A stretch of DNA of 64,000 nucleotides, from contig CAJWLU010000001.1 of NCBI GenBank assembly GCA_913043225.1, forward strand, positions 96,001 to 160,000. The letters run 5' to 3'. The notes beneath the pieces are model-generated. The model saw only the letters and a program-made list of their open reading frames with translations. It had not been told where the DNA came from and made no database searches. Made by a program: the position numbers and the translations under genes. Below, piece by piece: positions 1-64,000 of this stretch (position 1 is its first letter; every line of letters starts with the position of its first letter). Origin of the DNA: an uncultured Acidobacteriota bacterium (GTDB lineage Bacteria; Acidobacteriota; Vicinamibacteria; Vicinamibacterales; UBA8438).

Positions 1-144
1 GGGAGCCGTCCCAGAACCAGGCGCGTCTACTGCGTTCGTCGTCGCCCTCACGGCAAGCCGCTCGCCATCCCCAACATCAGAATTGAGGTGCACCGCACTG
101 CCGCTCGCCGTAGACTGATATGCACTGAACGGCGAGGTCGACGT

Positions 145-711
145 ATGAACACGCTGCTCCGCCGACCGACGTCCTGGGCCCTCTTTCTTGGACTGCTCGC
201 GACGCCGGTGCTGGCGCAACCCCAGACCCACGAGATCATCGTGGAAAGCCCGGCCATGACCACCGGAAAAACGATGCCGTCGGTCTACACGCCAGACGGG
301 CGGAACCTGTCGCCACCGATCACCTGGCGCAATCTTCCCGCCGGCACCCGCGAGATCGCCGTGGTCTGTTCCGACTTCGGCGCCGGCAATCCGCCGCCGT
401 GGGTGCACTGGATCATCTACAGCATCCCGGGCAGCGCGACCGGGCTTCCCCAGGGCCTTCCGATCATGGAGGAGACGCCGATGCCGGCCGCGCTCGAAGG
501 CGCGATCCAGGGGCTCAACGGATGGCGTCGGCCGTACTACCGCGGGCCAGCGCCTCCCGCCGGTACCCCGCATCTCTATCATTTCAAGGTCTACGCACTC
601 GATACCGAGCTCGGCCTCCAACCAGGCCTCGATCGGGAAGATCTCCTGCGCGCGATGGAAGGCCACATCATCGGCCAAGGTGAGCTGGTGCCGGTGTACG
701 AACGGTTCTAA
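145..711 (+). CDS. YbhB/YbcL family (PEBP/Raf kinase inhibitor-like) protein, secreted
   Basis: Motifs NLSPPITW, WVHWIIY, YRGPAPP and HLYHFKVYALD. Signal peptide ends VLA-Q. The ATG at 145 follows GAGG and is preferred over the ORF start at 88. Confidence 0.9.
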   Translation: MNTLLRRPTSWALFLGLLATPVLAQPQTHEIIVESPAMTTGKTMPSVYTPDGRNLSPPITWRNLPAGTREIAVVCSDFGAGNPPPWVHWIIYSIPGSATGLPQGLPIMEETPMPAALEGAIQGLNGWRRPYYRGPAPPAGTPHLYHFKVYALDTELGLQPGLDREDLLRAMEGHIIGQGELVPVYERF

Positions 712-722
712 GGACACAGGTC

Positions 723-1472
723 ATGACAGACGAACGACGGACGCTCTCACGACGGGCGCTACTCCGTGGCGCCGGCGTGGCTGGCGCCGCCGCTGCGGTG
801 ACGGCAGTGGGTGTGCCAACCGCGGCCGCGCCTCCTACGCCCGAGGCTCCCCGGCAGGGACTGGCGCCTGAGCAACCGTCCGGAATCGCACCCGCGCCGG
901 CGATCTATGAGCAGCTGACGGCTGACGAGGCAGAACTCCTCGAGGCGATCGCCGACCATCTGATTCCCGAGGACGAGCTTGGGCCAGGGGCGGTGGCTGC
1001 CGGCGCGGTGGTCTACATCGACCGTGCACTTAGCGGCGCGCTGTCCGATTCCCGCAATGCCTATCGAGGTGGTCTGGCGGCGTTTGACCGCTACTGTCGC
1101 GCATCACGCGGAGCGCCGTTCCGCGAACTCTCACACCTGGATCAGGTCTCGGCCTTGATCGACGTCGAGACCGGCGGCGCCACCGGAGCTAAAACCGGCT
1201 TCAGCGGCAGCTCGGCCAGCTTCTTCGGAATGGTGCGTAACCACGTGCTGCAGGGCACGTTCGGCGACCCGTACTATGGCGGTAATCGAGAGTACATCGG
1301 GTGGGACCTACTGCGGTATCCGGGAGTGCGCACCGCGGTCTCCCCGGCGCTCCAGGAAGCCCTGGAAGCCGGAGCGCTGGAGCCGAACCACCGCTCCGCC
1401 TACGACTCACCAAACTTCGAGAAGGCCGTCGTAGACCACCGGCGCGAGGGAGGCACTCACCATGGCGACTAG
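723..1472 (+). CDS. Gluconate 2-dehydrogenase subunit 3 (gamma/small subunit) family protein, Tat-exported
   Basis: Tat motif SRRALL. Motifs LIPED-GPGA and GTFGDPYYGGN-GWDLLRYPG. Overlaps the downstream GMC gene. Confidence 0.88.
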   Translation: MTDERRTLSRRALLRGAGVAGAAAAVTAVGVPTAAAPPTPEAPRQGLAPEQPSGIAPAPAIYEQLTADEAELLEAIADHLIPEDELGPGAVAAGAVVYIDRALSGALSDSRNAYRGGLAAFDRYCRASRGAPFRELSHLDQVSALIDVETGGATGAKTGFSGSSASFFGMVRNHVLQGTFGDPYYGGNREYIGWDLLRYPGVRTAVSPALQEALEAGALEPNHRSAYDSPNFEKAVVDHRREGGTHHGD

Positions 1473-3168
1473 GCTCCCTGGCACCGACGTGGTCATCATC
1501 GGTCTCGGCGCCGCCGGCGGCGTCGCGGCGCTCCCACTGGCCGAGGCCGGACTCGACATCGTGGGTCTCGAGGCAGGCAGCCGTCTAACCAAGCGCGATT
1601 TCGCCCCGGACGAGATCCGGAACAACGTGCGTGACTGGCCTTTCTCTGTGCGGAAGTGCGACAGTGAAATTCCAACCCTCAGACGCACGAGCGGCGGCGC
1701 CGCTGTCCAGGGTGGCGGACACCCGATGATGAACGGGGTCGGAGGCACCACGCTGCACTACTGGGCCCAGAGCTGGCGTCTGAACCCATGGGACTTCAAG
1801 GTGGTGTCGGAAACCACCAATCGTTACGGACACTCCCGAATCCCCGAAGACTCCACCGTCGAAGACTGGCCGATCGGTTATGAGGACCTCGAGTCGTACT
1901 ACGACCGGGTCGAGCACGAGATCGGCGTGTCCGGTCAGGCGGGCAACGTCCAGGGACGGATGGATGCGCGCGGCAACCCGTTCGAAGGCGCACGCGAGCG
2001 CGAATACCCTATGCCGGCGCTCAGGTGGACCAAGCACCTGAATGGTATGGCCGACGCGGCGCGCTCGCTCGGCTGGAAACCGTTCCCGGGACCAGCCGCC
2101 GTGAACTCGGAGGTGTATCAAGGGCGCTCCGGCTGCATGTATCACGGCCACTGTAATAAGGGCGGTTGCCACGTCGACGCCAAAAACTCCCCTGCCGTCA
2201 CCACCATCCCCAGGGCGGAAACCACCGGACGGCTCTCCGTCGTCACCCACGCCACGGTGACCAAGATCGAGACCGACAACAACGGTCGCGTGACGGGGGT
2301 CACCTATCTGCAGGATCGTGAGGAGTACTTTCAACCGGCCAGGTTCGTCTTCCTGTCGACCTACACCTACGAGAACGTGCGCCTTCTGCTCCTCTCAAAG
2401 TCCCGCGCGTTTCCGCTGGGACTCTCGAACAACCGGTCCCAGGTCGGCCGGCACTATCTCAGCCACCATCAGGGAGCCGGCGTCACGGCGCTATTTCCCT
2501 ACGACACCCACGCGTGGTACGGACTCCCGGCCCAAGGTGTCGCCATCGACGACTTCGCCGACGACAACTTCGACCACAGCGGCCTAGACTTTATCGGGGG
2601 CGGTAACCTCTGGGTCTACTCGGACCGGCGGCCGATCTCGGCAGCCAATATGAGCACCTTCGGCCTCGCGCCAACCTGGGGCTCGACGTGGAAGCGGTTC
2701 ATTCGGGCAAATGCCGACCGGACCAACAGCGCCTACATCCAGAAGACCACGCTGCCCTACGAATCGAACTACCTCGACCTCGACCCCGGGGTAACGGACC
2801 CGCTCGGGTTCCCCGTGATCCGGATCACGGCCGAGTACAAAGAGAACGAGCTCCGTATCGCCGACTTTCTGCAGGAAAAGATGGAGGGTTGGTATCGGGA
2901 GGCGGGCGCGATCGATGTGGTGCGCAGCCCGCTCGGTGGGCAGATGGAGGTGTCGACCCACGCCTATGGTGGCACCAGGATGGGCGACAACCCGGAGACC
3001 AACGTGGTCGACCGATACGGCATCTCGCACGAAGTCCCGAACCTAGGGGTCCTCGGGGCATCGGTCATGGGCACCAGCGGCGCTCGTAACCCAACGCTGA
3101 CCGTGCAGGCACTGGCCTGGCGCACGGCCGAACACGTCGTCAACAACTGGAGCGCGCTGGCCGAATAG
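1462..3168 (+). CDS. GMC family flavoprotein oxidoreductase (gluconate 2-dehydrogenase alpha-like)
   Basis: FAD motif VVIIGLGAAGG, GVGGTTLHY, Cys cluster CMYHGHCNKGGC, THAYGGTRMG and NPTLTVQALA. Confidence 0.9.
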   Translation: MATRLPGTDVVIIGLGAAGGVAALPLAEAGLDIVGLEAGSRLTKRDFAPDEIRNNVRDWPFSVRKCDSEIPTLRRTSGGAAVQGGGHPMMNGVGGTTLHYWAQSWRLNPWDFKVVSETTNRYGHSRIPEDSTVEDWPIGYEDLESYYDRVEHEIGVSGQAGNVQGRMDARGNPFEGAREREYPMPALRWTKHLNGMADAARSLGWKPFPGPAAVNSEVYQGRSGCMYHGHCNKGGCHVDAKNSPAVTTIPRAETTGRLSVVTHATVTKIETDNNGRVTGVTYLQDREEYFQPARFVFLSTYTYENVRLLLLSKSRAFPLGLSNNRSQVGRHYLSHHQGAGVTALFPYDTHAWYGLPAQGVAIDDFADDNFDHSGLDFIGGGNLWVYSDRRPISAANMSTFGLAPTWGSTWKRFIRANADRTNSAYIQKTTLPYESNYLDLDPGVTDPLGFPVIRITAEYKENELRIADFLQEKMEGWYREAGAIDVVRSPLGGQMEVSTHAYGGTRMGDNPETNVVDRYGISHEVPNLGVLGASVMGTSGARNPTLTVQALAWRTAEHVVNNWSALAE

Positions 3169-3185
3169 GCACGACGGGAAGCACG

Positions 3186-4943
3186 ATGAAGTACTGGTCA
3201 ACACTTCTGCTCTTGCTCGTTACCCTCCCAGCCGAGGCGCAGGACCGGCGGGCGCCGGACCCACGCTCGATGGGCGGAGGCGACTGCCGGGACAACGTCT
3301 ACAACTGCGCCGACACCCCCAACCCGCTCCCCGCGCCGGATACGGTCTGGATCGAGGAAATGACCTGGATGGACGTCCGGGATGCTCTAGCCGACGGCAA
3401 GACCACTGCCATCGTGCCAACGGGCGGAATCGAGCCGAACGGACCCTGGCTGGTAACGGGCAAGCACAATTACGTGCTCAAAGCCAACTGCGACGCCATC
3501 GCGCGGCGACTGGGCGACGCTCTCTGCGCGCCGGTCATCAAGCTGGTTCCGGAAGGTCAGATCGAGCCGCAAACCGGACATATGCGGAGCCCGGGCACGC
3601 TCTCGGTGAGGCAGGACACCTTCGAAGCGATGCTGACCGACGTGGCTCGCAGCCTGAAGACGCACGGATTCCGGAACATCGTGTTCATCGGCGACAGCGG
3701 CGGCAACCAGCAGGGGCAACGCGCGGTCGCAGAGCGACTGAATGCCGAGTGGAACAGCGGGCCGATCGTCGCGCACGTGCCGGAATACTACGACTACGAC
3801 AGCGTCCGCCGCTACATGGCCTACCGCGGCCTCGAAACCGGTGAGAGCGACGGCCTCCACGACGATCCGCTGATCACGCTGAATATGTTCTACGCCGACC
3901 CGTCATCGATCCGGTACGACGAACGGGTGGCTCGCGATCTGGCGTCTATCGACGGCGTGTCTCTGGCCGACCGCATTCGCACCCTGGAGCTAGCGCGCAA
4001 AGTGGTGGCATTCCGTGCCGCGCACACGGCTGAGGCCATCCATCGAGCGCTGGCAAACCGAGGGACGCTGCCCGCACCGCCTCGCCAGACACGACCGGCT
4101 CGTGCCTCCAACTCGACACCCAGCCCCGCTCCCGATCCTCGGAGCCTGGGCGGTGGCAGCTGCAAGGCTAACGATTACAACTGTGCCGGGACCCCCAATC
4201 CGCTTCCGACGGCCGACACGGTGTGGCTCGAGGCGATGACCTGGATAGACGTCCGGGACGCGCTGGCTTCGGGCACGACGACCGCCATCATCTCAACCGG
4301 CGGGGTAGAACCGAATGGCCCTTGGCTGGCGACCGGCAAGCACAACTTCGTGCTTCGGGCTAACTGTGAACGGATCGCCAGACGGCTGGGTGACGCCCTG
4401 TGCGCACCGGTCATCGAACTGGTGCCGGAGGGTCAGACCGACCCTCCGACCGGCCATATGCGAAGCCCTGGCACCCTCAGCCTGCAACAGGGAACGTTCG
4501 AAGCGCTCCTCACCGACGTAGCACACAGCCTGAAGATGCACGGCTTTACCAATATCGTGCTGATCGGCGATAGCGGAGGCAATCAGAGCGGCATGGCCAA
4601 TGTGGCGACCGCCCTGTCCGAACGCTGGGAGGGCGAGGTGCGAGTCGTGCACGTTCCGGAATATTACCGTGCCCCGGACGCCAGAGATGTGCTCGGCGAG
4701 CTGGGCGTTACCACCGACGCGCAGCCGAGTGACGGCCTGCACGACAACCCCACGATCACACTCAATATGATGCTGGACGATCCAGAGTCGGTGCGGTGGT
4801 CGGCCCGGGTCACGGCCCGTCAAGCCACGATCGACGGGGTGTCGATCGCGAATCTGGCCCGCTCGCTCGAGCTCGCCGAGCAAATCGCAAGCGTGAGAGC
4901 CCAACGCACCGTCGCGCGCATTCGCGAGCGACTCGGGCAGTAA
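3186..4943 (+). CDS. Secreted tandem double-domain creatininase-family protein
   Basis: Two similar halves, each with W(I/L)ExMTW, GG(I/V)EPNGPW, PGTLS and IGDSGGNQ. N-terminal signal peptide. Confidence 0.82.
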   Translation: MKYWSTLLLLLVTLPAEAQDRRAPDPRSMGGGDCRDNVYNCADTPNPLPAPDTVWIEEMTWMDVRDALADGKTTAIVPTGGIEPNGPWLVTGKHNYVLKANCDAIARRLGDALCAPVIKLVPEGQIEPQTGHMRSPGTLSVRQDTFEAMLTDVARSLKTHGFRNIVFIGDSGGNQQGQRAVAERLNAEWNSGPIVAHVPEYYDYDSVRRYMAYRGLETGESDGLHDDPLITLNMFYADPSSIRYDERVARDLASIDGVSLADRIRTLELARKVVAFRAAHTAEAIHRALANRGTLPAPPRQTRPARASNSTPSPAPDPRSLGGGSCKANDYNCAGTPNPLPTADTVWLEAMTWIDVRDALASGTTTAIISTGGVEPNGPWLATGKHNFVLRANCERIARRLGDALCAPVIELVPEGQTDPPTGHMRSPGTLSLQQGTFEALLTDVAHSLKMHGFTNIVLIGDSGGNQSGMANVATALSERWEGEVRVVHVPEYYRAPDARDVLGELGVTTDAQPSDGLHDNPTITLNMMLDDPESVRWSARVTARQATIDGVSIANLARSLELAEQIASVRAQRTVARIRERLGQ

Positions 4944-4964
4944 GCTGACCCACGCGGAGCGGGC

Positions 4965-7109
4965 GTGTCGAGACCTGCGTACTTCGCCATCGCCGCCCGA
5001 GGCACCGAGTCGGTGCTTGCCGACGAGTTCAACGCCCTGGGCATCGCGCCGGTCGCCATCGAGCGGGGTGGCGTCCGATTCGGGACCAACCTGGAAGACG
5101 GCTACCGTGCCTGCCTCTGGTCCCGTATAGCGAGCCGCATCCTGCACCCACTCGCGACCTTTGACGCACCCGACGCCGGCACGCTGTACGACGGCATCCG
5201 CGACATCTCATGGGCCGACCATCTCGAACCACGACGAACGCTGGCCGTTGATGTCGCCGGTAAGGACGCGCCGGCTGGCCCTGGACATTTCCTAGCCCTG
5301 AAGGCCAAGGACGCCATCGTCGACCGAATTCGTGAATCCTGCGGCCAACGACCAAACGTCGATACGAAGACCCCAAATCTTCGGATCAACCTCCATGTGG
5401 CTGGTCCCCGGGTCACCGTGAGCCTCGATCTCTCAGGACGGGGCCTGCACCGACGGGGCCGGGAACGGAGCGGGGCCGATGCGCCACTGAAAGAGAACCT
5501 GGCGGCCGCCATCCTGCGCCTGGCGTGCTGGCCCGACGCCGCACCGGATATCCCGCTGTTCGATCCACTCTGCGGCTCCGGGACGCTGTTGCTCGAAGCT
5601 GCGGCCATGCGCCTCGACCGCGCCCCAGGCCTGGGACGTCCACTCCCTGGAGGCGGCGGGTGGAAGGGCCACAATGCGACCTTGTGGCAACGGTTGCAGG
5701 ATGAGGCCGAGGAACGACGTCACGCATCGGAGTCACAACCAGTCCGGCTGGCTGGCGCCGACGCTGCGGCGAAGGCGGTCGCGGCGGCTCGGCGTACCCT
5801 CCAGGCAGCGCGGCTGACCGGGAAGATCACCATCGTCCAGGGCGAGTTGCGGGATGCGCAGCCGCCCTGGTCCACGCCGGGCCTCGTCGTCACCAACCCG
5901 CCCTACGGCGTTCGACTAGGCGAAGAGGGAGAGCTGGGACCGTTCTACGGACTGCTGGGCGACGTGCTCAAGCGGAGGTTCGCCGGCTGGACGGCCTGGG
6001 TTTTCACCGGGAACATCCGGCTGGGCAAGCAGATCGGTCTCCGCCCTGCCTCGCGGCACGTTCTGTTCAACGGCCCGATCGAATCACGTCTGCTCGAGCT
6101 GCCAATCGCGACTCAGCCGGTGGCAGGCACGGCCGGACCGGGATGGCGCCGGGCAAGTCCCGAAGCGAAGGCGCTGACTACCAGGCTCACCAAGAACCTA
6201 GCGCAGATCCGACCATGGGCGAAGCGGTTCGGTACCTCCTGCTACCGGATCTACGACGCCGACGTGCCTGTCTACAACCTGGCCATCGACTGGTATGAGG
6301 GCGCGGTGCGCATAGAGGAATACGCCCGCCCACGCAAAGTTCGCGTGGCAGATGCCGAGCGGCGTCTCCGCGACGCGCTGCACGTGGTGCCAGACCTTCT
6401 GGGGGTGACGGCCGAACAGGTCACGCTACGGGTACGTCAGCGCCGCGGCGCCAACCAACAACACGATCGCCGAGAAAACGCCGGACGCACCCGCGTAGTA
6501 CGGGAGGGCGGTCTCAGATTCGAAGTTAATCTCGAGGACTACCTGGACACCGGTCTCTTTCTGGACGACCGCCTGCTCCGCCACCGCATCCAGCAACGCG
6601 CGCACCGCCGGCAATTCCTGAATCTGTTTGCCTACACGTGCACGGCGTCCGTCGCGGCGGCGGCTGGCGGCGCTCTCGCCACGACGAGTATCGATCTGTC
6701 GAAGCGCCATCTCGAATGGGGGCGCCGCAACTTTCGCCTGAACGGCATCGACCCGAAAGCCCACCAACTCGTTCGAGCCGAGGCCAGTCAGTGGCTATCC
6801 TGCAGTCGAGATCGGTACGACCTGGTGCTTGTCTCACCGCCGACCCACTCGGGCTCGCGAGCGATGCAGACCGAGTTCGACATCCAGCGCGACCATGTCA
6901 CGCTCTTCGAACGTGTCTGCGACCGGCTCGCTCCAGGCGGTGAGCTCCTCTTTGCCACAAACCTGCGCAGTTTCGAGCTCGACACGGTCGTCGGGACACG
7001 GTGCCGCATAGAGGAGATCACCTCGGAAGTGACACCTCCCGACTTCGAACGCCGGCCCCGGCTCCGCGCCTGGTCCCTGAAGCTTCGAGGCGGCCGGCCC
7101 TTACAATAG
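4965..7109 (+). CDS. rlmKL: Bifunctional 23S rRNA methyltransferase RlmKL
   Basis: YRACLWSRIASR, THUMP region, APLKENLAAAIL, DPLCGSGT and NPPYG. The second domain has CYRIYDAD and NLEDYLDTGLFLD. Length 714 aa. Confidence 0.9.
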   Translation: MSRPAYFAIAARGTESVLADEFNALGIAPVAIERGGVRFGTNLEDGYRACLWSRIASRILHPLATFDAPDAGTLYDGIRDISWADHLEPRRTLAVDVAGKDAPAGPGHFLALKAKDAIVDRIRESCGQRPNVDTKTPNLRINLHVAGPRVTVSLDLSGRGLHRRGRERSGADAPLKENLAAAILRLACWPDAAPDIPLFDPLCGSGTLLLEAAAMRLDRAPGLGRPLPGGGGWKGHNATLWQRLQDEAEERRHASESQPVRLAGADAAAKAVAAARRTLQAARLTGKITIVQGELRDAQPPWSTPGLVVTNPPYGVRLGEEGELGPFYGLLGDVLKRRFAGWTAWVFTGNIRLGKQIGLRPASRHVLFNGPIESRLLELPIATQPVAGTAGPGWRRASPEAKALTTRLTKNLAQIRPWAKRFGTSCYRIYDADVPVYNLAIDWYEGAVRIEEYARPRKVRVADAERRLRDALHVVPDLLGVTAEQVTLRVRQRRGANQQHDRRENAGRTRVVREGGLRFEVNLEDYLDTGLFLDDRLLRHRIQQRAHRRQFLNLFAYTCTASVAAAAGGALATTSIDLSKRHLEWGRRNFRLNGIDPKAHQLVRAEASQWLSCSRDRYDLVLVSPPTHSGSRAMQTEFDIQRDHVTLFERVCDRLAPGGELLFATNLRSFELDTVVGTRCRIEEITSEVTPPDFERRPRLRAWSLKLRGGRPLQ

Positions 7110-7113
7110 CGAC

Positions 7114-7596
7114 ATGGCAAAGCGGTACTGGTTGATGAAATGCGAACCGAGCGCCTACAGCATCGGCGACCTCGAGCGCGATGGGGAAACCTGCTGGGAA
7201 GGCGTCCGCAACTTTCAGGCACGCAACTTCATGCGGGACGACATGCAGATTGGCGACGGCGTCCTCTTCTACGCTTCGAACGCGGATCCGTCTGGTGTCT
7301 CAGGCCTGGCGACGATCGCCAAGACCGGCTATCCGGATCACTTCGCGTGGAAGAAAAACCACAAGTACTTCGATGTCCGAAGCACCAAGGAAAAGCCGAT
7401 CTGGTTCATGGTGGACCTAGCCTTTCAGGAGCGATTCTCGGACACCGTACCACTGTCCGCCTTGAAAGGGACCAAGGGCCTAGAAGAGATGAAGGTGGTG
7501 CAGAAAGGGAGTCGCCTGTCGGTGCAGCCGGTCACCAAGAAGGAATACGACATCGTCGTCAGGCTCAATCGCAAGACGAAAACAGCCGCAGGCTAG
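7114..7596 (+). CDS. EVE domain-containing protein
   Basis: YWLMKCEP, WEGVRNFQARNFMR and RLSVQPVT. Confidence 0.92.
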   Translation: MAKRYWLMKCEPSAYSIGDLERDGETCWEGVRNFQARNFMRDDMQIGDGVLFYASNADPSGVSGLATIAKTGYPDHFAWKKNHKYFDVRSTKEKPIWFMVDLAFQERFSDTVPLSALKGTKGLEEMKVVQKGSRLSVQPVTKKEYDIVVRLNRKTKTAAG

Positions 7597-7635
7597 GTCA
7601 GCCTGCGGCCCTGGCCATCTCCCGTTCGGGACGCG

Positions 7636-9063
7636 TCAGTTGTTCGTGGGTTCAACCACGGCCTTGATCATTTCCCGCAGCAGCCCCCAGCGATCGAAAC
7701 CCTGGCGGCCGTAGTCGAGTCCCCGCCGGACGATCACCAGATCGTGCGACGGCGCGATCACGACGAACTGGCCGCGGTTACCAGACGTCGAATAGGCGTC
7801 CCTCGGGACGTCGTCGCGCCCTTCCGGAACCAGCCAGAACTGGCCGCCGTAATGCCCCCCGCGCCCAACGGTGGCCGGGGCCGGCGTGCGAATGAAGTCG
7901 ATCCACGACTCCGAGACGAGCCGCTCGCCGTTCCAAACCCCGCCGTTCAGATACAGGAGTCCGAACCGCGCGAGGTCTCTGGCGTTGGTGTAGATCTGGC
8001 TGCTGAGGATGAAGTCGCCGAAGCGATCGGTGCTGAGCAGGGTGTTCCGCATCCCGATCTTGTCGAGCAGCCTGTGACGAGGGAACTCCAGATAGGCCTG
8101 ATCGTCCCCGATCACCTGCTTCATCTTGTAGACCGCCAGCAGGGTGTCGTAGTTCTCGTAGTCCCAGTTCGTCCCGGGCTTGCGAATCAGCGCCTGCCTG
8201 AGCGCGCCGGTCACCGAGCTGGCGCCGGCCCAGTAGGACATGCCGGAGCCGGTGGCATACTCCCGACCGGCGTTGTCGATGGTGTCGAGCCCGCTCGACA
8301 TGTTCAGCACGTGCCGCAGCGTGACCTCGCTCCGCGGGTCCTCTCCAGGCACACGGGTGCGCGGCAGCCACTCGAACCCCAACGACTCGTCGAGCTGCAT
8401 CTTTCCCTCGTCGACCAGCATGCCGATGAGTGTCGACGCGATGCTCTTCGCCGTGGACCAGGTGCGAGTTCGGGTGGTCATGTCCACCCCTGGCGCGTAG
8501 CGCTCGTGGATGATGTGCCCGTCGTGTACGACCAGGAGACTCAGCGTGTCCTGTTCCGGGGTGTCTCGCTCGAACGCCCAGTCCGAAGCGGCCTGGAGCG
8601 CGCCCGCGTCGATCCCCGGAGGCAGCGACATGTCCGCCACCAGGTCACCATCGGGCCAGGCGATAGTCGCCGGATCACCCTCCGGATACTGCAGCGTGAG
8701 CTCAGGCAGCGCCTCGATATCGGTGAGGGTTTGGTCCGGCGGCAGGATGACGCACCCTATCCCTTCCCGAAACGCCGCCCGCATGACCGGTACTGCGCCC
8801 TCGGTCCCGATGATGACGGCCCGGCGGGCCTGGTCGATCTCGTAGGGGTGTACCTCTGGTAGAAACGCCAGTTCCTGCGCCACCACACTCTCGAGACTGC
8901 GGTTCGAGGTAAACAGGCCGTTGCACATGAAGATAGCCTGCTGCCCCCGCCGGATCATGTCCCGCTGCGGCTGCCAGTAGTCGTAGCGCTCTTCCTGCTG
9001 TGCAACAGCCGACAGCGGCGCGAGCAGCGCCAACCCGACGAGCACGGTCAACGTGCGCTTCAT
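7636..9063 (-). CDS. Secreted serine hydrolase, beta-lactamase class C-like family
   Basis: SxxK motif WSTAKS, YEN, LRHVLNMSSGL and ARDLARFGLLYL. Signal peptide present. Confidence 0.88.
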   Translation of the reverse strand: MKRTLTVLVGLALLAPLSAVAQQEERYDYWQPQRDMIRRGQQAIFMCNGLFTSNRSLESVVAQELAFLPEVHPYEIDQARRAVIIGTEGAVPVMRAAFREGIGCVILPPDQTLTDIEALPELTLQYPEGDPATIAWPDGDLVADMSLPPGIDAGALQAASDWAFERDTPEQDTLSLLVVHDGHIIHERYAPGVDMTTRTRTWSTAKSIASTLIGMLVDEGKMQLDESLGFEWLPRTRVPGEDPRSEVTLRHVLNMSSGLDTIDNAGREYATGSGMSYWAGASSVTGALRQALIRKPGTNWDYENYDTLLAVYKMKQVIGDDQAYLEFPRHRLLDKIGMRNTLLSTDRFGDFILSSQIYTNARDLARFGLLYLNGGVWNGERLVSESWIDFIRTPAPATVGRGGHYGGQFWLVPEGRDDVPRDAYSTSGNRGQFVVIAPSHDLVIVRRGLDYGRQGFDRWGLLREMIKAVVEPTNN

Positions 9064-9120
9064 CTGCCCCTCCTCAGAGGTACTCTTACCTCAAACTGAA
9101 TCCCCAAATTATATCGACCG

Positions 9121-9146
9121 GAAGCCTGAAGCCGCAGGCCGACAGC
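9121..9146. repeat. Degenerate heptamer repeat (AAGCCTG-like), intergenic
   Basis: gAAGCCTG-AAGCCGC-AGGCCGA-CAGC, just downstream of the E2 stop codon. Confidence 0.55.
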
Positions 9147-9160
9147 AACCGTCGGACTGC

Positions 9161-10402
9161 TCACAACACCATCAGCGCCGGCTGTTCGAGATAACGCTTC
9201 ACAGCAGCAAGCAGCTCGGCACCGGTCGCGCCATCGATGGCGCGATGATCCGCCGAGAGCGTGCAACTCATCATCGTCCCGATCCGAACATCGTTGCCTA
9301 CCGCGATCGGCCGCCTCGTCGCCGACCCCACCCCGAGCACACAGCTCTGCGGAGGGTTGACGATGGCGAACAGGCTATCGACACCGTACATCCCCAGGTT
9401 GGAGATAGTGAACGTGCCGCCCGTGTAGTCATCCGGCCGAAGGGAGCCCTCCCGGGCCCGCGCAACCAGCGCCCGGCTATCGCGAGCGATGTCGCCCAGA
9501 TCCTTCGTGTCGGCCGCCCGGATGATCGGCGTGATCAGCCCGTCAGCGGTGTTCACGGCCAGGGCGATGTCGACGGCATCATAGAGGCGGAGTGCGCCAC
9601 CCGCCCAGGCCGAGTTAGCGCGCGGCACGTGTCGGAGCGCGAGCGCCGCAGCTCGGATCACCAGGTCGGTCAACGTTGGCGCCTGGTCACGTCCGAGTGT
9701 CTTCGCCTGGGCGATAACGACCATGGCGGCATCGACGTCGCACTCGGCCCTCAGGTAGAAGTGCGGTACCGTCTGCTTCGCCTGCTCCATCCGCGTCGCC
9801 GTCACGCGACGCATGGCGGTCAGCGGTTCGTCACGGAAGCCCCCGCCCTCGCTCGCGGCAGCCGAGGCCAACGACGTCTCCGCTCCCAGGGCGCCAGGAA
9901 GCAATCGGTCGATGTCGGCCTTCATGATCCGTCCGTCGCGTCCGGTGCCGGCCACCTTCGAGAGATCGATCCCGGCGGCGGACGCCATCCTCCTGGCCAT
10001 CGGTGTAACTGCAACCGCAGCGCCCTCAGTCGACGCCGCGTCAACGGTCTCCTCTTCGGCTTGCGACAGGGTCGTGGACGCGGCCGTCTTCTCGAGCGGC
10101 GCCGTGGGTGCCGTCGACACGGCCGCCAGGGTCGGCCCGCTCGTCTCCGCATGCGGCCGGATGAGCGCCAGCAGTGCCCCGGTCTCGATCCCCTCGGTCC
10201 CCTCGGCGACCTGGATCGCGCTCAGTACCCCCGCGACCGGCGCCTCGAGCTCGACCGTCGTCTTGTCTGTTTCGACTTCGACGATCGGCTCACCAGCCTC
10301 GACACGATCGCCTTCACGCTTGAGCCAGGCGCCCACGATCACCTCAGTGACCGAATCGGCCAGCTGCGGCAGACGCACCTCGGTCGGTAACTCCCCACTC
10401 AT
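9161..10402 (-). CDS. 2-oxoacid dehydrogenase E2 (dihydrolipoamide acyltransferase), single lipoyl domain
   Basis: Lipoyl motif ETDKTT, binding domain TPMARRMA-GTGRDGRI, GGTFTISNLGMYG and catalytic DHRAIDG. Confidence 0.93.
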   Translation of the reverse strand: MSGELPTEVRLPQLADSVTEVIVGAWLKREGDRVEAGEPIVEVETDKTTVELEAPVAGVLSAIQVAEGTEGIETGALLALIRPHAETSGPTLAAVSTAPTAPLEKTAASTTLSQAEEETVDAASTEGAAVAVTPMARRMASAAGIDLSKVAGTGRDGRIMKADIDRLLPGALGAETSLASAAASEGGGFRDEPLTAMRRVTATRMEQAKQTVPHFYLRAECDVDAAMVVIAQAKTLGRDQAPTLTDLVIRAAALALRHVPRANSAWAGGALRLYDAVDIALAVNTADGLITPIIRAADTKDLGDIARDSRALVARAREGSLRPDDYTGGTFTISNLGMYGVDSLFAIVNPPQSCVLGVGSATRRPIAVGNDVRIGTMMSCTLSADHRAIDGATGAELLAAVKRYLEQPALMVL

Positions 10403-12753
10403 CTAACACACAACCTCGCCGCCGCCTCCACGATAGCGTCGGCATCCAACTGATATGCCGCATACAGGTCCGGCACATCACCGGACTGGCCAAAACTAGT
10501 AACCCCAAGCGGGAGCACCCGATGCGATCCCACCGCCCCCAACCAGGACAGGGTCGCGGGATGGCCGTCGAGCACCGTCACCAGCCCCGCGTCGGTCGCC
10601 AGCGGCTCCAGCAGTCGCCGGACCGGCGCCTTGCTTGGCCTCCCTGCGATCACCGCCCGCATCCACTGCTGGTGCAGTCGGCCCGGACAGGTCACCACGA
10701 GCAGCCCGACGCCCGGAATATCCTCGACGATCTGCGCATGAGCATCCAACGCCTGGTCCACAATGGCACCGCTCGCCACGATGGCCAGTTCAGCCCCCTC
10801 AGCCGGAGGCCGCAGCCAATAACCACCATCAACGATCTGGCGGTGGTCTGCAAGCGTCAACTCCCGATCGGGCTGCGCCAGCGGGCGGGTTGAGAGGCGT
10901 AAATAGACGGCTCCCCCCTCGTCCGCCTGCATATGCTCGAAACTCCACCGGAGCACGACCGCAAGCTCGTCCACGTAGGCCGGTTCGAACGCGGTGAGTC
11001 CCGGCTGCCCCATCCCGATGAGCGGCGTCACGACAGATTGGTGCGCACCGCCCTCTGGGGCTAAGCTAACTCCGGACGGCGTTGCAACGACGAGGAACCG
11101 CGCGTCCTGGTAGCAGGCGTAATTCAGCGCATCAAGCCCACGGCTAATGAATGGGTCATAGAGCGTTCCGATGGGGAGCAGCCGGGTCCCGAACAGCGGC
11201 CCCGTCAACCCGAGCGCAGCGAGCAGCAAGAACAGGTTGTTCTCAGCAATCCCCAGCTCAAGATGCTGTCCCTCGGGCCCCATCGTCCAGTCTTGAGCCG
11301 ACAACGGCTGGTCGCCGCGAAAGACATCCGCCTGCGCCGACTTATTGAAGACGCCCCGGCGATTGACCCAGCCTCCGAGATTAGTGGACACCGTAACGTC
11401 GGGCGACGTGGTCACGATGCGATCCGCTAGCTCGGGGTGACGTCGCGCGATGTCGGCCAGCACCCGTCCGAAGCCAGCCTGAGTGGAAAGCCGGTCGCCA
11501 GGAGGCGGTGTCAGCGACTCTGGCACCGGCACCAGCGCCGCCACGTGACGCCGCTCGGCCGACTGACTGAACGGCACGGTGTTGAGGAACGCGCGAAGCC
11601 GCACTGGGGAAACATCCAGTCCCGCGAACGGGTCCCACTCGGCTCCCGCCTCGATGCCCATCTGGTCACGCAGGGTAGCTATCTGGTCAGGTGTGGTCAG
11701 ACCCGAGTGGTTGTCCTTATGGCCCTCGAACGGGAGACCGTGCCCCTTGATGGTGTAGGCGATAAAGCAGACTGGCGTCTCCTCGGTAGCGGCCTCGTGA
11801 AATGCCTCCCGCACCGCCTCCAGATCGTGGCCGGCCAGATTGGTCATCAGCGTGTGCAACCCGACATCGTCATGCTCGTCGAGCAGCTCCGCGATACCCG
11901 AGGTATCCCCGAGGTCGCGGACCAGCCGCTCCCGCCAGGCGGCGCCACCCTGATAGGCCAGCGCGGAATACTCGGAGTTCGGGCAATCATCAATCCACCG
12001 CCGGAGCGACTCGCCACCACGGCGGGCGAACGCCGTCTCGAGTCGCTTGCCATACTTGAGGGTGACCACCCGCCACTCCATCGACGCAAACAGCGTGTCG
12101 AGCCGATGGAAGAAACGGTCGGCCACGATCGCATCAAGGCTCTGGCGGTTATAGTCGACGATCCACCAGGTGTTGGTGATTTGGTGCTTCCAGGACTCGA
12201 GCAGCGCCTCGAAGACGTTGCCCTCGTCGAACTCGGCGTCGCCAGCCACCGCGATCATGCGACCAGGAGGGGCGTCGCCGTCGATGAGCTTCCGGTGCCG
12301 GAGATAGTCTTGCGCTAGCGCGGTGAAGCTGGTCATGGCCACCCCCAGACCAACCGACCCGGTGGAGAGGTCGACGTCGTCGAGGTCCTTCGTCCGCGAG
12401 GGATACGACTGCGCGCCCCCGAAGGCCCGGAAGCGCTCCAGCTGCTCACGGCTCTGGTTGCCAAGCAGGTACTGGATCGCGTGAAACACCGGGCTACCGT
12501 GCGGCTTGACTGCCACCCGATCGAACGGCCGCAGCACGTCGAAATACAGGGCAGTCATCAGCGTCACCATCGACGCACATGACGCCTGGTGCCCCCCAAC
12601 CTTAAGCCCGTCCCGGCTGGGGCGCACATGATTGGCGTGGTGGATCATCCAGGCGCTAAGCCAGAGCACCTTCTGTTCAAGTGCGGCCAGGCACTCCTCA
12701 GAGGTCGTGTTCGCGACCGAGGCCGACACGCCAGAGAGAGAGGGAACTGTCAT
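10399..12753 (-). CDS. Homodimeric AceE-like pyruvate/2-oxoacid dehydrogenase E1 (ThDP-dependent)
   Basis: KVGGHQASCAS, TGSVGLG, ThDP motif GDAEFDEG..N, ELGIAE and EGGAHQS. Overlaps the E2 start. Confidence 0.88.
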   Translation of the reverse strand: MTVPSLSGVSASVANTTSEECLAALEQKVLWLSAWMIHHANHVRPSRDGLKVGGHQASCASMVTLMTALYFDVLRPFDRVAVKPHGSPVFHAIQYLLGNQSREQLERFRAFGGAQSYPSRTKDLDDVDLSTGSVGLGVAMTSFTALAQDYLRHRKLIDGDAPPGRMIAVAGDAEFDEGNVFEALLESWKHQITNTWWIVDYNRQSLDAIVADRFFHRLDTLFASMEWRVVTLKYGKRLETAFARRGGESLRRWIDDCPNSEYSALAYQGGAAWRERLVRDLGDTSGIAELLDEHDDVGLHTLMTNLAGHDLEAVREAFHEAATEETPVCFIAYTIKGHGLPFEGHKDNHSGLTTPDQIATLRDQMGIEAGAEWDPFAGLDVSPVRLRAFLNTVPFSQSAERRHVAALVPVPESLTPPPGDRLSTQAGFGRVLADIARRHPELADRIVTTSPDVTVSTNLGGWVNRRGVFNKSAQADVFRGDQPLSAQDWTMGPEGQHLELGIAENNLFLLLAALGLTGPLFGTRLLPIGTLYDPFISRGLDALNYACYQDARFLVVATPSGVSLAPEGGAHQSVVTPLIGMGQPGLTAFEPAYVDELAVVLRWSFEHMQADEGGAVYLRLSTRPLAQPDRELTLADHRQIVDGGYWLRPPAEGAELAIVASGAIVDQALDAHAQIVEDIPGVGLLVVTCPGRLHQQWMRAVIAGRPSKAPVRRLLEPLATDAGLVTVLDGHPATLSWLGAVGSHRVLPLGVTSFGQSGDVPDLYAAYQLDADAIVEAAARLCVR

Positions 12754-12808
12754 AACACCGTCACCGATCGTATCCGGACCGGGCCCGAAGGCGCACGGGG
12801 GGTCTCGC

Positions 12809-13849
12809 TCAGCGGTCCGGCGGTTCGTACTTGAGCAGGGCGCCGCCGTAGGCCACTACGGCGCCATAGACCGTCCCGTCCGGGGCTACGGCCACGCCTT
12901 CGGGGTTCGAGCCGTCGATGAAGGCCGTCAGCGAACCGTCCCGCAAATTGCCGATCCGAATGCCGTACTCCCAACCCGAGTGCTGCCCGTTCCGTGACGA
13001 GGCGGAATCGGCCACGTACACCGTGTCGTCGGCGGCAATGTGTAACCCGCTCGGCCGGCTGTATTGATAGAACTCCTCGATGAACTCGCCCCCGGTGTCG
13101 AACACCTGCAGCCGGTCATTGCCGCGGTCGGCCACAACCACCCGCCCCCGGGAATCGAGGTCGATCGCGTGAGGGGTCCGGAATTGCCCCGGCCCGCTGC
13201 CATGCGACCCCCACTCGCCTATGTAGGCACCGTCGGAGGCGAACTTGACGACCCTGGCGGTAGTGTGCGGACCTGCATCGGCCGCCTGCCCCCCATGTCC
13301 ATCGGCCACGAAGATGGTGCCGTCGGCCGCAGTCACGACGTCACAGGGTTGATCCAGCGTATCGCGGCCAGCCGCTCCCACGCCGGGCGTGCCGAGCGTT
13401 AGGAGCAGGTCGCCGTCTGGACTGAACTTCATCACGACGTGCCCCTTACCTTCGCGGGCAGGGTCTCGTCCGTCAGGACCCAACGAGTCAGTCACCCAGA
13501 CTGCACCGGCCTGATCGACGTGGAGTCCGTGCGGCTGCACCATCATGCCCCGACCGAAACTCGCAACCAAAGTCCCGTCCAGTCTGAACTTCAGGATCGG
13601 ATCAAGATCGGACCGCGCGCAGTCGTTGGCACCGCAGCGCTCGGCTACCCAGAGATGGCGTCCGTCGGGATCCACGTCAACCCCGCCGGTTGATCCCCAC
13701 TCACGACCGGCCGGCAATCCCGCCCAGTCCTCGGCCGTCACATACGGATTGGGAGCGTCGTTCTGGGGAAGGATATCTGGCTGGGCACTAGCCGAGGAGG
13801 CGGCCACGGCCACGAACATGAACGTCTGCACGCGTGACGCGAAGAACAC
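12809..13849 (-). CDS. Secreted NHL-repeat beta-propeller, peptidyl-alpha-hydroxyglycine alpha-amidating lyase (PAL)-like
   Basis: QPHGLHVD, FVADGHG, GSGPGQFRTPHAI and VADRGNDRLQVF. Signal peptide present. Confidence 0.8.
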   Translation of the reverse strand: MFFASRVQTFMFVAVAASSASAQPDILPQNDAPNPYVTAEDWAGLPAGREWGSTGGVDVDPDGRHLWVAERCGANDCARSDLDPILKFRLDGTLVASFGRGMMVQPHGLHVDQAGAVWVTDSLGPDGRDPAREGKGHVVMKFSPDGDLLLTLGTPGVGAAGRDTLDQPCDVVTAADGTIFVADGHGGQAADAGPHTTARVVKFASDGAYIGEWGSHGSGPGQFRTPHAIDLDSRGRVVVADRGNDRLQVFDTGGEFIEEFYQYSRPSGLHIAADDTVYVADSASSRNGQHSGWEYGIRIGNLRDGSLTAFIDGSNPEGVAVAPDGTVYGAVVAYGGALLKYEPPDR

Positions 13850-13855
13850 GGGTTC

Positions 13856-15427
13856 CTACTGGGCAACGATGGCGGCTCGTCCCTGACGCAGGACATACTT
13901 CTGGATCTTCCCGGTGGCCGTCTTCGGGAGCTCGTCGACGAAGTGCACCTTGCGCGGAGTCTTGAAGTTGGCCATGTGCTCTCGCGCGTAGGCAACGAGC
14001 TGGTCGGCTGTCATCATCGCCTCCGGAGCCAACACGATGAACGCATGTGGGGTCTCGCCCCATTTCTCGTCGGGCATGCCCACAACCGCCACCTCCTGGA
14101 TTGATGGATGCCGCATCAGCACTCCCTCGACTTCAACCGACGAGATGTTCTCGCCGCCACTGATGATGACGTCCTTGAAGCGGTCGCGGATCTCCACGTA
14201 GCCATCGGGATGGACCACAGCGGCGTCGCCGCTGTGGAACCAGCCGCCCCGCATGGCGTGAGCCGTTGCATCGGGGTCGTTGTAGTACCCCTCCATCACC
14301 ACATTGCCACGCACCACGATCTCACCGAGCGTCTCGGCATCACGTGGCACCGGGACGCCGTCCTCGTCCACCACCTGCAGTTCGCCCGAGGTGATGAGCT
14401 CAACGCCCTGGCGCGCCTTGACTACGGCGCGCTCATGGAGCGCCAGTTCGACATGCTCTGGGCGGGCCTCACAAACGGTTATGAACGGTGCGGTCTCGGT
14501 CAATCCGTAGACGTGTGTCAAATCCCACCCGAACTCGCCCTCGACCCGCTCGATAGTCGCCGCCGCCGGTGGAGCCCCCGCGGTGAGCACCCGCACGCCG
14601 GACGGCACGTCGCCCCGCTGGTCGGCGGAACAGCTCGCCAGTCCGATCAATACGGTGGGCGCGGCGCACAGCATGCTGACCCGTTCATCGCGCATTAACT
14701 GGAAAGCCTGCACGGGATCCACCTTCCGCAAACAGATGTGGACCCCACCCACGGCGGTCACGATCCAGGTGAACGTCCAGCCGTTGGCGTGGAACATCGG
14801 CAACGTCCATAAGTAGCGATCGACACAACTCATCGGGATGTGGACGAGCGTGCCCACCGCGTTCATGTAGGCGTTGCGGTGCGTGATCATCACGCCCTTC
14901 GGGCGTGAGGTGGTACCGCTGGTGTAGTTGATGGTCAGCAGATCCTGCTCCGAGATGTCCGGGCGGCTGAACTCGCCGGACTCAGTCGTACACAGCGCCT
15001 CGTAGTCGAGCCAACCTCCTCGCTCGCCTTCGAGTGCGACGTAGTGCTCGACCGACGGACAGTTAGCACGTATGCCGTCTACCGTCTCGAGGAAGTCGGC
15101 ATGGGCGCACACCACCCGGGCTCCCGAGTGCTGGACGATGTATTCGATCTCCTGCGGCTTGAGGCGGAAGTTGATCGGCACCAGAACAGCGCCGGCCTGA
15201 GGCACAGCGTAGAACGACTCAAGGTGCGCCGCGGTATTCAGCGAGATGTAGGCGACCCGGTCACCCTTGCCGACTCCCAGGCGCTGTAGCGCCGCCGACC
15301 ATCGGTCGGCGTGCTGGAAAAACGCCTCGTAGGTGAGCCTCCGCCCCTCGTCGACAACGCACTCTCGCTCGGGATACAGCGCCCGGGCCCGACGCTGAAA
15401 CTCGAGCGGGGTGAGCGGGGTCTCCAC
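13856..15427 (-). CDS. Acyl-CoA synthetase / fatty-acid-CoA ligase
   Basis: YTSGTTSRPKG, YGLTET, WFHSGD, DRFKDVIISGGENIS and PKTATGKIQK. Confidence 0.93.
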   Translation of the reverse strand: METPLTPLEFQRRARALYPERECVVDEGRRLTYEAFFQHADRWSAALQRLGVGKGDRVAYISLNTAAHLESFYAVPQAGAVLVPINFRLKPQEIEYIVQHSGARVVCAHADFLETVDGIRANCPSVEHYVALEGERGGWLDYEALCTTESGEFSRPDISEQDLLTINYTSGTTSRPKGVMITHRNAYMNAVGTLVHIPMSCVDRYLWTLPMFHANGWTFTWIVTAVGGVHICLRKVDPVQAFQLMRDERVSMLCAAPTVLIGLASCSADQRGDVPSGVRVLTAGAPPAAATIERVEGEFGWDLTHVYGLTETAPFITVCEARPEHVELALHERAVVKARQGVELITSGELQVVDEDGVPVPRDAETLGEIVVRGNVVMEGYYNDPDATAHAMRGGWFHSGDAAVVHPDGYVEIRDRFKDVIISGGENISSVEVEGVLMRHPSIQEVAVVGMPDEKWGETPHAFIVLAPEAMMTADQLVAYAREHMANFKTPRKVHFVDELPKTATGKIQKYVLRQGRAAIVAQ

Positions 15428-15428
15428 G

Positions 15429-16751
15429 TCAGTCGTCGTCGCTCGTCCGGCGCGCGCGCCGGTCGGCGACGATGGCGTCGTAGTCCTCTTCGGTCAGATA
15501 CGTCATGTTCACATGCGCGTGATACATGTCGTCGTAGCTCCGCTGCCCCCACCCGACCCACTGGGTCGGATCCGGGTTCGCACGATTGGCCGCCGTGTTG
15601 TCATGTACCGCGGTCAAGTGAATGATCGTACCGGCGGGCAGGACGGGCGCAGAATCGTCCGTGTAGACGTAGTTCACGTGCCAGTTGAAGTCGAAGTTTC
15701 CGACGTGGTTCAGCATCTCGACGCGGCCATCTGGATAGATCGCTTCCATTGACATCGACTTGCCCCGTACGTGCATGTGCGGCTGGTAGTTCTCGAGACG
15801 CGCCGGCAGGGTCAGCGGCACATAGGCATGGTGCGTCGTCACCTTCCCGGGCGGGATGTCCAGCGTCGCCATCGACTGCTGCACGCCGAGCGCGCGCCCG
15901 AAGACGCGATACTTCGGCACATAGCCTTTTTCGTGTAGCCAGATTCCCACCTCGGTGTAGCTTGTGAGCTCCTCGCCCACCGAATGGTAGTGGTTGTCGA
16001 ACGCGATGCGGGAATCCGCCTTCAGCAGCTTACCGGTGTTCTCGCGGAACACGTCCCCGATCTTGCCGACTGCGAACTCGGTCAGATAGCTGCCACGTCC
16101 CGGCACGTCCACGGCCGGCGTGTGATCACCGGCCTGCTCCTCCTGCTGGAGATACACCACCGAGTGATGGGTGACCCGTCGTCCGCCACCCATCGACGGT
16201 CGCACCTCCATCCCCGTGATCCAGCGGTCTTCAGTCAACCCAGTCGGTACGACCGGCTGCCACCACTGGTCCTGGCCTTCGGCTGCCTGGGTCCAAGGGT
16301 CGGAGGCCACGACCAAATCCGGCTCCCGGCCATACCGCTCCGCGAGCCGCCACACATCCTCAGCCGGCCAATTCACCGGCGGGGGAGCGTCGGCCGCGTT
16401 TCCCCGGGGCGCGCCGGCGTCGACCCAGCGCGCGACGATGTCGATCTCGGCGTCGCTCAGCGACGTGTCGTTCTCGAATTGCCGGATGCCGACGGTCTTG
16501 TCGAGGTGCCAGGGAGGCATCACCCGCCCGACCACCTTCTCCCGGACTGCGCGCGCCCAGGGCCTGACGTCCTCATAGGTCACCAGCGACATCGGCCCCA
16601 TCTGCCCGGGCCGGTGACAGCCCTGACAGCTGCGCTGCAGTATGGACTCGACATCGCGCGTGAAGGTGACCTCGGTCTGCGCAGACACACTTACCGCTCC
16701 GAAGAGGGCAAGGGCGGCCGTCATGGCCCCGATTCGTCCGTTGGTCATCAT
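15429..16751 (-). CDS. Secreted cytochrome c fused to a copper type II (PHM/DBH-like) monooxygenase
   Basis: Signal peptide and haem motif CQGCH. Copper ligands THHS, NHYH, PHMH and WGQRSYDDM. The ATG at 16751 follows AGGAG; the ORF extension to 16916 overlaps the upstream gene. Confidence 0.75.
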   Translation of the reverse strand: MMTNGRIGAMTAALALFGAVSVSAQTEVTFTRDVESILQRSCQGCHRPGQMGPMSLVTYEDVRPWARAVREKVVGRVMPPWHLDKTVGIRQFENDTSLSDAEIDIVARWVDAGAPRGNAADAPPPVNWPAEDVWRLAERYGREPDLVVASDPWTQAAEGQDQWWQPVVPTGLTEDRWITGMEVRPSMGGGRRVTHHSVVYLQQEEQAGDHTPAVDVPGRGSYLTEFAVGKIGDVFRENTGKLLKADSRIAFDNHYHSVGEELTSYTEVGIWLHEKGYVPKYRVFGRALGVQQSMATLDIPPGKVTTHHAYVPLTLPARLENYQPHMHVRGKSMSMEAIYPDGRVEMLNHVGNFDFNWHVNYVYTDDSAPVLPAGTIIHLTAVHDNTAANRANPDPTQWVGWGQRSYDDMYHAHVNMTYLTEEDYDAIVADRRARRTSDDD

Positions 16752-16791
16752 CGTCTCCTGGTCTTCTGGCGCCATTTCCGGCGGCAGGTCC

Positions 16792-17634
16792 CTACTGTAC
16801 CGTGACCGGCACGAACCCATTCGTCCAGCAGCAGAAAAATCCTCCGGCCATGATGGCGGCCTGGCCACCCGAATCGTCCCAGGCGAGCACGCGCAGCACA
16901 TACTCTCCAGGCGCATCGAACGTCACCATCGTCTCCGCGCGGGCGTCGGCGCCGACCTCTGGAGTGGTCGACGAGAACGCCACCCCGCCGGGCCCACGGT
17001 ACTTGCTCCACACTAGGCCGAACCGGGGCGGGCGGTCCGCCGAGCGCGCCTTGCGCACCCCATCATCGGAGGCCCAGACGCGAATCGGCGTCGGCACCCC
17101 GGTCTCGGCGGTCACGCGGTCAGCGCGCACGCCGAACGGTCCCTGTCCAGCGGCACCGTCGGCACCCTGGAACCGGACGACCGGGGGCGTATTCCCGCTC
17201 GTTACCTCTTCGAGCGCCGTGATCTCCCAGCCGGGCTCCAAGTGCCCGGGAATCACGATTGTCTCACCGTACGACGTCAAGCTCCAGATCAGCCGGGCCT
17301 CACCGAAATCGGCCGGCACCGTCACCCCAAAGACCCCGGTATGGCGGCGCGGCAGGAAGTGCGTCGGCTGCCCCCGATCCGTCGGACCCGGCTCAAACCG
17401 GTTCTCCGGACCGACCGGAATCGTCAACTCTTCTTGGTAGTTCCGATTGAAGTAGCCGAAAACCAGCGTTCGTGTCCCATCGGTATTGCGGTACCACCCT
17501 TCGTACGAGGCGGTGACGCTCTGACCGCGCTCATGCGGTATCGGTGCGCCCAGACGGATGTCCTGTCCCAGACTCGGCTGGACGACCAGGAGCGACAGAC
17601 ACAGTCCGACGCCTCCACAAAATACTCGCTGCAC
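16792..17634 (-). CDS. Secreted hypothetical protein with a C-terminal Ig/PKD-like region
   Basis: Probable GTG start at 17634 gives a signal peptide. Motifs YEGWY, FGYFNRN, WSKYRGPG, PGEYVLRV and FFCCWTN. Confidence 0.7.
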   Translation of the reverse strand: MQRVFCGGVGLCLSLLVVQPSLGQDIRLGAPIPHERGQSVTASYEGWYRNTDGTRTLVFGYFNRNYQEELTIPVGPENRFEPGPTDRGQPTHFLPRRHTGVFGVTVPADFGEARLIWSLTSYGETIVIPGHLEPGWEITALEEVTSGNTPPVVRFQGADGAAGQGPFGVRADRVTAETGVPTPIRVWASDDGVRKARSADRPPRFGLVWSKYRGPGGVAFSSTTPEVGADARAETMVTFDAPGEYVLRVLAWDDSGGQAAIMAGGFFCCWTNGFVPVTVQ

Positions 17635-17763
17635 GATGCCGTGATCATGAAGAACCCACCTGCAGGTGTCAACGGCCCCAACCACACAACCGTACAGAGA
17701 AAGAGGGCCGGAGTGCGTCGAGCACTCCTGCCCTCTGCGTACTAAGTGGTCCAGCAAGGAGAC

Positions 17764-18093
17764 CTAGACCATATCCTTCAGCTTCTTCAGTGGAAGGACC
17801 TTAACTCGCGTCGACGCGGGCTTGGCAGCCACGTCCATGAGTTCGCCTGGACGGAACGGGTTCGGGACATTCTTCCGCGCCTTCTGTGCCGGCTTTCGGA
17901 CGGTCTTGATCTTCATCAGGCCAGGCACGGTGCAGATCCCGACCGCTCCCTTAGCCACATGACGACCGATGACCCCTTCGAGCGCCTCGAATACCGAGGC
18001 CACCTGCTTCTTCGACAGATCGGTAGACTCGGCGATGTTCGCCAGCATCTGGGTCTTCGTCATCGCCGCCTTAAGCTTCGTGCTTCTCGCCAA
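17764..18093 (-). CDS. HU family DNA-binding protein (HU-like)
   Basis: MTKTQM..IAESTDLSKKQV, PGLMKI, NPF arm and KLKDMV. TTG start after GGGAGG. Confidence 0.88.
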   Translation of the reverse strand: MARSTKLKAAMTKTQMLANIAESTDLSKKQVASVFEALEGVIGRHVAKGAVGICTVPGLMKIKTVRKPAQKARKNVPNPFRPGELMDVAAKPASTRVKVLPLKKLKDMV

Positions 18094-18297
18094 TCTCGCC
18101 TCCCGGGTAATGCGTGAACGAACCGATAACGTCCGAGTATGTTACCTGTATTACACAGTTTTTCCACGCGCAGATTGAATATCTCCGGCTGTACCGCCTA
18201 GACCGGTCCCTGTCGAGGTTGGCCACCACCCCAGAGGTTCTCGCCTGGGGGCGTCTTGATCAACACTGTTGGGCGCAACGACAATCACCGACGACCC

Positions 18298-19902
18298 ATG
18301 CCCAAGACCCAGTCTCCGACCGACACCGCTCCAGCCCGCACCACGATCTCGGGTCACCCGATCGAAGAACGCTATACGGCCCAGGACGTCGCCGACACGC
18401 CACCCCCCTCCCCACCAGGCACGTTCCCCTACACGCGCGGTATCCACGCTAGCGGGTATGGCGGAAAACTCTGGACCATGCGTCAGTTCTCGGGATTCGG
18501 CTCTCCGGCCGACACCAACGCGCGCTACAAGCAGCTTCTAGCCGCAGGGGGGACCGGGCTGAGCGTCGCCTTCGATCTGCCGACGCTGATGGGTCGCGAT
18601 CCGGACCACCCGCTGTCGCGAGGCGAAGTCGGGAAGTGCGGGGTCAGCGTCGCGTCGCTCGCCGACATGGAGCGGCTGTTCGCCGACATCCGGCTGGACG
18701 AGGTCACCACTTCGATGACCATCAACTCGCCGGCCGCCATGATCTTCGCGATGTATCTGGTCGTGGCCGAGCGGCAAGGCGCCGGCTGGGCGACGCTTTC
18801 GGGCACGCTCCAGAACGACATCCTCAAGGAGTACATAGCGCAAAAGGAGTTCATCTATCCGCCCAAACCGTCGATGCGCCTGGTCACCGACACGTTCGCC
18901 TTCTGCGCCGACGAAACTCCCCAGTGGAACACGATCTCGGTGAGCGGCTATCACATTCGCGAAGCGGGAGCCACGGCGCTCCAGGAGCTGGCTTTCACGT
19001 TGCGCGACGGCGTCGAATATGTGCAGTACGCGATTGACGCCGGATTGGAGGTGGACCGCATTGTTCCCCGGATGTCGTTCTTCTTCAACGCACACAGTGA
19101 CTTCTTTGAGGAAATCGCCAAGTATCGCGCCGCGCGCACGCTCTGGGCGACGACCATGCGCGATCGTTTCGGCGCGACACGCGAACGGACCTGGAAGCTA
19201 CGCTTCCACACGCAAACGGCAGGCGTCTCGCTGACGGCGCAGCAGCCCTACAACAACGTCATCCGGACCGCGATCCAGGCACTGGGTGCGGTGCTCGGCG
19301 GAACGAACTCGCTCCACACCAACTCCCTCGACGAAGCGCTCTCGCTCCCGACGAGCGAGGCGGCGTTGCTCGCCCTCCGGACCCAGCAGGTCATCGCGTA
19401 CGAGAGCGGCGTTGCCGACCACGTCGACCCGTTCGCCGGCTCGTACTTCCTCGAGAGTATGACTCGCGATCTCACGCAGGGCGCTCGAGACTACTTCCAG
19501 CAAATCGACGACATGGGAGGAATGGTCTCCGCGATCGAGCAAGGATTCCCGCAACGCGAGATCGCCGAAAGTGCGTATCGGTTTCAGCAAGAAGTAGAGA
19601 CGGGCGCTCGTTGGATGGTCGGCGTGAATCAGCATCTCGACGAGGCACGCCCCGAGGTTGAGACGCTGTACATCGACGAGGCGATCTCGGACCGACAGTG
19701 CACGCAGTTGGACGAGCTACGTGCCCAACGCGACACCACCGAGGTGACCCGCACCCTCGATCGGCTCCGAGACACCGCCCGTGGAACCGACAACCTCATG
19801 CCGTCGCTCCTCGACGCCGTGCGAGCGTACGCCACCCTGGGAGAGATGTGCGACGCCTTGCGGGACGTGTGGGGAGAGTACGAAGAACCAGCGTCGCTGT
19901 AG
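18298..19902 (+). CDS. icmA: B12-dependent acyl-CoA mutase large subunit, isobutyryl-CoA mutase-like
   Basis: [51 protein letters not shown] and [11 protein letters not shown]. No C-terminal B12-binding domain. Confidence 0.8.
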
Positions 19903-19915
19903 GACTCATCCCACC

Positions 19916-21088
19916 ATGACCAACCCCGGCTCCCTAGCTCGCCCGCTGACCACTCTCTCCGACGAAGAGCAGCTCTTTCGCGACAGCGTGCGTGACTTCG
20001 CCCGCGCGGAGATCGGTCCGCTGGTCCGCGAGATGGACGACCGGGCCGAGATTCCCGAGGCGCTCATCTCCCAGCTGTTCGAGCTCGGCGTGATGGCCAT
20101 CGAGATCCCCGAGCGATTCGGAGGTGCGGGCGCCGGTTTCTTTCTCTCTATCCTCGCCGTCGAAGAGCTATCGCGCGTCGACCCTTCGATCGCGGTGCTG
20201 GTTGACGTCCAGAACACGCTGGTCGTAAACGCGGTCCTGAAGTGGGGCTCCCCTGGCGTTCAGCAACGGTTCCTCCCCGCACTCGCAAGCGATACGGTCG
20301 GTGCCTACGCGCTCTCCGAAGCCGGGTCTGGCAGCGATGCGTTCGCGCTAACGACCCGCGCCGTGCAGGACGGTGATGACTACGTGCTCACGGGCCGGAA
20401 GCTCTGGATCACCAATGGACGCGAGGCTGGCCTGTTCATCGTAATGGCCACCGTGGACCCAAGCGCCGGACACCGCGGCATCACAGCATTCGTGGTGGAA
20501 GGCGACCGGCCCGGACTGACCATCGGCAAGAAGGAGGATAAGCTCGGCATCCGGGCATCGAGCACCTGTGAGGTGCTCCTCGACGAGTGCCGGATCCCGG
20601 GCGCCAACCTTCTCGGAGAAATCGGACGTGGCTACAAGGTGGCGATCGAGACGTTGAACGAAGGACGCATCGGCATCGGCGCCCAGATGGTCGGGCTGGC
20701 ACAGGGCGCGCTGGACCACGCAACGGCGTACGTGCGGGAACGGGAGCAATTCGGACAACCAATCGCCGCGTTCCAGGGAGTGCAGTTCCAGCTGGCGCAA
20801 GCTGCAACCGACCTCGAGATGGCCCGTCTGGGGGTGTACAACGCAGCGCGGTTGCGGGACGCCGGTCAGCCGTTCCTTACCGAGGCGGCGATGGCCAAGC
20901 TCTTCACGTCCCAGATCGCCGAAAGGGTCACCTCACTGGCCGTCCAGCTCTTTGGCGGAGCCGGGTATACCAAGGACTATCCCGTGGAAAAGCTGTATCG
21001 GGACGCGAAGATCGGTCAGATCTACGAGGGCACGTCCAACATGCAGCTACAAACAATCGCGAACCAGGTCATCCGCTCCGGCGGCTGA
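19916..21088 (+). CDS. Short/branched-chain acyl-CoA dehydrogenase
   Basis: ALSEAGSGSDA, GRKLWITNG, KEDKLGIRASSTC, LNEGRIGIGAQ and IYEGTSNMQ. ATG at 19916. Confidence 0.92.
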   Translation: MTNPGSLARPLTTLSDEEQLFRDSVRDFARAEIGPLVREMDDRAEIPEALISQLFELGVMAIEIPERFGGAGAGFFLSILAVEELSRVDPSIAVLVDVQNTLVVNAVLKWGSPGVQQRFLPALASDTVGAYALSEAGSGSDAFALTTRAVQDGDDYVLTGRKLWITNGREAGLFIVMATVDPSAGHRGITAFVVEGDRPGLTIGKKEDKLGIRASSTCEVLLDECRIPGANLLGEIGRGYKVAIETLNEGRIGIGAQMVGLAQGALDHATAYVREREQFGQPIAAFQGVQFQLAQAATDLEMARLGVYNAARLRDAGQPFLTEAAMAKLFTSQIAERVTSLAVQLFGGAGYTKDYPVEKLYRDAKIGQIYEGTSNMQLQTIANQVIRSGG

Positions 21089-21112
21089 TTTGCGCCACCC
21101 GCGCTCGCCTCC

Positions 21113-21709
21113 TCAGGCAGGGGCCTCGTTCCTCCCTCGGCCCCACCGGCGCAATGCGGCGCGCGAGATGACCCCAAAGAAGACGACCATCAGAATAATG
21201 ATCGCGCTGGCCACGGCAAAGGCGGCCGCCGGGAAAGTCAGCGTCAGCACGCCCAGTCCGATCACGAATCCGTCTTCGGCCAAGCTAAGTGCCCAGTTGG
21301 ACACCGGTTCCGGGCTGGCATTAGCGACAGCGCGCGTACCCATCTTGGTTAAATGTGCGCCAGCTGCCACCGACCCTCCGAGCAGACCGATGATCGCTTC
21401 GATGGTCGGGCTGACGTCTTCAAGCGCCGCTACCGCGAGAAAGGCTCCGCCCACGGGCCGGATCACGGTGTGGACCGCGTCCCACGCCGAGTCGACCCAC
21501 GGCACCTTGTCAGCCACGAACTCGACGAGATATAGCGCCAGCGCAAGACCAATCACCAGGTTGTTATCAAAGACGGCAAACTGAGGCGGCAGCTCCATCC
21601 ACCCAAAGCGTGACACCAGACCCAGGATGGCCACGGTGGCGTAGAGATTGACACCCGCCGCCAGCGAGAACCCAAGAGCATGGCCTAGAGTGGCGACCGC
21701 CTGCATCAT
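21113..21709 (-). CDS. DUF4126 family membrane protein
   Basis: AAGVNLYAT, EFVADKVPWVDSAWDAVHTVIRP and SPEPVSNWALSLAED. Confidence 0.85.
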   Translation of the reverse strand: MMQAVATLGHALGFSLAAGVNLYATVAILGLVSRFGWMELPPQFAVFDNNLVIGLALALYLVEFVADKVPWVDSAWDAVHTVIRPVGGAFLAVAALEDVSPTIEAIIGLLGGSVAAGAHLTKMGTRAVANASPEPVSNWALSLAEDGFVIGLGVLTLTFPAAAFAVASAIIILMVVFFGVISRAALRRWGRGRNEAPA

Positions 21710-21783
21710 TCGACTGTGTCTATCTTTATGGAGAGTTACGCGCCGAGCAGAACACAGGTTCCGTGAAGACGACGTACGGAATC

Positions 21784-23169
21784 CTACGGGCTGGCCGCTG
21801 AGTGCGACTCGAGGAAGGCAACCACGGCGTCAAATCCGACCGAGCGCGCCTGATCAATTACCGTCAGGCCGAAGAGGTCGGTCGCATCTACGTCGGCCCC
21901 GAGCTCGACCGCGACGCGCACCGTGTCGAGTCGAAGCGACTCCAGCTCCAACCGGTTCGGCGGCTTCCAGGAGCGGAGGCGGCCGCCGCCCATCCCGATC
22001 GCTGCCATGACGGCGGTGGTGGCCTCCTGGCGCGGCTGCGCGTAGCCCGGGTCCTTGTAGTCGGCGTGATGGATCACCCGAGGGTCGGCGCCATGGTCTG
22101 CGAGCAGAAGCATGACATCGGGCGCATTGAACCGGGCGGCCAGCCAGAACGGTGTGGCTCCCACCAGCGGCGGAGCAAAGTGGAGATCACGCGACGAGCG
22201 GCGGGTCGGCGTCCACGTGTTCAGCGTGGCATTCGGATCGGCGCCGTGCTCGAGCAAAGTCCGAACCATCAGTGGATCACGGCGCATGACCGCGGCGTGC
22301 AGGGCAGCAAACCCAGCCTCGGACGCTCCAGCATCAGCGCCAGCCTCCAGCAACAGCGTCACCAGCTCACCGAATCCGGCATGGGCAGCCAGCGTCGTCG
22401 CGCTCACACCCCAGGCATTGGTGTCGTCCGCGTTGGCGCCCGCCGCTAGTAGCAGACGTGCCGAGGCGACATCGCCCCCCCGTGCCGCGAACATCAGCGC
22501 GGTGTTGCCGCCGTGCGGGATCTCGCGGTTGTACTCCGGCTGGCCGTGCGGCGGCACCGCCATCACCTGGCTCCAGACCTCGGACCGCGCATGGAGGTCA
22601 ACGCCGCTGTCGATCAGGACCTGGACGACAGAAGGATGCTGCTGGGCCACCGCCCACATCAGGGCTGTCTGCCCGCGGGTCCCCCGTGCCTCGGGGTTGG
22701 CTCCGGCTCGAAGGAGGAGCTCGACCACCTTGGCCGCACCGCTTCTGGCCGCTACCATGACCGGCGTTTCGCCTGCTAGGAGCGCCAGGTTGGGATCGGC
22801 GCCCGCTTCCAGCAGACGACTCACGGCGTCCGTGCTACCGTTCTCCGACGCCGTCCACAGCGCCGACACGCCGAGATCATTGACGGCATTCGCATCGGCG
22901 CCGCCAGCCAGCAACCGGTCGAGGGTCTCGATCTCGTCGTGATAGCTGACCCAGTGCAGAGCGGTCGCCCCATCAGGTTCGGCCGCGTTGACGTCGGCGC
23001 CAGCGGCGAGGAACGCCCACACCTGCGCCATATCGCCCCCTCGGGCCGCGGCGACCAGCGGTAGCTCTTCGGCGACCAGGCTGACTAACGGCGACATCGC
23101 GCACACGACCCCAATGACAATTCGCGTCGGCCACCGTCGAGTAATCTGCCAGCTCTGACGTACAGACAT
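21784..23169 (-). CDS. Ankyrin-repeat protein, probably exported
   Basis: Multiple GxTALxxA..LLxxGAD repeats and a hydrophobic N-terminus. Third gene of a DUF1592-DUF1552 operon. Confidence 0.88.
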   Translation of the reverse strand: MSVRQSWQITRRWPTRIVIGVVCAMSPLVSLVAEELPLVAAARGGDMAQVWAFLAAGADVNAAEPDGATALHWVSYHDEIETLDRLLAGGADANAVNDLGVSALWTASENGSTDAVSRLLEAGADPNLALLAGETPVMVAARSGAAKVVELLLRAGANPEARGTRGQTALMWAVAQQHPSVVQVLIDSGVDLHARSEVWSQVMAVPPHGQPEYNREIPHGGNTALMFAARGGDVASARLLLAAGANADDTNAWGVSATTLAAHAGFGELVTLLLEAGADAGASEAGFAALHAAVMRRDPLMVRTLLEHGADPNATLNTWTPTRRSSRDLHFAPPLVGATPFWLAARFNAPDVMLLLADHGADPRVIHHADYKDPGYAQPRQEATTAVMAAIGMGGGRLRSWKPPNRLELESLRLDTVRVAVELGADVDATDLFGLTVIDQARSVGFDAVVAFLESHSAASP

Positions 23170-23174
23170 GTCGG

Positions 23175-24515
23175 CTACAGCAGGCCGTCAAGGGTCGAGA
23201 TCGGCAACCGCCCAGTGCTGCCGCCGATCCGCTCCACGGGCACCCGCATCTTGTCCATGAGCGTGACCAGCAGGTTCGCCATCGACGGCTGATCGGTATA
23301 GCGAAGATGGCGCCCGCTCGGCAGCGTGCCGGCTCCGCCGCCGGCCAGCAACAGCGGGAGATCTACTCCCGAGTGCCGGGTGCTGTTCGAAAGGCCTGAA
23401 CCATAGAGGATGGTGATGTGGTCGAGCAGCGACCCGTCACCGTCGGGCGTCGCACGGAGCTTGGTGAGATAGTTCGAAAACAAAGTCGTGTGGTAGCGGT
23501 TGATCTTCGACATGTGCTCGACGAGCTCGGGCACGTCGTTGTGATGCGAGAGCGGATGGTGCGCCTCGGGCACGCCGATCTGCGGATAGGGCCGAGCACT
23601 CTGCTCCTTGCCGACCATGAACGAGATAACTCGGGTCAGATCCGCCCGCATGCCCAGGATCTGCAGGTCAAGCATCAGCTCCAGGTGATCCTCGAACTCG
23701 GGCGGCGCCCCCTGAGGCTGGTCGACGGCCGGGAGCTCCAATCCGGACTGCTCCTCAGCCTTCTGAATCCGACGCTCCACGTCGCGGATGGCCTCAGTGT
23801 ATTCCTCGACCTTCAGCACGTCGCCTGGGCCGAGCTCGCGGCGCAGGGTGGCCAGTTTGTCGGTCACCGAATCGAGCAGGCTCCGCTGCTGGCGTAGCCG
23901 AGCTTCGCGCGCCTCGCGGTCGGTGCTCCCGCTATCGCCGAACAGTGTCTCGAACACGGCGCGTGGATTCCACTCGGTGGGAAGGGGCTGGGTCGGGCTG
24001 CGCCACGACAACGTATGGGTGTAGACGCAGCTCAGATTGCCGGTACAGGCGCCGGCGTTGTTCGGTGGATCGAGCGACAGCTCCAGAGATGGCACCTGGG
24101 TTTCGCCAGCAAAGTGACGCGCTAGAAGCTGGTCCATCGAGACATCGGCCAGGATCTCGATCTCGTTCCGTCCGCCGCGGGTGGTACCGGTGAGGAACGA
24201 CCCGGACGCGCCCGCGTGGATGTAGTTCCAGCTGGCGTTGAGCCCAGACAGCACGACCATCTGGTCCTTGAAGTCGGCCAGTGGCTCGAGGATGGGCGAC
24301 AGCGCGTAGGCGGTCCCCTCCTGCTCGGGTGTCCAGTAATCCATCGCCATGCCGTTGGGGACGTAGAACGCCTGGAAGCGATGCGCGGTCGCCGGCGCAG
24401 CCAGGCCCCGAAGGCCAAAGGCCGGGTGCATGGCGTCGAGTGCCGGCAGGGCGAGACTGGCTCCCAGGCCGCGAAGTACCGTGCGGCGCGGCAACGACTT
24501 GGTCAGGAACGTCAT
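23175..24515 (-). CDS. DUF1552 (HXXSHH) protein, Tat-exported
   Basis: PRRTVLRGLG Tat motif, YVPNGM, NPRAVFETLFG and AHHPLSHH. Confidence 0.9.
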   Translation of the reverse strand: MTFLTKSLPRRTVLRGLGASLALPALDAMHPAFGLRGLAAPATAHRFQAFYVPNGMAMDYWTPEQEGTAYALSPILEPLADFKDQMVVLSGLNASWNYIHAGASGSFLTGTTRGGRNEIEILADVSMDQLLARHFAGETQVPSLELSLDPPNNAGACTGNLSCVYTHTLSWRSPTQPLPTEWNPRAVFETLFGDSGSTDREAREARLRQQRSLLDSVTDKLATLRRELGPGDVLKVEEYTEAIRDVERRIQKAEEQSGLELPAVDQPQGAPPEFEDHLELMLDLQILGMRADLTRVISFMVGKEQSARPYPQIGVPEAHHPLSHHNDVPELVEHMSKINRYHTTLFSNYLTKLRATPDGDGSLLDHITILYGSGLSNSTRHSGVDLPLLLAGGGAGTLPSGRHLRYTDQPSMANLLVTLMDKMRVPVERIGGSTGRLPISTLDGLL

Positions 24516-24543
24516 CTAGATCTTCTCCTGTGTCCGTGGGTCG

Positions 24544-27057
24544 TCAGTTCGTTGGAGATCCGGCCACCGACCGGCTCCTGAACGTCGGGCTCTTGACGAT
24601 ACCGAGAATCAGCGACGACCAGCGGTAGTCATCGGCGGCTGCGGCCCGGACAATTTCCCGGACGGCGGGTCGGTCGTAGTACTCGAGGCGTCGGCCCAAT
24701 GCGTAGGCCAGCAGCTTCTCAGTTACGGTCCGGGGAAACGCCTCAGGATCGGCGAGCAGCAAGGCGCGAAGGCCTGCCAAGCCAGCCACGCTCCCACCGG
24801 CCGCCGTCGTCCCACGCGCATCGACTGGCTGGCCCGCCTCGTCCACCGTGCGCCAGCCGCCAATCGCGTCGAAGTTCTCGAGCGCGAAGCCCAAGGGGTC
24901 GATGACGGCGTGACAGCTGGCACAGGTCGGACTCCGCCGGTGCTGGGCCAGTCGTTCTCTAATCGTCGCCGCGACGAGTCCGGGCTGCTCCTCAAGCGTG
25001 GTATCGACGCCAGGCGGTGGCGGCGGAACGGGCAGCCCGAAGATGTTATCGAGCAGCCACTTCCCTCGCAGGACCGGGGAGGTCCGATCGGGATAGGAGG
25101 TGGTAGCCAGCAGTGCCCCATGCGCCAGCAGCCCACCGCGCCGCGAGCGATCCGGTAGGGAGATGCGGCGGAACCGGGCTCCGTACACACCTGGCAGGCC
25201 GTAGTGCCTGGCCAGCCGCTCGTTCACAAACGTGTAGTTGGCATCGAGCAGCCGCCGGACGCTCTGGTCTTCGACAAGCGTGCTCGCCACAAACCGTTGC
25301 GTCTCTTCCTTGAACGCGGCGAGCAAGGTTTCGTCGTAGTGCGGATACTGACCCGGGTCCACCACGACCTCGCCGACCCGCCGCAGATTCAGCCACTGCG
25401 CGGTGAAGTCGTCTACCAGTGCCGATATCGCCCGTGGCTCTGCGAGTAGACGGCGCGTTTGGGCCTCGATTACGGCAAGATCTGACAATCGGCCCGCCTC
25501 GGCCGCCGCCAGCAGCTCATCGTCCGGGACACTGCTCCACAAGAAGAACGACAGCCGGGACGCCAGTTCGAGGTCGCTCACCTGGAACGTCGAGGTATCG
25601 GCCGACAAACCGTCTGGGTCACGCTCGACGCGCAGCAGGAAGTCTGGGTCGACCAGCATCCGCTCGAGCGCGAACTGGATCCCATGCTCGAACCCGCCGC
25701 CCTCGCGCCGCCCCTCATCGAAGAAGGTCATGAGTACGGAGAGGTCATCCGGCTGCACCGGACGGCGATAGGCACGCCTCGCCAACCGGCTGAGGATCTC
25801 GCGCGCGCAGCCGGCCTCGGCCTCGAAGGCCTCCGGGCGGCAGGAGAAAATGGTCCGCCGGCTCGGGGTGTCAACGTCGACTGACTTCGTCTCGTAGGGC
25901 CCACCGATCTCCACCGCCCCCACAGCGGCATTGCCCATGTAGATCTGGTCGTTCGTCAACACCCGTCCACGTTGCAGCGGTTGCGGAAGCCCCTCTGGCT
26001 CCCACAGCTGGCGCACGAACGACACACCCACCGTCCGTGGGCCCGCCGCCACCGGCACCCTTACCTCAAGACCAGCGTCGCCGGTCAGCTGCATGTAGGT
26101 TTCCCAGTCGGGGTCGCCCGCAAACCCGGGCTCGCCGTCACCCGCATAGCTAGCTGCGGCCGGCGTCCCCGGTGCGGCACCGCCCAGCTCGAACCGCTCG
26201 AGGAGACGGTCGTCCAGTCGCACCTCCAGCTGCTGCGGCCACCCCATGCCCATCAGATAGGCCTGATACTGCCGGCGCAGCTGCACCTTGATGACGTAGT
26301 CGCCATCGACCGGAAAGTTGTAGTCGATGGCCATGCCGCCACGCGACCCGAGTGGAAGAGCTTCGCTCTGGCGCTCGTCCTGCACCACGTGGAGCGGAAT
26401 CTCGAAGGTGTCCACCTCCGCCACAGACGGCACCAGCCCGACGGCCAGGCGGGTGACCTGACGCGCGACCGAGAAATAGCGGTCGAGGTGCGCCCGCGAG
26501 ATCGTGAGCACGTCGGCAAAATTGTCGAAGCTGCCGTCTGCGGTCTCGTCGCCTAGCAGTAACTCGGCAGCGTCGACCTCGAGGTGAAAGAGGTCGCGTA
26601 CCGCATTAGCGTACTCGGTCCGGTTGAGCCGGTGGACCGGGCTCTCACGCCCCGGGTCGGGTGAGGCCAGCCATGCGGTGTCGAGTGACGTCTCCAACCG
26701 ATCGGCGACCAGATCGTAGGTCGCAGCGTCAGGACGAGGGCGGGCCGGGGGTGGCATAGAACCAGCGCGGATTTTGGCCACGACACGCTCCCACAACGCC
26801 GGGTCACCAGCCGGGTTGCTAGAATCGACAGCCGTGGCATCGAGCGACAGTCCCGCAGTGCGGAGCCGGTCGTTGTGGCAAGAGACGCAATAGCGATCGA
26901 GCACGGTACGTAGTTCCGCACCGTGCGCGGCGGAGCTGTCCCTGGAGACCTCCTGCCCTCCGGCCAACCCGACCGCGGCCGGCGCCACAAGGAGCGAGAC
27001 CAGCGCCACCGCGGTCACACGCCGTCCAGGCGACATCCCCCCACCGGGTCGATCCAT
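24544..27057 (-). CDS. DUF1592/DUF1588/DUF1587/DUF1595/DUF1585 dihaem cytochrome c protein
   Basis: CVSCH and CASCH. Also HRLNRTEYANAVRDL, ELASRLSFFLWSSVPDDEL, TSPVLRGKW and YALGR. Confidence 0.9.
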   Translation of the reverse strand: MDRPGGGMSPGRRVTAVALVSLLVAPAAVGLAGGQEVSRDSSAAHGAELRTVLDRYCVSCHNDRLRTAGLSLDATAVDSSNPAGDPALWERVVAKIRAGSMPPPARPRPDAATYDLVADRLETSLDTAWLASPDPGRESPVHRLNRTEYANAVRDLFHLEVDAAELLLGDETADGSFDNFADVLTISRAHLDRYFSVARQVTRLAVGLVPSVAEVDTFEIPLHVVQDERQSEALPLGSRGGMAIDYNFPVDGDYVIKVQLRRQYQAYLMGMGWPQQLEVRLDDRLLERFELGGAAPGTPAAASYAGDGEPGFAGDPDWETYMQLTGDAGLEVRVPVAAGPRTVGVSFVRQLWEPEGLPQPLQRGRVLTNDQIYMGNAAVGAVEIGGPYETKSVDVDTPSRRTIFSCRPEAFEAEAGCAREILSRLARRAYRRPVQPDDLSVLMTFFDEGRREGGGFEHGIQFALERMLVDPDFLLRVERDPDGLSADTSTFQVSDLELASRLSFFLWSSVPDDELLAAAEAGRLSDLAVIEAQTRRLLAEPRAISALVDDFTAQWLNLRRVGEVVVDPGQYPHYDETLLAAFKEETQRFVASTLVEDQSVRRLLDANYTFVNERLARHYGLPGVYGARFRRISLPDRSRRGGLLAHGALLATTSYPDRTSPVLRGKWLLDNIFGLPVPPPPPGVDTTLEEQPGLVAATIRERLAQHRRSPTCASCHAVIDPLGFALENFDAIGGWRTVDEAGQPVDARGTTAAGGSVAGLAGLRALLLADPEAFPRTVTEKLLAYALGRRLEYYDRPAVREIVRAAAADDYRWSSLILGIVKSPTFRSRSVAGSPTN

Positions 27058-27388
27058 GTCTGAGGCTGGCTCCTCGTTCCTTCGCGCGCACGGACACCTG
27101 CCCCGAACGCATTGGAACGGCTCAATTGTCGCTGATCGTGGGAGCCGGGTAAAGGCGCGTTGGCTCTGCGCGCCACGACCGGTCTGTGTGATGATCGCGG
27201 GGTAATTCGCCGCTAGTTCTTCATTGACCCCGTCGTCGTTCCCACCGCCACGGCTGCTCCCGGCTACGCCTCCGCCACTCTCCGGGTGCTGCTAGTAGTC
27301 GCTCCGCTCGGCCGCGCCGTCCCATCGTCGACGAACGGCTCGTCTCAGAAGCCGTCAGTCGTACTGCCATCCAGCTTCATCGAATCTG

Positions 27389-28498
27389 CTACCGGGTCGG
27401 GTTGACGACGCCTCCCGTTTCCTCGCCTCGGGCTTCGGCTTCGAGCAGACGAGCACCCTTCATGATCCCCTCGAGGGCGTAGTTGGCCTCGTGGCAGGCG
27501 TACTCGTAGACCTTGGTGTCGCTTGCCGGCCAGATGTACTCGCCGGTCCAGGGCGCGGTCCAGACCGTCGGATCGTTGACCGTGAAGTTGTAGAGCAGTG
27601 TGTCATTGTCGAGCCGGGTGAAGCGCTCGACCACGTGGAGGTTTCGCGAGGCGCCAGAGAGCGCCGGGCTGTCACTGAAGTTCGTGGTATCCACGACGAG
27701 GGTATCGCCTTCCCAGCGTCCGACCGAATCACCCAGCCAGCTGCTGATCTCAGGCGGAGCGTGCTCGTCGTTCATCCGCACGATGCGCGCTTCGTGCACC
27801 ATCTCGACCTGGATCAGAATGGTGTCTTCGGTCTGCACGATCCGCTTTAGGTTGTTGTAGAGCACGGGCAACATCGGCGGCCCCGCCGTCGACCCGAAGC
27901 CGAGCAGGCACCGCTCGGCGGCCGGACGGGTCTCCATGTCGTCGTAGGGACCAGGCGCGTTGAGACTGTCTTCAAGCCACCAGGCGGTCCCGGTGTTCGG
28001 ACGGAAGAAGGCGGCGAGACCAGCGAGGGCCGCCTGCGCTTCGGCGGTCCTGGGCGGCTGCCGGCCGTTGGGCGGGTCGATGATGATCGACGTGCGCCAC
28101 TCGCCGTCGATCTGGAAACCAGTGCTGCCCCGATCCATCCAGAACGTGTTGTAGCCCCCGACGTTGCCTGCGGCGCCGGTCGAGCCGTCTCCGCCTACTG
28201 GCGGCGCCTCACGAGGAGCCGACGCATCTTCGGCGTTGCGCTCGTCGGGGATATTGAACGCGCGCTGGTAGGAATCGGCACCGGCGGAAAGCTCCGCCGC
28301 TTCCTCCTCAGTCAGCGACATCCGGTCACCGAGCTCGGTGGGGCGTTGCAGCGGGGTCAGAGTGGCCACGTCATAGGTCCCCGACAGGTCGGGACGACCG
28401 GACGGCGTCCTCGGGATACTGCTCGACTGGGCCAGGGCCGTCATCGGTGCCGCGATCACGAGCACCAAGAATACGAATCGGGCTACCACGCGCTGCAT
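27389..28498 (-). CDS. Secreted conserved hypothetical protein ('YACHExN' family), copy 1
   Basis: Signal peptide, PRTPSGRPDLSG, ERCLLG..GPPM..YNN, GRWEGDTLVV and YEYACHEANY. Paralogue of 47205-48194. Confidence 0.85.
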   Translation of the reverse strand: MQRVVARFVFLVLVIAAPMTALAQSSSIPRTPSGRPDLSGTYDVATLTPLQRPTELGDRMSLTEEEAAELSAGADSYQRAFNIPDERNAEDASAPREAPPVGGDGSTGAAGNVGGYNTFWMDRGSTGFQIDGEWRTSIIIDPPNGRQPPRTAEAQAALAGLAAFFRPNTGTAWWLEDSLNAPGPYDDMETRPAAERCLLGFGSTAGPPMLPVLYNNLKRIVQTEDTILIQVEMVHEARIVRMNDEHAPPEISSWLGDSVGRWEGDTLVVDTTNFSDSPALSGASRNLHVVERFTRLDNDTLLYNFTVNDPTVWTAPWTGEYIWPASDTKVYEYACHEANYALEGIMKGARLLEAEARGEETGGVVNPTR

Positions 28499-28667
28499 AC
28501 CTACCTCCGCAAAGAAAGAGAAGGACGAACCCCGCCCGAGTGTATCCCGGACCTATCGACCGCGTCACGACTACCTATATGCCGCGATGCCGTCGCTCTT
28601 CGTCGCCCGCCTCAGCACGGGGGCACCTTGCCATAGAATTGGAGGCGCATAAGGAGACGTACTCGCC

Positions 28668-29039
28668 ATGACCACCAACTGCACCCGCGCACTGATCGCT
28701 GCCCTAGCCACCGTTGTGGCGACCACCGCCATGGTGTCGGCTCACATGGCCTACTCGAAGAGCCTGCCCGAAAAAGACGCGACCATCAGCGAGTCGCCCA
28801 GCGAGGTGCAGATCTGGTTCACGCAGGATCCGGAGCCAGCCATCAGCCAGCTTAGTCTCGAAGGTTCCTCGGGCGAGATCGCGCTCGGCGACACCGAGGT
28901 CGGTGCCGAGAAGTCGATCGTCGCGTCGGTCCCGACCACGCTCGGTCCAGGCAGCTATACCGTGAAGTGGCGATCAGCTGGCGACGACGGACACGTCCAG
29001 CGGGGCGAGTTCGGCTTCACCATCCGGACCGCGGACTGA
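28668..29039 (+). CDS. copC: CopC copper-binding periplasmic protein
   Basis: Signal peptide gives a mature N-terminal His (VSA-HMAY..S.P). YTVKWRSAGDDGH. AAGGAG RBS. Confidence 0.88.
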   Translation: MTTNCTRALIAALATVVATTAMVSAHMAYSKSLPEKDATISESPSEVQIWFTQDPEPAISQLSLEGSSGEIALGDTEVGAEKSIVASVPTTLGPGSYTVKWRSAGDDGHVQRGEFGFTIRTAD

Positions 29040-29074
29040 CGCCCCCTCTCAGCGGCCGCGAGTCACCAGCCGGC

Positions 29075-29446
29075 TCAGCGATTCCGGTCGACAGTAAATG
29101 TGACGCTCCCGGTCTGGGTCTTCCCATCGGGACCGACAGCGGTCCAACTCATCTCCCAATCGCCGTTCGGCATCGGCCCGGTCACCCGGCCCATCAGGTC
29201 GTTCTCACCCATCGTGTGAAGCCCCTCGATCTTGGCCCGGTTGCCTGGTCCAGACAGCTCGAGAGTACTCTCGGCCACCACCGGCGCCTTATCGAACCAG
29301 ACGCGCACGGTCCGCACCGGACCGTCGAGCTCGGCTCCGTCTTCTGGCGTGCTCCCCGAGATCTTGATCTGCGCGCTGGCCGGCAGCAGCGCCAACCCGA
29401 CCAGCAGCGCCCCCAGCAACACGATATGAGACAACCTCACCATCAT
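29075..29446 (-). CDS. CopC-like protein lacking the canonical Cu(II) His ligands
   Basis: Same fold pattern (STPEDGA, VWF, W.AVGPDG, VTFTV), but the mature N-terminus is Gln and DGH is DGK. Confidence 0.7.
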   Translation of the reverse strand: MMVRLSHIVLLGALLVGLALLPASAQIKISGSTPEDGAELDGPVRTVRVWFDKAPVVAESTLELSGPGNRAKIEGLHTMGENDLMGRVTGPMPNGDWEMSWTAVGPDGKTQTGSVTFTVDRNR

Positions 29447-29615
29447 CAGCTTCGACTCCTTCGGTTCTTCTACAACGGGGCTGCCTACGCTTCCTGCATG
29501 TGGGAATAGCAGGAGTCGCGGACCGGTTCGTTACGATCAACGGAGAGGGTTCCGCGGGCGTTCTGCATCGGCGAGGCTCCTCCTCTGTCCATTGTCCCAT
29601 ACGGGCCCGGCCGCC

Positions 29616-29645
29616 TTGACCAGCTGCGAATCTCGGCGATACACT
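29616..29645 (+). promoter_or_regulatory. Sigma70-type promoter of feoAB
   Basis: TTGACC (29616-21), 18 nt spacer, TACACT (29640-45). Confidence 0.6.
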
Positions 29646-29655
29646 GGCCGCTCGA

Positions 29656-29676
29656 AACTGAGATCCAGTCTCAACT
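29656..29676. promoter_or_regulatory. Palindromic operator (putative Fur-type box)
   Basis: AACTGAGATCCAGTCTCAACT, with core TGAGA-N5-TCTCA, 10 nt downstream of the -10 element. Confidence 0.65.
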
Positions 29677-29691
29677 CCGACAACCTCCCTG

Positions 29692-32190
29692 GTGCACCAG
29701 GCCCTCCGCACACTCGATCAGCTGCCCCTCGGCGCTACAGCCGTGGTGCACCACGTGGGGTGCGACCGGGTTGTGGCGCGCCGGTTGATGGAGATGGGTC
29801 TGCTGCCCGGAACCGAGATCCAGACCATCAGACGGGCTCCCCTGGGCGACCCGCTCAAGATCCGGCTGCGCGGCTACCTGCTGTCGCTCCGTCTGGCCGA
29901 CGCAGCCCAGATTCAGATCTTACCGGAGGGAGAGCAGGCTTCCGGCCAGGACGACTCGACATCGGATCCGTATCGCTTCGTCGCCCACCCGACGACCGAG
30001 ATGATCGCGCCAGGGATATCCCGGGTGCTGGTGGCCGGTAACGCCAACTCGGGTAAGACTACGATTTTCAACGCCCTGACCGGCGCCCGAGCGCAGGTCA
30101 GCAATTACCCTGGCGTCACGGTGACCCGATCGTCCAGGCAGGTGACGCTGGGAGACTCCGAGGTCGAGATCATCGATCTGCCGGGGACCTACAGCCTCAG
30201 CGCCAACTCGCCAGACGAACAGGTGGCGGTCGACGAGGTCCTCGGGCGACGCGGCACCCCGCCTGACGCCGTCGTGGTCGTGGTCGATGCCGGCGCGATA
30301 GAGCGCGGGCTCTACCTGGTGCTCCAGGTCGCCGAGACCGGCGTGCCGGTTATCGTCGCGCTGAACATGGTCGACGAGGCGGGCGTCGCCGGACTCGAGT
30401 TCGATACCGAGCGTCTGGGGCGATGGCTGGGCGCGACCGTGGTTCCGACGGTTGCCTCCCAGCGAAAAGGCCTCGACCGGCTCCAGACCGCCATCGCCGA
30501 CATGCTCGCGCTCGCACCGAGGCCGAACGCGCACTGGACCGGTCTTCCGGACCACCTCGAGGCGGAGGTCGCGGCGGTCAGCGAGAGCTTGCAGACAGCG
30601 AAATTCGGTGCCACGCCGGCGGCCCGCCGCTCCTGGGCGTTATGGTCGTTGCTCTCGCTCGATGGAAGCGACGAGGACGAGACCGGCATCCCGGAATCGG
30701 TACGGTCGACGGTCACCTCGATCCGGCAAGACGCCAAGGCTGCCGACCGCAACCTCGACCAAGAAATCATCGCCTCGCGCTACCAGTGGATCGAGACGGT
30801 CGCCTCGGACGTCCGCTCGCAGCCACGGGAAGACCAGCGCAAGTGGACCGACAGGATCGACGGCATCCTGACCCACCGGGTCTACGGGATGGCGGTGTTT
30901 GCGGTGCTAATGGCGGTACTGTTCGAGGTACTGTTCACCTGGTCGGAACCGTTCATTGGTACCATCGAAGGAGCCACGGCATGGCTACAGGGTCTGGTCG
31001 TGCAGGTGTTCCCCGAGGGGATGCTGACGGACCTGCTGATTGACGGCGTCATCGCCGGCGTTGGCAACGTCGTGGTGTTCGTCCCGCAGATAGCGATGCT
31101 GTTCTTTGCGATCGCACTGCTCGAAGATTTGGGCTACCTCGCCCGGGTGGCGTTCGTGATCGACCGGCTGATGGGCCGGGTCGGCCTGCACGGTAAGGCG
31201 TTCGTGCCGATGCTGTCAGGCTTTGCCTGCGCTATTCCGGCCGTCATGGCGACCCGCACCATCGAGAGTCGCCGCGACCGACTGATCACCATGCTGACGC
31301 TGCCGATGGTGTCCTGCAGCGCCCGGCTCCCGGTCTACGCGCTGGTCACGGCCGTGATCTTCGCCGCCGACGAGCGGGTGTTCGGCGTACTGAGCATGGG
31401 CGCAATGGTGCTCTTCGCCATGTACGCACTGTCGGTCGTGGCCACGCTGGGCGCCGCGGCCGTGCTCAGACGGACGGTCCTGGCCGGACCGCGGCTACCG
31501 TTGCTCCTCGAGCTGCCGCCCTATCGGATACCGGTGTGGCGCAGTGTCTTCCTCGCCACCTGGCGCCGGGTCCGCAAGTTCCTTGAGGATGCGGGCACCA
31601 TCATCCTCACGATGACCATCATTCTGTGGGCGCTGCTATCGTTCCCACGGAGCGGCGAGATCGACACCCGTTTCGAGCAGGCGCGCGCCGACGTGCTGGC
31701 AACAACCTCTGCGCCCCAGCAGGAGGAGGCGCTCGCGGAGCTCGACGGACAACTGGCCGGAGAACAGCTCCGCTACAGCGCGGGCGGCCGGGTGGGCCAG
31801 TTCATCGAGCCGGTGCTCGAACCGCTCGGCTTCGACTGGCGTATCGGCGTCGGGATTCTGGGAGCATTCGCGGCCCGGGAGGTCTTCGTCTCGACGCTGG
31901 GGATCGTCTTCGGCATCGAGGAAGCCGACGAGAGCAGCGTCAGCCTAAGGAGCTCGCTCCAGAACGCGACCCGGGCCGACGGCTCACCGCTGATGACGCC
32001 GCTGGCCGGAGTGTCGCTGATGGTGTTCTTCGTGCTGGCTTGTCAGTGCATGAGCACGATCGTGGTCGTCAAGAAGGAAGCCGGCGGGTGGGGCTGGCCG
32101 ATGTTCATGCTCGGCTACATGTCGGTGCTCGCCTACGGCGCGTCGCTGCTGGTCTATCAGACCGGACGGCTCATGGGCTGGGGACTCTGA
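29692..32190 (+). CDS. feoB: Fused FeoA-FeoB ferrous iron transporter
   Basis: N-terminal FeoA (RRLMEMGLLPG..RAPLGDP..LRGYLLSLR). G motifs GNANSGKT, NYPGVTV, DLPG and NMVD. Membrane domain GFACAIPA, SCSARLPVY and AREVFVS. Confidence 0.95.
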   Translation: MHQALRTLDQLPLGATAVVHHVGCDRVVARRLMEMGLLPGTEIQTIRRAPLGDPLKIRLRGYLLSLRLADAAQIQILPEGEQASGQDDSTSDPYRFVAHPTTEMIAPGISRVLVAGNANSGKTTIFNALTGARAQVSNYPGVTVTRSSRQVTLGDSEVEIIDLPGTYSLSANSPDEQVAVDEVLGRRGTPPDAVVVVVDAGAIERGLYLVLQVAETGVPVIVALNMVDEAGVAGLEFDTERLGRWLGATVVPTVASQRKGLDRLQTAIADMLALAPRPNAHWTGLPDHLEAEVAAVSESLQTAKFGATPAARRSWALWSLLSLDGSDEDETGIPESVRSTVTSIRQDAKAADRNLDQEIIASRYQWIETVASDVRSQPREDQRKWTDRIDGILTHRVYGMAVFAVLMAVLFEVLFTWSEPFIGTIEGATAWLQGLVVQVFPEGMLTDLLIDGVIAGVGNVVVFVPQIAMLFFAIALLEDLGYLARVAFVIDRLMGRVGLHGKAFVPMLSGFACAIPAVMATRTIESRRDRLITMLTLPMVSCSARLPVYALVTAVIFAADERVFGVLSMGAMVLFAMYALSVVATLGAAAVLRRTVLAGPRLPLLLELPPYRIPVWRSVFLATWRRVRKFLEDAGTIILTMTIILWALLSFPRSGEIDTRFEQARADVLATTSAPQQEEALAELDGQLAGEQLRYSAGGRVGQFIEPVLEPLGFDWRIGVGILGAFAAREVFVSTLGIVFGIEEADESSVSLRSSLQNATRADGSPLMTPLAGVSLMVFFVLACQCMSTIVVVKKEAGGWGWPMFMLGYMSVLAYGASLLVYQTGRLMGWGL

Positions 32191-32192
32191 GA

Positions 32193-32363
32193 ATGACCTG
32201 GCAGGAACCGATCGCCGCCCTCGTCGTGGCCTGGGCCGTCGTTTCGCTCTACCGGCACCTCCGGAACCTGGTCGGTCCCCCCAAACCCGATGTCCCGAAG
32301 ACGGACTGTCACAGCTGCGCCGGGGAAGAACAAGCGTCGAGCACGCCTCTCCCACGGCGCTGA
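32193..32363 (+). CDS. FeoB-associated small Cys-containing membrane protein
   Basis: 56 aa (MTWQEPIAALVVAWAVVSLYRHL...TDCHSCAG), starting 2 nt after the feoB stop. One TM helix plus CxxC. Confidence 0.72.
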   Translation: MTWQEPIAALVVAWAVVSLYRHLRNLVGPPKPDVPKTDCHSCAGEEQASSTPLPRR

Positions 32364-32370
32364 CCCGGCC

Positions 32371-33129
32371 TCAGTCGCGGCTCTGCAGCTTCGCCAGCAG
32401 CCGCAGAATCTCCAAATACAGCCAGATTAGGGTCACGAGCAGGCCGAAAGCTCCGTACCACTCCATGTACTTCGGCGCGCCTCGTTCGGCTCCTTCTTCG
32501 ATGAAATCGAAGTCAAGCACCAGGTTCAGGGCGGCTATCACCACCACGAACACGCTGAACAGGATACCGAACATCCCGCTGGAGTGAACGAGCGGGATGC
32601 TCATGCCGAAGATCCCGAGGACGAAGTTAGCTAGATACACCAGGCCGATTCCCCCGGTGGCGGCGAACACACCGAGCTTGAAGTTCTCGGTGGCCTTGAT
32701 CAGGCCGCTCCGATACGCCAGCAGCAGCGCCGCGAGCGTGCCGAAAGTGAGAAACACCGCCTGGGCCACGATGCCGGGATAGGCCTGCTCGAAGAAGAAA
32801 GAGATGCCGCCCAGAGCCAACCCTTCGAGCGCCGCATAAAGCGGGGTGGTGATCGGCGCCCAAGTCTGCTTGAACGCAGTGACGAGCGCCACGACCAAAC
32901 CGCCCAGGATACCGCCCCAGATAAGAAAGGTCGGCACGTCGCCAGAGGCCGCCCGCCCCCACACGTACATGGCGGCGGTGAACAGCACCACCAGCGACAT
33001 CGCGGTCTTGTTGACCGTGCCCCCGATGGTCATCGTCTCCGATTCCACCCGGGGAAGCGGCGGCACACGGGTAAAGGTGTCGGCGCCGAGCGCCGGATTG
33101 CCTGACCGCAGGGCGAGATGCGCGGACAT
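32371..33129 (-). CDS. Bax inhibitor-1/YccA family membrane protein
   Basis: RSGNPAL, MTIGGTVNKT, LNLVLDFDFIE and WYGAFGLLVTLIWLYLEILRLL. Confidence 0.9.
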   Translation of the reverse strand: MSAHLALRSGNPALGADTFTRVPPLPRVESETMTIGGTVNKTAMSLVVLFTAAMYVWGRAASGDVPTFLIWGGILGGLVVALVTAFKQTWAPITTPLYAALEGLALGGISFFFEQAYPGIVAQAVFLTFGTLAALLLAYRSGLIKATENFKLGVFAATGGIGLVYLANFVLGIFGMSIPLVHSSGMFGILFSVFVVVIAALNLVLDFDFIEEGAERGAPKYMEWYGAFGLLVTLIWLYLEILRLLAKLQSRD

Positions 33130-33247
33130 CGTCTACTCCTCCACGACGGCGTTAGTGCGGCGCCGTCATAATAGTGAGAGGGTACCGGCTCGCACGCCGG
33201 TTCCCAAGACACACTCTACCAGCTCAGCTCAGTCCGCCCCCCATTTA

Positions 33248-35146
33248 ATGGAACCGCACGCACATCCCGAGCTCACCGTCGCCCTCGCACTCGCCGCCGG
33301 CATCCTGGCGCAGTCGGTGTCGAGGCTGATCAGGTTCCCCGGCATCGTGCTGCTACTGGCCGGCGGCGCATTGCTGGGACCGGAAGGGCTCGGGTGGCTG
33401 CAGCCGCGAGCCCTCGGCGACGGTCTGTTCGGCATCGTCGAGTTCGGCATCGCCATCATCCTGTTTGAAGGTGGCCTAAACCTCCAGTGGTCGCGGCTCA
33501 AGCGTCAGGAGGCGCCGATCCGACGACTCATCACCACCGGCGCACTCGTCACTCTCGTCGGCGCGGCTCTGCTCGCCGCCCTCGTCCTCGGATGGAGCCT
33601 GCACCTCGCTCTCCTCTTCGGGGCTCTCGTCGTGGTAACCGGGCCCACCGTGATCCAACCGCTCCTGCGAGACATGCGGCTGCGGCCGCGGGTCAAGACG
33701 GTGCTGGAAGCCGAGGGGGTCCTGATCGACCCGATCGGTGCCCTGGCCGCCGGATTCATCCTACAGTTCGTCGTCGCGCCCCGCGTGATGACCCTCGCCT
33801 CGGAAACGCTGAGCGTGATCGTTAGCATCGGCTTCGGCCTGGTGGTGGGGCTCGCGGCCGGCTTCCTACTTGCGGTAGCGCTCCGATATCGCCGCCCTAT
33901 AGCCGCCGGCCACGAGAACGTGTTCACACTGGCCTCTGTGGTGCTACTCTTCGAGGCCTGCAACACCCTGATTGAGCCGAGCGGTCTGGTAGCGGTCACC
34001 GTGGCCGGGGTCGTCATCGGCAACATGGAAACCCGGGTAGGCCACGAACTTCGAGAGTTCAAGGACCAGCTGACGGTGCTGCTGGTGGGGATGCTGTTCA
34101 TCCTGCTCGCCGCCGACGTAGCGCTGGCCGACATCCGAGCACTGGGTCGCGGCGGCGCCATCGTCGTCGCCGGCCTCATCCTGGTGGTCAGGCCACTCTG
34201 CGTTTGGTTCGCAACGCGCGACTCTCGCCTCACAACCAAGGAGCGGATTTTCGTGGGCGCTATCGCGCCCCGTGGCATCGTGGCGGCTGCCATCGCCTCG
34301 GTCACGGCCGCGGCGCTCGACAGTCAGGGTGTCGACGGTGGCACTCCGCTCCGGGCGCTAGTCTTCTCGACCATCGCCGGCACGGTGATACTCTCGGGCC
34401 TGCTTGCCTACCCGCTCGCTTGGATCCTCGATCTCCGTCTGCCTCGGCGTGATCGGATCGCTATCCTGGGTGCTCACGGTCTGGGAGTGCCGCTGGGCGA
34501 CGCACTCCGGGACGGCGGGTTGACAGTCTCCTTCATCGAGCCGGATCCGAGACGCTCGCACACCGCGGAGCAGTCGGGCCACACCGTGGTCTTCGGCGAT
34601 CCCCTCGACGAGCGCACGCTGCAGCGGGCCCGGATGGAACTGGTCGGCTCGGTCGTGGGGCTGACCTTCAACGAACATGCGAACAGCCTGTTCGTACGGG
34701 AAGCGAGAGAACACTACGGGATCAAGCGCGCTTTCGTCGCCATGCACTCGACCGACGAGCAGGCGTCGCAGCTGGTCCGTCGGGCCGGAGTCAGCATGCT
34801 CTTTGATGGCCCCCATGACCAGGCGCGGTGGGACGTCCGCTGGCGTCACGGCGAGTTGGTGGTCGGCCACTTCGAGTACCGGCCGGATGCCGCTGGAGAG
34901 CCCCCCCCCGGCTCGGTCCCGCTGGCCGGCGCCGACCCTCGGTCAGAGCCACAGGAACCGTTCGCGTTCCTGACCGTGCAGCGAGGAAGACGGATCGGGC
35001 CATACCACGCCGAGCACGAACCGCAGCCAGGCGACCGCAGCGTCGTCGCCTTGCACACGCCGGTCCTCGACGAGGCGAGACGTATGCTCGCCGCCACCGG
35101 GTGGCAACCGGTCGAGGAGAGGCCCTTGCTTTCTCCGACCGTCTGA
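33248..35146 (+). CDS. CPA1/NhaP-type cation:proton antiporter with C-terminal RCK(TrkA-N)-like domain
   Basis: ILFEGGLNL, VTGPTVI, EGVLIDPIGA and APRGIVAAA, then IAILGAHGLG and VFGDPLD. ATG at 33248. Confidence 0.88.
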   Translation: MEPHAHPELTVALALAAGILAQSVSRLIRFPGIVLLLAGGALLGPEGLGWLQPRALGDGLFGIVEFGIAIILFEGGLNLQWSRLKRQEAPIRRLITTGALVTLVGAALLAALVLGWSLHLALLFGALVVVTGPTVIQPLLRDMRLRPRVKTVLEAEGVLIDPIGALAAGFILQFVVAPRVMTLASETLSVIVSIGFGLVVGLAAGFLLAVALRYRRPIAAGHENVFTLASVVLLFEACNTLIEPSGLVAVTVAGVVIGNMETRVGHELREFKDQLTVLLVGMLFILLAADVALADIRALGRGGAIVVAGLILVVRPLCVWFATRDSRLTTKERIFVGAIAPRGIVAAAIASVTAAALDSQGVDGGTPLRALVFSTIAGTVILSGLLAYPLAWILDLRLPRRDRIAILGAHGLGVPLGDALRDGGLTVSFIEPDPRRSHTAEQSGHTVVFGDPLDERTLQRARMELVGSVVGLTFNEHANSLFVREAREHYGIKRAFVAMHSTDEQASQLVRRAGVSMLFDGPHDQARWDVRWRHGELVVGHFEYRPDAAGEPPPGSVPLAGADPRSEPQEPFAFLTVQRGRRIGPYHAEHEPQPGDRSVVALHTPVLDEARRMLAATGWQPVEERPLLSPTV

Positions 35147-35230
35147 CGACGAGCTCCTCGGTCTGCTCCGCTGGTGCAGCTGCGTGGGTGCCTGCCAGAA
35201 CGAGTCGCTCGAGATCGCGTGAGAGGTCTC

Positions 35231-36682
35231 TCAGGCCAGCTCGGTCAGCGTCGCGGCGACAAGGCAGTAGAACCGCTCAACCGAGGCGATATGCACCCGC
35301 TCATCGGGCGAATGCGGAAACTCGATCTGTGGCCCGAACGAGATCATGTCCATGCCTGGCACCTTCTTGCCGAGGATGCCGCACTCGAGTCCCGCGTGTA
35401 TCGCCTTGACCTCGGGCTCGCCCCCAAGCTCACGCCGATGCACGGCTTTCATCACCTCGAGCAAATGTGACTCGAGGTCCGGCTTCCAGCCGGGATACGC
35501 GTTGTCTTCCTCTACCTCGGCGCCCGCTAAGAGTCCGATCGCGCGCACCCGCCGGCGGAGCGCCTCGAGCGCGGTATCGATGGAGGAGCGGCTGCTCAGC
35601 CCGATCCGTAGGGTGCCGTCCGCTTCCTTTATCGTCGCCAGATTGACGCTGGTCTCGACCAGGTCAGGAATGTCGTAGCTCATCGCCTCGACGCCATGAG
35701 GCATGGCGTTGATCAGCCGCAGTATCTGCTTGGTCGTCGTCTGGTTCCAGACCGAGTCGGGCGAGGCCGTATCCTCGACCGCCACGTCCATGTCCGGGTC
35801 GGCCGGACCGTACTCGGTGCCGATGGCAGCCATCTCCTGCTCAACGGCAGCCATCACCGCCGCCCGGCCCACCTGCTCGACCACCAGAGTGGCGAACGCC
35901 TCCCGGGGGATGGCATTGTGGGCACTCCCGCCGTCAATGGCAGCGAGCCGGAACGGGGTGTCGGCGTACGCCGCCGACAGGACCCGACCGAGCAGCTTCA
36001 CGGCGTTCCCGCGCTGCAGATGGATATCGCAGCCCGAGTGGCCGCCCTTGAACCCGGTCAACGCCACCGAAAGAGCCATAGTCCTGGCCTCCGGCGGCTC
36101 GGAGGCCAGCGACACCACGACCTGGCTGTCGCCCCCACCGGCGCACCCGACGTAGACGATGCCATCCTCCTCTGAATCCAGATTGATCAGCTGTCGCCCC
36201 TGCAGCAGGCCAGCGTCGAGCTCGGCCGCACCGGTCAGGCCCGTTTCCTCGTCGATCGTGAACAGCAGCTCCAGCGGTCCGTGGGCAAACGCGGTGTCGC
36301 CCATCAACGCCAGCATCGTGGCCACGCCGATCCCGTTGTCGGAGCCGAGCGTAGTGCCGTCGGCGGTCAGGTAGTCGCCGTCACGGACGGGCACAATCGC
36401 GTCGGAGGTGAAGTCGAATGCAACATCCGAGTTCTTTTCCTGCACCATGTCGAGATGCGACTGCAGGATAGTAACCGTGGCGCCTTCCCGCCCCGGTGTC
36501 GCGGGCTTACGCACCACGACATTGCCAGCGGCGTCCACCTGATGTGGGAGGCCGTGTCGGATCGCCTCGGCGATGACGTGGTTCCGCATCCGGTCTTCGT
36601 CTTTAGAGGCTCTCGGGATGGTCAGAATGGTGTCAAAATGCTGCCAGACGACCGTGGGCTCGAGTTCCGCGACGAAGGTCAT
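35231..36682 (-). CDS. pepD: Aminoacyl-histidine dipeptidase (M20 family)
   Basis: LQSHLDMV, GTTLGSDNGIG, DEETGLTGA, NLDSEED, GGHSG, IHAGLECG and HSPDE. Confidence 0.93.
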   Translation of the reverse strand: MTFVAELEPTVVWQHFDTILTIPRASKDEDRMRNHVIAEAIRHGLPHQVDAAGNVVVRKPATPGREGATVTILQSHLDMVQEKNSDVAFDFTSDAIVPVRDGDYLTADGTTLGSDNGIGVATMLALMGDTAFAHGPLELLFTIDEETGLTGAAELDAGLLQGRQLINLDSEEDGIVYVGCAGGGDSQVVVSLASEPPEARTMALSVALTGFKGGHSGCDIHLQRGNAVKLLGRVLSAAYADTPFRLAAIDGGSAHNAIPREAFATLVVEQVGRAAVMAAVEQEMAAIGTEYGPADPDMDVAVEDTASPDSVWNQTTTKQILRLINAMPHGVEAMSYDIPDLVETSVNLATIKEADGTLRIGLSSRSSIDTALEALRRRVRAIGLLAGAEVEEDNAYPGWKPDLESHLLEVMKAVHRRELGGEPEVKAIHAGLECGILGKKVPGMDMISFGPQIEFPHSPDERVHIASVERFYCLVAATLTELA

Positions 36683-36770
36683 CTCTAGGTTCTCCCGGGT
36701 GGACCAATATCCGGAGGTGAGCATCGGAAGACACGCACCCACGGTTCAACTATCATCAGACTACTCGATC

Positions 36771-37574
36771 ATGTGGAGCCCCCGCAGCGTCCGGCTGACC
36801 GTCACCCTGTGGGTGTATATCCTGGTACTGGCCGTGTCAGCGGCGGCCCAGAACCGGCCGAATGGTAAGGCCGACGAGACCGAGAGCGCCTCACTCGAAC
36901 GGATCCGACAGGCCCTCGCCGTCGAACAGACCCCGCTTGGCCCCAGCCTCACCGAACTCGACTTCCGCGACCCGACGCTGTTCCTGAACGACGGCCGCGG
37001 CCGACGGGATCTCCCAGGGTTCCAGCTGGTTACCGGCATCGATGTGTGGTCCGCCACCAGCCCGGGCGGCAGCATTCCGCTAGGCGGCCCAACCCATCGA
37101 TCGATGCTGGACATGATGATTCCAGACGACGTGCGGGAAGTGGCCTCGAGCGACGTGCTGGGTATCGCAACCGCCTCGGCGTTCGCCGTGGTGCCCTACG
37201 CCGTGCGGTCCATCGCCAACCTGTTCCGCAGCGCGCCTGGTAACCGGATGGTGCCGGTGCTCGACGCGGGGCAGGAAACCAGCGTGGTCGAGGCAACGAT
37301 GACGGGCACCGAGATCCTGCACGCCGGCATCGACCAGTCAGGCCGGACCGTGGAGCTAAGTCTCGTGGTACCGGAACGCACCAGCGCCCGCCAGGCCCGC
37401 AGACTTGGCCGGCGGTTCGTGTGGCTCGTGAAGACGAACTCGCTGCACGAGCTGGACCCCGAGCGACTGCTCGGCGCCGGCGTCTTCGACTACATCGTGC
37501 GGGTGGTCACTCCCAGCAACAAGGTGCTCGCCGAAGGCGGCAAGAACACCACAGACGAACAACTAACCTGGTAG
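36771..37574 (+). CDS. Secreted hypothetical protein
   Basis: ATG at 36771 gives a signal peptide ending SAAA-Q. Fills the gap between pepD and the HisD-like gene. No recognised motif. Confidence 0.6.
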   Translation: MWSPRSVRLTVTLWVYILVLAVSAAAQNRPNGKADETESASLERIRQALAVEQTPLGPSLTELDFRDPTLFLNDGRGRRDLPGFQLVTGIDVWSATSPGGSIPLGGPTHRSMLDMMIPDDVREVASSDVLGIATASAFAVVPYAVRSIANLFRSAPGNRMVPVLDAGQETSVVEATMTGTEILHAGIDQSGRTVELSLVVPERTSARQARRLGRRFVWLVKTNSLHELDPERLLGAGVFDYIVRVVTPSNKVLAEGGKNTTDEQLTW

Positions 37575-37587
37575 GTTCTCCGGGAAC

Positions 37588-38862
37588 CTAGTCAGTGCCG
37601 CCGTAGCGGGCGACACGCACGTCACAGGTGATGGCGTGGGCCAGCATCCGCTCGGTCTCGCACTGGCGCGCTGTCACCTTGCCTACCTCGACCGATGCCT
37701 CCGGCGTCATCTTCTGGTAGGTCACCGTCTTGAGAAACTTCCCGACCCAAACACCGCCGGTGTAGCGAGCTGAACGGCTCGTGGGCAGGATGTGATTGGT
37801 GCCGATCGCCTTATCCCCGTAGGCGACGGTCGTCTCCTCGCCGATGAAGAGCGAACCGTAGTTCCGGAGTCGGTCGTGGTAGTAGTCCACGTTGGCGACA
37901 TGGAGCTCTAGGTGCTCGGGCGCCCAGTCATCGCTGAGGGCGATCGCTTCATCCGGATCGTCGGCCACCACTACCCGACCGTTATCGCGCCAGGACACTC
38001 CGGCGATCTCGCGGGTCGGGAGCACCTCGAGCTGCCGTTCGATCTCGCCGAGCGCCTGGCAGCCGAACGCCTCGCTGAGACAGACGAGGATCTGGCCGCT
38101 GTTCGGGTCGTGCTCAGCCTGTCCCAGTAGGTCGCTCGCCACAAGTGACGGATCGGCAGTGTTGTCGGCGATGACCGCGATCTCAGTGGGTCCAGCCAGT
38201 AGATCCAGCCCGCACTGGCCGAAGAGCTGCCGCTTGGCCTCGGCCACGAACCGGTTGCCCGCGCCGCACAACATGTCGGCCGGCGGCACCACGCCCATGC
38301 CGTAAGCCATCATCGCGAACGCCTGCACCCCGCCGAGCACGAAGATGCGATCGGCGCCCGCCTGGCGCATCGCGTTGATGGTGGCGGGAAAGTAGCCTCG
38401 GCCCTTGATCGGCGGCGTGCAGCCCACCACGGTGTCAACGCCGGCCACCTTCGCTGGAATGATGCTCATCTGGGCCGAGCCGAACATCGGATAGCGTCCG
38501 CCCGGCACGTAGCTGCCGACGCAGCTTACCGGAATGTGGCGATGCCCGAGCACCACGCCGGGCCGGATCTCGGTTTCGAGCGGCAACAGCGTCTCGAGCT
38601 GGGCCTCGGCGAAGGCGCGCACGTTGCCCTGGCAGAATCCGGTGTCGGCCAGCACCTGCGGGTCGCACTTCCCGATCGCCTCCTGGATCTCGGCCTCGCT
38701 CAGCTCGAAGTCGGCCGGAGCCCACTCGTCGAACTTCCGGCTGTATTCACGAACCGCATCCACACCCCGAGCCCGGAGGTCACGCAGCAAATCGGCCACG
38801 TATCTAGTGGTTTCTTCATCTTCCTCGAACAGGCGATGACCGCCATCTTTGAGTATCTGCAT
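37588..38862 (-). CDS. Histidinol dehydrogenase-family protein, HpsN-like non-HisD clade
   Basis: GSYVPGGRY, GGVQA, AGPTE, QAEH, PEHL and GDKAIGTNHILPT. Confidence 0.85.
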   Translation of the reverse strand: MQILKDGGHRLFEEDEETTRYVADLLRDLRARGVDAVREYSRKFDEWAPADFELSEAEIQEAIGKCDPQVLADTGFCQGNVRAFAEAQLETLLPLETEIRPGVVLGHRHIPVSCVGSYVPGGRYPMFGSAQMSIIPAKVAGVDTVVGCTPPIKGRGYFPATINAMRQAGADRIFVLGGVQAFAMMAYGMGVVPPADMLCGAGNRFVAEAKRQLFGQCGLDLLAGPTEIAVIADNTADPSLVASDLLGQAEHDPNSGQILVCLSEAFGCQALGEIERQLEVLPTREIAGVSWRDNGRVVVADDPDEAIALSDDWAPEHLELHVANVDYYHDRLRNYGSLFIGEETTVAYGDKAIGTNHILPTSRSARYTGGVWVGKFLKTVTYQKMTPEASVEVGKVTARQCETERMLAHAITCDVRVARYGGTD

Positions 38863-39005
38863 GCGCTCAGCTCGTCACTGCTCTGTCTCGCAGGTCTGGC
38901 TACAGGTTACCGGCAATGCCTGGCGAGTATCAGTCGGCACTGTCTGGCAGTCCGATAAGTAGGTGGCACCGGACTGCCGGCTACGGGCTATAGGAAACCT
39001 CGAGC

Positions 39006-39036
39006 GCCTGAAGCTTGGAGCCTGAAGTCCACAGGC
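39006..39036. repeat. Degenerate heptamer repeat (AAGCCTG-like), intergenic
   Basis: GCCTG-AAGCTTG-GAGCCTG-AAGTCCA-CAGGC, downstream of the symporter stop codon. Confidence 0.55.
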
Positions 39037-39055
39037 GTGAGGATATCAACGCCCG

Positions 39056-40543
39056 TCATAGATCCATCACTCCCTCGATGTCGGGATCGAGGCGCGGGGG
39101 TGGCGATACCAGGGAGATACCAAAGAACAGAGTCAGCGACAGCAGCAGCGCCACGAAGCCGGCGTTGATACCGTAGGGCACTGCGATCCCCAACAGCTCG
39201 ATGCCGAAGTTCACGACGAGGCTGGTCACAATGGCCACGTTAGCCGCCGTCGCGGTGGCCCGTTTCCAGTTGAAGCCGATGGCCACGGTCGGCACGAGCG
39301 CCGCCGCGAAGGTACCCCACCCGAACGCCCCCAGCAACGCCACCAGGTCCTGGCGCGAATAGAGCACGAACACGGCGGAGCCGACCGCGAGGAGCACGGT
39401 GGCCACCCGCGCCCAGAACAGCTCGTTCGACAGCGACCGACCGGTCAGCGCACGCGGGATATCGTGAACCACGGCTGCCGCGCCGAGATTGAGGAAACTG
39501 TCGGCAGTTGACATGATGGCGGCGAACAAGCCGGCGAACACGACCCCGGCCAACATCGGCCCGGCGTGGAACTGGAGAAACTGCGGTGCCGCCTCGTCTG
39601 GGCCGGCCAGTTCGGGATGCCCCCCCTGGATGACCAGCGCGCGCATCGCCAATCCGATGCTCAGCCAGAGCAGCGAGCAGAGCGCATAGCCGGCGGCGCT
39701 GACCGGAAGCGTACGGCGGGCGTCCTCGACCCGCTTGTTCATCATCAGCTTGGTGATGACATGCGGCTGCCCCGCCATCCCAAGCACGAAGACCACGAAC
39801 CAGGACAGCGCGCCGATCATACCCAGGGTGCCCCACGGACTGATCGACTCCGGGTCGTCTTCGAGTAGCGTCGTGGCGATCCCAGCGAGGCCGCCATCGA
39901 CCGCTGTGATGGCCGCGAAAAAGACGAAGATCGCCGCCACGATCATGATGGCGCCCTGCACTAGGTCGGTGTAGACCGACGCCAGGATACCGCCTGTCAC
40001 GCAGTAGAACACCAGCACGGCACAGGCGATCGCCATGCATGTAATCAACGATACGTCGGGGATGAACGAGACGTTGTTCAGTACGTCCCGCAACACCGTG
40101 GCCATGGCCAGAATCTGGGTGCCGAGATAGCCGACTACGCCTAGCAGGATGGCGATGGCGGTAAGCAGACGCGCGCGTTCGCTGTTGTAACGCGCCGCCA
40201 CGGCATCTGGCAGCGAGATCGACTCGCGCAGCTCGGCCACCATCCGCAGACGCTTGGCCAGGAGATAGAAGACACAGCAGAACCCAAGCGGCGCGATCAC
40301 TGTCATCCAGGCCGAGCTGAGCCCCATCCGGTAGACCAGACCTGGGCCACCGACGAACCCGAAACCGCTCATCGTGCTGGAAAAGACGGCCAGGCCGGTG
40401 ACCAGGATTCCCAGATCCCGTCCGGCCATGAAGAAGTCGCGAGTGGAGGTAGTACGACGCAGGGCCCACAGTCCCACCCCGATGCACATCGCCAAATAAC
40501 CGGCCACCCAGGCGAGCACGATGAGGGGGCGTGAGTCGTCCAT
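39056..40543 (-). CDS. Sodium:solute symporter (SSS, PutP/PanF-like)
   Basis: DFFMAGR, SGFGFVGGPG, YTDLVQG, GQPHV and AAIMSTADS. Many TM helices. Confidence 0.92.
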   Translation of the reverse strand: MDDSRPLIVLAWVAGYLAMCIGVGLWALRRTTSTRDFFMAGRDLGILVTGLAVFSSTMSGFGFVGGPGLVYRMGLSSAWMTVIAPLGFCCVFYLLAKRLRMVAELRESISLPDAVAARYNSERARLLTAIAILLGVVGYLGTQILAMATVLRDVLNNVSFIPDVSLITCMAIACAVLVFYCVTGGILASVYTDLVQGAIMIVAAIFVFFAAITAVDGGLAGIATTLLEDDPESISPWGTLGMIGALSWFVVFVLGMAGQPHVITKLMMNKRVEDARRTLPVSAAGYALCSLLWLSIGLAMRALVIQGGHPELAGPDEAAPQFLQFHAGPMLAGVVFAGLFAAIMSTADSFLNLGAAAVVHDIPRALTGRSLSNELFWARVATVLLAVGSAVFVLYSRQDLVALLGAFGWGTFAAALVPTVAIGFNWKRATATAANVAIVTSLVVNFGIELLGIAVPYGINAGFVALLLSLTLFFGISLVSPPPRLDPDIEGVMDL

Positions 40544-40548
40544 CAGCC

Positions 40549-41112
40549 TCACTCCGTGCGCGCCCGGCGCGCGGCCACGATCTCACGGAAGCGCGTCATG
40601 TCATCCGGGGTCACCACGGCCCGGTGGAAATACAGCACGAAGAGCACGACCACCAGGAACTGAGTAGGCCAGAAGGCGTAGATGAACCAAGCGGTCGGCA
40701 ACGGAAGCCCGAGCATTAGTGGCCCGCCCGGGTCGGCTAGATACCGCGCATAGGTGGCCACCATCAGGGTCAACAGCGTGGCCAGGGTAACGCCACTCAT
40801 CACCAACGGCCACCTGAGTAGGCCCGGGTGACGAAGCCCCATGAAGAGCGACCCGATAATCAGCGCCAGCTGCACAAGCGCGAACGCCCAGGCCATCCAC
40901 AGACGACCGCCATGCCGGGCCGGACCGTCGCCACCGTGGTCCATCGAAGGAAACCGCTCGTGCGAGGCGCCGTGCCCCAGATACACCCGCTCGACTTGGC
41001 CGTCGGTGACAACCTCTTCGCTCGGCTGCTCCTCGAGGACGAAGGTCAGCGCGAACAGGGCACAGAGCGCCAGTAGCAAACCGAACAACGCGCGCGCCAG
41101 GCGGTCGGGCAT
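40549..41112 (-). CDS. Small multi-TM membrane protein upstream of the SSS gene
   Basis: About four hydrophobic segments from the start MPDRLAR, with a His-containing loop. Ends 5 nt before the SSS start. Confidence 0.65.
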   Translation of the reverse strand: MPDRLARALFGLLLALCALFALTFVLEEQPSEEVVTDGQVERVYLGHGASHERFPSMDHGGDGPARHGGRLWMAWAFALVQLALIIGSLFMGLRHPGLLRWPLVMSGVTLATLLTLMVATYARYLADPGGPLMLGLPLPTAWFIYAFWPTQFLVVVLFVLYFHRAVVTPDDMTRFREIVAARRARTE

Positions 41113-41175
41113 GAGAGGCGCAGTGTAGCGTGGTCGGGGAGTAGAATCGAACCGATGGGCAGGTCGAAGGGCACC

Positions 41176-41478
41176 ATGGCACCCTCGGCGGTCGACGGGC
41201 TGGTGGCTTTGCTGGACGAAAGCTACGACCGGCAGTCGTGGGACAGCCCGAATTTGCGGAACAGTCTCCGGGGGGTCGGCCCGGAGCCGGCCCGGAAGGA
41301 GTGCTTCGCATTGCTCGCCCAGCTGCGACCGCCAGTAACCGCACTCGATGTCCGTGATTTCCCTCGGCGACTGGGCCGGGGACGGGACACCGGCGGGAGC
41401 CTGGCGCGTGGCGAGACGGCCCACGATCTCTATCATGCCGGCCAGATCCGGCTCAACCGGCGTCTCCACGAGAGCTAG
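41176..41478 (+). pseudogene. Internally deleted DinB-family gene (probable remnant)
   Basis: N-terminal LLDESYDRQSWDSPNLRNSLRGV and C-terminal HDLYHAGQI resemble DinB proteins. It is only 100 aa and the central His-containing helix is missing. Confidence 0.55.
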
Positions 41479-41488
41479 GAGACTCACT

Positions 41489-42724
41489 ATGCGATACGCG
41501 GCGACCGGAGTGATGATAACAGCGCTTGCAGTTGGTGGAGCGATGCCGGCCCTGTCCCAAGACGCGGGCGACTACCCTCAGTGGCGTGGGCCGAACCGTG
41601 ACGGCGCGGCGGCCGGCTTCGCCGCACCCACCAACTGGCCCCGCCGTCTCACCGAGCACTGGCAGGTCGAGACCGGGCGCGGCTATGCCACCCCGATCCT
41701 GATCGGTAACCGAGTGTTCACTTTTGGTCGCATCGATACCGACGAGGTGGCGATGGCGCTCGACGCCGGAACCGGCGCGGTCGAATGGCGCACCGCCTAC
41801 AACGCGCCCTATCGACAGAACGCCGGCACCCAGCGCCATGGGCCAGGCCCGAAATCGACGCCGCTGTACCACGATGGTCGACTGTTCACGCTCGGTATCA
41901 ACGGCGTGGTCTCGGCTTTCGACGCGGACACGGGAGCGCTGCTCTGGCAGAAGCCGGCGCAGTCGAGCGAGCCCCTCTACGCGACCTCGCTCTCGCCCGT
42001 CGCCGATGGCACCCGCGTCATTCTGCACGTGGGCGGTCATGACGACGGCGCGCTGACTGCGTATACCGCCGACACCGGCGCGGTAGCCTGGGAATGGCGA
42101 GGTGACGGACCGGCCTACGCGTCGCCGATGGTCGCCCTACTGAACGGAGTCCGACAGGTAGTGACCGTCACCCAGACCAAGGTGGTCGGCGTCGACGCAA
42201 ACGACGGGCAGCTGCTGTGGGAGCGGCCCTGGGTATCTCGTTCAACCAATAACTCCATCACCCCGATCATCGACGGTAACGAGGTAATCGTGACCGGGCA
42301 CGAACTGGGCGTCATTCGATTCCGGCCCCTGCAGGTCAACGACCGCTGGACCACCGAAACGATCTGGCAGACCGACGACGTGTCGATGTTCATGAGCAAC
42401 CCGGTGCTGTCTGGCGATACCCTGTATGGCATGTCGCACCTACGGGCCGGCCAGTTCTTCGCCCTCGACGCCGCGAGCGGTGAAACGCTGTGGCGAACCG
42501 AAGGCCGCGAGGCCACCAACTCGTCGGTGGTGATGGCCGACGATCTATTGTTCCTGCTCAACAACGACGGCGATCTGGTCGTCGCACGCACCGACCGGGA
42601 CGGCTTCAGCCAGATCACTCGCTACGAAGTAGCCGAGAGTGCTACCTGGGCGCAGCCGGCCATCTCCGGCAACCGACTGTTCATCAAGGACGAGGCGCAC
42701 GTCACGCTGTGGACGATCAACTGA
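41489..42724 (+). CDS. Secreted PQQ-like (BamB-type) beta-propeller protein
   Basis: YPQWRGPNRDG, repeated A.D..TG...W, GPKSTP and YASP. AGGAG RBS. Confidence 0.88.
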   Translation: MRYAATGVMITALAVGGAMPALSQDAGDYPQWRGPNRDGAAAGFAAPTNWPRRLTEHWQVETGRGYATPILIGNRVFTFGRIDTDEVAMALDAGTGAVEWRTAYNAPYRQNAGTQRHGPGPKSTPLYHDGRLFTLGINGVVSAFDADTGALLWQKPAQSSEPLYATSLSPVADGTRVILHVGGHDDGALTAYTADTGAVAWEWRGDGPAYASPMVALLNGVRQVVTVTQTKVVGVDANDGQLLWERPWVSRSTNNSITPIIDGNEVIVTGHELGVIRFRPLQVNDRWTTETIWQTDDVSMFMSNPVLSGDTLYGMSHLRAGQFFALDAASGETLWRTEGREATNSSVVMADDLLFLLNNDGDLVVARTDRDGFSQITRYEVAESATWAQPAISGNRLFIKDEAHVTLWTIN

Positions 42725-42738
42725 ACCAGGACACGCCC

Positions 42739-44058
42739 GTCATCAAACGCAGATCGATCGCGTGGGTCCGTCCCGGCTGGCTGCTGGGCGGCGCGGCGAG
42801 CCTGCTGGGTGTGATCTGCCTGACGGTGGGCCTCGATGGCCAACGCGGCGGCGTCTTCCGGGAATCGCGCGACCATCCGGCCATCCGCTACACCGACGGC
42901 ACCACGACCGACGAGGTTACCCGACTCGCCGAGTCCCTCGCGGCTGGCACCACGACACTCGACTTCACAGAACGGACCGGCTACCTCTCTGCCCTACTCC
43001 AGGCCCTAAAGATACCGATAGAGTCGCAGGTCACGGTCTTCTCCGACACCAGCTTTCAGGCCGACCAGATCGACCCTGAGAATCCGCGCGCGATCTACTT
43101 CAACGACACAGTGGCGGTGGGCTGGGTGCGCGGAACCGACGTGCTGGAGATCGCGGCCCTAGACCCCACCCAGGGGGTGCTGTTCTTCTCTCTGCCGCAA
43201 GAACCATCGGCGCCACCCGAGATCACGCGGACCGAGGTCTGTCTGGCCTGCCACCTGTCCTGGGACACGCTCGGTGTCCCCGGGTTGATGACCATCAACA
43301 CCTTGCCGATGCCGGACGACCCGAACGCCTACGCAGTCGGCTGGACCACCGACCACCGCACCCCTCTGGCCGAACGGTGGGGTAGCTGGTATGTCACCGG
43401 CGCGCCCGAGGCTATCCGCCATCTGGGTAACTCGACCGAGCCGATTGACTACGTGCCCGGCGACGTACCCCCGGCGCCGCCCGTTCTTGACACGCTGGAC
43501 GGACTCTTCGACCTGGACGGGTTCCCGACCCCCTACAGCGACATCGTGGCGCTGATGGTGCTCGAGCATCGCAACCACATGAGCAACCTGCTCGTCCGCA
43601 TCGGCTGGGAAGCACGGGTGCTGGCGCACCAAGCAGGTGCCGCGAGGAGCGGCGACAGCGGGATCGACCTCGCAGATACGGCCGAAGAGCTGGTGGATTA
43701 CCTATTGTTCGTGGACGAGGCGCCGCTGCCAGCTCCCATCACTGGTGGGTCTGGTTACGCCGAGCGCTATTCAGCGCTCGGCCCGTTCGACAGCCAGGAC
43801 CGGTCGCTGCACCAATTGGACCTCAAGCAACGGCTGCTAAAGTACCCGGCCAGCCCGCTCATCTACACCGAAGCGTTCGACGCACTGCCGGCACCGGCTC
43901 GAGATGCCATCTATCGTCGGATGTGGACGGTGCTCTCGGGGGCGGCGACCGAACCCCGCTACCAGCGCCTCAACCGCGACAACCGCCAGGCGATCGTCGA
44001 GATCCTCCGCGACACCAAACCGGCCCTGCCCGAGTACTTTGGCGGGACGGTCGGCTAA
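42739..44058 (+). CDS. Secreted monohaem cytochrome c-type hypothetical protein (start uncertain)
   Basis: CLACH, NPRAIYFND, ERWGSWYVTG, SDIVALMVLEH and ILRDTK. No ATG/GTG precedes the signal-like segment. Confidence 0.72.
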   Translation, partial: VIKRRSIAWVRPGWLLGGAASLLGVICLTVGLDGQRGGVFRESRDHPAIRYTDGTTTDEVTRLAESLAAGTTTLDFTERTGYLSALLQALKIPIESQVTVFSDTSFQADQIDPENPRAIYFNDTVAVGWVRGTDVLEIAALDPTQGVLFFSLPQEPSAPPEITRTEVCLACHLSWDTLGVPGLMTINTLPMPDDPNAYAVGWTTDHRTPLAERWGSWYVTGAPEAIRHLGNSTEPIDYVPGDVPPAPPVLDTLDGLFDLDGFPTPYSDIVALMVLEHRNHMSNLLVRIGWEARVLAHQAGAARSGDSGIDLADTAEELVDYLLFVDEAPLPAPITGGSGYAERYSALGPFDSQDRSLHQLDLKQRLLKYPASPLIYTEAFDALPAPARDAIYRRMWTVLSGAATEPRYQRLNRDNRQAIVEILRDTKPALPEYFGGTVG

Positions 44059-44711
44059 CCGGTCAAATCCAGCTGATTGAGACCGGCAACCAGCTGCACC
44101 TCACGCTCAGTGCGCTCACCGCCGTAGAGGACTACGACCGTATACGTGCCTGGAACCACACCGTCGAGACTGAAGCTGCCGTCGGCCTCAGCCATCACGA
44201 AGTACGGCGTGTCGAAGGCCAGGATGTCGGCGAACATCTCGGTGTGGGTGTTGCAGATCACGACGTACTCTCCCGGTTTTTCCACCAGAAAGTCGTAGCG
44301 GCTGCCATTGATGGTCGCCACGTTGATGAGGGACTCGCCCGCCTCGTCCTTCACATGCACCGTATGCAGGTCGTCTTCGCTGTTGGTGAAACGGACGGTC
44401 TGCCCAGCCTGCACCATGAGGAAATCGGGGATAAAGAGACGCCCATACTGGTCGATGACCGGCACCTCCTCGGACACGGGCTCATCGAGCTCGGCGTGCG
44501 GTTCGAGCGCGATAATGGAACGTACCATCCCGCGGGCCGGCAGGGCGATCCCCGCGATCCGGGCGGCGCCGTCGTCCTCGACCGAAGCGTCGCCGGTGTC
44601 GGGAGGAATCTCGACGGGCGGCGGAGTCTCGGACGGCGCCGCGCCACCACAGGCCACGATGGCCGACAGCAACAACGACAGGAGTGCATGCAAGGCGCGT
44701 ACGGCGGACAT
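44055..44711 (-). CDS. Lipoprotein with a cupredoxin domain and a C-terminal beta-sandwich
   Basis: Lipobox IVAC. F.NSED..HTVH and YVVICNTHTEM (type-1 Cu ligands). DGSFSLDGVVPGTYTV. Confidence 0.75.
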   Translation of the reverse strand: MSAVRALHALLSLLLSAIVACGGAAPSETPPPVEIPPDTGDASVEDDGAARIAGIALPARGMVRSIIALEPHAELDEPVSEEVPVIDQYGRLFIPDFLMVQAGQTVRFTNSEDDLHTVHVKDEAGESLINVATINGSRYDFLVEKPGEYVVICNTHTEMFADILAFDTPYFVMAEADGSFSLDGVVPGTYTVVVLYGGERTEREVQLVAGLNQLDLTG

Positions 44712-44828
44712 TGAGCGGCGATCGTACCAAAACAGCCCGGTCTCTGGCGACAGCACGCCCACCCACCGGCGCTATAATCGCCGCCTCGACCCCACAGCAC
44801 CAGTTCTCTTCCAGGAGCAGGCCAGCCC

Positions 44829-45860
44829 ATGACCCGCAGACCTAGACGTACCGTGACCTCGGTCCATTTTCGCGCCACCTTGGCGTTCACGCTCGTTGCG
44901 GTACTGACGGCGACGATTACCGCTCAGGAGCGTCCCGAGATTCGGACGAAGACGGACTTCCTGCGAGCCATGGAGGAGCTCTCGAACTGGGGCCGATGGG
45001 GCGCCGACGACGAACTGGGTGCGGCCAATCTCATCACGCTCGAAAAGCGCAAAGCTGCCGCGTCACTGGTCACAGAAGGTATCAGCATCTCGCTGGCGCA
45101 CGACGTCATCGAGGAGGACGCGGTCGATGGCGGTACCTACCTGGACCGGGAGGTGACCCGCGTGGGCCCGTCCGGGGCCGCCGACCGCTATCGATATACC
45201 GGCACCTATCACGGCACCATCCACAGCCACCTCGACTCGGTGGCCTGCCACGTGATGTACGACGGCCAAGGCTACAACGGCTACACGCAAGCGTCGATCG
45301 AGGAAGCCGGTCTATGCCCCCAGGGCAGCATCCACGCCTTGCGCGACGGCATCGTGACCCGTGGCGTGCTGTTCGACGCCACGCTCCTCCCAGGTAAGAC
45401 CACCCCAGAGGGCTGGGTGGTGCCCGGCACGGAGATCACCTGGGCCGACCTCGAGGAGTTAGAGCGGATCCAGGGCGTCAGGGTGTCGGAGGGAGACGTC
45501 ATCCTCCTCTACACCGGACGGTGGAAGCGTCGCGAGGCGCTCGGTGCCTGGCCCACCTCCGAGGGCGTGGCCGGATTCCAGGCCGACGTCGCCTACTTCC
45601 TGAAGGAACGGGGTGTAGCCTTCATCGGCCACGACATGTTCAACGATGTCTCGCCGCACGGGTTCCCGCCAGAAGTTGGCCTCCCGCTGCACCGGCTGGC
45701 GCTTGTCTCTCTGGGCGTGTCGATCTTCGACAACCTCGACTTTGAGCGGCTCGCGGAGAAAGCGCGACAACTCGGGCGCTACGAGTTCATGTTCACCGCT
45801 GCGCCGCTGCGGATCCGAGGTGGCATGGGGTCGCCGCTTAACCCGATTGCCACATTTTGA
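44829..45860 (+). CDS. Secreted cyclase/kynurenine formamidase-family metallohydrolase
   Basis: NWGRWGADDELG, H...HSHLD, GIVTRGVLFD, GDVILLYTG and GGMGSPLNPIA. Confidence 0.88.
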   Translation: MTRRPRRTVTSVHFRATLAFTLVAVLTATITAQERPEIRTKTDFLRAMEELSNWGRWGADDELGAANLITLEKRKAAASLVTEGISISLAHDVIEEDAVDGGTYLDREVTRVGPSGAADRYRYTGTYHGTIHSHLDSVACHVMYDGQGYNGYTQASIEEAGLCPQGSIHALRDGIVTRGVLFDATLLPGKTTPEGWVVPGTEITWADLEELERIQGVRVSEGDVILLYTGRWKRREALGAWPTSEGVAGFQADVAYFLKERGVAFIGHDMFNDVSPHGFPPEVGLPLHRLALVSLGVSIFDNLDFERLAEKARQLGRYEFMFTAAPLRIRGGMGSPLNPIATF

Positions 45861-45935
45861 CGGGGTCGCGGCGGCGGTTCGCACGATAATTAGCCATTCC
45901 GTTTCCGCTGAGCTCATTTGGCGAGGAGGTGCTCG

Positions 45936-47141
45936 ATGTCGTACCTGAAGCAGTTCGGACCCATGCCGGCGCTCACGCTGCTGGCGATTGCGGCGGCGTG
46001 CGGCGGCGGGTCTGGACCAACGGAAGCTCCGGCCGAGGCTCAGGCTGGCTCCACGGCACCAGGCATGAACGGGCCTCAGGTGCCGATGTTCGCCGTCGAC
46101 CCGCTCTGGCCGAAGCCGCTGCCGAACCACTGGCTGCTCGGCTCCACCATCGGGGTGGACGTGGACGCCCAGGATCACGTCTGGATCGTGCACCGCGGCA
46201 ACCTGGCCAACAACGAGACGCCAGTACTGGCCGAGCCACCCTTCGCCGAGGAGTGCTGCCGGCCGGCACCGCCAGTCCTCGAATACGATCCCGAGGGCAA
46301 CCTCGTCGGCCACTGGGGCGGCCCGGGCGACGGCTACGACTGGCCGATCTCGAACCACGGCATCACCGTGGACCACATGGACAACGTGTGGATCGGGGGA
46401 AACGGCGGCGGCGACAGCCACGCGCTGAAGTTCAGCCGAAGCGGTCAGTTCCTACTGCAGATCGGCGTGGCCGGACGCCCGGTCGACAGCCTCAGCACCA
46501 ACAGCTATGGACGGATCGCCAAGATCGCTGTCGACCCGGAGGAGAACGAGATCTACTTCGCCGATGGCTATGGAAACCGCCGCGTGGCGGTAGTCGACGC
46601 CGACTCAGGTGAGCTGAAGCGGTTCTGGGGCGCCTACGGCAACGAACCGGACGACGACTACAACGAACGGTATGTCCCGGGCGGCGAGAACCTGCAGCAG
46701 TTCCTCAGTCCGGTGCACTGCGCCGAAGTATCGGCCGACGGGCTGATCTACGTCTGCGACCGCGCCCACGACCGGATCCAGGTCTTCCAGAAGGACGGCA
46801 CCTACGTGGACGAAATGCTGGTGATGCCCAACACCACCGGCTCTGGCGCCGCCTGGGACCTTGACTTCTCACACGACGCCGACCAGGCGTTCATGTATCT
46901 GGCCGACGGAGTGAACCAGCGGGTGCACATCATCGACCGGATGACCCTCGAGGTGGCAACCAGCTTCGGTGACGGCGGACGCCAGCCGGGTCAGTTCTTC
47001 GGCACCCACAGCATCGCCGTCGACTCGCAGGGCAACATCTACACAACCGAGACCTACGAAGGAAAACGGGTCCAGAAGTTCACCTTCATGGGCATGGGTC
47101 CGGTGCCGAGCGAGTATCAAGGCGTGGTGTGGCCGAAATAG
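45936..47141 (+). CDS. NHL-repeat PAL-like lipoprotein
   Basis: Lipobox AAAC. NHGITVD, ADGYGN, VHC, CDR and THSIAVDSQGNIY. GAGGAGG RBS. Confidence 0.82.
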   Translation: MSYLKQFGPMPALTLLAIAAACGGGSGPTEAPAEAQAGSTAPGMNGPQVPMFAVDPLWPKPLPNHWLLGSTIGVDVDAQDHVWIVHRGNLANNETPVLAEPPFAEECCRPAPPVLEYDPEGNLVGHWGGPGDGYDWPISNHGITVDHMDNVWIGGNGGGDSHALKFSRSGQFLLQIGVAGRPVDSLSTNSYGRIAKIAVDPEENEIYFADGYGNRRVAVVDADSGELKRFWGAYGNEPDDDYNERYVPGGENLQQFLSPVHCAEVSADGLIYVCDRAHDRIQVFQKDGTYVDEMLVMPNTTGSGAAWDLDFSHDADQAFMYLADGVNQRVHIIDRMTLEVATSFGDGGRQPGQFFGTHSIAVDSQGNIYTTETYEGKRVQKFTFMGMGPVPSEYQGVVWPK

Positions 47142-47157
47142 ACGCGACCGAAAGTAT

Positions 47158-47197
47158 GCCTGTCGGCTTACGGCTCTGGGCTTCAGGCTTTGAGCCG
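47158..47197. repeat. Degenerate heptamer repeat (reverse orientation), intergenic
   Basis: GCCTGT-CGGCTTA-CGGCTCT-GGGCTTC-AGGCTTT-GAGCCG, downstream of the NHL gene. Confidence 0.55.
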
Positions 47198-47204
47198 CGC
47201 GAGG

Positions 47205-48194
47205 TCAGGGACTGTCGCTTGCCTCTTGCACCCTGGCACCAATGAGGAGATTCGTCATCCCGTAGTTGCCTTCGTGGCAGGCGTACTCGAAGAGCGGCGC
47301 GTTGGTCCGCTTCATGGGAATGGTGGCGGTGAACGACGCCACGAACGTCTTAGGGTCGTCTACGGTGAACTGATACATCAAAGTGTCGTCGTCCACCCGG
47401 GTGAACCGCTCGACCAAGTCGAGCGTGGTCCCTGAACCGTAGCTCGAGACGATGGTGTAGAAGCTGCCGGTCTTGTCCGTGTAGCCAGTACTCTCAACCA
47501 CCAAGGTGTCCCCCTCCCAGCGTCCACGTCCGTCGCCCATCCACTGCCGCATGTGGTCCGGGAGCGGTTGACGTCCATCGAGCGGCACGATCCTGGCCTC
47601 GTGAATCATCTCGCTGACGATCACCACATGATCCTCGGTCTGAAACAGCTGCACGTTGTTGTTGTAGGCGCTCGGCAACATCGGCGGTCCCGAGTTGAAC
47701 CCGAGCATGCAGCGCTCCGACAACCCCAGGTCCTCGGGGCCATGCGCGGGTGACCCGACCAACACCCGTCCACGCACGGGCCGCAGCCCGTTCTCTCGTT
47801 GCGCAGTCATCCAGGCCTGAGCCTCAGGTGTCAGAGCCGGGATCCGCCCGTCTGGAGGATCGACAATGAGCGAAGTCCGCATGTCGTCGGTCAGGTCGTT
47901 GCCCCAGTCCCACCAGAAATCGTTGTAGGCCCGCTCTACGTCGCGCGCCGCCCCTCCGTCGCGACGGTCGGCGTTCCTGCCCTCGATCGCCTGCTGCTGG
48001 AACACAGCCGCCTCCTCGGGAGTCAACGTCGCCTTGTCGAGACCCGTCGGCCGTTCAAGCGGGGTGATGGTCCGAAAATCCCAGACCCCATTCAGGTCGG
48101 GCATCCCCCAGGACGTGCGGGGTACAACGTCCTGCGCTCCCGCCACGCTCGCCAACACCAGCAACACCGCCGCACAGATTCCCAATCGCACCAT
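47205..48194 (-). CDS. Secreted conserved hypothetical protein ('YACHExN' family), copy 2
   Basis: PRTSWGMPDLNGVW, ERCMLG..GPPM..YNN, GRWEGDTLVV and FEYACHEGNY. GGAGG RBS. Confidence 0.85.
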   Translation of the reverse strand: MVRLGICAAVLLVLASVAGAQDVVPRTSWGMPDLNGVWDFRTITPLERPTGLDKATLTPEEAAVFQQQAIEGRNADRRDGGAARDVERAYNDFWWDWGNDLTDDMRTSLIVDPPDGRIPALTPEAQAWMTAQRENGLRPVRGRVLVGSPAHGPEDLGLSERCMLGFNSGPPMLPSAYNNNVQLFQTEDHVVIVSEMIHEARIVPLDGRQPLPDHMRQWMGDGRGRWEGDTLVVESTGYTDKTGSFYTIVSSYGSGTTLDLVERFTRVDDDTLMYQFTVDDPKTFVASFTATIPMKRTNAPLFEYACHEGNYGMTNLLIGARVQEASDSP

Positions 48195-48229
48195 GACCAC
48201 CTCCGCTAAAGACAGCGACGCCGCCAGGT

Positions 48230-49555
48230 TCAGTCCTCAAACAGCGCAAGATCGACCGCCTGGGCCATCACCCGATAGCCCTCGTCGCTTGGATGCAGCC
48301 AGTCGCCCGACTGATATGACTCGACCATCTTGCTAGGTGCTGCCGCATCCCTCACCGCGGCGTCGAAGTCGATCACCCCGTCATAGACACCGGACGTGCG
48401 CATCCACTCGTTGAAGGCCTGCCGCTTCTTCTCACCAATCGGACGGAAGTAAAACGCCCCCTCGAAGGGTGCGAGCGTGCCACCGTAGATCTTCAGACCG
48501 CGCGCATGGGCCCGCTCGACCAATTCGGTGTGACCCGCGACGATCTCCTCCACCGTCGGCGTCTCCGACTCGAACGCCATCCCGATGTCATTAGTTGACT
48601 CCAGCACGATGACGTGTGTCACGCCAGGCTGTGACAGCACATCGCGGTCGAAGCGCTTCAGAGCGGCTGGACCAAACTGGGCGTTCGGGTTCGCCAGCGG
48701 CGCATTGGCGTTGCCCAGCAACTGCGCGAGGCCGGCGTTATCGCTGAGCACCCGGTTCCCGGCGATTCCCAGATTCAACACCGCTGGCGGTGTGTTGCCG
48801 GGACGCGCGATGAGCCGCCGGGCCAGGAAGTCTGGCCAGCGGCTGTTGGTGTCTGGTGTCGAGGCCGTGCCATCGGTGATCGAGTCGCCGAGGGCAACGA
48901 TGACCGGTGTCCCGGCGGCAGCCTCCACCTCGACCCGGGACAAATAGAACCAGTTCTGGAAGGTACGATCGACCGGCAGGGTACTGGCGCCCGCATGGTT
49001 CCCAGCCTTGGACAGGTAGTTGGTGGTGAGACCGGTTCCATGGACCGTCGCTCCACTCGGATCGGAGGTCGGAATTCCCGGCAGATACAGGTCGACCGCC
49101 AGGTCGCCGAGCGCCGGGACATCGAGCTCCACCGGATCACTGATGGCGACGTCGCCCGGCGGCACGGCAGTCGTGGGCTGACCGCCAAACTGGAGCGTCC
49201 GGGACGTTCCGGACACTAGCGCCGCTCCATCCGCCCGAAGCGCGACCTGTGCGGCGCCGATCTCCAGCGGCTGGCTCCCGAAGACGTTGGTGATGACCAC
49301 CCTCACTGCGGCTCCGCCGATACTAGTGCGCACGATTTGGCGCAATGTCTGCCCGTCGATCTCCATCTGGGCCGGTCCGGGTCTGGCTGGCGGAGTTCCG
49401 TCGGCTGGCGGTAGCGCCACCGGCGCGGTGGCCCAGGTACCTACCCACGCGGTCCCCTGCGCCTCCGCAGCGACGGGCTGCAGCCCCACCACAGCCACGA
49501 CAGCAACCGCCAGCGCCAATCGAGAACACCGTGAAGCGACTTTTCGGCTCAGCAT
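48230..49555 (-). CDS. Secreted SGNH/GDSL hydrolase
   Basis: GDSITDG, GIAGN, STND and DWLHP. N-terminal WVGTW..TLRQIVRTSIGG domain. Confidence 0.92.
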   Translation of the reverse strand: MLSRKVASRCSRLALAVAVVAVVGLQPVAAEAQGTAWVGTWATAPVALPPADGTPPARPGPAQMEIDGQTLRQIVRTSIGGAAVRVVITNVFGSQPLEIGAAQVALRADGAALVSGTSRTLQFGGQPTTAVPPGDVAISDPVELDVPALGDLAVDLYLPGIPTSDPSGATVHGTGLTTNYLSKAGNHAGASTLPVDRTFQNWFYLSRVEVEAAAGTPVIVALGDSITDGTASTPDTNSRWPDFLARRLIARPGNTPPAVLNLGIAGNRVLSDNAGLAQLLGNANAPLANPNAQFGPAALKRFDRDVLSQPGVTHVIVLESTNDIGMAFESETPTVEEIVAGHTELVERAHARGLKIYGGTLAPFEGAFYFRPIGEKKRQAFNEWMRTSGVYDGVIDFDAAVRDAAAPSKMVESYQSGDWLHPSDEGYRVMAQAVDLALFED

Positions 49556-49674
49556 CGGTCTACTCCCTCATCTACGCTCAGGCTGGCGTCTTCTGTCCAA
49601 GGACGCCGGGTGAAGGTCCTGCGTTGCTCCAACTTCGGCGAAACGAAATACGTCGGCTTGTTCTTCCTGTACAG

Positions 49675-49712
49675 AATAAGGGGACGGAGCCTGCACCCCG
49701 TCCCCTTATTTT
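49675..49712. terminator. Strong hairpin, terminator-like
   Basis: AATAAGGGGACGG, 10 nt loop, CCGTCCCCTTATT: a perfect 13-bp stem ending in a T-rich tail. Confidence 0.5.
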
Positions 49713-50055
49713 CCCAGCATGACAGTGGTCCTGATCTGTAGCAAATTCCAGCCATGAACACCCCTCTCAACCAGAAAACGTCATCTGGCTGGATGGTGAT
49801 GCGCCCCGGCTTTCTCCAGCTCACCAGCGGCCGGTCGGTGGGCCTTGTAGGTGCGGGCAGCGTCGGGCGTATCTTCAAGGGGCGTCTGGCCCGGGTCCCC
49901 CCGGTATCGTAAGCTCGGATCTTAGTGGATACCTGCCGCTTCGGCCTGCTGCGTCGCCTCCTCGACCCCGTAACGGACGTACGCCTCGCCCTCGACGGTC
50001 ACCGTCGGGCCGACGGCCGCCCAGAGGTACAATCCTGAGGTTTCGGAGACGACAG

Positions 50056-52032
50056 ATGAGCAAACACATCGCCGCATGCCTGACTTTCAGCCTCGCCTTG
50101 ACGGCTGCCGACCAGACCCACGCCCAGCAGGGGGCGCCTGACGGCGAGTGGCCGACCTACGGCGGTGACCTGGGGCATACCCGCTATTCCGCCCTCGACC
50201 AGATCGACGCCGAGAACTTCAACGAGCTCGAACTGGCCTGGCAATTCAGCACCGAGAACCTGGGCCCTGGCCCCGAGTACATCTTCCAGTCAACACCGCT
50301 CATGGTCGACGACGTGCTCTATAGCACCGGTGGTACGCGACGCGCCGTGGTCGCCCTCGACGCCGGCACTGGGGAGTTGTTGTGGCTCCACCGGCTCAAC
50401 GAAGGGGAGCGCGGGGCCAGCGCCCCTCGGCGGCTGTCAGGACGAGGACTGACCCACTGGGATGACGGCGGCGACGGGGTCGTCTTCTATGTCACACCTG
50501 GCTACCAGCTCATCGGACTGAACGCCCAGACCGGGCGCCGGCTGGCCGGATTCGGCGAGAACGGACTGGTCGATCTCAAGCAGAACATGGATCAGGACCT
50601 GGGCCCGCTCGCCGAGGTGGGGCTGCACGCGGCCCCGATCATCGCCGACGGCGTCATCGTGATCGGCGCGGCCCATTTGGCGGGGGTAGCGCCGACGACC
50701 AAGGAGAAGCCGAAGGGTCACATCCGCGGCTATGACGCCCGGACGGGCGAGCGGAAGTGGATCTTCCACACGATCCCCGACGCCGACGAGTTCGGCAACG
50801 AGAGCTGGGGTGCCGACTCCTGGCGTTTTACCGGCTACACCGGCGTCTGGGGCCAGATGACCATGGACCCCGAGCTGGGCTACGTCTACCTGCCGGTGGA
50901 GATGCCGACCGGCGACCTGTATGGGGGCCACCGGCCGGGCGACAACCTGTTCGCTGACAGTATCGTGGCGCTCGACATCCAGACGGGCGAGCGCGTCTGG
51001 CACTTTCAGACGATCCACCACGACGTCTGGGACTTCGACCTGCCGAGCGCGCCGATCCTGGCCGACATCACCGTGGACGGCCGGGCCGTCAAGGCGGTGG
51101 CGCAGCCCTCCAAGCAGGGCTTCCTTTATGTCCTGGACCGCACCAACGGCGAACCGGTCTGGCCGATCGAGGAGCGCGCGGTGCCCCAGTCGGACGTGCC
51201 GGGCGAGATCACCTCGCCCACGCAGCCGTTCCCGACCAAGCCACCACCGTTCGACCGGCAAGGGGTCTCCCTCGACGACCTGATCGACTTCACGCCCGAA
51301 CTGCGGCAACGGGCCGAGGAGGCGATCCAGGGCTACCGCATCGGTCCACTCTACACGCCACCCTCGGTCGCCTCCTACGAGGGGACGCTGGGCACGCTGC
51401 ACCTCCCGGCGCTGACCGGCGGCAGCAACTGGCCCGGCGGCTCGCTCGACCCGGAGACCGGCATCTTCTACATCTACTCGAAGACCGAGATCAGCAACAT
51501 GGCTCTGGTCAGCAACCCCGAGCGCTCGAACATGGACTACATCATGGGGTTTGCGCGTCCGCCGGCGGGGAGCCCTCGGCGCGGTTTCGGCTTCGGCGGC
51601 CCGAACATCGACGGCCTCCCGGTCATCAGGCCACCGTATGGGCGCATCACCGCGATCGATCTGAACGTGGGCGAGATCGTGTGGCAGGTCGCGCACGGTG
51701 AGACGCCGGACAACATCAAGAACCACCCGCTGCTCGAAGGCATCGACGTGCCGCAGACCGGTGTCGCGAACGCCCGCATCGGCACCCTGGTCACCAAGAC
51801 CCTGGTGGTATCGGGTGACCCCGGGATGTTCACCGACGGGGAGGGTGAGCGGCGTTCGGCGCTTCGCGCCTACGACAAGGCCACGGGTGAAGAGGTCGGC
51901 GCGGTGCCGATCCCGGTACCGACCACCGGCGTGCCGATGACCTACATGCTCGACAGCGAGCAGTACATCGTGGCCGCCATCGCCGGCGGTGGCTTCGCGG
52001 GCGAGCTGTGGGCGTTCAAGGCACCCGAGTAG
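50056..52032 (+). CDS. Secreted PQQ-dependent dehydrogenase (glucose/quinate dehydrogenase-like, no TM anchor)
   Basis: WPTYGGD..RYSALDQI, QSTPL, HHDVWDFDLPS, GGSNWPG and PPYGRITAIDL. Confidence 0.9.
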   Translation: MSKHIAACLTFSLALTAADQTHAQQGAPDGEWPTYGGDLGHTRYSALDQIDAENFNELELAWQFSTENLGPGPEYIFQSTPLMVDDVLYSTGGTRRAVVALDAGTGELLWLHRLNEGERGASAPRRLSGRGLTHWDDGGDGVVFYVTPGYQLIGLNAQTGRRLAGFGENGLVDLKQNMDQDLGPLAEVGLHAAPIIADGVIVIGAAHLAGVAPTTKEKPKGHIRGYDARTGERKWIFHTIPDADEFGNESWGADSWRFTGYTGVWGQMTMDPELGYVYLPVEMPTGDLYGGHRPGDNLFADSIVALDIQTGERVWHFQTIHHDVWDFDLPSAPILADITVDGRAVKAVAQPSKQGFLYVLDRTNGEPVWPIEERAVPQSDVPGEITSPTQPFPTKPPPFDRQGVSLDDLIDFTPELRQRAEEAIQGYRIGPLYTPPSVASYEGTLGTLHLPALTGGSNWPGGSLDPETGIFYIYSKTEISNMALVSNPERSNMDYIMGFARPPAGSPRRGFGFGGPNIDGLPVIRPPYGRITAIDLNVGEIVWQVAHGETPDNIKNHPLLEGIDVPQTGVANARIGTLVTKTLVVSGDPGMFTDGEGERRSALRAYDKATGEEVGAVPIPVPTTGVPMTYMLDSEQYIVAAIAGGGFAGELWAFKAPE

Positions 52033-52035
52033 ACG

Positions 52036-53703
52036 CTACTGGGTCGGCGCGTAGGGCAGCCAGTTGAACTCGGGCTGCATCTGGGTGGCGCGGCTGGAGG
52101 GGTCGAAGTTGGCCTCCATCCAGTCGTCCCGTTCGGCCACGGCACGGATCTGGTCCATCCGGGTCTGCAGACAGTCGTAGCACACCTCGCCGGGCACCCG
52201 GTGGGCGTCGCCCTCGGTGTCGAGCCCGCGCTCCTGCATGATCTCTTCGAGCCGGGCCGCGGTGTGCACCTGGGCCTTGTAGAAGTCCGAGTAGCTGAGG
52301 CCGCGTGCGATCGCGAGGGCTGACCAGCCGTCATCGGTCAGCGCGGTCAGATCAGCGCCCTGCTCCACCAGATAGTCGACCACCAGATTGACGCCGCGGA
52401 ACCCGACGCCGTGCAGCGCGGCCTCGCCCCGGTAGTTGGTGGCGTTGACGTCGTTACCACCTTCGAGACACAGCTTCACCGCCTCGAGCACCTCTTCTTC
52501 CTGTCCCGTGAACGACCCGCCGTCCTCACCAGGATTCCAAATGGCCAGGCCCGAGGCAACCATCAACGGCGTGGTCCCGTCGGCAGTCGGTATGGTTGGG
52601 TCGGCGCCGGCGTCCAGCAGGATCCGCATCGCTTCGACGTCGGTGACCTTGGCCGCCAGCATGAACGCGGTCGCGCCCAGCCGGTTGAACCGGTTCCGCT
52701 GACCGTCGCGCATCCCGTTCCGGGTCATCCGGGCATTCACATCCACCCCGGCCGACAGCAGCTTGTGGAGCAGGTCGCTACTGTCGAGCGTGCCGGCCGC
52801 GAAAGGTCCGGGTGTTCCGAAGTACAGGTTCATCCGGCGGGTGCGGATCGTCTGATGGAGGGCATTCCACCCGGCGCCCGCGTGTCGCACGTCGGCCCCA
52901 CGGTCGAGCAGGTACGCCGCGAGCTCCCAGTTGGCGTTGGCGGCGGCGACCACGAGCGCGCTCTGGCCATCCGACACCGTGTCGTCCACGTCGGCCCCGG
53001 CATCGAGCAGCACCCGCGTAGCGTCGAGATGCCCGGCGCGAACGGCGAACATCAGGGCCGAAAAACCGGTCGGCGGGGCGTAGGCGAACGTGCGGCCGCG
53101 ACTGGCCGGGGGATTGTCCGTCCGGGCCTGCAGGTCGGCGCCCTGCTCGGCCAGCGCGTGCACCGCCTGGGCATTGTTGTTGGCCGCCGCCCACATCAGC
53201 GCCGTCTGGCCCCGCGTCTCCTCTCGCCGGTTCGGATCGGCGCCGCGGGCCAGCAACGCCCGCACCGTGGGCGCATCGCCCGTGCGAGCGGCCGTCATCA
53301 GCAGGGTCTCGCCGCCCGGCATCGTCTGGTTCGGGTCGACACCGGCATCGAGCAACGCGGTCAGGATGGCGGCGTTGCCGTTCTCGGCCGCCAGCGACGC
53401 CGGTCCCACACTGAAGCGGTTGGCCACCGCGACCGAGGCTCCCGCCTCGAGCAGCACCGTCACGACCTCCGGCTGGTCGGCATGCACGGCCCACAGGAGC
53501 GCCGTCGCACCGTCTGGCGTGGCCGTCTCCACGTCAGCGCCCTCGTCGAGGAGCGCCCGCACCGCAGCCACATCCCCTGCGGTGACCGCATCGATCAACG
53601 GCACATCGGCCGGCGCCGCGATCGCGCGCGCCGCCATCAGCAGGGCGGCAGCCGCAAGGGCAAGCGGGAACGTCTTCTGTCTGCTGTCTTCTGTCTTCTG
53701 CAT
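52036..53703 (-). CDS. Ankyrin-repeat protein, exported
   Basis: More than ten ankyrin-like repeats, a signal-like segment and a C-terminal CYDC. Third gene of the second DUF1592-DUF1552 operon. Confidence 0.88.
   Translation of the reverse strand: MQKTEDSRQKTFPLALAAAALLMAARAIAAPADVPLIDAVTAGDVAAVRALLDEGADVETATPDGATALLWAVHADQPEVVTVLLEAGASVAVANRFSVGPASLAAENGNAAILTALLDAGVDPNQTMPGGETLLMTAARTGDAPTVRALLARGADPNRREETRGQTALMWAAANNNAQAVHALAEQGADLQARTDNPPASRGRTFAYAPPTGFSALMFAVRAGHLDATRVLLDAGADVDDTVSDGQSALVVAAANANWELAAYLLDRGADVRHAGAGWNALHQTIRTRRMNLYFGTPGPFAAGTLDSSDLLHKLLSAGVDVNARMTRNGMRDGQRNRFNRLGATAFMLAAKVTDVEAMRILLDAGADPTIPTADGTTPLMVASGLAIWNPGEDGGSFTGQEEEVLEAVKLCLEGGNDVNATNYRGEAALHGVGFRGVNLVVDYLVEQGADLTALTDDGWSALAIARGLSYSDFYKAQVHTAARLEEIMQERGLDTEGDAHRVPGEVCYDCLQTRMDQIRAVAERDDWMEANFDPSSRATQMQPEFNWLPYAPTQ
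53672..53700. repeat. Tandem heptamer (GTCTTCT)x4 at the ankyrin gene start
   Basis: GTCTTCT GTCTGCT GTCTTCT GTCTTCT G, directly adjacent to the start codon (CAT at 53701-03). Confidence 0.75.
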
Positions 53704-53713
53704 TCTAGGAGGC

Positions 53714-55060
53714 CTACAAATCGCTCAACCGCCCCGTGCTGTCCGAGATCCGGTCGACATGCACGCCCACCTTGTCGAGCAGCGTGAGCCCGAGATTCAT
53801 GAACGGCGTGTCCATCTCGTATTTCAGGTGCCGACCACCCGCCAGCTGACCGCAGCCGTTGCCCACGAGCGTCACCGGCAGGTTGTAGGGCGTGTGATGG
53901 TCGCCATCGCCCATGCCGGTGCCATAGAGCATGATGGTGTGGTCGAGCAACGTGCCGTCACCATCCGGGGTGTTGTGCAGCCGATCCACCAGCTTGGCGA
54001 AGAGCGACATCTGGTGGGTGTTGATCTTCGTGTACTGCTGGATGTTGTGCGGATTCAGCTGGTGATGCGACACGCTGTGGTGGGCCTCCGGCACGCCGAT
54101 ACCCGGATACGTGCGGCCGCTCAGCTCACGCGCCATCTGGAAGCAGCTCACTCGAGTGACGTCGGCCTGGAACGCCAGCGCGAGCAGGTCGAACAGCACC
54201 TCGACATGCTGGTCGTACTCGTCGGGCACTCCCGCCGGCTGCGAGAGCTGCGGCAGCGGCGTCGAGGCATTGTTCTCCTCGGCGCGCTGGATACGACGCT
54301 CGATCTCACGCACCGCGTCGAGGTAGTCCTGGACGGCCGACCGATCGCGCAGGCCCAGCCGCCGGTCGAGCTGGCCGATACTCTCGTTGACCGAGTCGAG
54401 GATGCTGCGGTCGGTCCGCATCTGCGCCATCCTGGCCTCGACACTCCCACCGTCGCCGAACAGCCGCTGGAAGACCACACGCGGATCCCGCTCGTGCGGC
54501 AGCGGGGTGGTCGCCGTTCGCCAGGACGTCGAGTTCTGGTAGGTGCAGCTGTAGCCGTTCTCGCAGTTGCCGACCGTGAAGCTCGACTCGGTGGTGAGCT
54601 CAAGCGACCGCAGCGACGTGTCGGCGCCGAGCACGTCGGCCGCATACTGGTCGACCGTCTTGCCAGCCTCGATGTCGGCCCCCTCGGTCCGCTTCGGCAA
54701 CACTCCGCTCAGCCAGCCGCCGTGGGCCCGCGTGTGCACACCGCCGCCCTCGTTCGGGCTGACCAGTCCCCTGTTGCTGAGTCCCGACACCACGACCATC
54801 TGGTCGCGATAGGCCTCAAGCGGCTTGAGGATGGGGGTGATGGCATACCCGGTGCCTCCGCCGCCAGCCGGGTGGAAGTTGGGCAGGAACATCCCGTTCG
54901 GCGCATAGATGAAGCCCAGCCGCGGAATGGCGGGCGCCGCCGCGGTCCGGCTCGTGGCCGTCAGCGCGGGTGCCATGGCGTCCAGAAACGGGAGGGCCAC
55001 CGTAGCCCCGAGCCCCCGGAGCACGGTCCGACGTGGCAGCGCCTTCTTGGTGACGATCAT
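53714..55060 (-). CDS. DUF1552 (HXXSHH) protein, Tat-exported, copy 2
   Basis: MIVTKKALPRRTVLRGLG, YAPNGM, CENGYSCTY, DPRVVFQRLFG and AHHSVSHH. The start overlaps the upstream stop (ATGA). Confidence 0.9.
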   Translation of the reverse strand: MIVTKKALPRRTVLRGLGATVALPFLDAMAPALTATSRTAAAPAIPRLGFIYAPNGMFLPNFHPAGGGGTGYAITPILKPLEAYRDQMVVVSGLSNRGLVSPNEGGGVHTRAHGGWLSGVLPKRTEGADIEAGKTVDQYAADVLGADTSLRSLELTTESSFTVGNCENGYSCTYQNSTSWRTATTPLPHERDPRVVFQRLFGDGGSVEARMAQMRTDRSILDSVNESIGQLDRRLGLRDRSAVQDYLDAVREIERRIQRAEENNASTPLPQLSQPAGVPDEYDQHVEVLFDLLALAFQADVTRVSCFQMARELSGRTYPGIGVPEAHHSVSHHQLNPHNIQQYTKINTHQMSLFAKLVDRLHNTPDGDGTLLDHTIMLYGTGMGDGDHHTPYNLPVTLVGNGCGQLAGGRHLKYEMDTPFMNLGLTLLDKVGVHVDRISDSTGRLSDL

Positions 55061-57498
55061 GACTCTGATCTCCTGTGCAGGAACGGATAGCTGTTCACAA
55101 TGCCCACGATGATCGACTGCATCGAGTAGTCGGACGCGGCCGCGTCGCGCACGATACGGCGCACGGCCGGCATGTCGTAGTGCCCCAGGCCTCGACCGAG
55201 CGCATAGGTCATGAGCTTCTCGGTCACGGTGCCCACGAAGCGATCGGGACGCGCCACGAGCGCCTCGCGGAGCTCGGCTACCCCGTCGAACGCGGTCCCA
55301 TCTGGAAGCACCCCGGAGGTGTCGAGCCGGTTGAACGATTCGTCGACGACCCGAGCGCGGCCGATCGCATCGAAGCCCTCGAGCGCGAACCCGGCCGGGT
55401 CGATCATCGAGTGACAGGCCGCACACACCGGGTTGGCCCGATGCGCCGACAACCGCTCGCGGACGGTCGCCACCCGGGCCTGCGTCTTGCGATCGTCTAG
55501 GGCTGGAATGTTGGGCGGCGGATCCGGGGGCGGCGTCCCGAGGATGTTGTTGAGAATCCACTTGCCGCGGAGCACCGGCGAGGTGCGAATGGCGTGGGAG
55601 GTCAGCGTCAGAATGCTGCCCTGTCCCAGCAATCCACCCCGAGCACTGTCGGCAGGCAGGCTCACCCGCCGGAAATGCGACCCTTGCACGCCCGGGATGT
55701 CGTAGTGCCCGGCCAGCCGACCGTTCAGGAACGTGTAGTCGGCGGTCAGCAGATCCAGCACGCCGCGATCGTCCCGCACGATGCTGTCGAAGAACAGCTC
55801 TGTCTCGGTGATCATCGCCTGCCGCAGCGTCTCGTCGAACGCCACCGCATGGGGGTCGCCCGGCCGGATCACCGTGGCCAGGTTCCGCAGCTGAAGCCAC
55901 TGGCCGGCAAAGTTCGCGGTCAGCGCTTCGGACCGAGGGTCGGCGACCATTCGGCGCACCTGCCGCTCGAGCTCGGCGGGCTCACTCAGTGCGCCACGCT
56001 CGGCCACGCGGAGCAGCTCGTCGTCCGGAATGCTGCTCCAGAGAAAGAACGAGAGTCGCGACGCCAGCTCGAGGTCGCTCACCGCATACGGCGCGTCGGG
56101 ACGGGCCTCGTTGGGATCTGCCTCGATTCTGACCAGGAACTCCGGGCTCACGAGGAGGCGCCGGAGGGCGAGCTCGATGCCATCCTCGAAATCGCCTCCA
56201 CTCGCACGCCCCATCTCGTAAAACTCGAGCAACACCGAGAGGTCCGCTTCCGCCACGGGACGGCGATAGGCGCGTCGCGCGAGCGACGACAGAATCTCTC
56301 GCGCGCACCCGGCTTCTTCGGACGCCGCGGCAGGCTGACAGCGGAAGACCCTGTCTCGACTCGGCGTGGTTCCTGCCCCACGCGCATCGAACGGCCCCGC
56401 GATGGTGACGCTCGACACGAACGGAATCGAGCCACCTGGACCGCCCGAGTTGCCCGAGGTCCGCGGGTTCTGGAACCGCTCGCGGACCTGCTCGATGAGC
56501 ACCGGTGGCTTCCGATGGAACGCCACCCCGATGTCGCGGGGACCGGCGTCGATCGAGACACGGCGCTCGATCGTCGAGCCGCTAAAGTAGACGCTCTCAC
56601 TTCCGTCGCCCGCCGGGCCCAACGTGATCAGCTCGAGACGAGCACCATCCACGGTGATCTCGAGCGGATGCTCCTCGCTCAACCCGCGGGTCCCGCTCAG
56701 CTGGATGGTGAGGTCGTAGTCGGCATCGAGCGGGATCTGCTGACTGACCAGCATGCCGCCACGGGTGCCAAAAGGCAGACCGGTGGCCCGCTCATGCTGC
56801 TGCTCGTCCTGGGCGGCCCGATAGGTCTCGGAAAAGGGCGCCGGGGGTGGGCTGCCCACCGCCAGGCGGCTGATGGTCCGGCTGGCTTCGAGATAGCGCT
56901 CAAGGAGCGACTGCGACATACGCAGCACGCCCCCGATGTTGTCGAATCCGAAGCTGGCGTCGTCGGCCGGGAGGAAATCGTCGACCGGAATCTCGAGAGC
57001 GAGCAGGTCGCGGATGGCGTTGCGATACTCGGCGCGGTTCAGGCGATGAAAGGTTGCCGTGCGCCCCGGGTCCGGTCGCGCGGTCGCCGCCGCGTCGAGC
57101 CCGCTCTCGAGCCACGCGCGAAAGCCGTCGAGCGTCGCCTCATCCGGGCGCGGCCGGCCGGCTGGCGGCATCAGCCCGGCACGGAGCTTTCGGACCACCG
57201 CCTCCCAGTGGGCGGCGTCGGTGGACAGGGTCTCGAGGTCCAACGAGTCCAGGGCCAGTCCCACCGCACGCAGCTGGGACGTCAGAGGCGTGGAACGCCC
57301 AGACTCACCGTCCACGAGCGCCTGGTTGTGGCAGGTGACACAGTAGCGACCTAGGAGCGCACGGTACTCGGTGGCCTGCGCGGCGGCCATCGTCGGCTGC
57401 CACGCGAACCCGCCCAGGACCAGCGCAATCGCCGCCGCAGGTGTCGACCAGCGACACCACCGCCCGCCGACGTTCCGACGTTCGGGACAGGATTCCAT
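55057..57498 (-). CDS. DUF1592-family dihaem cytochrome c protein, copy 2
   Basis: CVTCH and CAACH. HRLNRAEYRNAIRDL, ELASRLSFFLWSSIPDDEL and TSPVLRGKW. Confidence 0.9.
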   Translation of the reverse strand: MESCPERRNVGGRWCRWSTPAAAIALVLGGFAWQPTMAAAQATEYRALLGRYCVTCHNQALVDGESGRSTPLTSQLRAVGLALDSLDLETLSTDAAHWEAVVRKLRAGLMPPAGRPRPDEATLDGFRAWLESGLDAAATARPDPGRTATFHRLNRAEYRNAIRDLLALEIPVDDFLPADDASFGFDNIGGVLRMSQSLLERYLEASRTISRLAVGSPPPAPFSETYRAAQDEQQHERATGLPFGTRGGMLVSQQIPLDADYDLTIQLSGTRGLSEEHPLEITVDGARLELITLGPAGDGSESVYFSGSTIERRVSIDAGPRDIGVAFHRKPPVLIEQVRERFQNPRTSGNSGGPGGSIPFVSSVTIAGPFDARGAGTTPSRDRVFRCQPAAASEEAGCAREILSSLARRAYRRPVAEADLSVLLEFYEMGRASGGDFEDGIELALRRLLVSPEFLVRIEADPNEARPDAPYAVSDLELASRLSFFLWSSIPDDELLRVAERGALSEPAELERQVRRMVADPRSEALTANFAGQWLQLRNLATVIRPGDPHAVAFDETLRQAMITETELFFDSIVRDDRGVLDLLTADYTFLNGRLAGHYDIPGVQGSHFRRVSLPADSARGGLLGQGSILTLTSHAIRTSPVLRGKWILNNILGTPPPDPPPNIPALDDRKTQARVATVRERLSAHRANPVCAACHSMIDPAGFALEGFDAIGRARVVDESFNRLDTSGVLPDGTAFDGVAELREALVARPDRFVGTVTEKLMTYALGRGLGHYDMPAVRRIVRDAAASDYSMQSIIVGIVNSYPFLHRRSES

Positions 57499-57510
57499 TT
57501 TGAAGGGTCG

Positions 57511-57539
57511 ATCGTAGACCGGAGGCGTGGTGGAGGCAA
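57511..57539 (-). promoter_or_regulatory. Possible sigma70 promoter of the second DUF1592 operon
   Basis: On the minus strand, TTGCCT-17 nt-TACGAT, 12 nt before the ATG. Confidence 0.45.
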
Positions 57540-57570
57540 GCGCGAGAGGGCCGAATCGCGGCCGCCGCGG

Positions 57571-58563
57571 CTAGGGTGAGGCGGCCAGGCCGAACCGGGA
57601 CGTGAACGCCGAGCTCGGCGCGCGGCGAACGTGATCGCCATCCCGATCCCGGGTGAGGAACAGCACGGCGAGGCCTTCCTGCTCGGCAAGCCGCAGCCCT
57701 GCCTCCGGGCCGAGCACATAGAACGCCGTGGAGAGGATGTCGGCGGCCAGCGGGTCGGCGTGCCACACGGTCACCGACGCCGAGCGGGCCACCGGGCGAC
57801 CGGTGCGCGGATCGAGCAGGTGGGTGACACGAGTGCCATGATCCCAGGACCGCTCAGAGTCACCACTCGTGGCCAGGGAACCGTGGTCGAGGGTGAGCTC
57901 GGCGACAACCCGGGTGCGGTGCGCCGGATGCGCCAGTGCGACCGCATGCGCTCGCCCAGACACTGCCACCTGTCCTCCCAGATCGACCAGCCACGACTCG
58001 CCCCCCTCTGCCCGAGGCAACCGGGCCAGTGCGGCACCTTTGCCGAAGGCGCCGGCGTCGAGCGTAACCTCCCTAGTCCGGACCAGCGTGCAAGCAGGCT
58101 CGTCGAAACGAAGGTACTCAAGGCCCGAACGGCCAGCGGCCGAGGACCATTCATCCTCGGTCGGCACTCGCCCCTCCTCTCGCAATCCCCACGCGTCACG
58201 CCAAGCCCCAATGGCCGGATCGAATGCCCCGTCAGTGGCGTCATGCCACATGACCAGGCCTGACCAGAGGCGGCAGACAGAATCGGGAAGCTGAAACGGA
58301 TCGCCGAGGGGGTGTCGGCTCGCCCGACTCAACACACTGGAGTCGCGCCAGGTACTGAGCTCGGCCTCAGTCTGTTCCAGGCTCCGGAGCAAAGAATCGA
58401 GTCGTTCTCTGGCCATGCGGCCAGTGTTCGCCTCGGCAACCAGCGTGACCCGGGTGCCCATGAGATACACGACCCGCTCGGCCGCCACCGGCTGCGCGTC
58501 GACAAGTGCAGCCGAGCCTGCCACCAGGCCGACGACCAGCGCTGCAGCGGCCGACACCCGCAT
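57571..58563 (-). CDS. apbE: FAD:protein FMN transferase
   Basis: LMGT, TDGAFDP, LDAGAFGKG, DLGG, LATSG, HLLDPRTG and ADILSTA. Confidence 0.93.
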   Translation of the reverse strand: MRVSAAAALVVGLVAGSAALVDAQPVAAERVVYLMGTRVTLVAEANTGRMARERLDSLLRSLEQTEAELSTWRDSSVLSRASRHPLGDPFQLPDSVCRLWSGLVMWHDATDGAFDPAIGAWRDAWGLREEGRVPTEDEWSSAAGRSGLEYLRFDEPACTLVRTREVTLDAGAFGKGAALARLPRAEGGESWLVDLGGQVAVSGRAHAVALAHPAHRTRVVAELTLDHGSLATSGDSERSWDHGTRVTHLLDPRTGRPVARSASVTVWHADPLAADILSTAFYVLGPEAGLRLAEQEGLAVLFLTRDRDGDHVRRAPSSAFTSRFGLAASP

Positions 58564-58570
58564 TGGAGAC

Positions 58571-59041
58571 TCAGGAAGGTTGCCCGACAGTTCTTCCGAG
58601 CGAACGGAGGGCGGAGGGACTGGTCAAGCGCCACCCGATAACCAAATGCACACCATACCCAACGACGAAGACCAGGCTGGTCGCCACATGCAACCAGATG
58701 GACGCAGTGACCCAGGAGGGACTCGATGCGACCTGTACAAAGTAGCCTGACAACGCCATCAGCGAGAAGCTCACGACCGAGGTCCATCCCGACCGCCGGT
58801 TCCGGAGATCCCGACTGAGGATCTTTCTCAGGGAGTGCGACCGAAAGAGGATGCCGAAGAATGCGATGAACACGGGAGCCGCCAGCAAGTGCGTCGACAG
58901 CATCATTGGCTGCCAGGGATGGTTGGCAATCGAAAAAGGGTCGGTCGGCGTGACGAAATACTTCATGTAGAAGTACACGACCCCAGTCACGGCGACCACG
59001 CCATGGAACGTGTTGAACGTCCACCGCTCCCACCGGGTCAT
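58571..59041 (-). CDS. Four-TM His-rich membrane protein, putative cytochrome b (DUF4405-like)
   Basis: Four hydrophobic helices with His at TFHG, STHL, RSHS, WLHV and GVHL. Confidence 0.6.
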   Translation of the reverse strand: MTRWERWTFNTFHGVVAVTGVVYFYMKYFVTPTDPFSIANHPWQPMMLSTHLLAAPVFIAFFGILFRSHSLRKILSRDLRNRRSGWTSVVSFSLMALSGYFVQVASSPSWVTASIWLHVATSLVFVVGYGVHLVIGWRLTSPSALRSLGRTVGQPS

Positions 59042-59056
59042 GTATCAGTCCGAGCC

Positions 59057-59620
59057 CTATTGGTCGGTCTCCGCAAGTACCTGGTCGATCGCCATCACCC
59101 GCCGTGTGGCATCGGTGGCGGCGTGGGTGGTCAGCGTAGCACCGACTATCGGGCGAATCAGGCGGTGCATCGCAAGGTCGTCGTTCAAGGGGTGTCCCAC
59201 GGCCTGACCGAGCCATCGGTCCGGAGCGATGTACATGCGGGGCTCAAAAAAGGCTGTGACGTCGATACGTTTGAGGGTCCCATCGTCGGCGAGAGAAATG
59301 AGCAGGCTCTCCCGCTTGGTCCGCACGACGTGCGTATCGATATAGGCGCGACCGATGACCCGTCCACCCTGGGTGGCCACGTATCGCGCAATCAGGCCGG
59401 TATCAAGGTCGACCCGGGAGATCTCTTCAATCGAAGTTCGCTGCGCGTCAGTCAGGAAGACTCGCTCAGCCGCGATTTCCGCACCGGGGAAGAGGGCGGC
59501 GAGTGCCTGTTCTCTAGTAGGCAACCCGCCGTCTTGTGCGGAAAGCGTGGAACCAGCCACCAGCCACACAAGGCCGGTCGCTACGAGCACACGGTGTCTA
59601 ATGGCTGGTTCCAACATCAA
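59057..59620 (-). CDS. Secreted FMN-binding (flavinylated) protein
   Basis: Signal peptide and C-terminal IVGATLT flavinylation-like motif. In the same operon as apbE. Confidence 0.8.
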   Translation of the reverse strand: MMLEPAIRHRVLVATGLVWLVAGSTLSAQDGGLPTREQALAALFPGAEIAAERVFLTDAQRTSIEEISRVDLDTGLIARYVATQGGRVIGRAYIDTHVVRTKRESLLISLADDGTLKRIDVTAFFEPRMYIAPDRWLGQAVGHPLNDDLAMHRLIRPIVGATLTTHAATDATRRVMAIDQVLAETDQ

Positions 59621-59646
59621 GACCGATCTAGCGGCAACTCTGGGCC

Positions 59647-61050
59647 CTAGAAGGCATACCCCAAGTTGATGTTGAACTGGTTAACTGCGTCGTTAGCGTC
59701 GTTGCTCGCCCACGCATGATCCAGCTTCAGCACGATGTTCGGAATTGGCTTCAGTTCAATGCCCGCAGTGATGAACCTAATGTCGGTCGAAAGGCTGCGA
59801 GTAAACCCGACCGGCATCACGGCCTGGGTATCGACCACCTCGTAGCGGATATATGGTGTCAACGCGACCCCGGCATTGCCGGTCACCTGGGACAACACGT
59901 CGTAACCGAACGAAATGTAGGAACCCTGCATCTGCTCGGCAACGCCCTTGCTTCCACTCAGCCCCAAGGCCTCGTTAAGCTTCGCCGCATCGCTCAGATT
60001 CGCCCGTGCAAACAGCGCACGGATGTCAACACCTCGAACCTGTGCCTGCCCGTGCAGATCCCAGATCGTGGTTTTGATGCCATATTCAATCCCGTCAACA
60101 TCGATCTCACCCTGACCGGAGTCCCCACTGTAGAGACTGGCACCGAAGAACACTCCTGGCGTCGGGGTGACATCCACGCGGCCGGTGAACGCTAGGCTTG
60201 TGGACTTCGCCTTGGCACCCTTCTGCCGTCCCCCACGAACGCCTTTCGACGAAAACTTAGATCCGTTGAAGCCGTTCATGACATAGGCACGGAACGCCAC
60301 GTTACTGAACGCCCCGTAGATGCCACCGCCGTTCTCCCGCCAAGTAGACGGAATAATCCGATTCTCAGTAACCGGACGCTCGGCACCAATAAACACGTTC
60401 GGCTCGTGGTACTCGTTGACGAGTCCCATGGGCGCAAGCAACATGCCACCGCGAAGGCCAAAATTCTCAGTTGCCTGATAGTCGACGTAGGCGAACTCGA
60501 CGTAAATTTCCTTGCCGTGCTCAACCTCGATCTCGGAGTTGAACAGGAACTTATCGTTAAACCGATACCCCGTATACAGGATGGCGCGCAAGAAGTCGGA
60601 CTTGGTATACGCATTGGTCGGCGCGCCGCCTTGGTTCGTATCTGCGTAGTTCTCGATCAGCAATTCACCGTAACCGGCGATAGAGACACCCCGCTCCACT
60701 CCATAGGTGGCTGCCGCGGACGGTGCCAGACCTAGTGCACGGGCACGGTCCACGTCCACTGGCTCAGCGACATCGCCCGCTCGGAGACGCTCGACCTCCT
60801 CGGCCAGTGTGTCGAGTTGACGCTGGAGCTCCGCAACGTCTGGCTGCTGCTCGACCTCCTCGGCGCCTTCGGGCGATTCCTCGCCAGCGGCTTCGTTGGT
60901 GTTCTCAGGGGCCGGAGCGCCCGCTGCGCCGGCTGTCTGGGGCAGCACGACACCTTCCTGCTCCTGAGCGACGGCTGGCGCGGCAAGAACAAATGCGACC
61001 AGCAAGAAGAATGTCGAACGGAGCAACTGCAATATTCGTCGAATTGTCAT
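59647..61050 (-). CDS. Outer-membrane beta-barrel (porin O/P-like) with N-terminal coiled coil
   Basis: Signal peptide and coiled coil ELQRQLDTLAEEVERLR. FNSEIEVEH, EFAYVDY, NEYHEP and IIPSTWRE. C-terminal beta-signal INLGYAF. Confidence 0.82.
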   Translation of the reverse strand: MTIRRILQLLRSTFFLLVAFVLAAPAVAQEQEGVVLPQTAGAAGAPAPENTNEAAGEESPEGAEEVEQQPDVAELQRQLDTLAEEVERLRAGDVAEPVDVDRARALGLAPSAAATYGVERGVSIAGYGELLIENYADTNQGGAPTNAYTKSDFLRAILYTGYRFNDKFLFNSEIEVEHGKEIYVEFAYVDYQATENFGLRGGMLLAPMGLVNEYHEPNVFIGAERPVTENRIIPSTWRENGGGIYGAFSNVAFRAYVMNGFNGSKFSSKGVRGGRQKGAKAKSTSLAFTGRVDVTPTPGVFFGASLYSGDSGQGEIDVDGIEYGIKTTIWDLHGQAQVRGVDIRALFARANLSDAAKLNEALGLSGSKGVAEQMQGSYISFGYDVLSQVTGNAGVALTPYIRYEVVDTQAVMPVGFTRSLSTDIRFITAGIELKPIPNIVLKLDHAWASNDANDAVNQFNINLGYAF

Positions 61051-61248
61051 GGGCTTATCCCTCTACCTTGTTGCAAGCCCAGGCGGTCTTTCCTTAAAAT
61101 GTTCACCGCTGGACGCTGCATCTCTGTTGCACCTGAATGGGTGTAGCGCGTGTTCAGCTGGCCCGTTGGGTGTCACCGCACCCCGCGGGCCTTTTTTGTC
61201 TCGGCGGCTGGCGCACAGGCAAGCGCACAACTCAAAAGCCGAGACTGA

Positions 61249-61269
61249 AACTGAGACTCAGTCTCAGTT
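61249..61269. promoter_or_regulatory. Perfect 10-1-10 palindromic operator (putative Fur-type box)
   Basis: AACTGAGACT-C-AGTCTCAGTT, extended by the hexamers GAGACT GAAACT from 61241. Confidence 0.75.
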
Positions 61270-61278
61270 ACTGGACAA

Positions 61279-61307
61279 AGTGTATATCCGACCGATCTTG
61301 TCGTCAA
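61279..61307 (-). promoter_or_regulatory. Sigma70-type promoter of the porin-FMN-apbE operon
   Basis: On the minus strand, TTGACG-17 nt-TACACT. Confidence 0.7.
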
Positions 61308-61315
61308 TCTAAAAA

Positions 61316-61330
61316 TGAGACCCGGTCTCA
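61316..61330. promoter_or_regulatory. Second palindromic operator upstream of the -35 element
   Basis: TGAGACC-C-GGTCTCA, a perfect 7-1-7 palindrome. Confidence 0.65.
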
Positions 61331-61525
61331 AGACTTTCCAGAGCCCCTCCCCCCTGGAACTTAAGGAATTAAGGATCATTTACCCGAGTAAAGAGGAAGC
61401 GTTGCGGAGGAGAACAGTCTGTTCGAACCGATCCATCGACTGCTGGGCCTTACCTGCAACTGAGCTGGCAAGACAAGGGCCCGGGCGCTGTTCACGCGAC
61501 CGGGCCCTCGACCAAGAAAACGCCG

Positions 61526-62608
61526 TTACTCGTCGTCGGTGGGTAGCGTGGTCTGGTTCAGCAGCAGCTTCTGCACCCGCCAGTTGTTCATGTCGGCGAC
61601 AATGAGGGTGTTCTCGTCCCGGCAGGAGATGCCGTGGAGCCAGTTGAACTGACCGGGGGCTCGACCAGACCCACCCAGCCAGCCGAGGATCTCGCCGTCG
61701 AGCGACAACTTGTAGATCCGGCCCGGATGCTCGTCGGAGGCGAACAGATACTGCGTCTCGCCGCCGGAGACGCACAGGGTCCAAGGCGCGGTGTTGTCCG
61801 GCATATTCGGACGCGGATTCCCCAGTACCGGCTGCATGTTCTTGTCATACGGCACGTTCAGGAGAATAGTCTTCACAAAGTTGCCGTCCGAGTCGTACTT
61901 CTGGATACGGCGGTTCGTGCGGTCGGCCACGTAGACAAAGCCGTCCCGGTCGACCTGTAGGTTGTGCGGCAGGCGAAGCTGATCGTCGCCGGTGCCGTAA
62001 CTACCCCACGACTTGATCCAGTTGCCCCAGGGATCCATCTTGGCCACGCGCGAGTTCATGTAGCCATCGCTGACGTAGATGTTGCCGTCAGCATCCCAAC
62101 CCACATCGGTTGGACCGGCGAAGTAGCCGTCCACGTGACGGGCATTCTCGGGAGCCACGTGCTCGTAGTGGTCGAAACCCTCAGGTCGGCGCCCGAGGTT
62201 CAGCACCACGTAGCCGGACGGGTCGAATTTGGTAACGGCGTTAGTGCCCTTATCGACCACCCAGAGGTTGTCCTCAAGGTCGAAGCGCACTGCATGGCCG
62301 TAGCCGAGCCCATAGACGCCCTGGCCGAGTTCGCGAACGAAATTTCCCTGATCGTCAAATTCGAGCAGGTTGGTTGTGGCATTGCCATAAAGCGGTCCGG
62401 CGGTCGCCGTGCCAGGGTGATTCAGCAGGATGATATGACCCTTGGAGTTCTCGGCCACCGCCAGCGTTTCACCGAGGTTCATGCTCGGCGGATACTTAAG
62501 GAAGTTCGGCACCGAGACATACGGAATCTCAGGCGCGTCGACGGTCTGGGCAGACGCGGGAACCGCAACCAACATCAGCGCGACCGCGGCGAGGATCAGA
62601 CGTTTCAC
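61526..62608 (-). CDS. Secreted NHL-repeat PAL-like protein
   Basis: GTG start after AAGGAGG. GHAVRFD, SDGYMNSR, PHNLQVD, VADRTNRR and LHGI. Confidence 0.85.
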   Translation of the reverse strand: MKRLILAAVALMLVAVPASAQTVDAPEIPYVSVPNFLKYPPSMNLGETLAVAENSKGHIILLNHPGTATAGPLYGNATTNLLEFDDQGNFVRELGQGVYGLGYGHAVRFDLEDNLWVVDKGTNAVTKFDPSGYVVLNLGRRPEGFDHYEHVAPENARHVDGYFAGPTDVGWDADGNIYVSDGYMNSRVAKMDPWGNWIKSWGSYGTGDDQLRLPHNLQVDRDGFVYVADRTNRRIQKYDSDGNFVKTILLNVPYDKNMQPVLGNPRPNMPDNTAPWTLCVSGGETQYLFASDEHPGRIYKLSLDGEILGWLGGSGRAPGQFNWLHGISCRDENTLIVADMNNWRVQKLLLNQTTLPTDDE

Positions 62609-63001
62609 GGAGACCTCCTTGAAGCCCGGTCGCCGACCGGGTGCACACGAACAGTGGATCTCGAAAGTCGTATCATAGCTCACTCTAGGTGGCTGATCAG
62701 CCAGGGAACCCAAGGCCGCCCGGCTGTGTTAGGGTGGCGTTCCAGCGTGCGGCCACGGCAGCCGGGAACCCGGCCGCCACGCCGATGCTGACAGAAATCC
62801 GACGGTGAGAATCCGAATTATCAGCTTCGCGTCATAGCCTGCCACCTTCGTATTGCTCTGTCAGATCTGCCCGGGACACATCGTCCCACTCTTCATCACG
62901 GCCGATTTGCCGACCACCCCGGTGCGGTGAGGAGCCGGTCACCAATCGGCGATGGGTGTCGTTCTGATCACCTGCGTCTTACGGCGTAGCCAAGTTGTGT
63001 C

Positions 63002-64000
63002 ATGTCGTATCCGGAACCCACCGCTCGAAGCCCTAGACTCTGGGTGGACATCGTCGGTTCGATCCGAGGAGTGCCCCGCGACTACACCAAGGGCGCGATC
63101 GGTCGCGCGGTCATCTTGGCCGCCATCCCGATGGTGCTCGAGATGTCGATGCAGTCGCTCTTCGCGGTGGTCGACGTCTTCTTCGTGGCGCGGCTCGGGC
63201 CGGAGGCGGTGGCGATTCTGGGTCTCTCGGACTCACTACTAGCGCTCGTCTTCTCGGTGGCCATCGGGCTCTGCATGGGCGCCACCGCGATGGTAGCTCG
63301 GCGGATCGGAGAGGGCTCACCGGAAGGGGCAGCCGTGGCGGCCGTACAGGCCCTCCTGACCGGCCTTGTGCTGTCGGTGCTGATGAGCTTGGCCGGCGTG
63401 GTGTGGGCCACGGACCTGCTGCAGCTCCTGGGCGCCACCCCAGAGTTGGCGTCGAACGGCCGACTGTTCGCGGCCATCATGCTGGGCGGCAACCTCACGG
63501 TGATGTGGTTATTCCTGATCAACGCCATCTTCCGTGGAGCAGGCGATGCGGCGGTCGCTATGCGATCGCTCTGGCTGGCCAACCTGATCAACATTGCGCT
63601 GGATCCGATCCTGATCTTTGGCTGGGGACCGGTCCCCGCCCTAGGCCTAGAGGGCGCAGCGATCGCCACGACTCTGGGACGCGCCATCGGCATTGCCTAC
63701 CAGTTCCGCCAACTGAGCAGTGGGCACGGTCGAATCGTCATCCGCTGGTCACAGGTGGTTCCCAATGTGGGCGTTATAGTTCGACTGCTCCGCGTCAGCG
63801 GCATCGGCGTGCTGCAGTATCTGGTGAGCACCGCCAGCTTTCTGGGTCTGGTCCGAATCCTGGCGCCGTTCGGCGACACGGCGCTAGCCGGTTACACGAT
63901 CGCGATCCGGATCATCATCTTCATCCTCCTGCCAGCCTGGGGGATGGGGAACGCCGCGGCGACGCTGGTCGGACAGAACCTGGGCGCCGGCAACCCGAAC
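63002..64000 (+). CDS. MATE family efflux transporter (runs off the window end)
   Basis: Read by hand, since the ORF track omits it for lack of a stop: MSYPEP...DYTKGAIGRAVILAAIPMVLEM..VDVFFVARLG..NAIFRGAGDA..NIALDPILIFG..GAAIAT..LVGQNLGAG. Confidence 0.9.
   Translation, partial: MSYPEPTARSPRLWVDIVGSIRGVPRDYTKGAIGRAVILAAIPMVLEMSMQSLFAVVDVFFVARLGPEAVAILGLSDSLLALVFSVAIGLCMGATAMVARRIGEGSPEGAAVAAVQALLTGLVLSVLMSLAGVVWATDLLQLLGATPELASNGRLFAAIMLGGNLTVMWLFLINAIFRGAGDAAVAMRSLWLANLINIALDPILIFGWGPVPALGLEGAAIATTLGRAIGIAYQFRQLSSGHGRIVIRWSQVVPNVGVIVRLLRVSGIGVLQYLVSTASFLGLVRILAPFGDTALAGYTIAIRIIIFILLPAWGMGNAAATLVGQNLGAGNPN

Follow-up and report, generated by a model that had tools for sequence, protein, structure and literature searches.

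What does a bacterium do with a protein that carries, on one chain, a haem c motif and the copper ligands of peptidylglycine alpha-hydroxylating monooxygenase (PHM) and dopamine beta-hydroxylase (DBH), and where would such a protein find its electrons? The gene that raises this question belongs to an uncultured marine member of the Acidobacteriota (Vicinamibacterales), and lies in a stretch of 64,000 nt of contig CAJWLU010000001.1, here called the window, in whose positions the coordinates are given (Table 1). As judged from sequence and a predicted model, the architecture is real and well supported, and the chemistry is a prediction. We consider it probable that the gene encodes an exported, haem-fused monooxygenase of the PHM/DBH type, assisted by a partner protein, in which the haem relays electrons in place of ascorbate.

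Table 1. Features of the haem-copper gene run and their positions in the window.
Feature	Position	Strand	Remarks and basis
Haem c / PHM-DBH-type two-copper protein (P0001)	15429..16751	-	440 aa; sequence, conservation, profile, model
Predicted Sec signal peptide, residues 1-24	16680..16751	-	Sequence and hydropathy, read by eye
Class I-type cytochrome c domain, residues 26-116	16404..16676	-	Pfam, model helices, 4rlr, conservation
CQGCH haem motif	16628-16614	-	Conserved C42, C45, H46
Met78 (MPPW), likely sixth haem ligand	16520-16518	-	Conservation
PHM/DBH-type catalytic core, residues 131-420, two beta-sandwich subdomains	15492..16361	-	1sdw, Foldseek
Predicted CuH ligands H195, H196 (16169-16164) and H254 (15992-15990), = PHM H107, H108, H172	15990..16169	-	Alignment, conservation
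Predicted CuM ligands H325, H327 (15779-15771) and M409 (15527-15525), = PHM H242, H244, M314	15525..15785	-	
Q323, at the PHM Arg240 position	15785-15783	-	Profile alignment
Dedicated partner, ~280 aa, predicted exported, two beta domains	16792..17634	-	Start GTG 17634; linkage, fusions, model
Partner vicinal CCW motif	16833-16828	-	Conservation
Sigma-70-like site TTGACA-17-CATGAT	17644..17672	-	Ends 10 nt before partner start; motif search
Acyl-CoA synthetase	13856..15427	-	Starts 1 nt after monooxygenase stop; Pfam/NCBIfam
Predicted exported PAL-like NHL propeller	12809..13849	-	1.6 kb downstream; not conserved at this place

The gene and its motifs

The monooxygenase frame is open over 440 codons from 16751 to 15429, with AGGAG just 5' of the ATG. 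The original prediction, made from the letters of the window, listed a signal peptide followed by five motifs, and all five occur in the order given there: CQGCH at residues 42-46, THHS at 194-197, NHYH at 253-256, PHMH at 324-327 and SYDDM at 405-409. A signal peptide is likewise predicted on a reading by eye, with Arg6 and a hydrophobic stretch (11-residue Kyte-Doolittle mean up to 2.25) ahead of the V-S-A that precedes Q25. The motif set exceeds chance. Of the 14,929 ORFs that the genome yields in six frames, 18 match the spacing pattern CxxCH..HH..H..HxH..M, itself derived from the monooxygenase family, and each of the 18 is a paralogue; none of 20,000 shuffles of the protein matches it. 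Contigs from all four of the marine RNA runs examined (of at least eight) cover pieces of the gene; the shares are small and come with no silent control, and we take them as a weak hint that the gene is expressed.

A PHM/DBH-type core behind a class I cytochrome c

On its profile and predicted model the protein belongs to the PHM/DBH structural superfamily, and is neither PHM proper nor DBH. Searching solved structures with the single sequence gave no match at E 1, no NCBIfam family was found for the protein, and neither Pfam Cu2_monooxygen nor Cu2_monoox_C matches it at E 0.01, probably because it has diverged from models built on eukaryotic members; PF03712 reaches no cut-off anywhere in the genome and passes it in one of 33 long relatives. 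We built a profile from 126 sequences: the query, one in three of 109 close homologues, and those 88 of 150 distant representatives that reach 80% coverage and do not exceed 620 aa. It matches DBH at E 5.1e-11 and PHM at E 1.2e-7. In the HMMER profile alignment the HH pair, the single His and HxH fall on the ligands of the animal enzymes, with PHM residue numbers counted by hand from the printed alignments. This alignment ends before the Met, so the equivalence of M409 to PHM M314 rests on conservation (122 of 125 homologues), on spacing (82 residues from H327 to M409 vs 70 in PHM) and on the span of the structural alignment. All 126 aligned homologues have H195, H325 and H327, and at least 90% of them keep C42, C45, H46, M78, H196, H254 and M409; the full set of four haem residues and six copper-ligand residues is found in 119 of 125 homologues (83 of the 88 distant ones, 36 of the 37 close ones).

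The AlphaFold model (pLDDT 92.5, pTM 0.88) is all-beta over residues 146-418, and its predicted core divides into two beta-sandwich subdomains. Foldseek places DBH and PHM structures at ranks 1-31 (best DBH, E 4.5e-12), and PHM 1sdw superposes on the model with Z 18.8 and rmsd 3.4 over 243 residues, the next unrelated fold following at Z 8.3. Target-normalised TM values from Foldseek are 0.62 for closed 6ALA, 0.58 for 1PHM and 0.52 for 8DSJ (query-normalised 0.43, 0.42 and 0.39), values that do not separate the open from the closed conformer. A two-domain PHM/DBH-type fold, with HH...H and HxH...M as its copper ligands, had been proposed together with Foldseek as the means of checking it, and on the profile, the conservation and the predicted model that assignment is upheld.

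In the domain ahead of the core lies the only Pfam match of the whole protein, Cytochrome_CBB3 at 24.5 bits, below the cut-off of 27. The model's helices span residues 30-111, and a structure search aligns residues 26-116 to the monohaem cytochrome 4rlr with Z 7.7 and rmsd 2.0 over 75 residues. The features of a class I cytochrome c are present, namely CxxCH, a distal Met, a predicted export signal and a Ccm system in the genome; among the 88 distant homologues the haem-motif Cys, Cys and His are kept in 86 and M78, which the original prediction lacked, in 87. The genome carries ccmA, B, C, E and F directly after one paralogue pair and encodes haem-copper oxidase subunit I. Sec export and Ccm attachment of the haem are plausible on this gene content, as is the periplasmic location proposed earlier. 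The enzyme-partner pair at L108:5027-14749 (G000:C5:178026-187750) adjoins, convergently, a ccm operon (ccmE, F-H, A, B, C).

A dedicated partner

The protein was at first viewed as acting singly, and while the protein itself stands, that view missed the dedicated partner encoded upstream of it. The partner lies directly upstream of the enzyme in 78 of 80 loci, the two misses being at a locus edge, and all 13 partner copies of the genome sit beside a paralogue, upstream or downstream and in one case divergently. Loci anchored on the partner have the enzyme beside it in all 12 cases from genomes and, where a metagenome locus offers 700 nt to either side, in 40 of 41 (66 of 80 overall). Among 121 genomes, the 11 that are partner-positive all fall within the 28 that are enzyme-positive, although as kin they are not independent. 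Six of the 19 paralogues have no adjacent partner and 17 of the 28 enzyme-positive genomes no partner match, so parts of the family do without it. The identity matrices of 13 enzyme-partner pairs correlate (r 0.675, reached in 0 of 20,000 permutations): the two have been duplicated, and have diverged, together. Clean fusions of the two, in both orders, are found in 4 of 150 representatives (one more is probably a frameshift) and in 9 of 30 long partner homologues. In the P0133 fusion the haem-PHM unit is inserted within the partner, between its first domain and the rest.

What kind of protein is the partner? It has no match in Pfam, NCBIfam or the sequences of solved structures. Its model (pLDDT 81.5) has an Ig/PKD-like C-terminal domain, and a fold search, which barely covered the N-terminal domain, returned Ig-like matches alone for residues 146-281 (the best at Z 10.1, the others at 8.3 or below). 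C269, C270 and W271 are invariant in 88 close homologues. The presence of this CCW motif goes with the enzyme residue two positions beyond the copper Met. All 5 enzymes of this genome that pair with a CCW partner have His or Gln there, as do all 10 in such fusions, and enzymes whose partner lacks CCW mostly have Phe, Leu or Ile (7 of 8 in this genome, 3 of 3 fusions); the pairing may reflect ancestry alone. Predictions of the complex were scattered between runs (0.79, 0.06, 0.10), and we used them neither for nor against binding. The enzyme likely works with its adjacent partner, and linkage and fusion together would suggest that the two bind physically.

Genomic neighbourhood

The sigma-70-like site ahead of the partner is a possible promoter of the gene run; two such sites were found against 1.0 +/- 1.0 expected, which is not significant by count. 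On the other side, the acyl-CoA synthetase gene is adjacent in 32 of 80 loci, all from Acidobacteria/Vicinamibacteria and thus close relatives only, and 2-oxoacid dehydrogenase E1 and E2 genes are present in 31 and 27 of the 80, in one lineage. None of the three occurs in the Gammaproteobacteria and Gemmatimonadota loci, and we treated them as synteny of one lineage and not as components of the system. The nearest neighbours, a cytoplasmic-type acyl-CoA synthetase and E1/E2, fit no testable periplasmic pathway. At 9161-12753 a single-chain transketolase-like E1 and then E2 lie downstream of the synthetase, an arrangement of this lineage; at locus L071 E1 directly follows the monooxygenase, with no synthetase between.

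Clustering of the other neighbours returned lineage blocks alone, and no substrate-specific neighbourhood common to the paralogues was seen. Upstream of the partner, 17764-18093 encodes an HU-like DNA-binding protein, which has contigs in three of the four RNA runs examined. A planctomycete-type cassette at 21784-27057 encodes a DUF1592/DUF1588 cytochrome protein, a DUF1552 (HXXSHH) protein and an ankyrin protein, and similar cassettes flank several paralogues (L113, L116, L120). Periplasmic families are extremely expanded in this genome: NHL propellers number 18, and one secreted family without a Pfam match (for example 27389-28498) reaches about 83 ORFs.

A large family

Scoring 8,000 candidates yielded 4,613 homologues, and there are 14,624 clusters at 50% identity, some of which surely match the haem part alone; this is a very large family in which we found no characterised member. 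The 3.85-Mb genome has 19 full-length paralogues, 18 of them with all ten haem and copper residues. The paralogue at L121:5104-6366 (G000:C4:50962-52368) keeps the haem motif and has lost most copper ligands, possibly as a non-catalytic or repurposed form. A haem-free core query has matches in 28 of 121 Acidobacteriota genomes (one of the 28 flagged unpublished), and all of 20 hand-picked lower-ranked matches, from 12 genomes, carry a CxxCH...Met haem domain in frame, so the haem is a fixed component of the family as far as this query reaches. Loci of the closest relatives come from Vicinamibacterales/Acidobacteria, and others from Pseudohongiella-type Gammaproteobacteria and Longimicrobiales. 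Of 43 long relatives 33 were scanned, and 15 of these have an AhpC/TSA domain with a single conserved Cys ahead of the haem, which suggests that other subfamilies attach a thiol module. P0129 and P0138 have two tandem haem-PHM units per chain, with redoxin or EF-hand domains.

The homologues bear names such as 'cytochrome c' or 'hypothetical' in their sources, and some database entries read 'redoxin domain protein'. Atlas clusters lie at cosine 0.98-0.99, and in two of them 12-13% of members carry PF03712 (Cu2_monoox_C), so the domain resemblance is already partly public. We found no published study of a haem-PHM family; subscription papers on PAM evolution and supplements, which lay outside our scope, may mention bacterial homologues. 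A bacterial PHM does not appear in the available parts of PMC12912966, PMC5461114, PMC6107167 and PMC10303134.

Electron supply

Where would the electrons come from? According to the original prediction the protein's own c-haem supplies them. The haem domain is present, but one haem holds one electron and a monooxygenase turnover needs two; the haem must therefore be re-reduced from outside and is likely a relay, not the source. Building on what is known of the fold's relatives, we propose that the protein would be exported by Sec, acquire its haem through Ccm, and hold a His/Met-ligated haem and two coppers; O2 would be activated at CuM and a C-H bond hydroxylated, while the haem would be re-reduced one electron at a time from a periplasmic pool, a direction of flow that we assume. 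The candidates for such a pool would be the dozens of PQQ dehydrogenases of this genome and the thioredoxin-fold domain fused in other relatives. One PQQ dehydrogenase query finds about 57 matches in the genome, and three queries find 80 ORFs; as a linked donor these enzymes were rejected, for they are not enriched near the paralogues, of which 5 of 19 have one within 5 kb where 3.7 would be expected (P 0.29). The L110:5934-7238 paralogue is followed by cytochrome b561-type and molybdopterin oxidoreductase genes (MsrPQ-like), a possible electron source.

Sequence does not reveal which way the electrons flow, and the haem might instead drain electrons from a copper oxidase or dehydrogenase, or feed a reaction other than hydroxylation in an enzyme that handles nitrite or NO. 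In quinohaemoprotein dehydrogenases the cytochrome c domain lets electrons out, in haem-tethered copper nitrite reductases it lets them in, PHM structures with copper-bound nitrite and azide are among the Foldseek matches, and the paralogue group of this protein has extra conserved histidines (H256, H358, H411 and H413). We nonetheless judge such an activity unlikely, since the exact His3 and His2Met sets are kept in nearly all homologues and both solved enzymes that have them are monooxygenases; 19 diverged paralogues with variable pockets would, moreover, better suit substrate diversification than a single inorganic substrate.

Substrate and downstream step

If the protein is a haem-fed monooxygenase, what might it hydroxylate? 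PHM contacts its substrate through Arg240, in a salt bridge to the carboxylate, and through Tyr318 and Asn316, as described in the accessible part of PMC12164859. In the profile alignment the Arg240 equivalent is Gln323, as in DBH, and only 5 of the 126 homologues, among the paralogues 2 of the 19, have Arg at this position; Asn316 and Tyr318 correspond to His411 and His413, placed by register from M409 alone. With Arg240 replaced by Gln, peptidylglycine amidation is unlikely, and the assay substrates suggested at the outset (Gly-extended peptides, hippurate and N-acylglycines) are poor candidates for this paralogue. The paralogues at L106:4985-6370 and L110:5934-7238 carry Arg at the Arg240 position and are the best candidates for a carboxylate substrate. 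Substrate-contact columns differ widely among subfamilies and the metal ligands do not, so we would expect one chemistry on many substrates.

Could the locus nonetheless encode a bacterial PAM, in which the C-terminal glycine of peptides or N-acylglycines is hydroxylated and the propeller at 12809-13849 then releases the amide? Fold and ligands are the same as those of PHM, an acyl-CoA ligase gene lies downstream of the monooxygenase, and the N-terminal half of the propeller family has PAL (3fvz, E 8.9e-29) as its best solved match, in a collinear alignment, although TRIM-type repeats rank above PAL in full-length searches. PAL binds Zn through H585, H690 and H786 and has Tyr654 as its catalytic residue. 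The propeller, one of about 11 close paralogues, keeps H585 and H690; unlike PAL it has an invariant His at Tyr654 and, in a reading by eye of a position that no alignment covers, apparently Glu at His786, and its family has an invariant Arg in ADRxN. Enzyme, partner and propeller follow one another in four metagenome loci, once with partner and propeller fused in frame, but these loci were retrieved with the fusion as query and give no frequency. Against a PAM stand the loss of Arg240, the His/His pair assigned by register to Asn316 and Tyr318, the His in place of Tyr654, and the failure to find a propeller orthologue in 80 loci of close relatives, on which ground we rejected a conserved PHM-PAL operon at this locus; we think that a bacterial PAM has little chance of being the right reading. 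That the protein is a non-catalytic copper-binding, electron-transfer or sensing protein merely keeping the fold would accord with the missing common neighbourhood of the paralogues and with a genome rich in expanded periplasmic families of unknown function, but is very improbable, as homologues at 30-45% identity retain the haem along with both copper sites, ligands are lost in only 1 of 19 paralogues, and the partner is fused to several enzyme folds.

Those fusions bear on what may follow the proposed hydroxylation. The 30 long partner homologues (4 of them partial or frameshifted) include fusions to cupins (8), NHL propellers (7), an alpha/beta hydrolase (1) and an amidohydrolase (1). Partner-fused propellers from other genomes share 46-49% identity with the propeller in the window, whose subfamily occurs in 15 of 121 genomes and in all but one of the 11 partner-positive ones; NHL propellers lie near 3 of 19 paralogues vs 0.9 expected, a marginal enrichment (P 0.06). 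No cupin fusion was present among the 150 matches listed from 251 genomes of the class. One fused cupin weakly resembles the mandelonitrile lyase family (E 1.5e-6, far under the cut-off). Hydroxynitrile lyases cleave alpha-hydroxylated intermediates. PAL likewise does so, according to the accessible part of PMC12164859, and we therefore favour catabolism by hydroxylation and then cleavage as the reading of the fusions to propellers, cupins and hydrolases, which lend it weak support. We suggest, tentatively, that the substrate may be a small dissolved organic molecule without a C-terminal carboxylate, which, once hydroxylated beside a heteroatom, would be split by a PAL-like propeller, cupin or hydrolase, that the 19 paralogues may share out such substrates, and that the partner may cap the cleft or dock the second enzyme.

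Comparison with known systems

How does the haem-relay monooxygenase that we propose compare with the systems it resembles? The closest listed monohaem class I cytochrome c, Geobacter PccH (PDB 4RLR), shares CxxCH, the distal Met and the helical domain, and differs in that the haem domain here is fused to a copper core; at Z under 8 the resemblance is only middling. The solved members of this copper family that we found are animal enzymes. With PHM, the catalytic core of PAM (1PHM, 1OPM, 1SDW), the protein shares the two-subdomain fold, a secretory location, the aligned H107/H108/H172 and H242/H244, M314 by register, and an aromatic residue, W163, at Tyr79. It differs in its 12-16% identity, its N-terminal cytochrome c domain, Gln for Arg240, its separate partner and its bacterial host; PHM has disulfides, and this protein, with no cysteines beyond the haem motif, has none of them. 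DBH (DBH/DBM, 4ZEL) is the best match by both profile and Foldseek, and the two have in common a Gln two residues before HxH and an accessory N-terminal domain. The N-terminal DOMON of DBH, tyramine beta-hydroxylase and MOXD1 is, however, replaced here by a helical cytochrome c, there is no dimerisation domain, and identity is 14-15%.

These differences matter for a debate on the animal enzymes. As far as the accessible parts of the sources go, ascorbate-free reduced PHM gives under 15% product (PMC9064607), the closed two-copper state of PHM is debated, and the way in which ascorbate and electrons drive the enzymes is unsettled (PMC9064607, PMC12164859). A disulfide-free bacterial version would likely express in E. 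coli, and through its built-in haem each electron could be followed optically, which would make the question of electron drive in PHM and DBH directly testable. The C-H oxygenases would gain a large new class, of which some marine acidobacteria carry about 20 copies per genome, and the new class would bear on the origin of PHM and DBH.

It is possible, though doubtful, that these proteins form a widespread, unrecognised group of bacterial, ascorbate-free PHM/DBH-type oxygenases in which a haem relay feeds a two-copper core and a cleft-capping partner recruits a PAL-like, cupin or hydrolase cleaver, multiplied to about 20 copies in marine Vicinamibacterales for the oxidative cleavage of dissolved organic matter; they would then be a prokaryotic counterpart to the PHM-plus-PAL logic of amidation in animals. 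The animal enzymes make noradrenaline and amidated hormones, and the bacterial form would be fed through its own haem, likely not by vitamin C.
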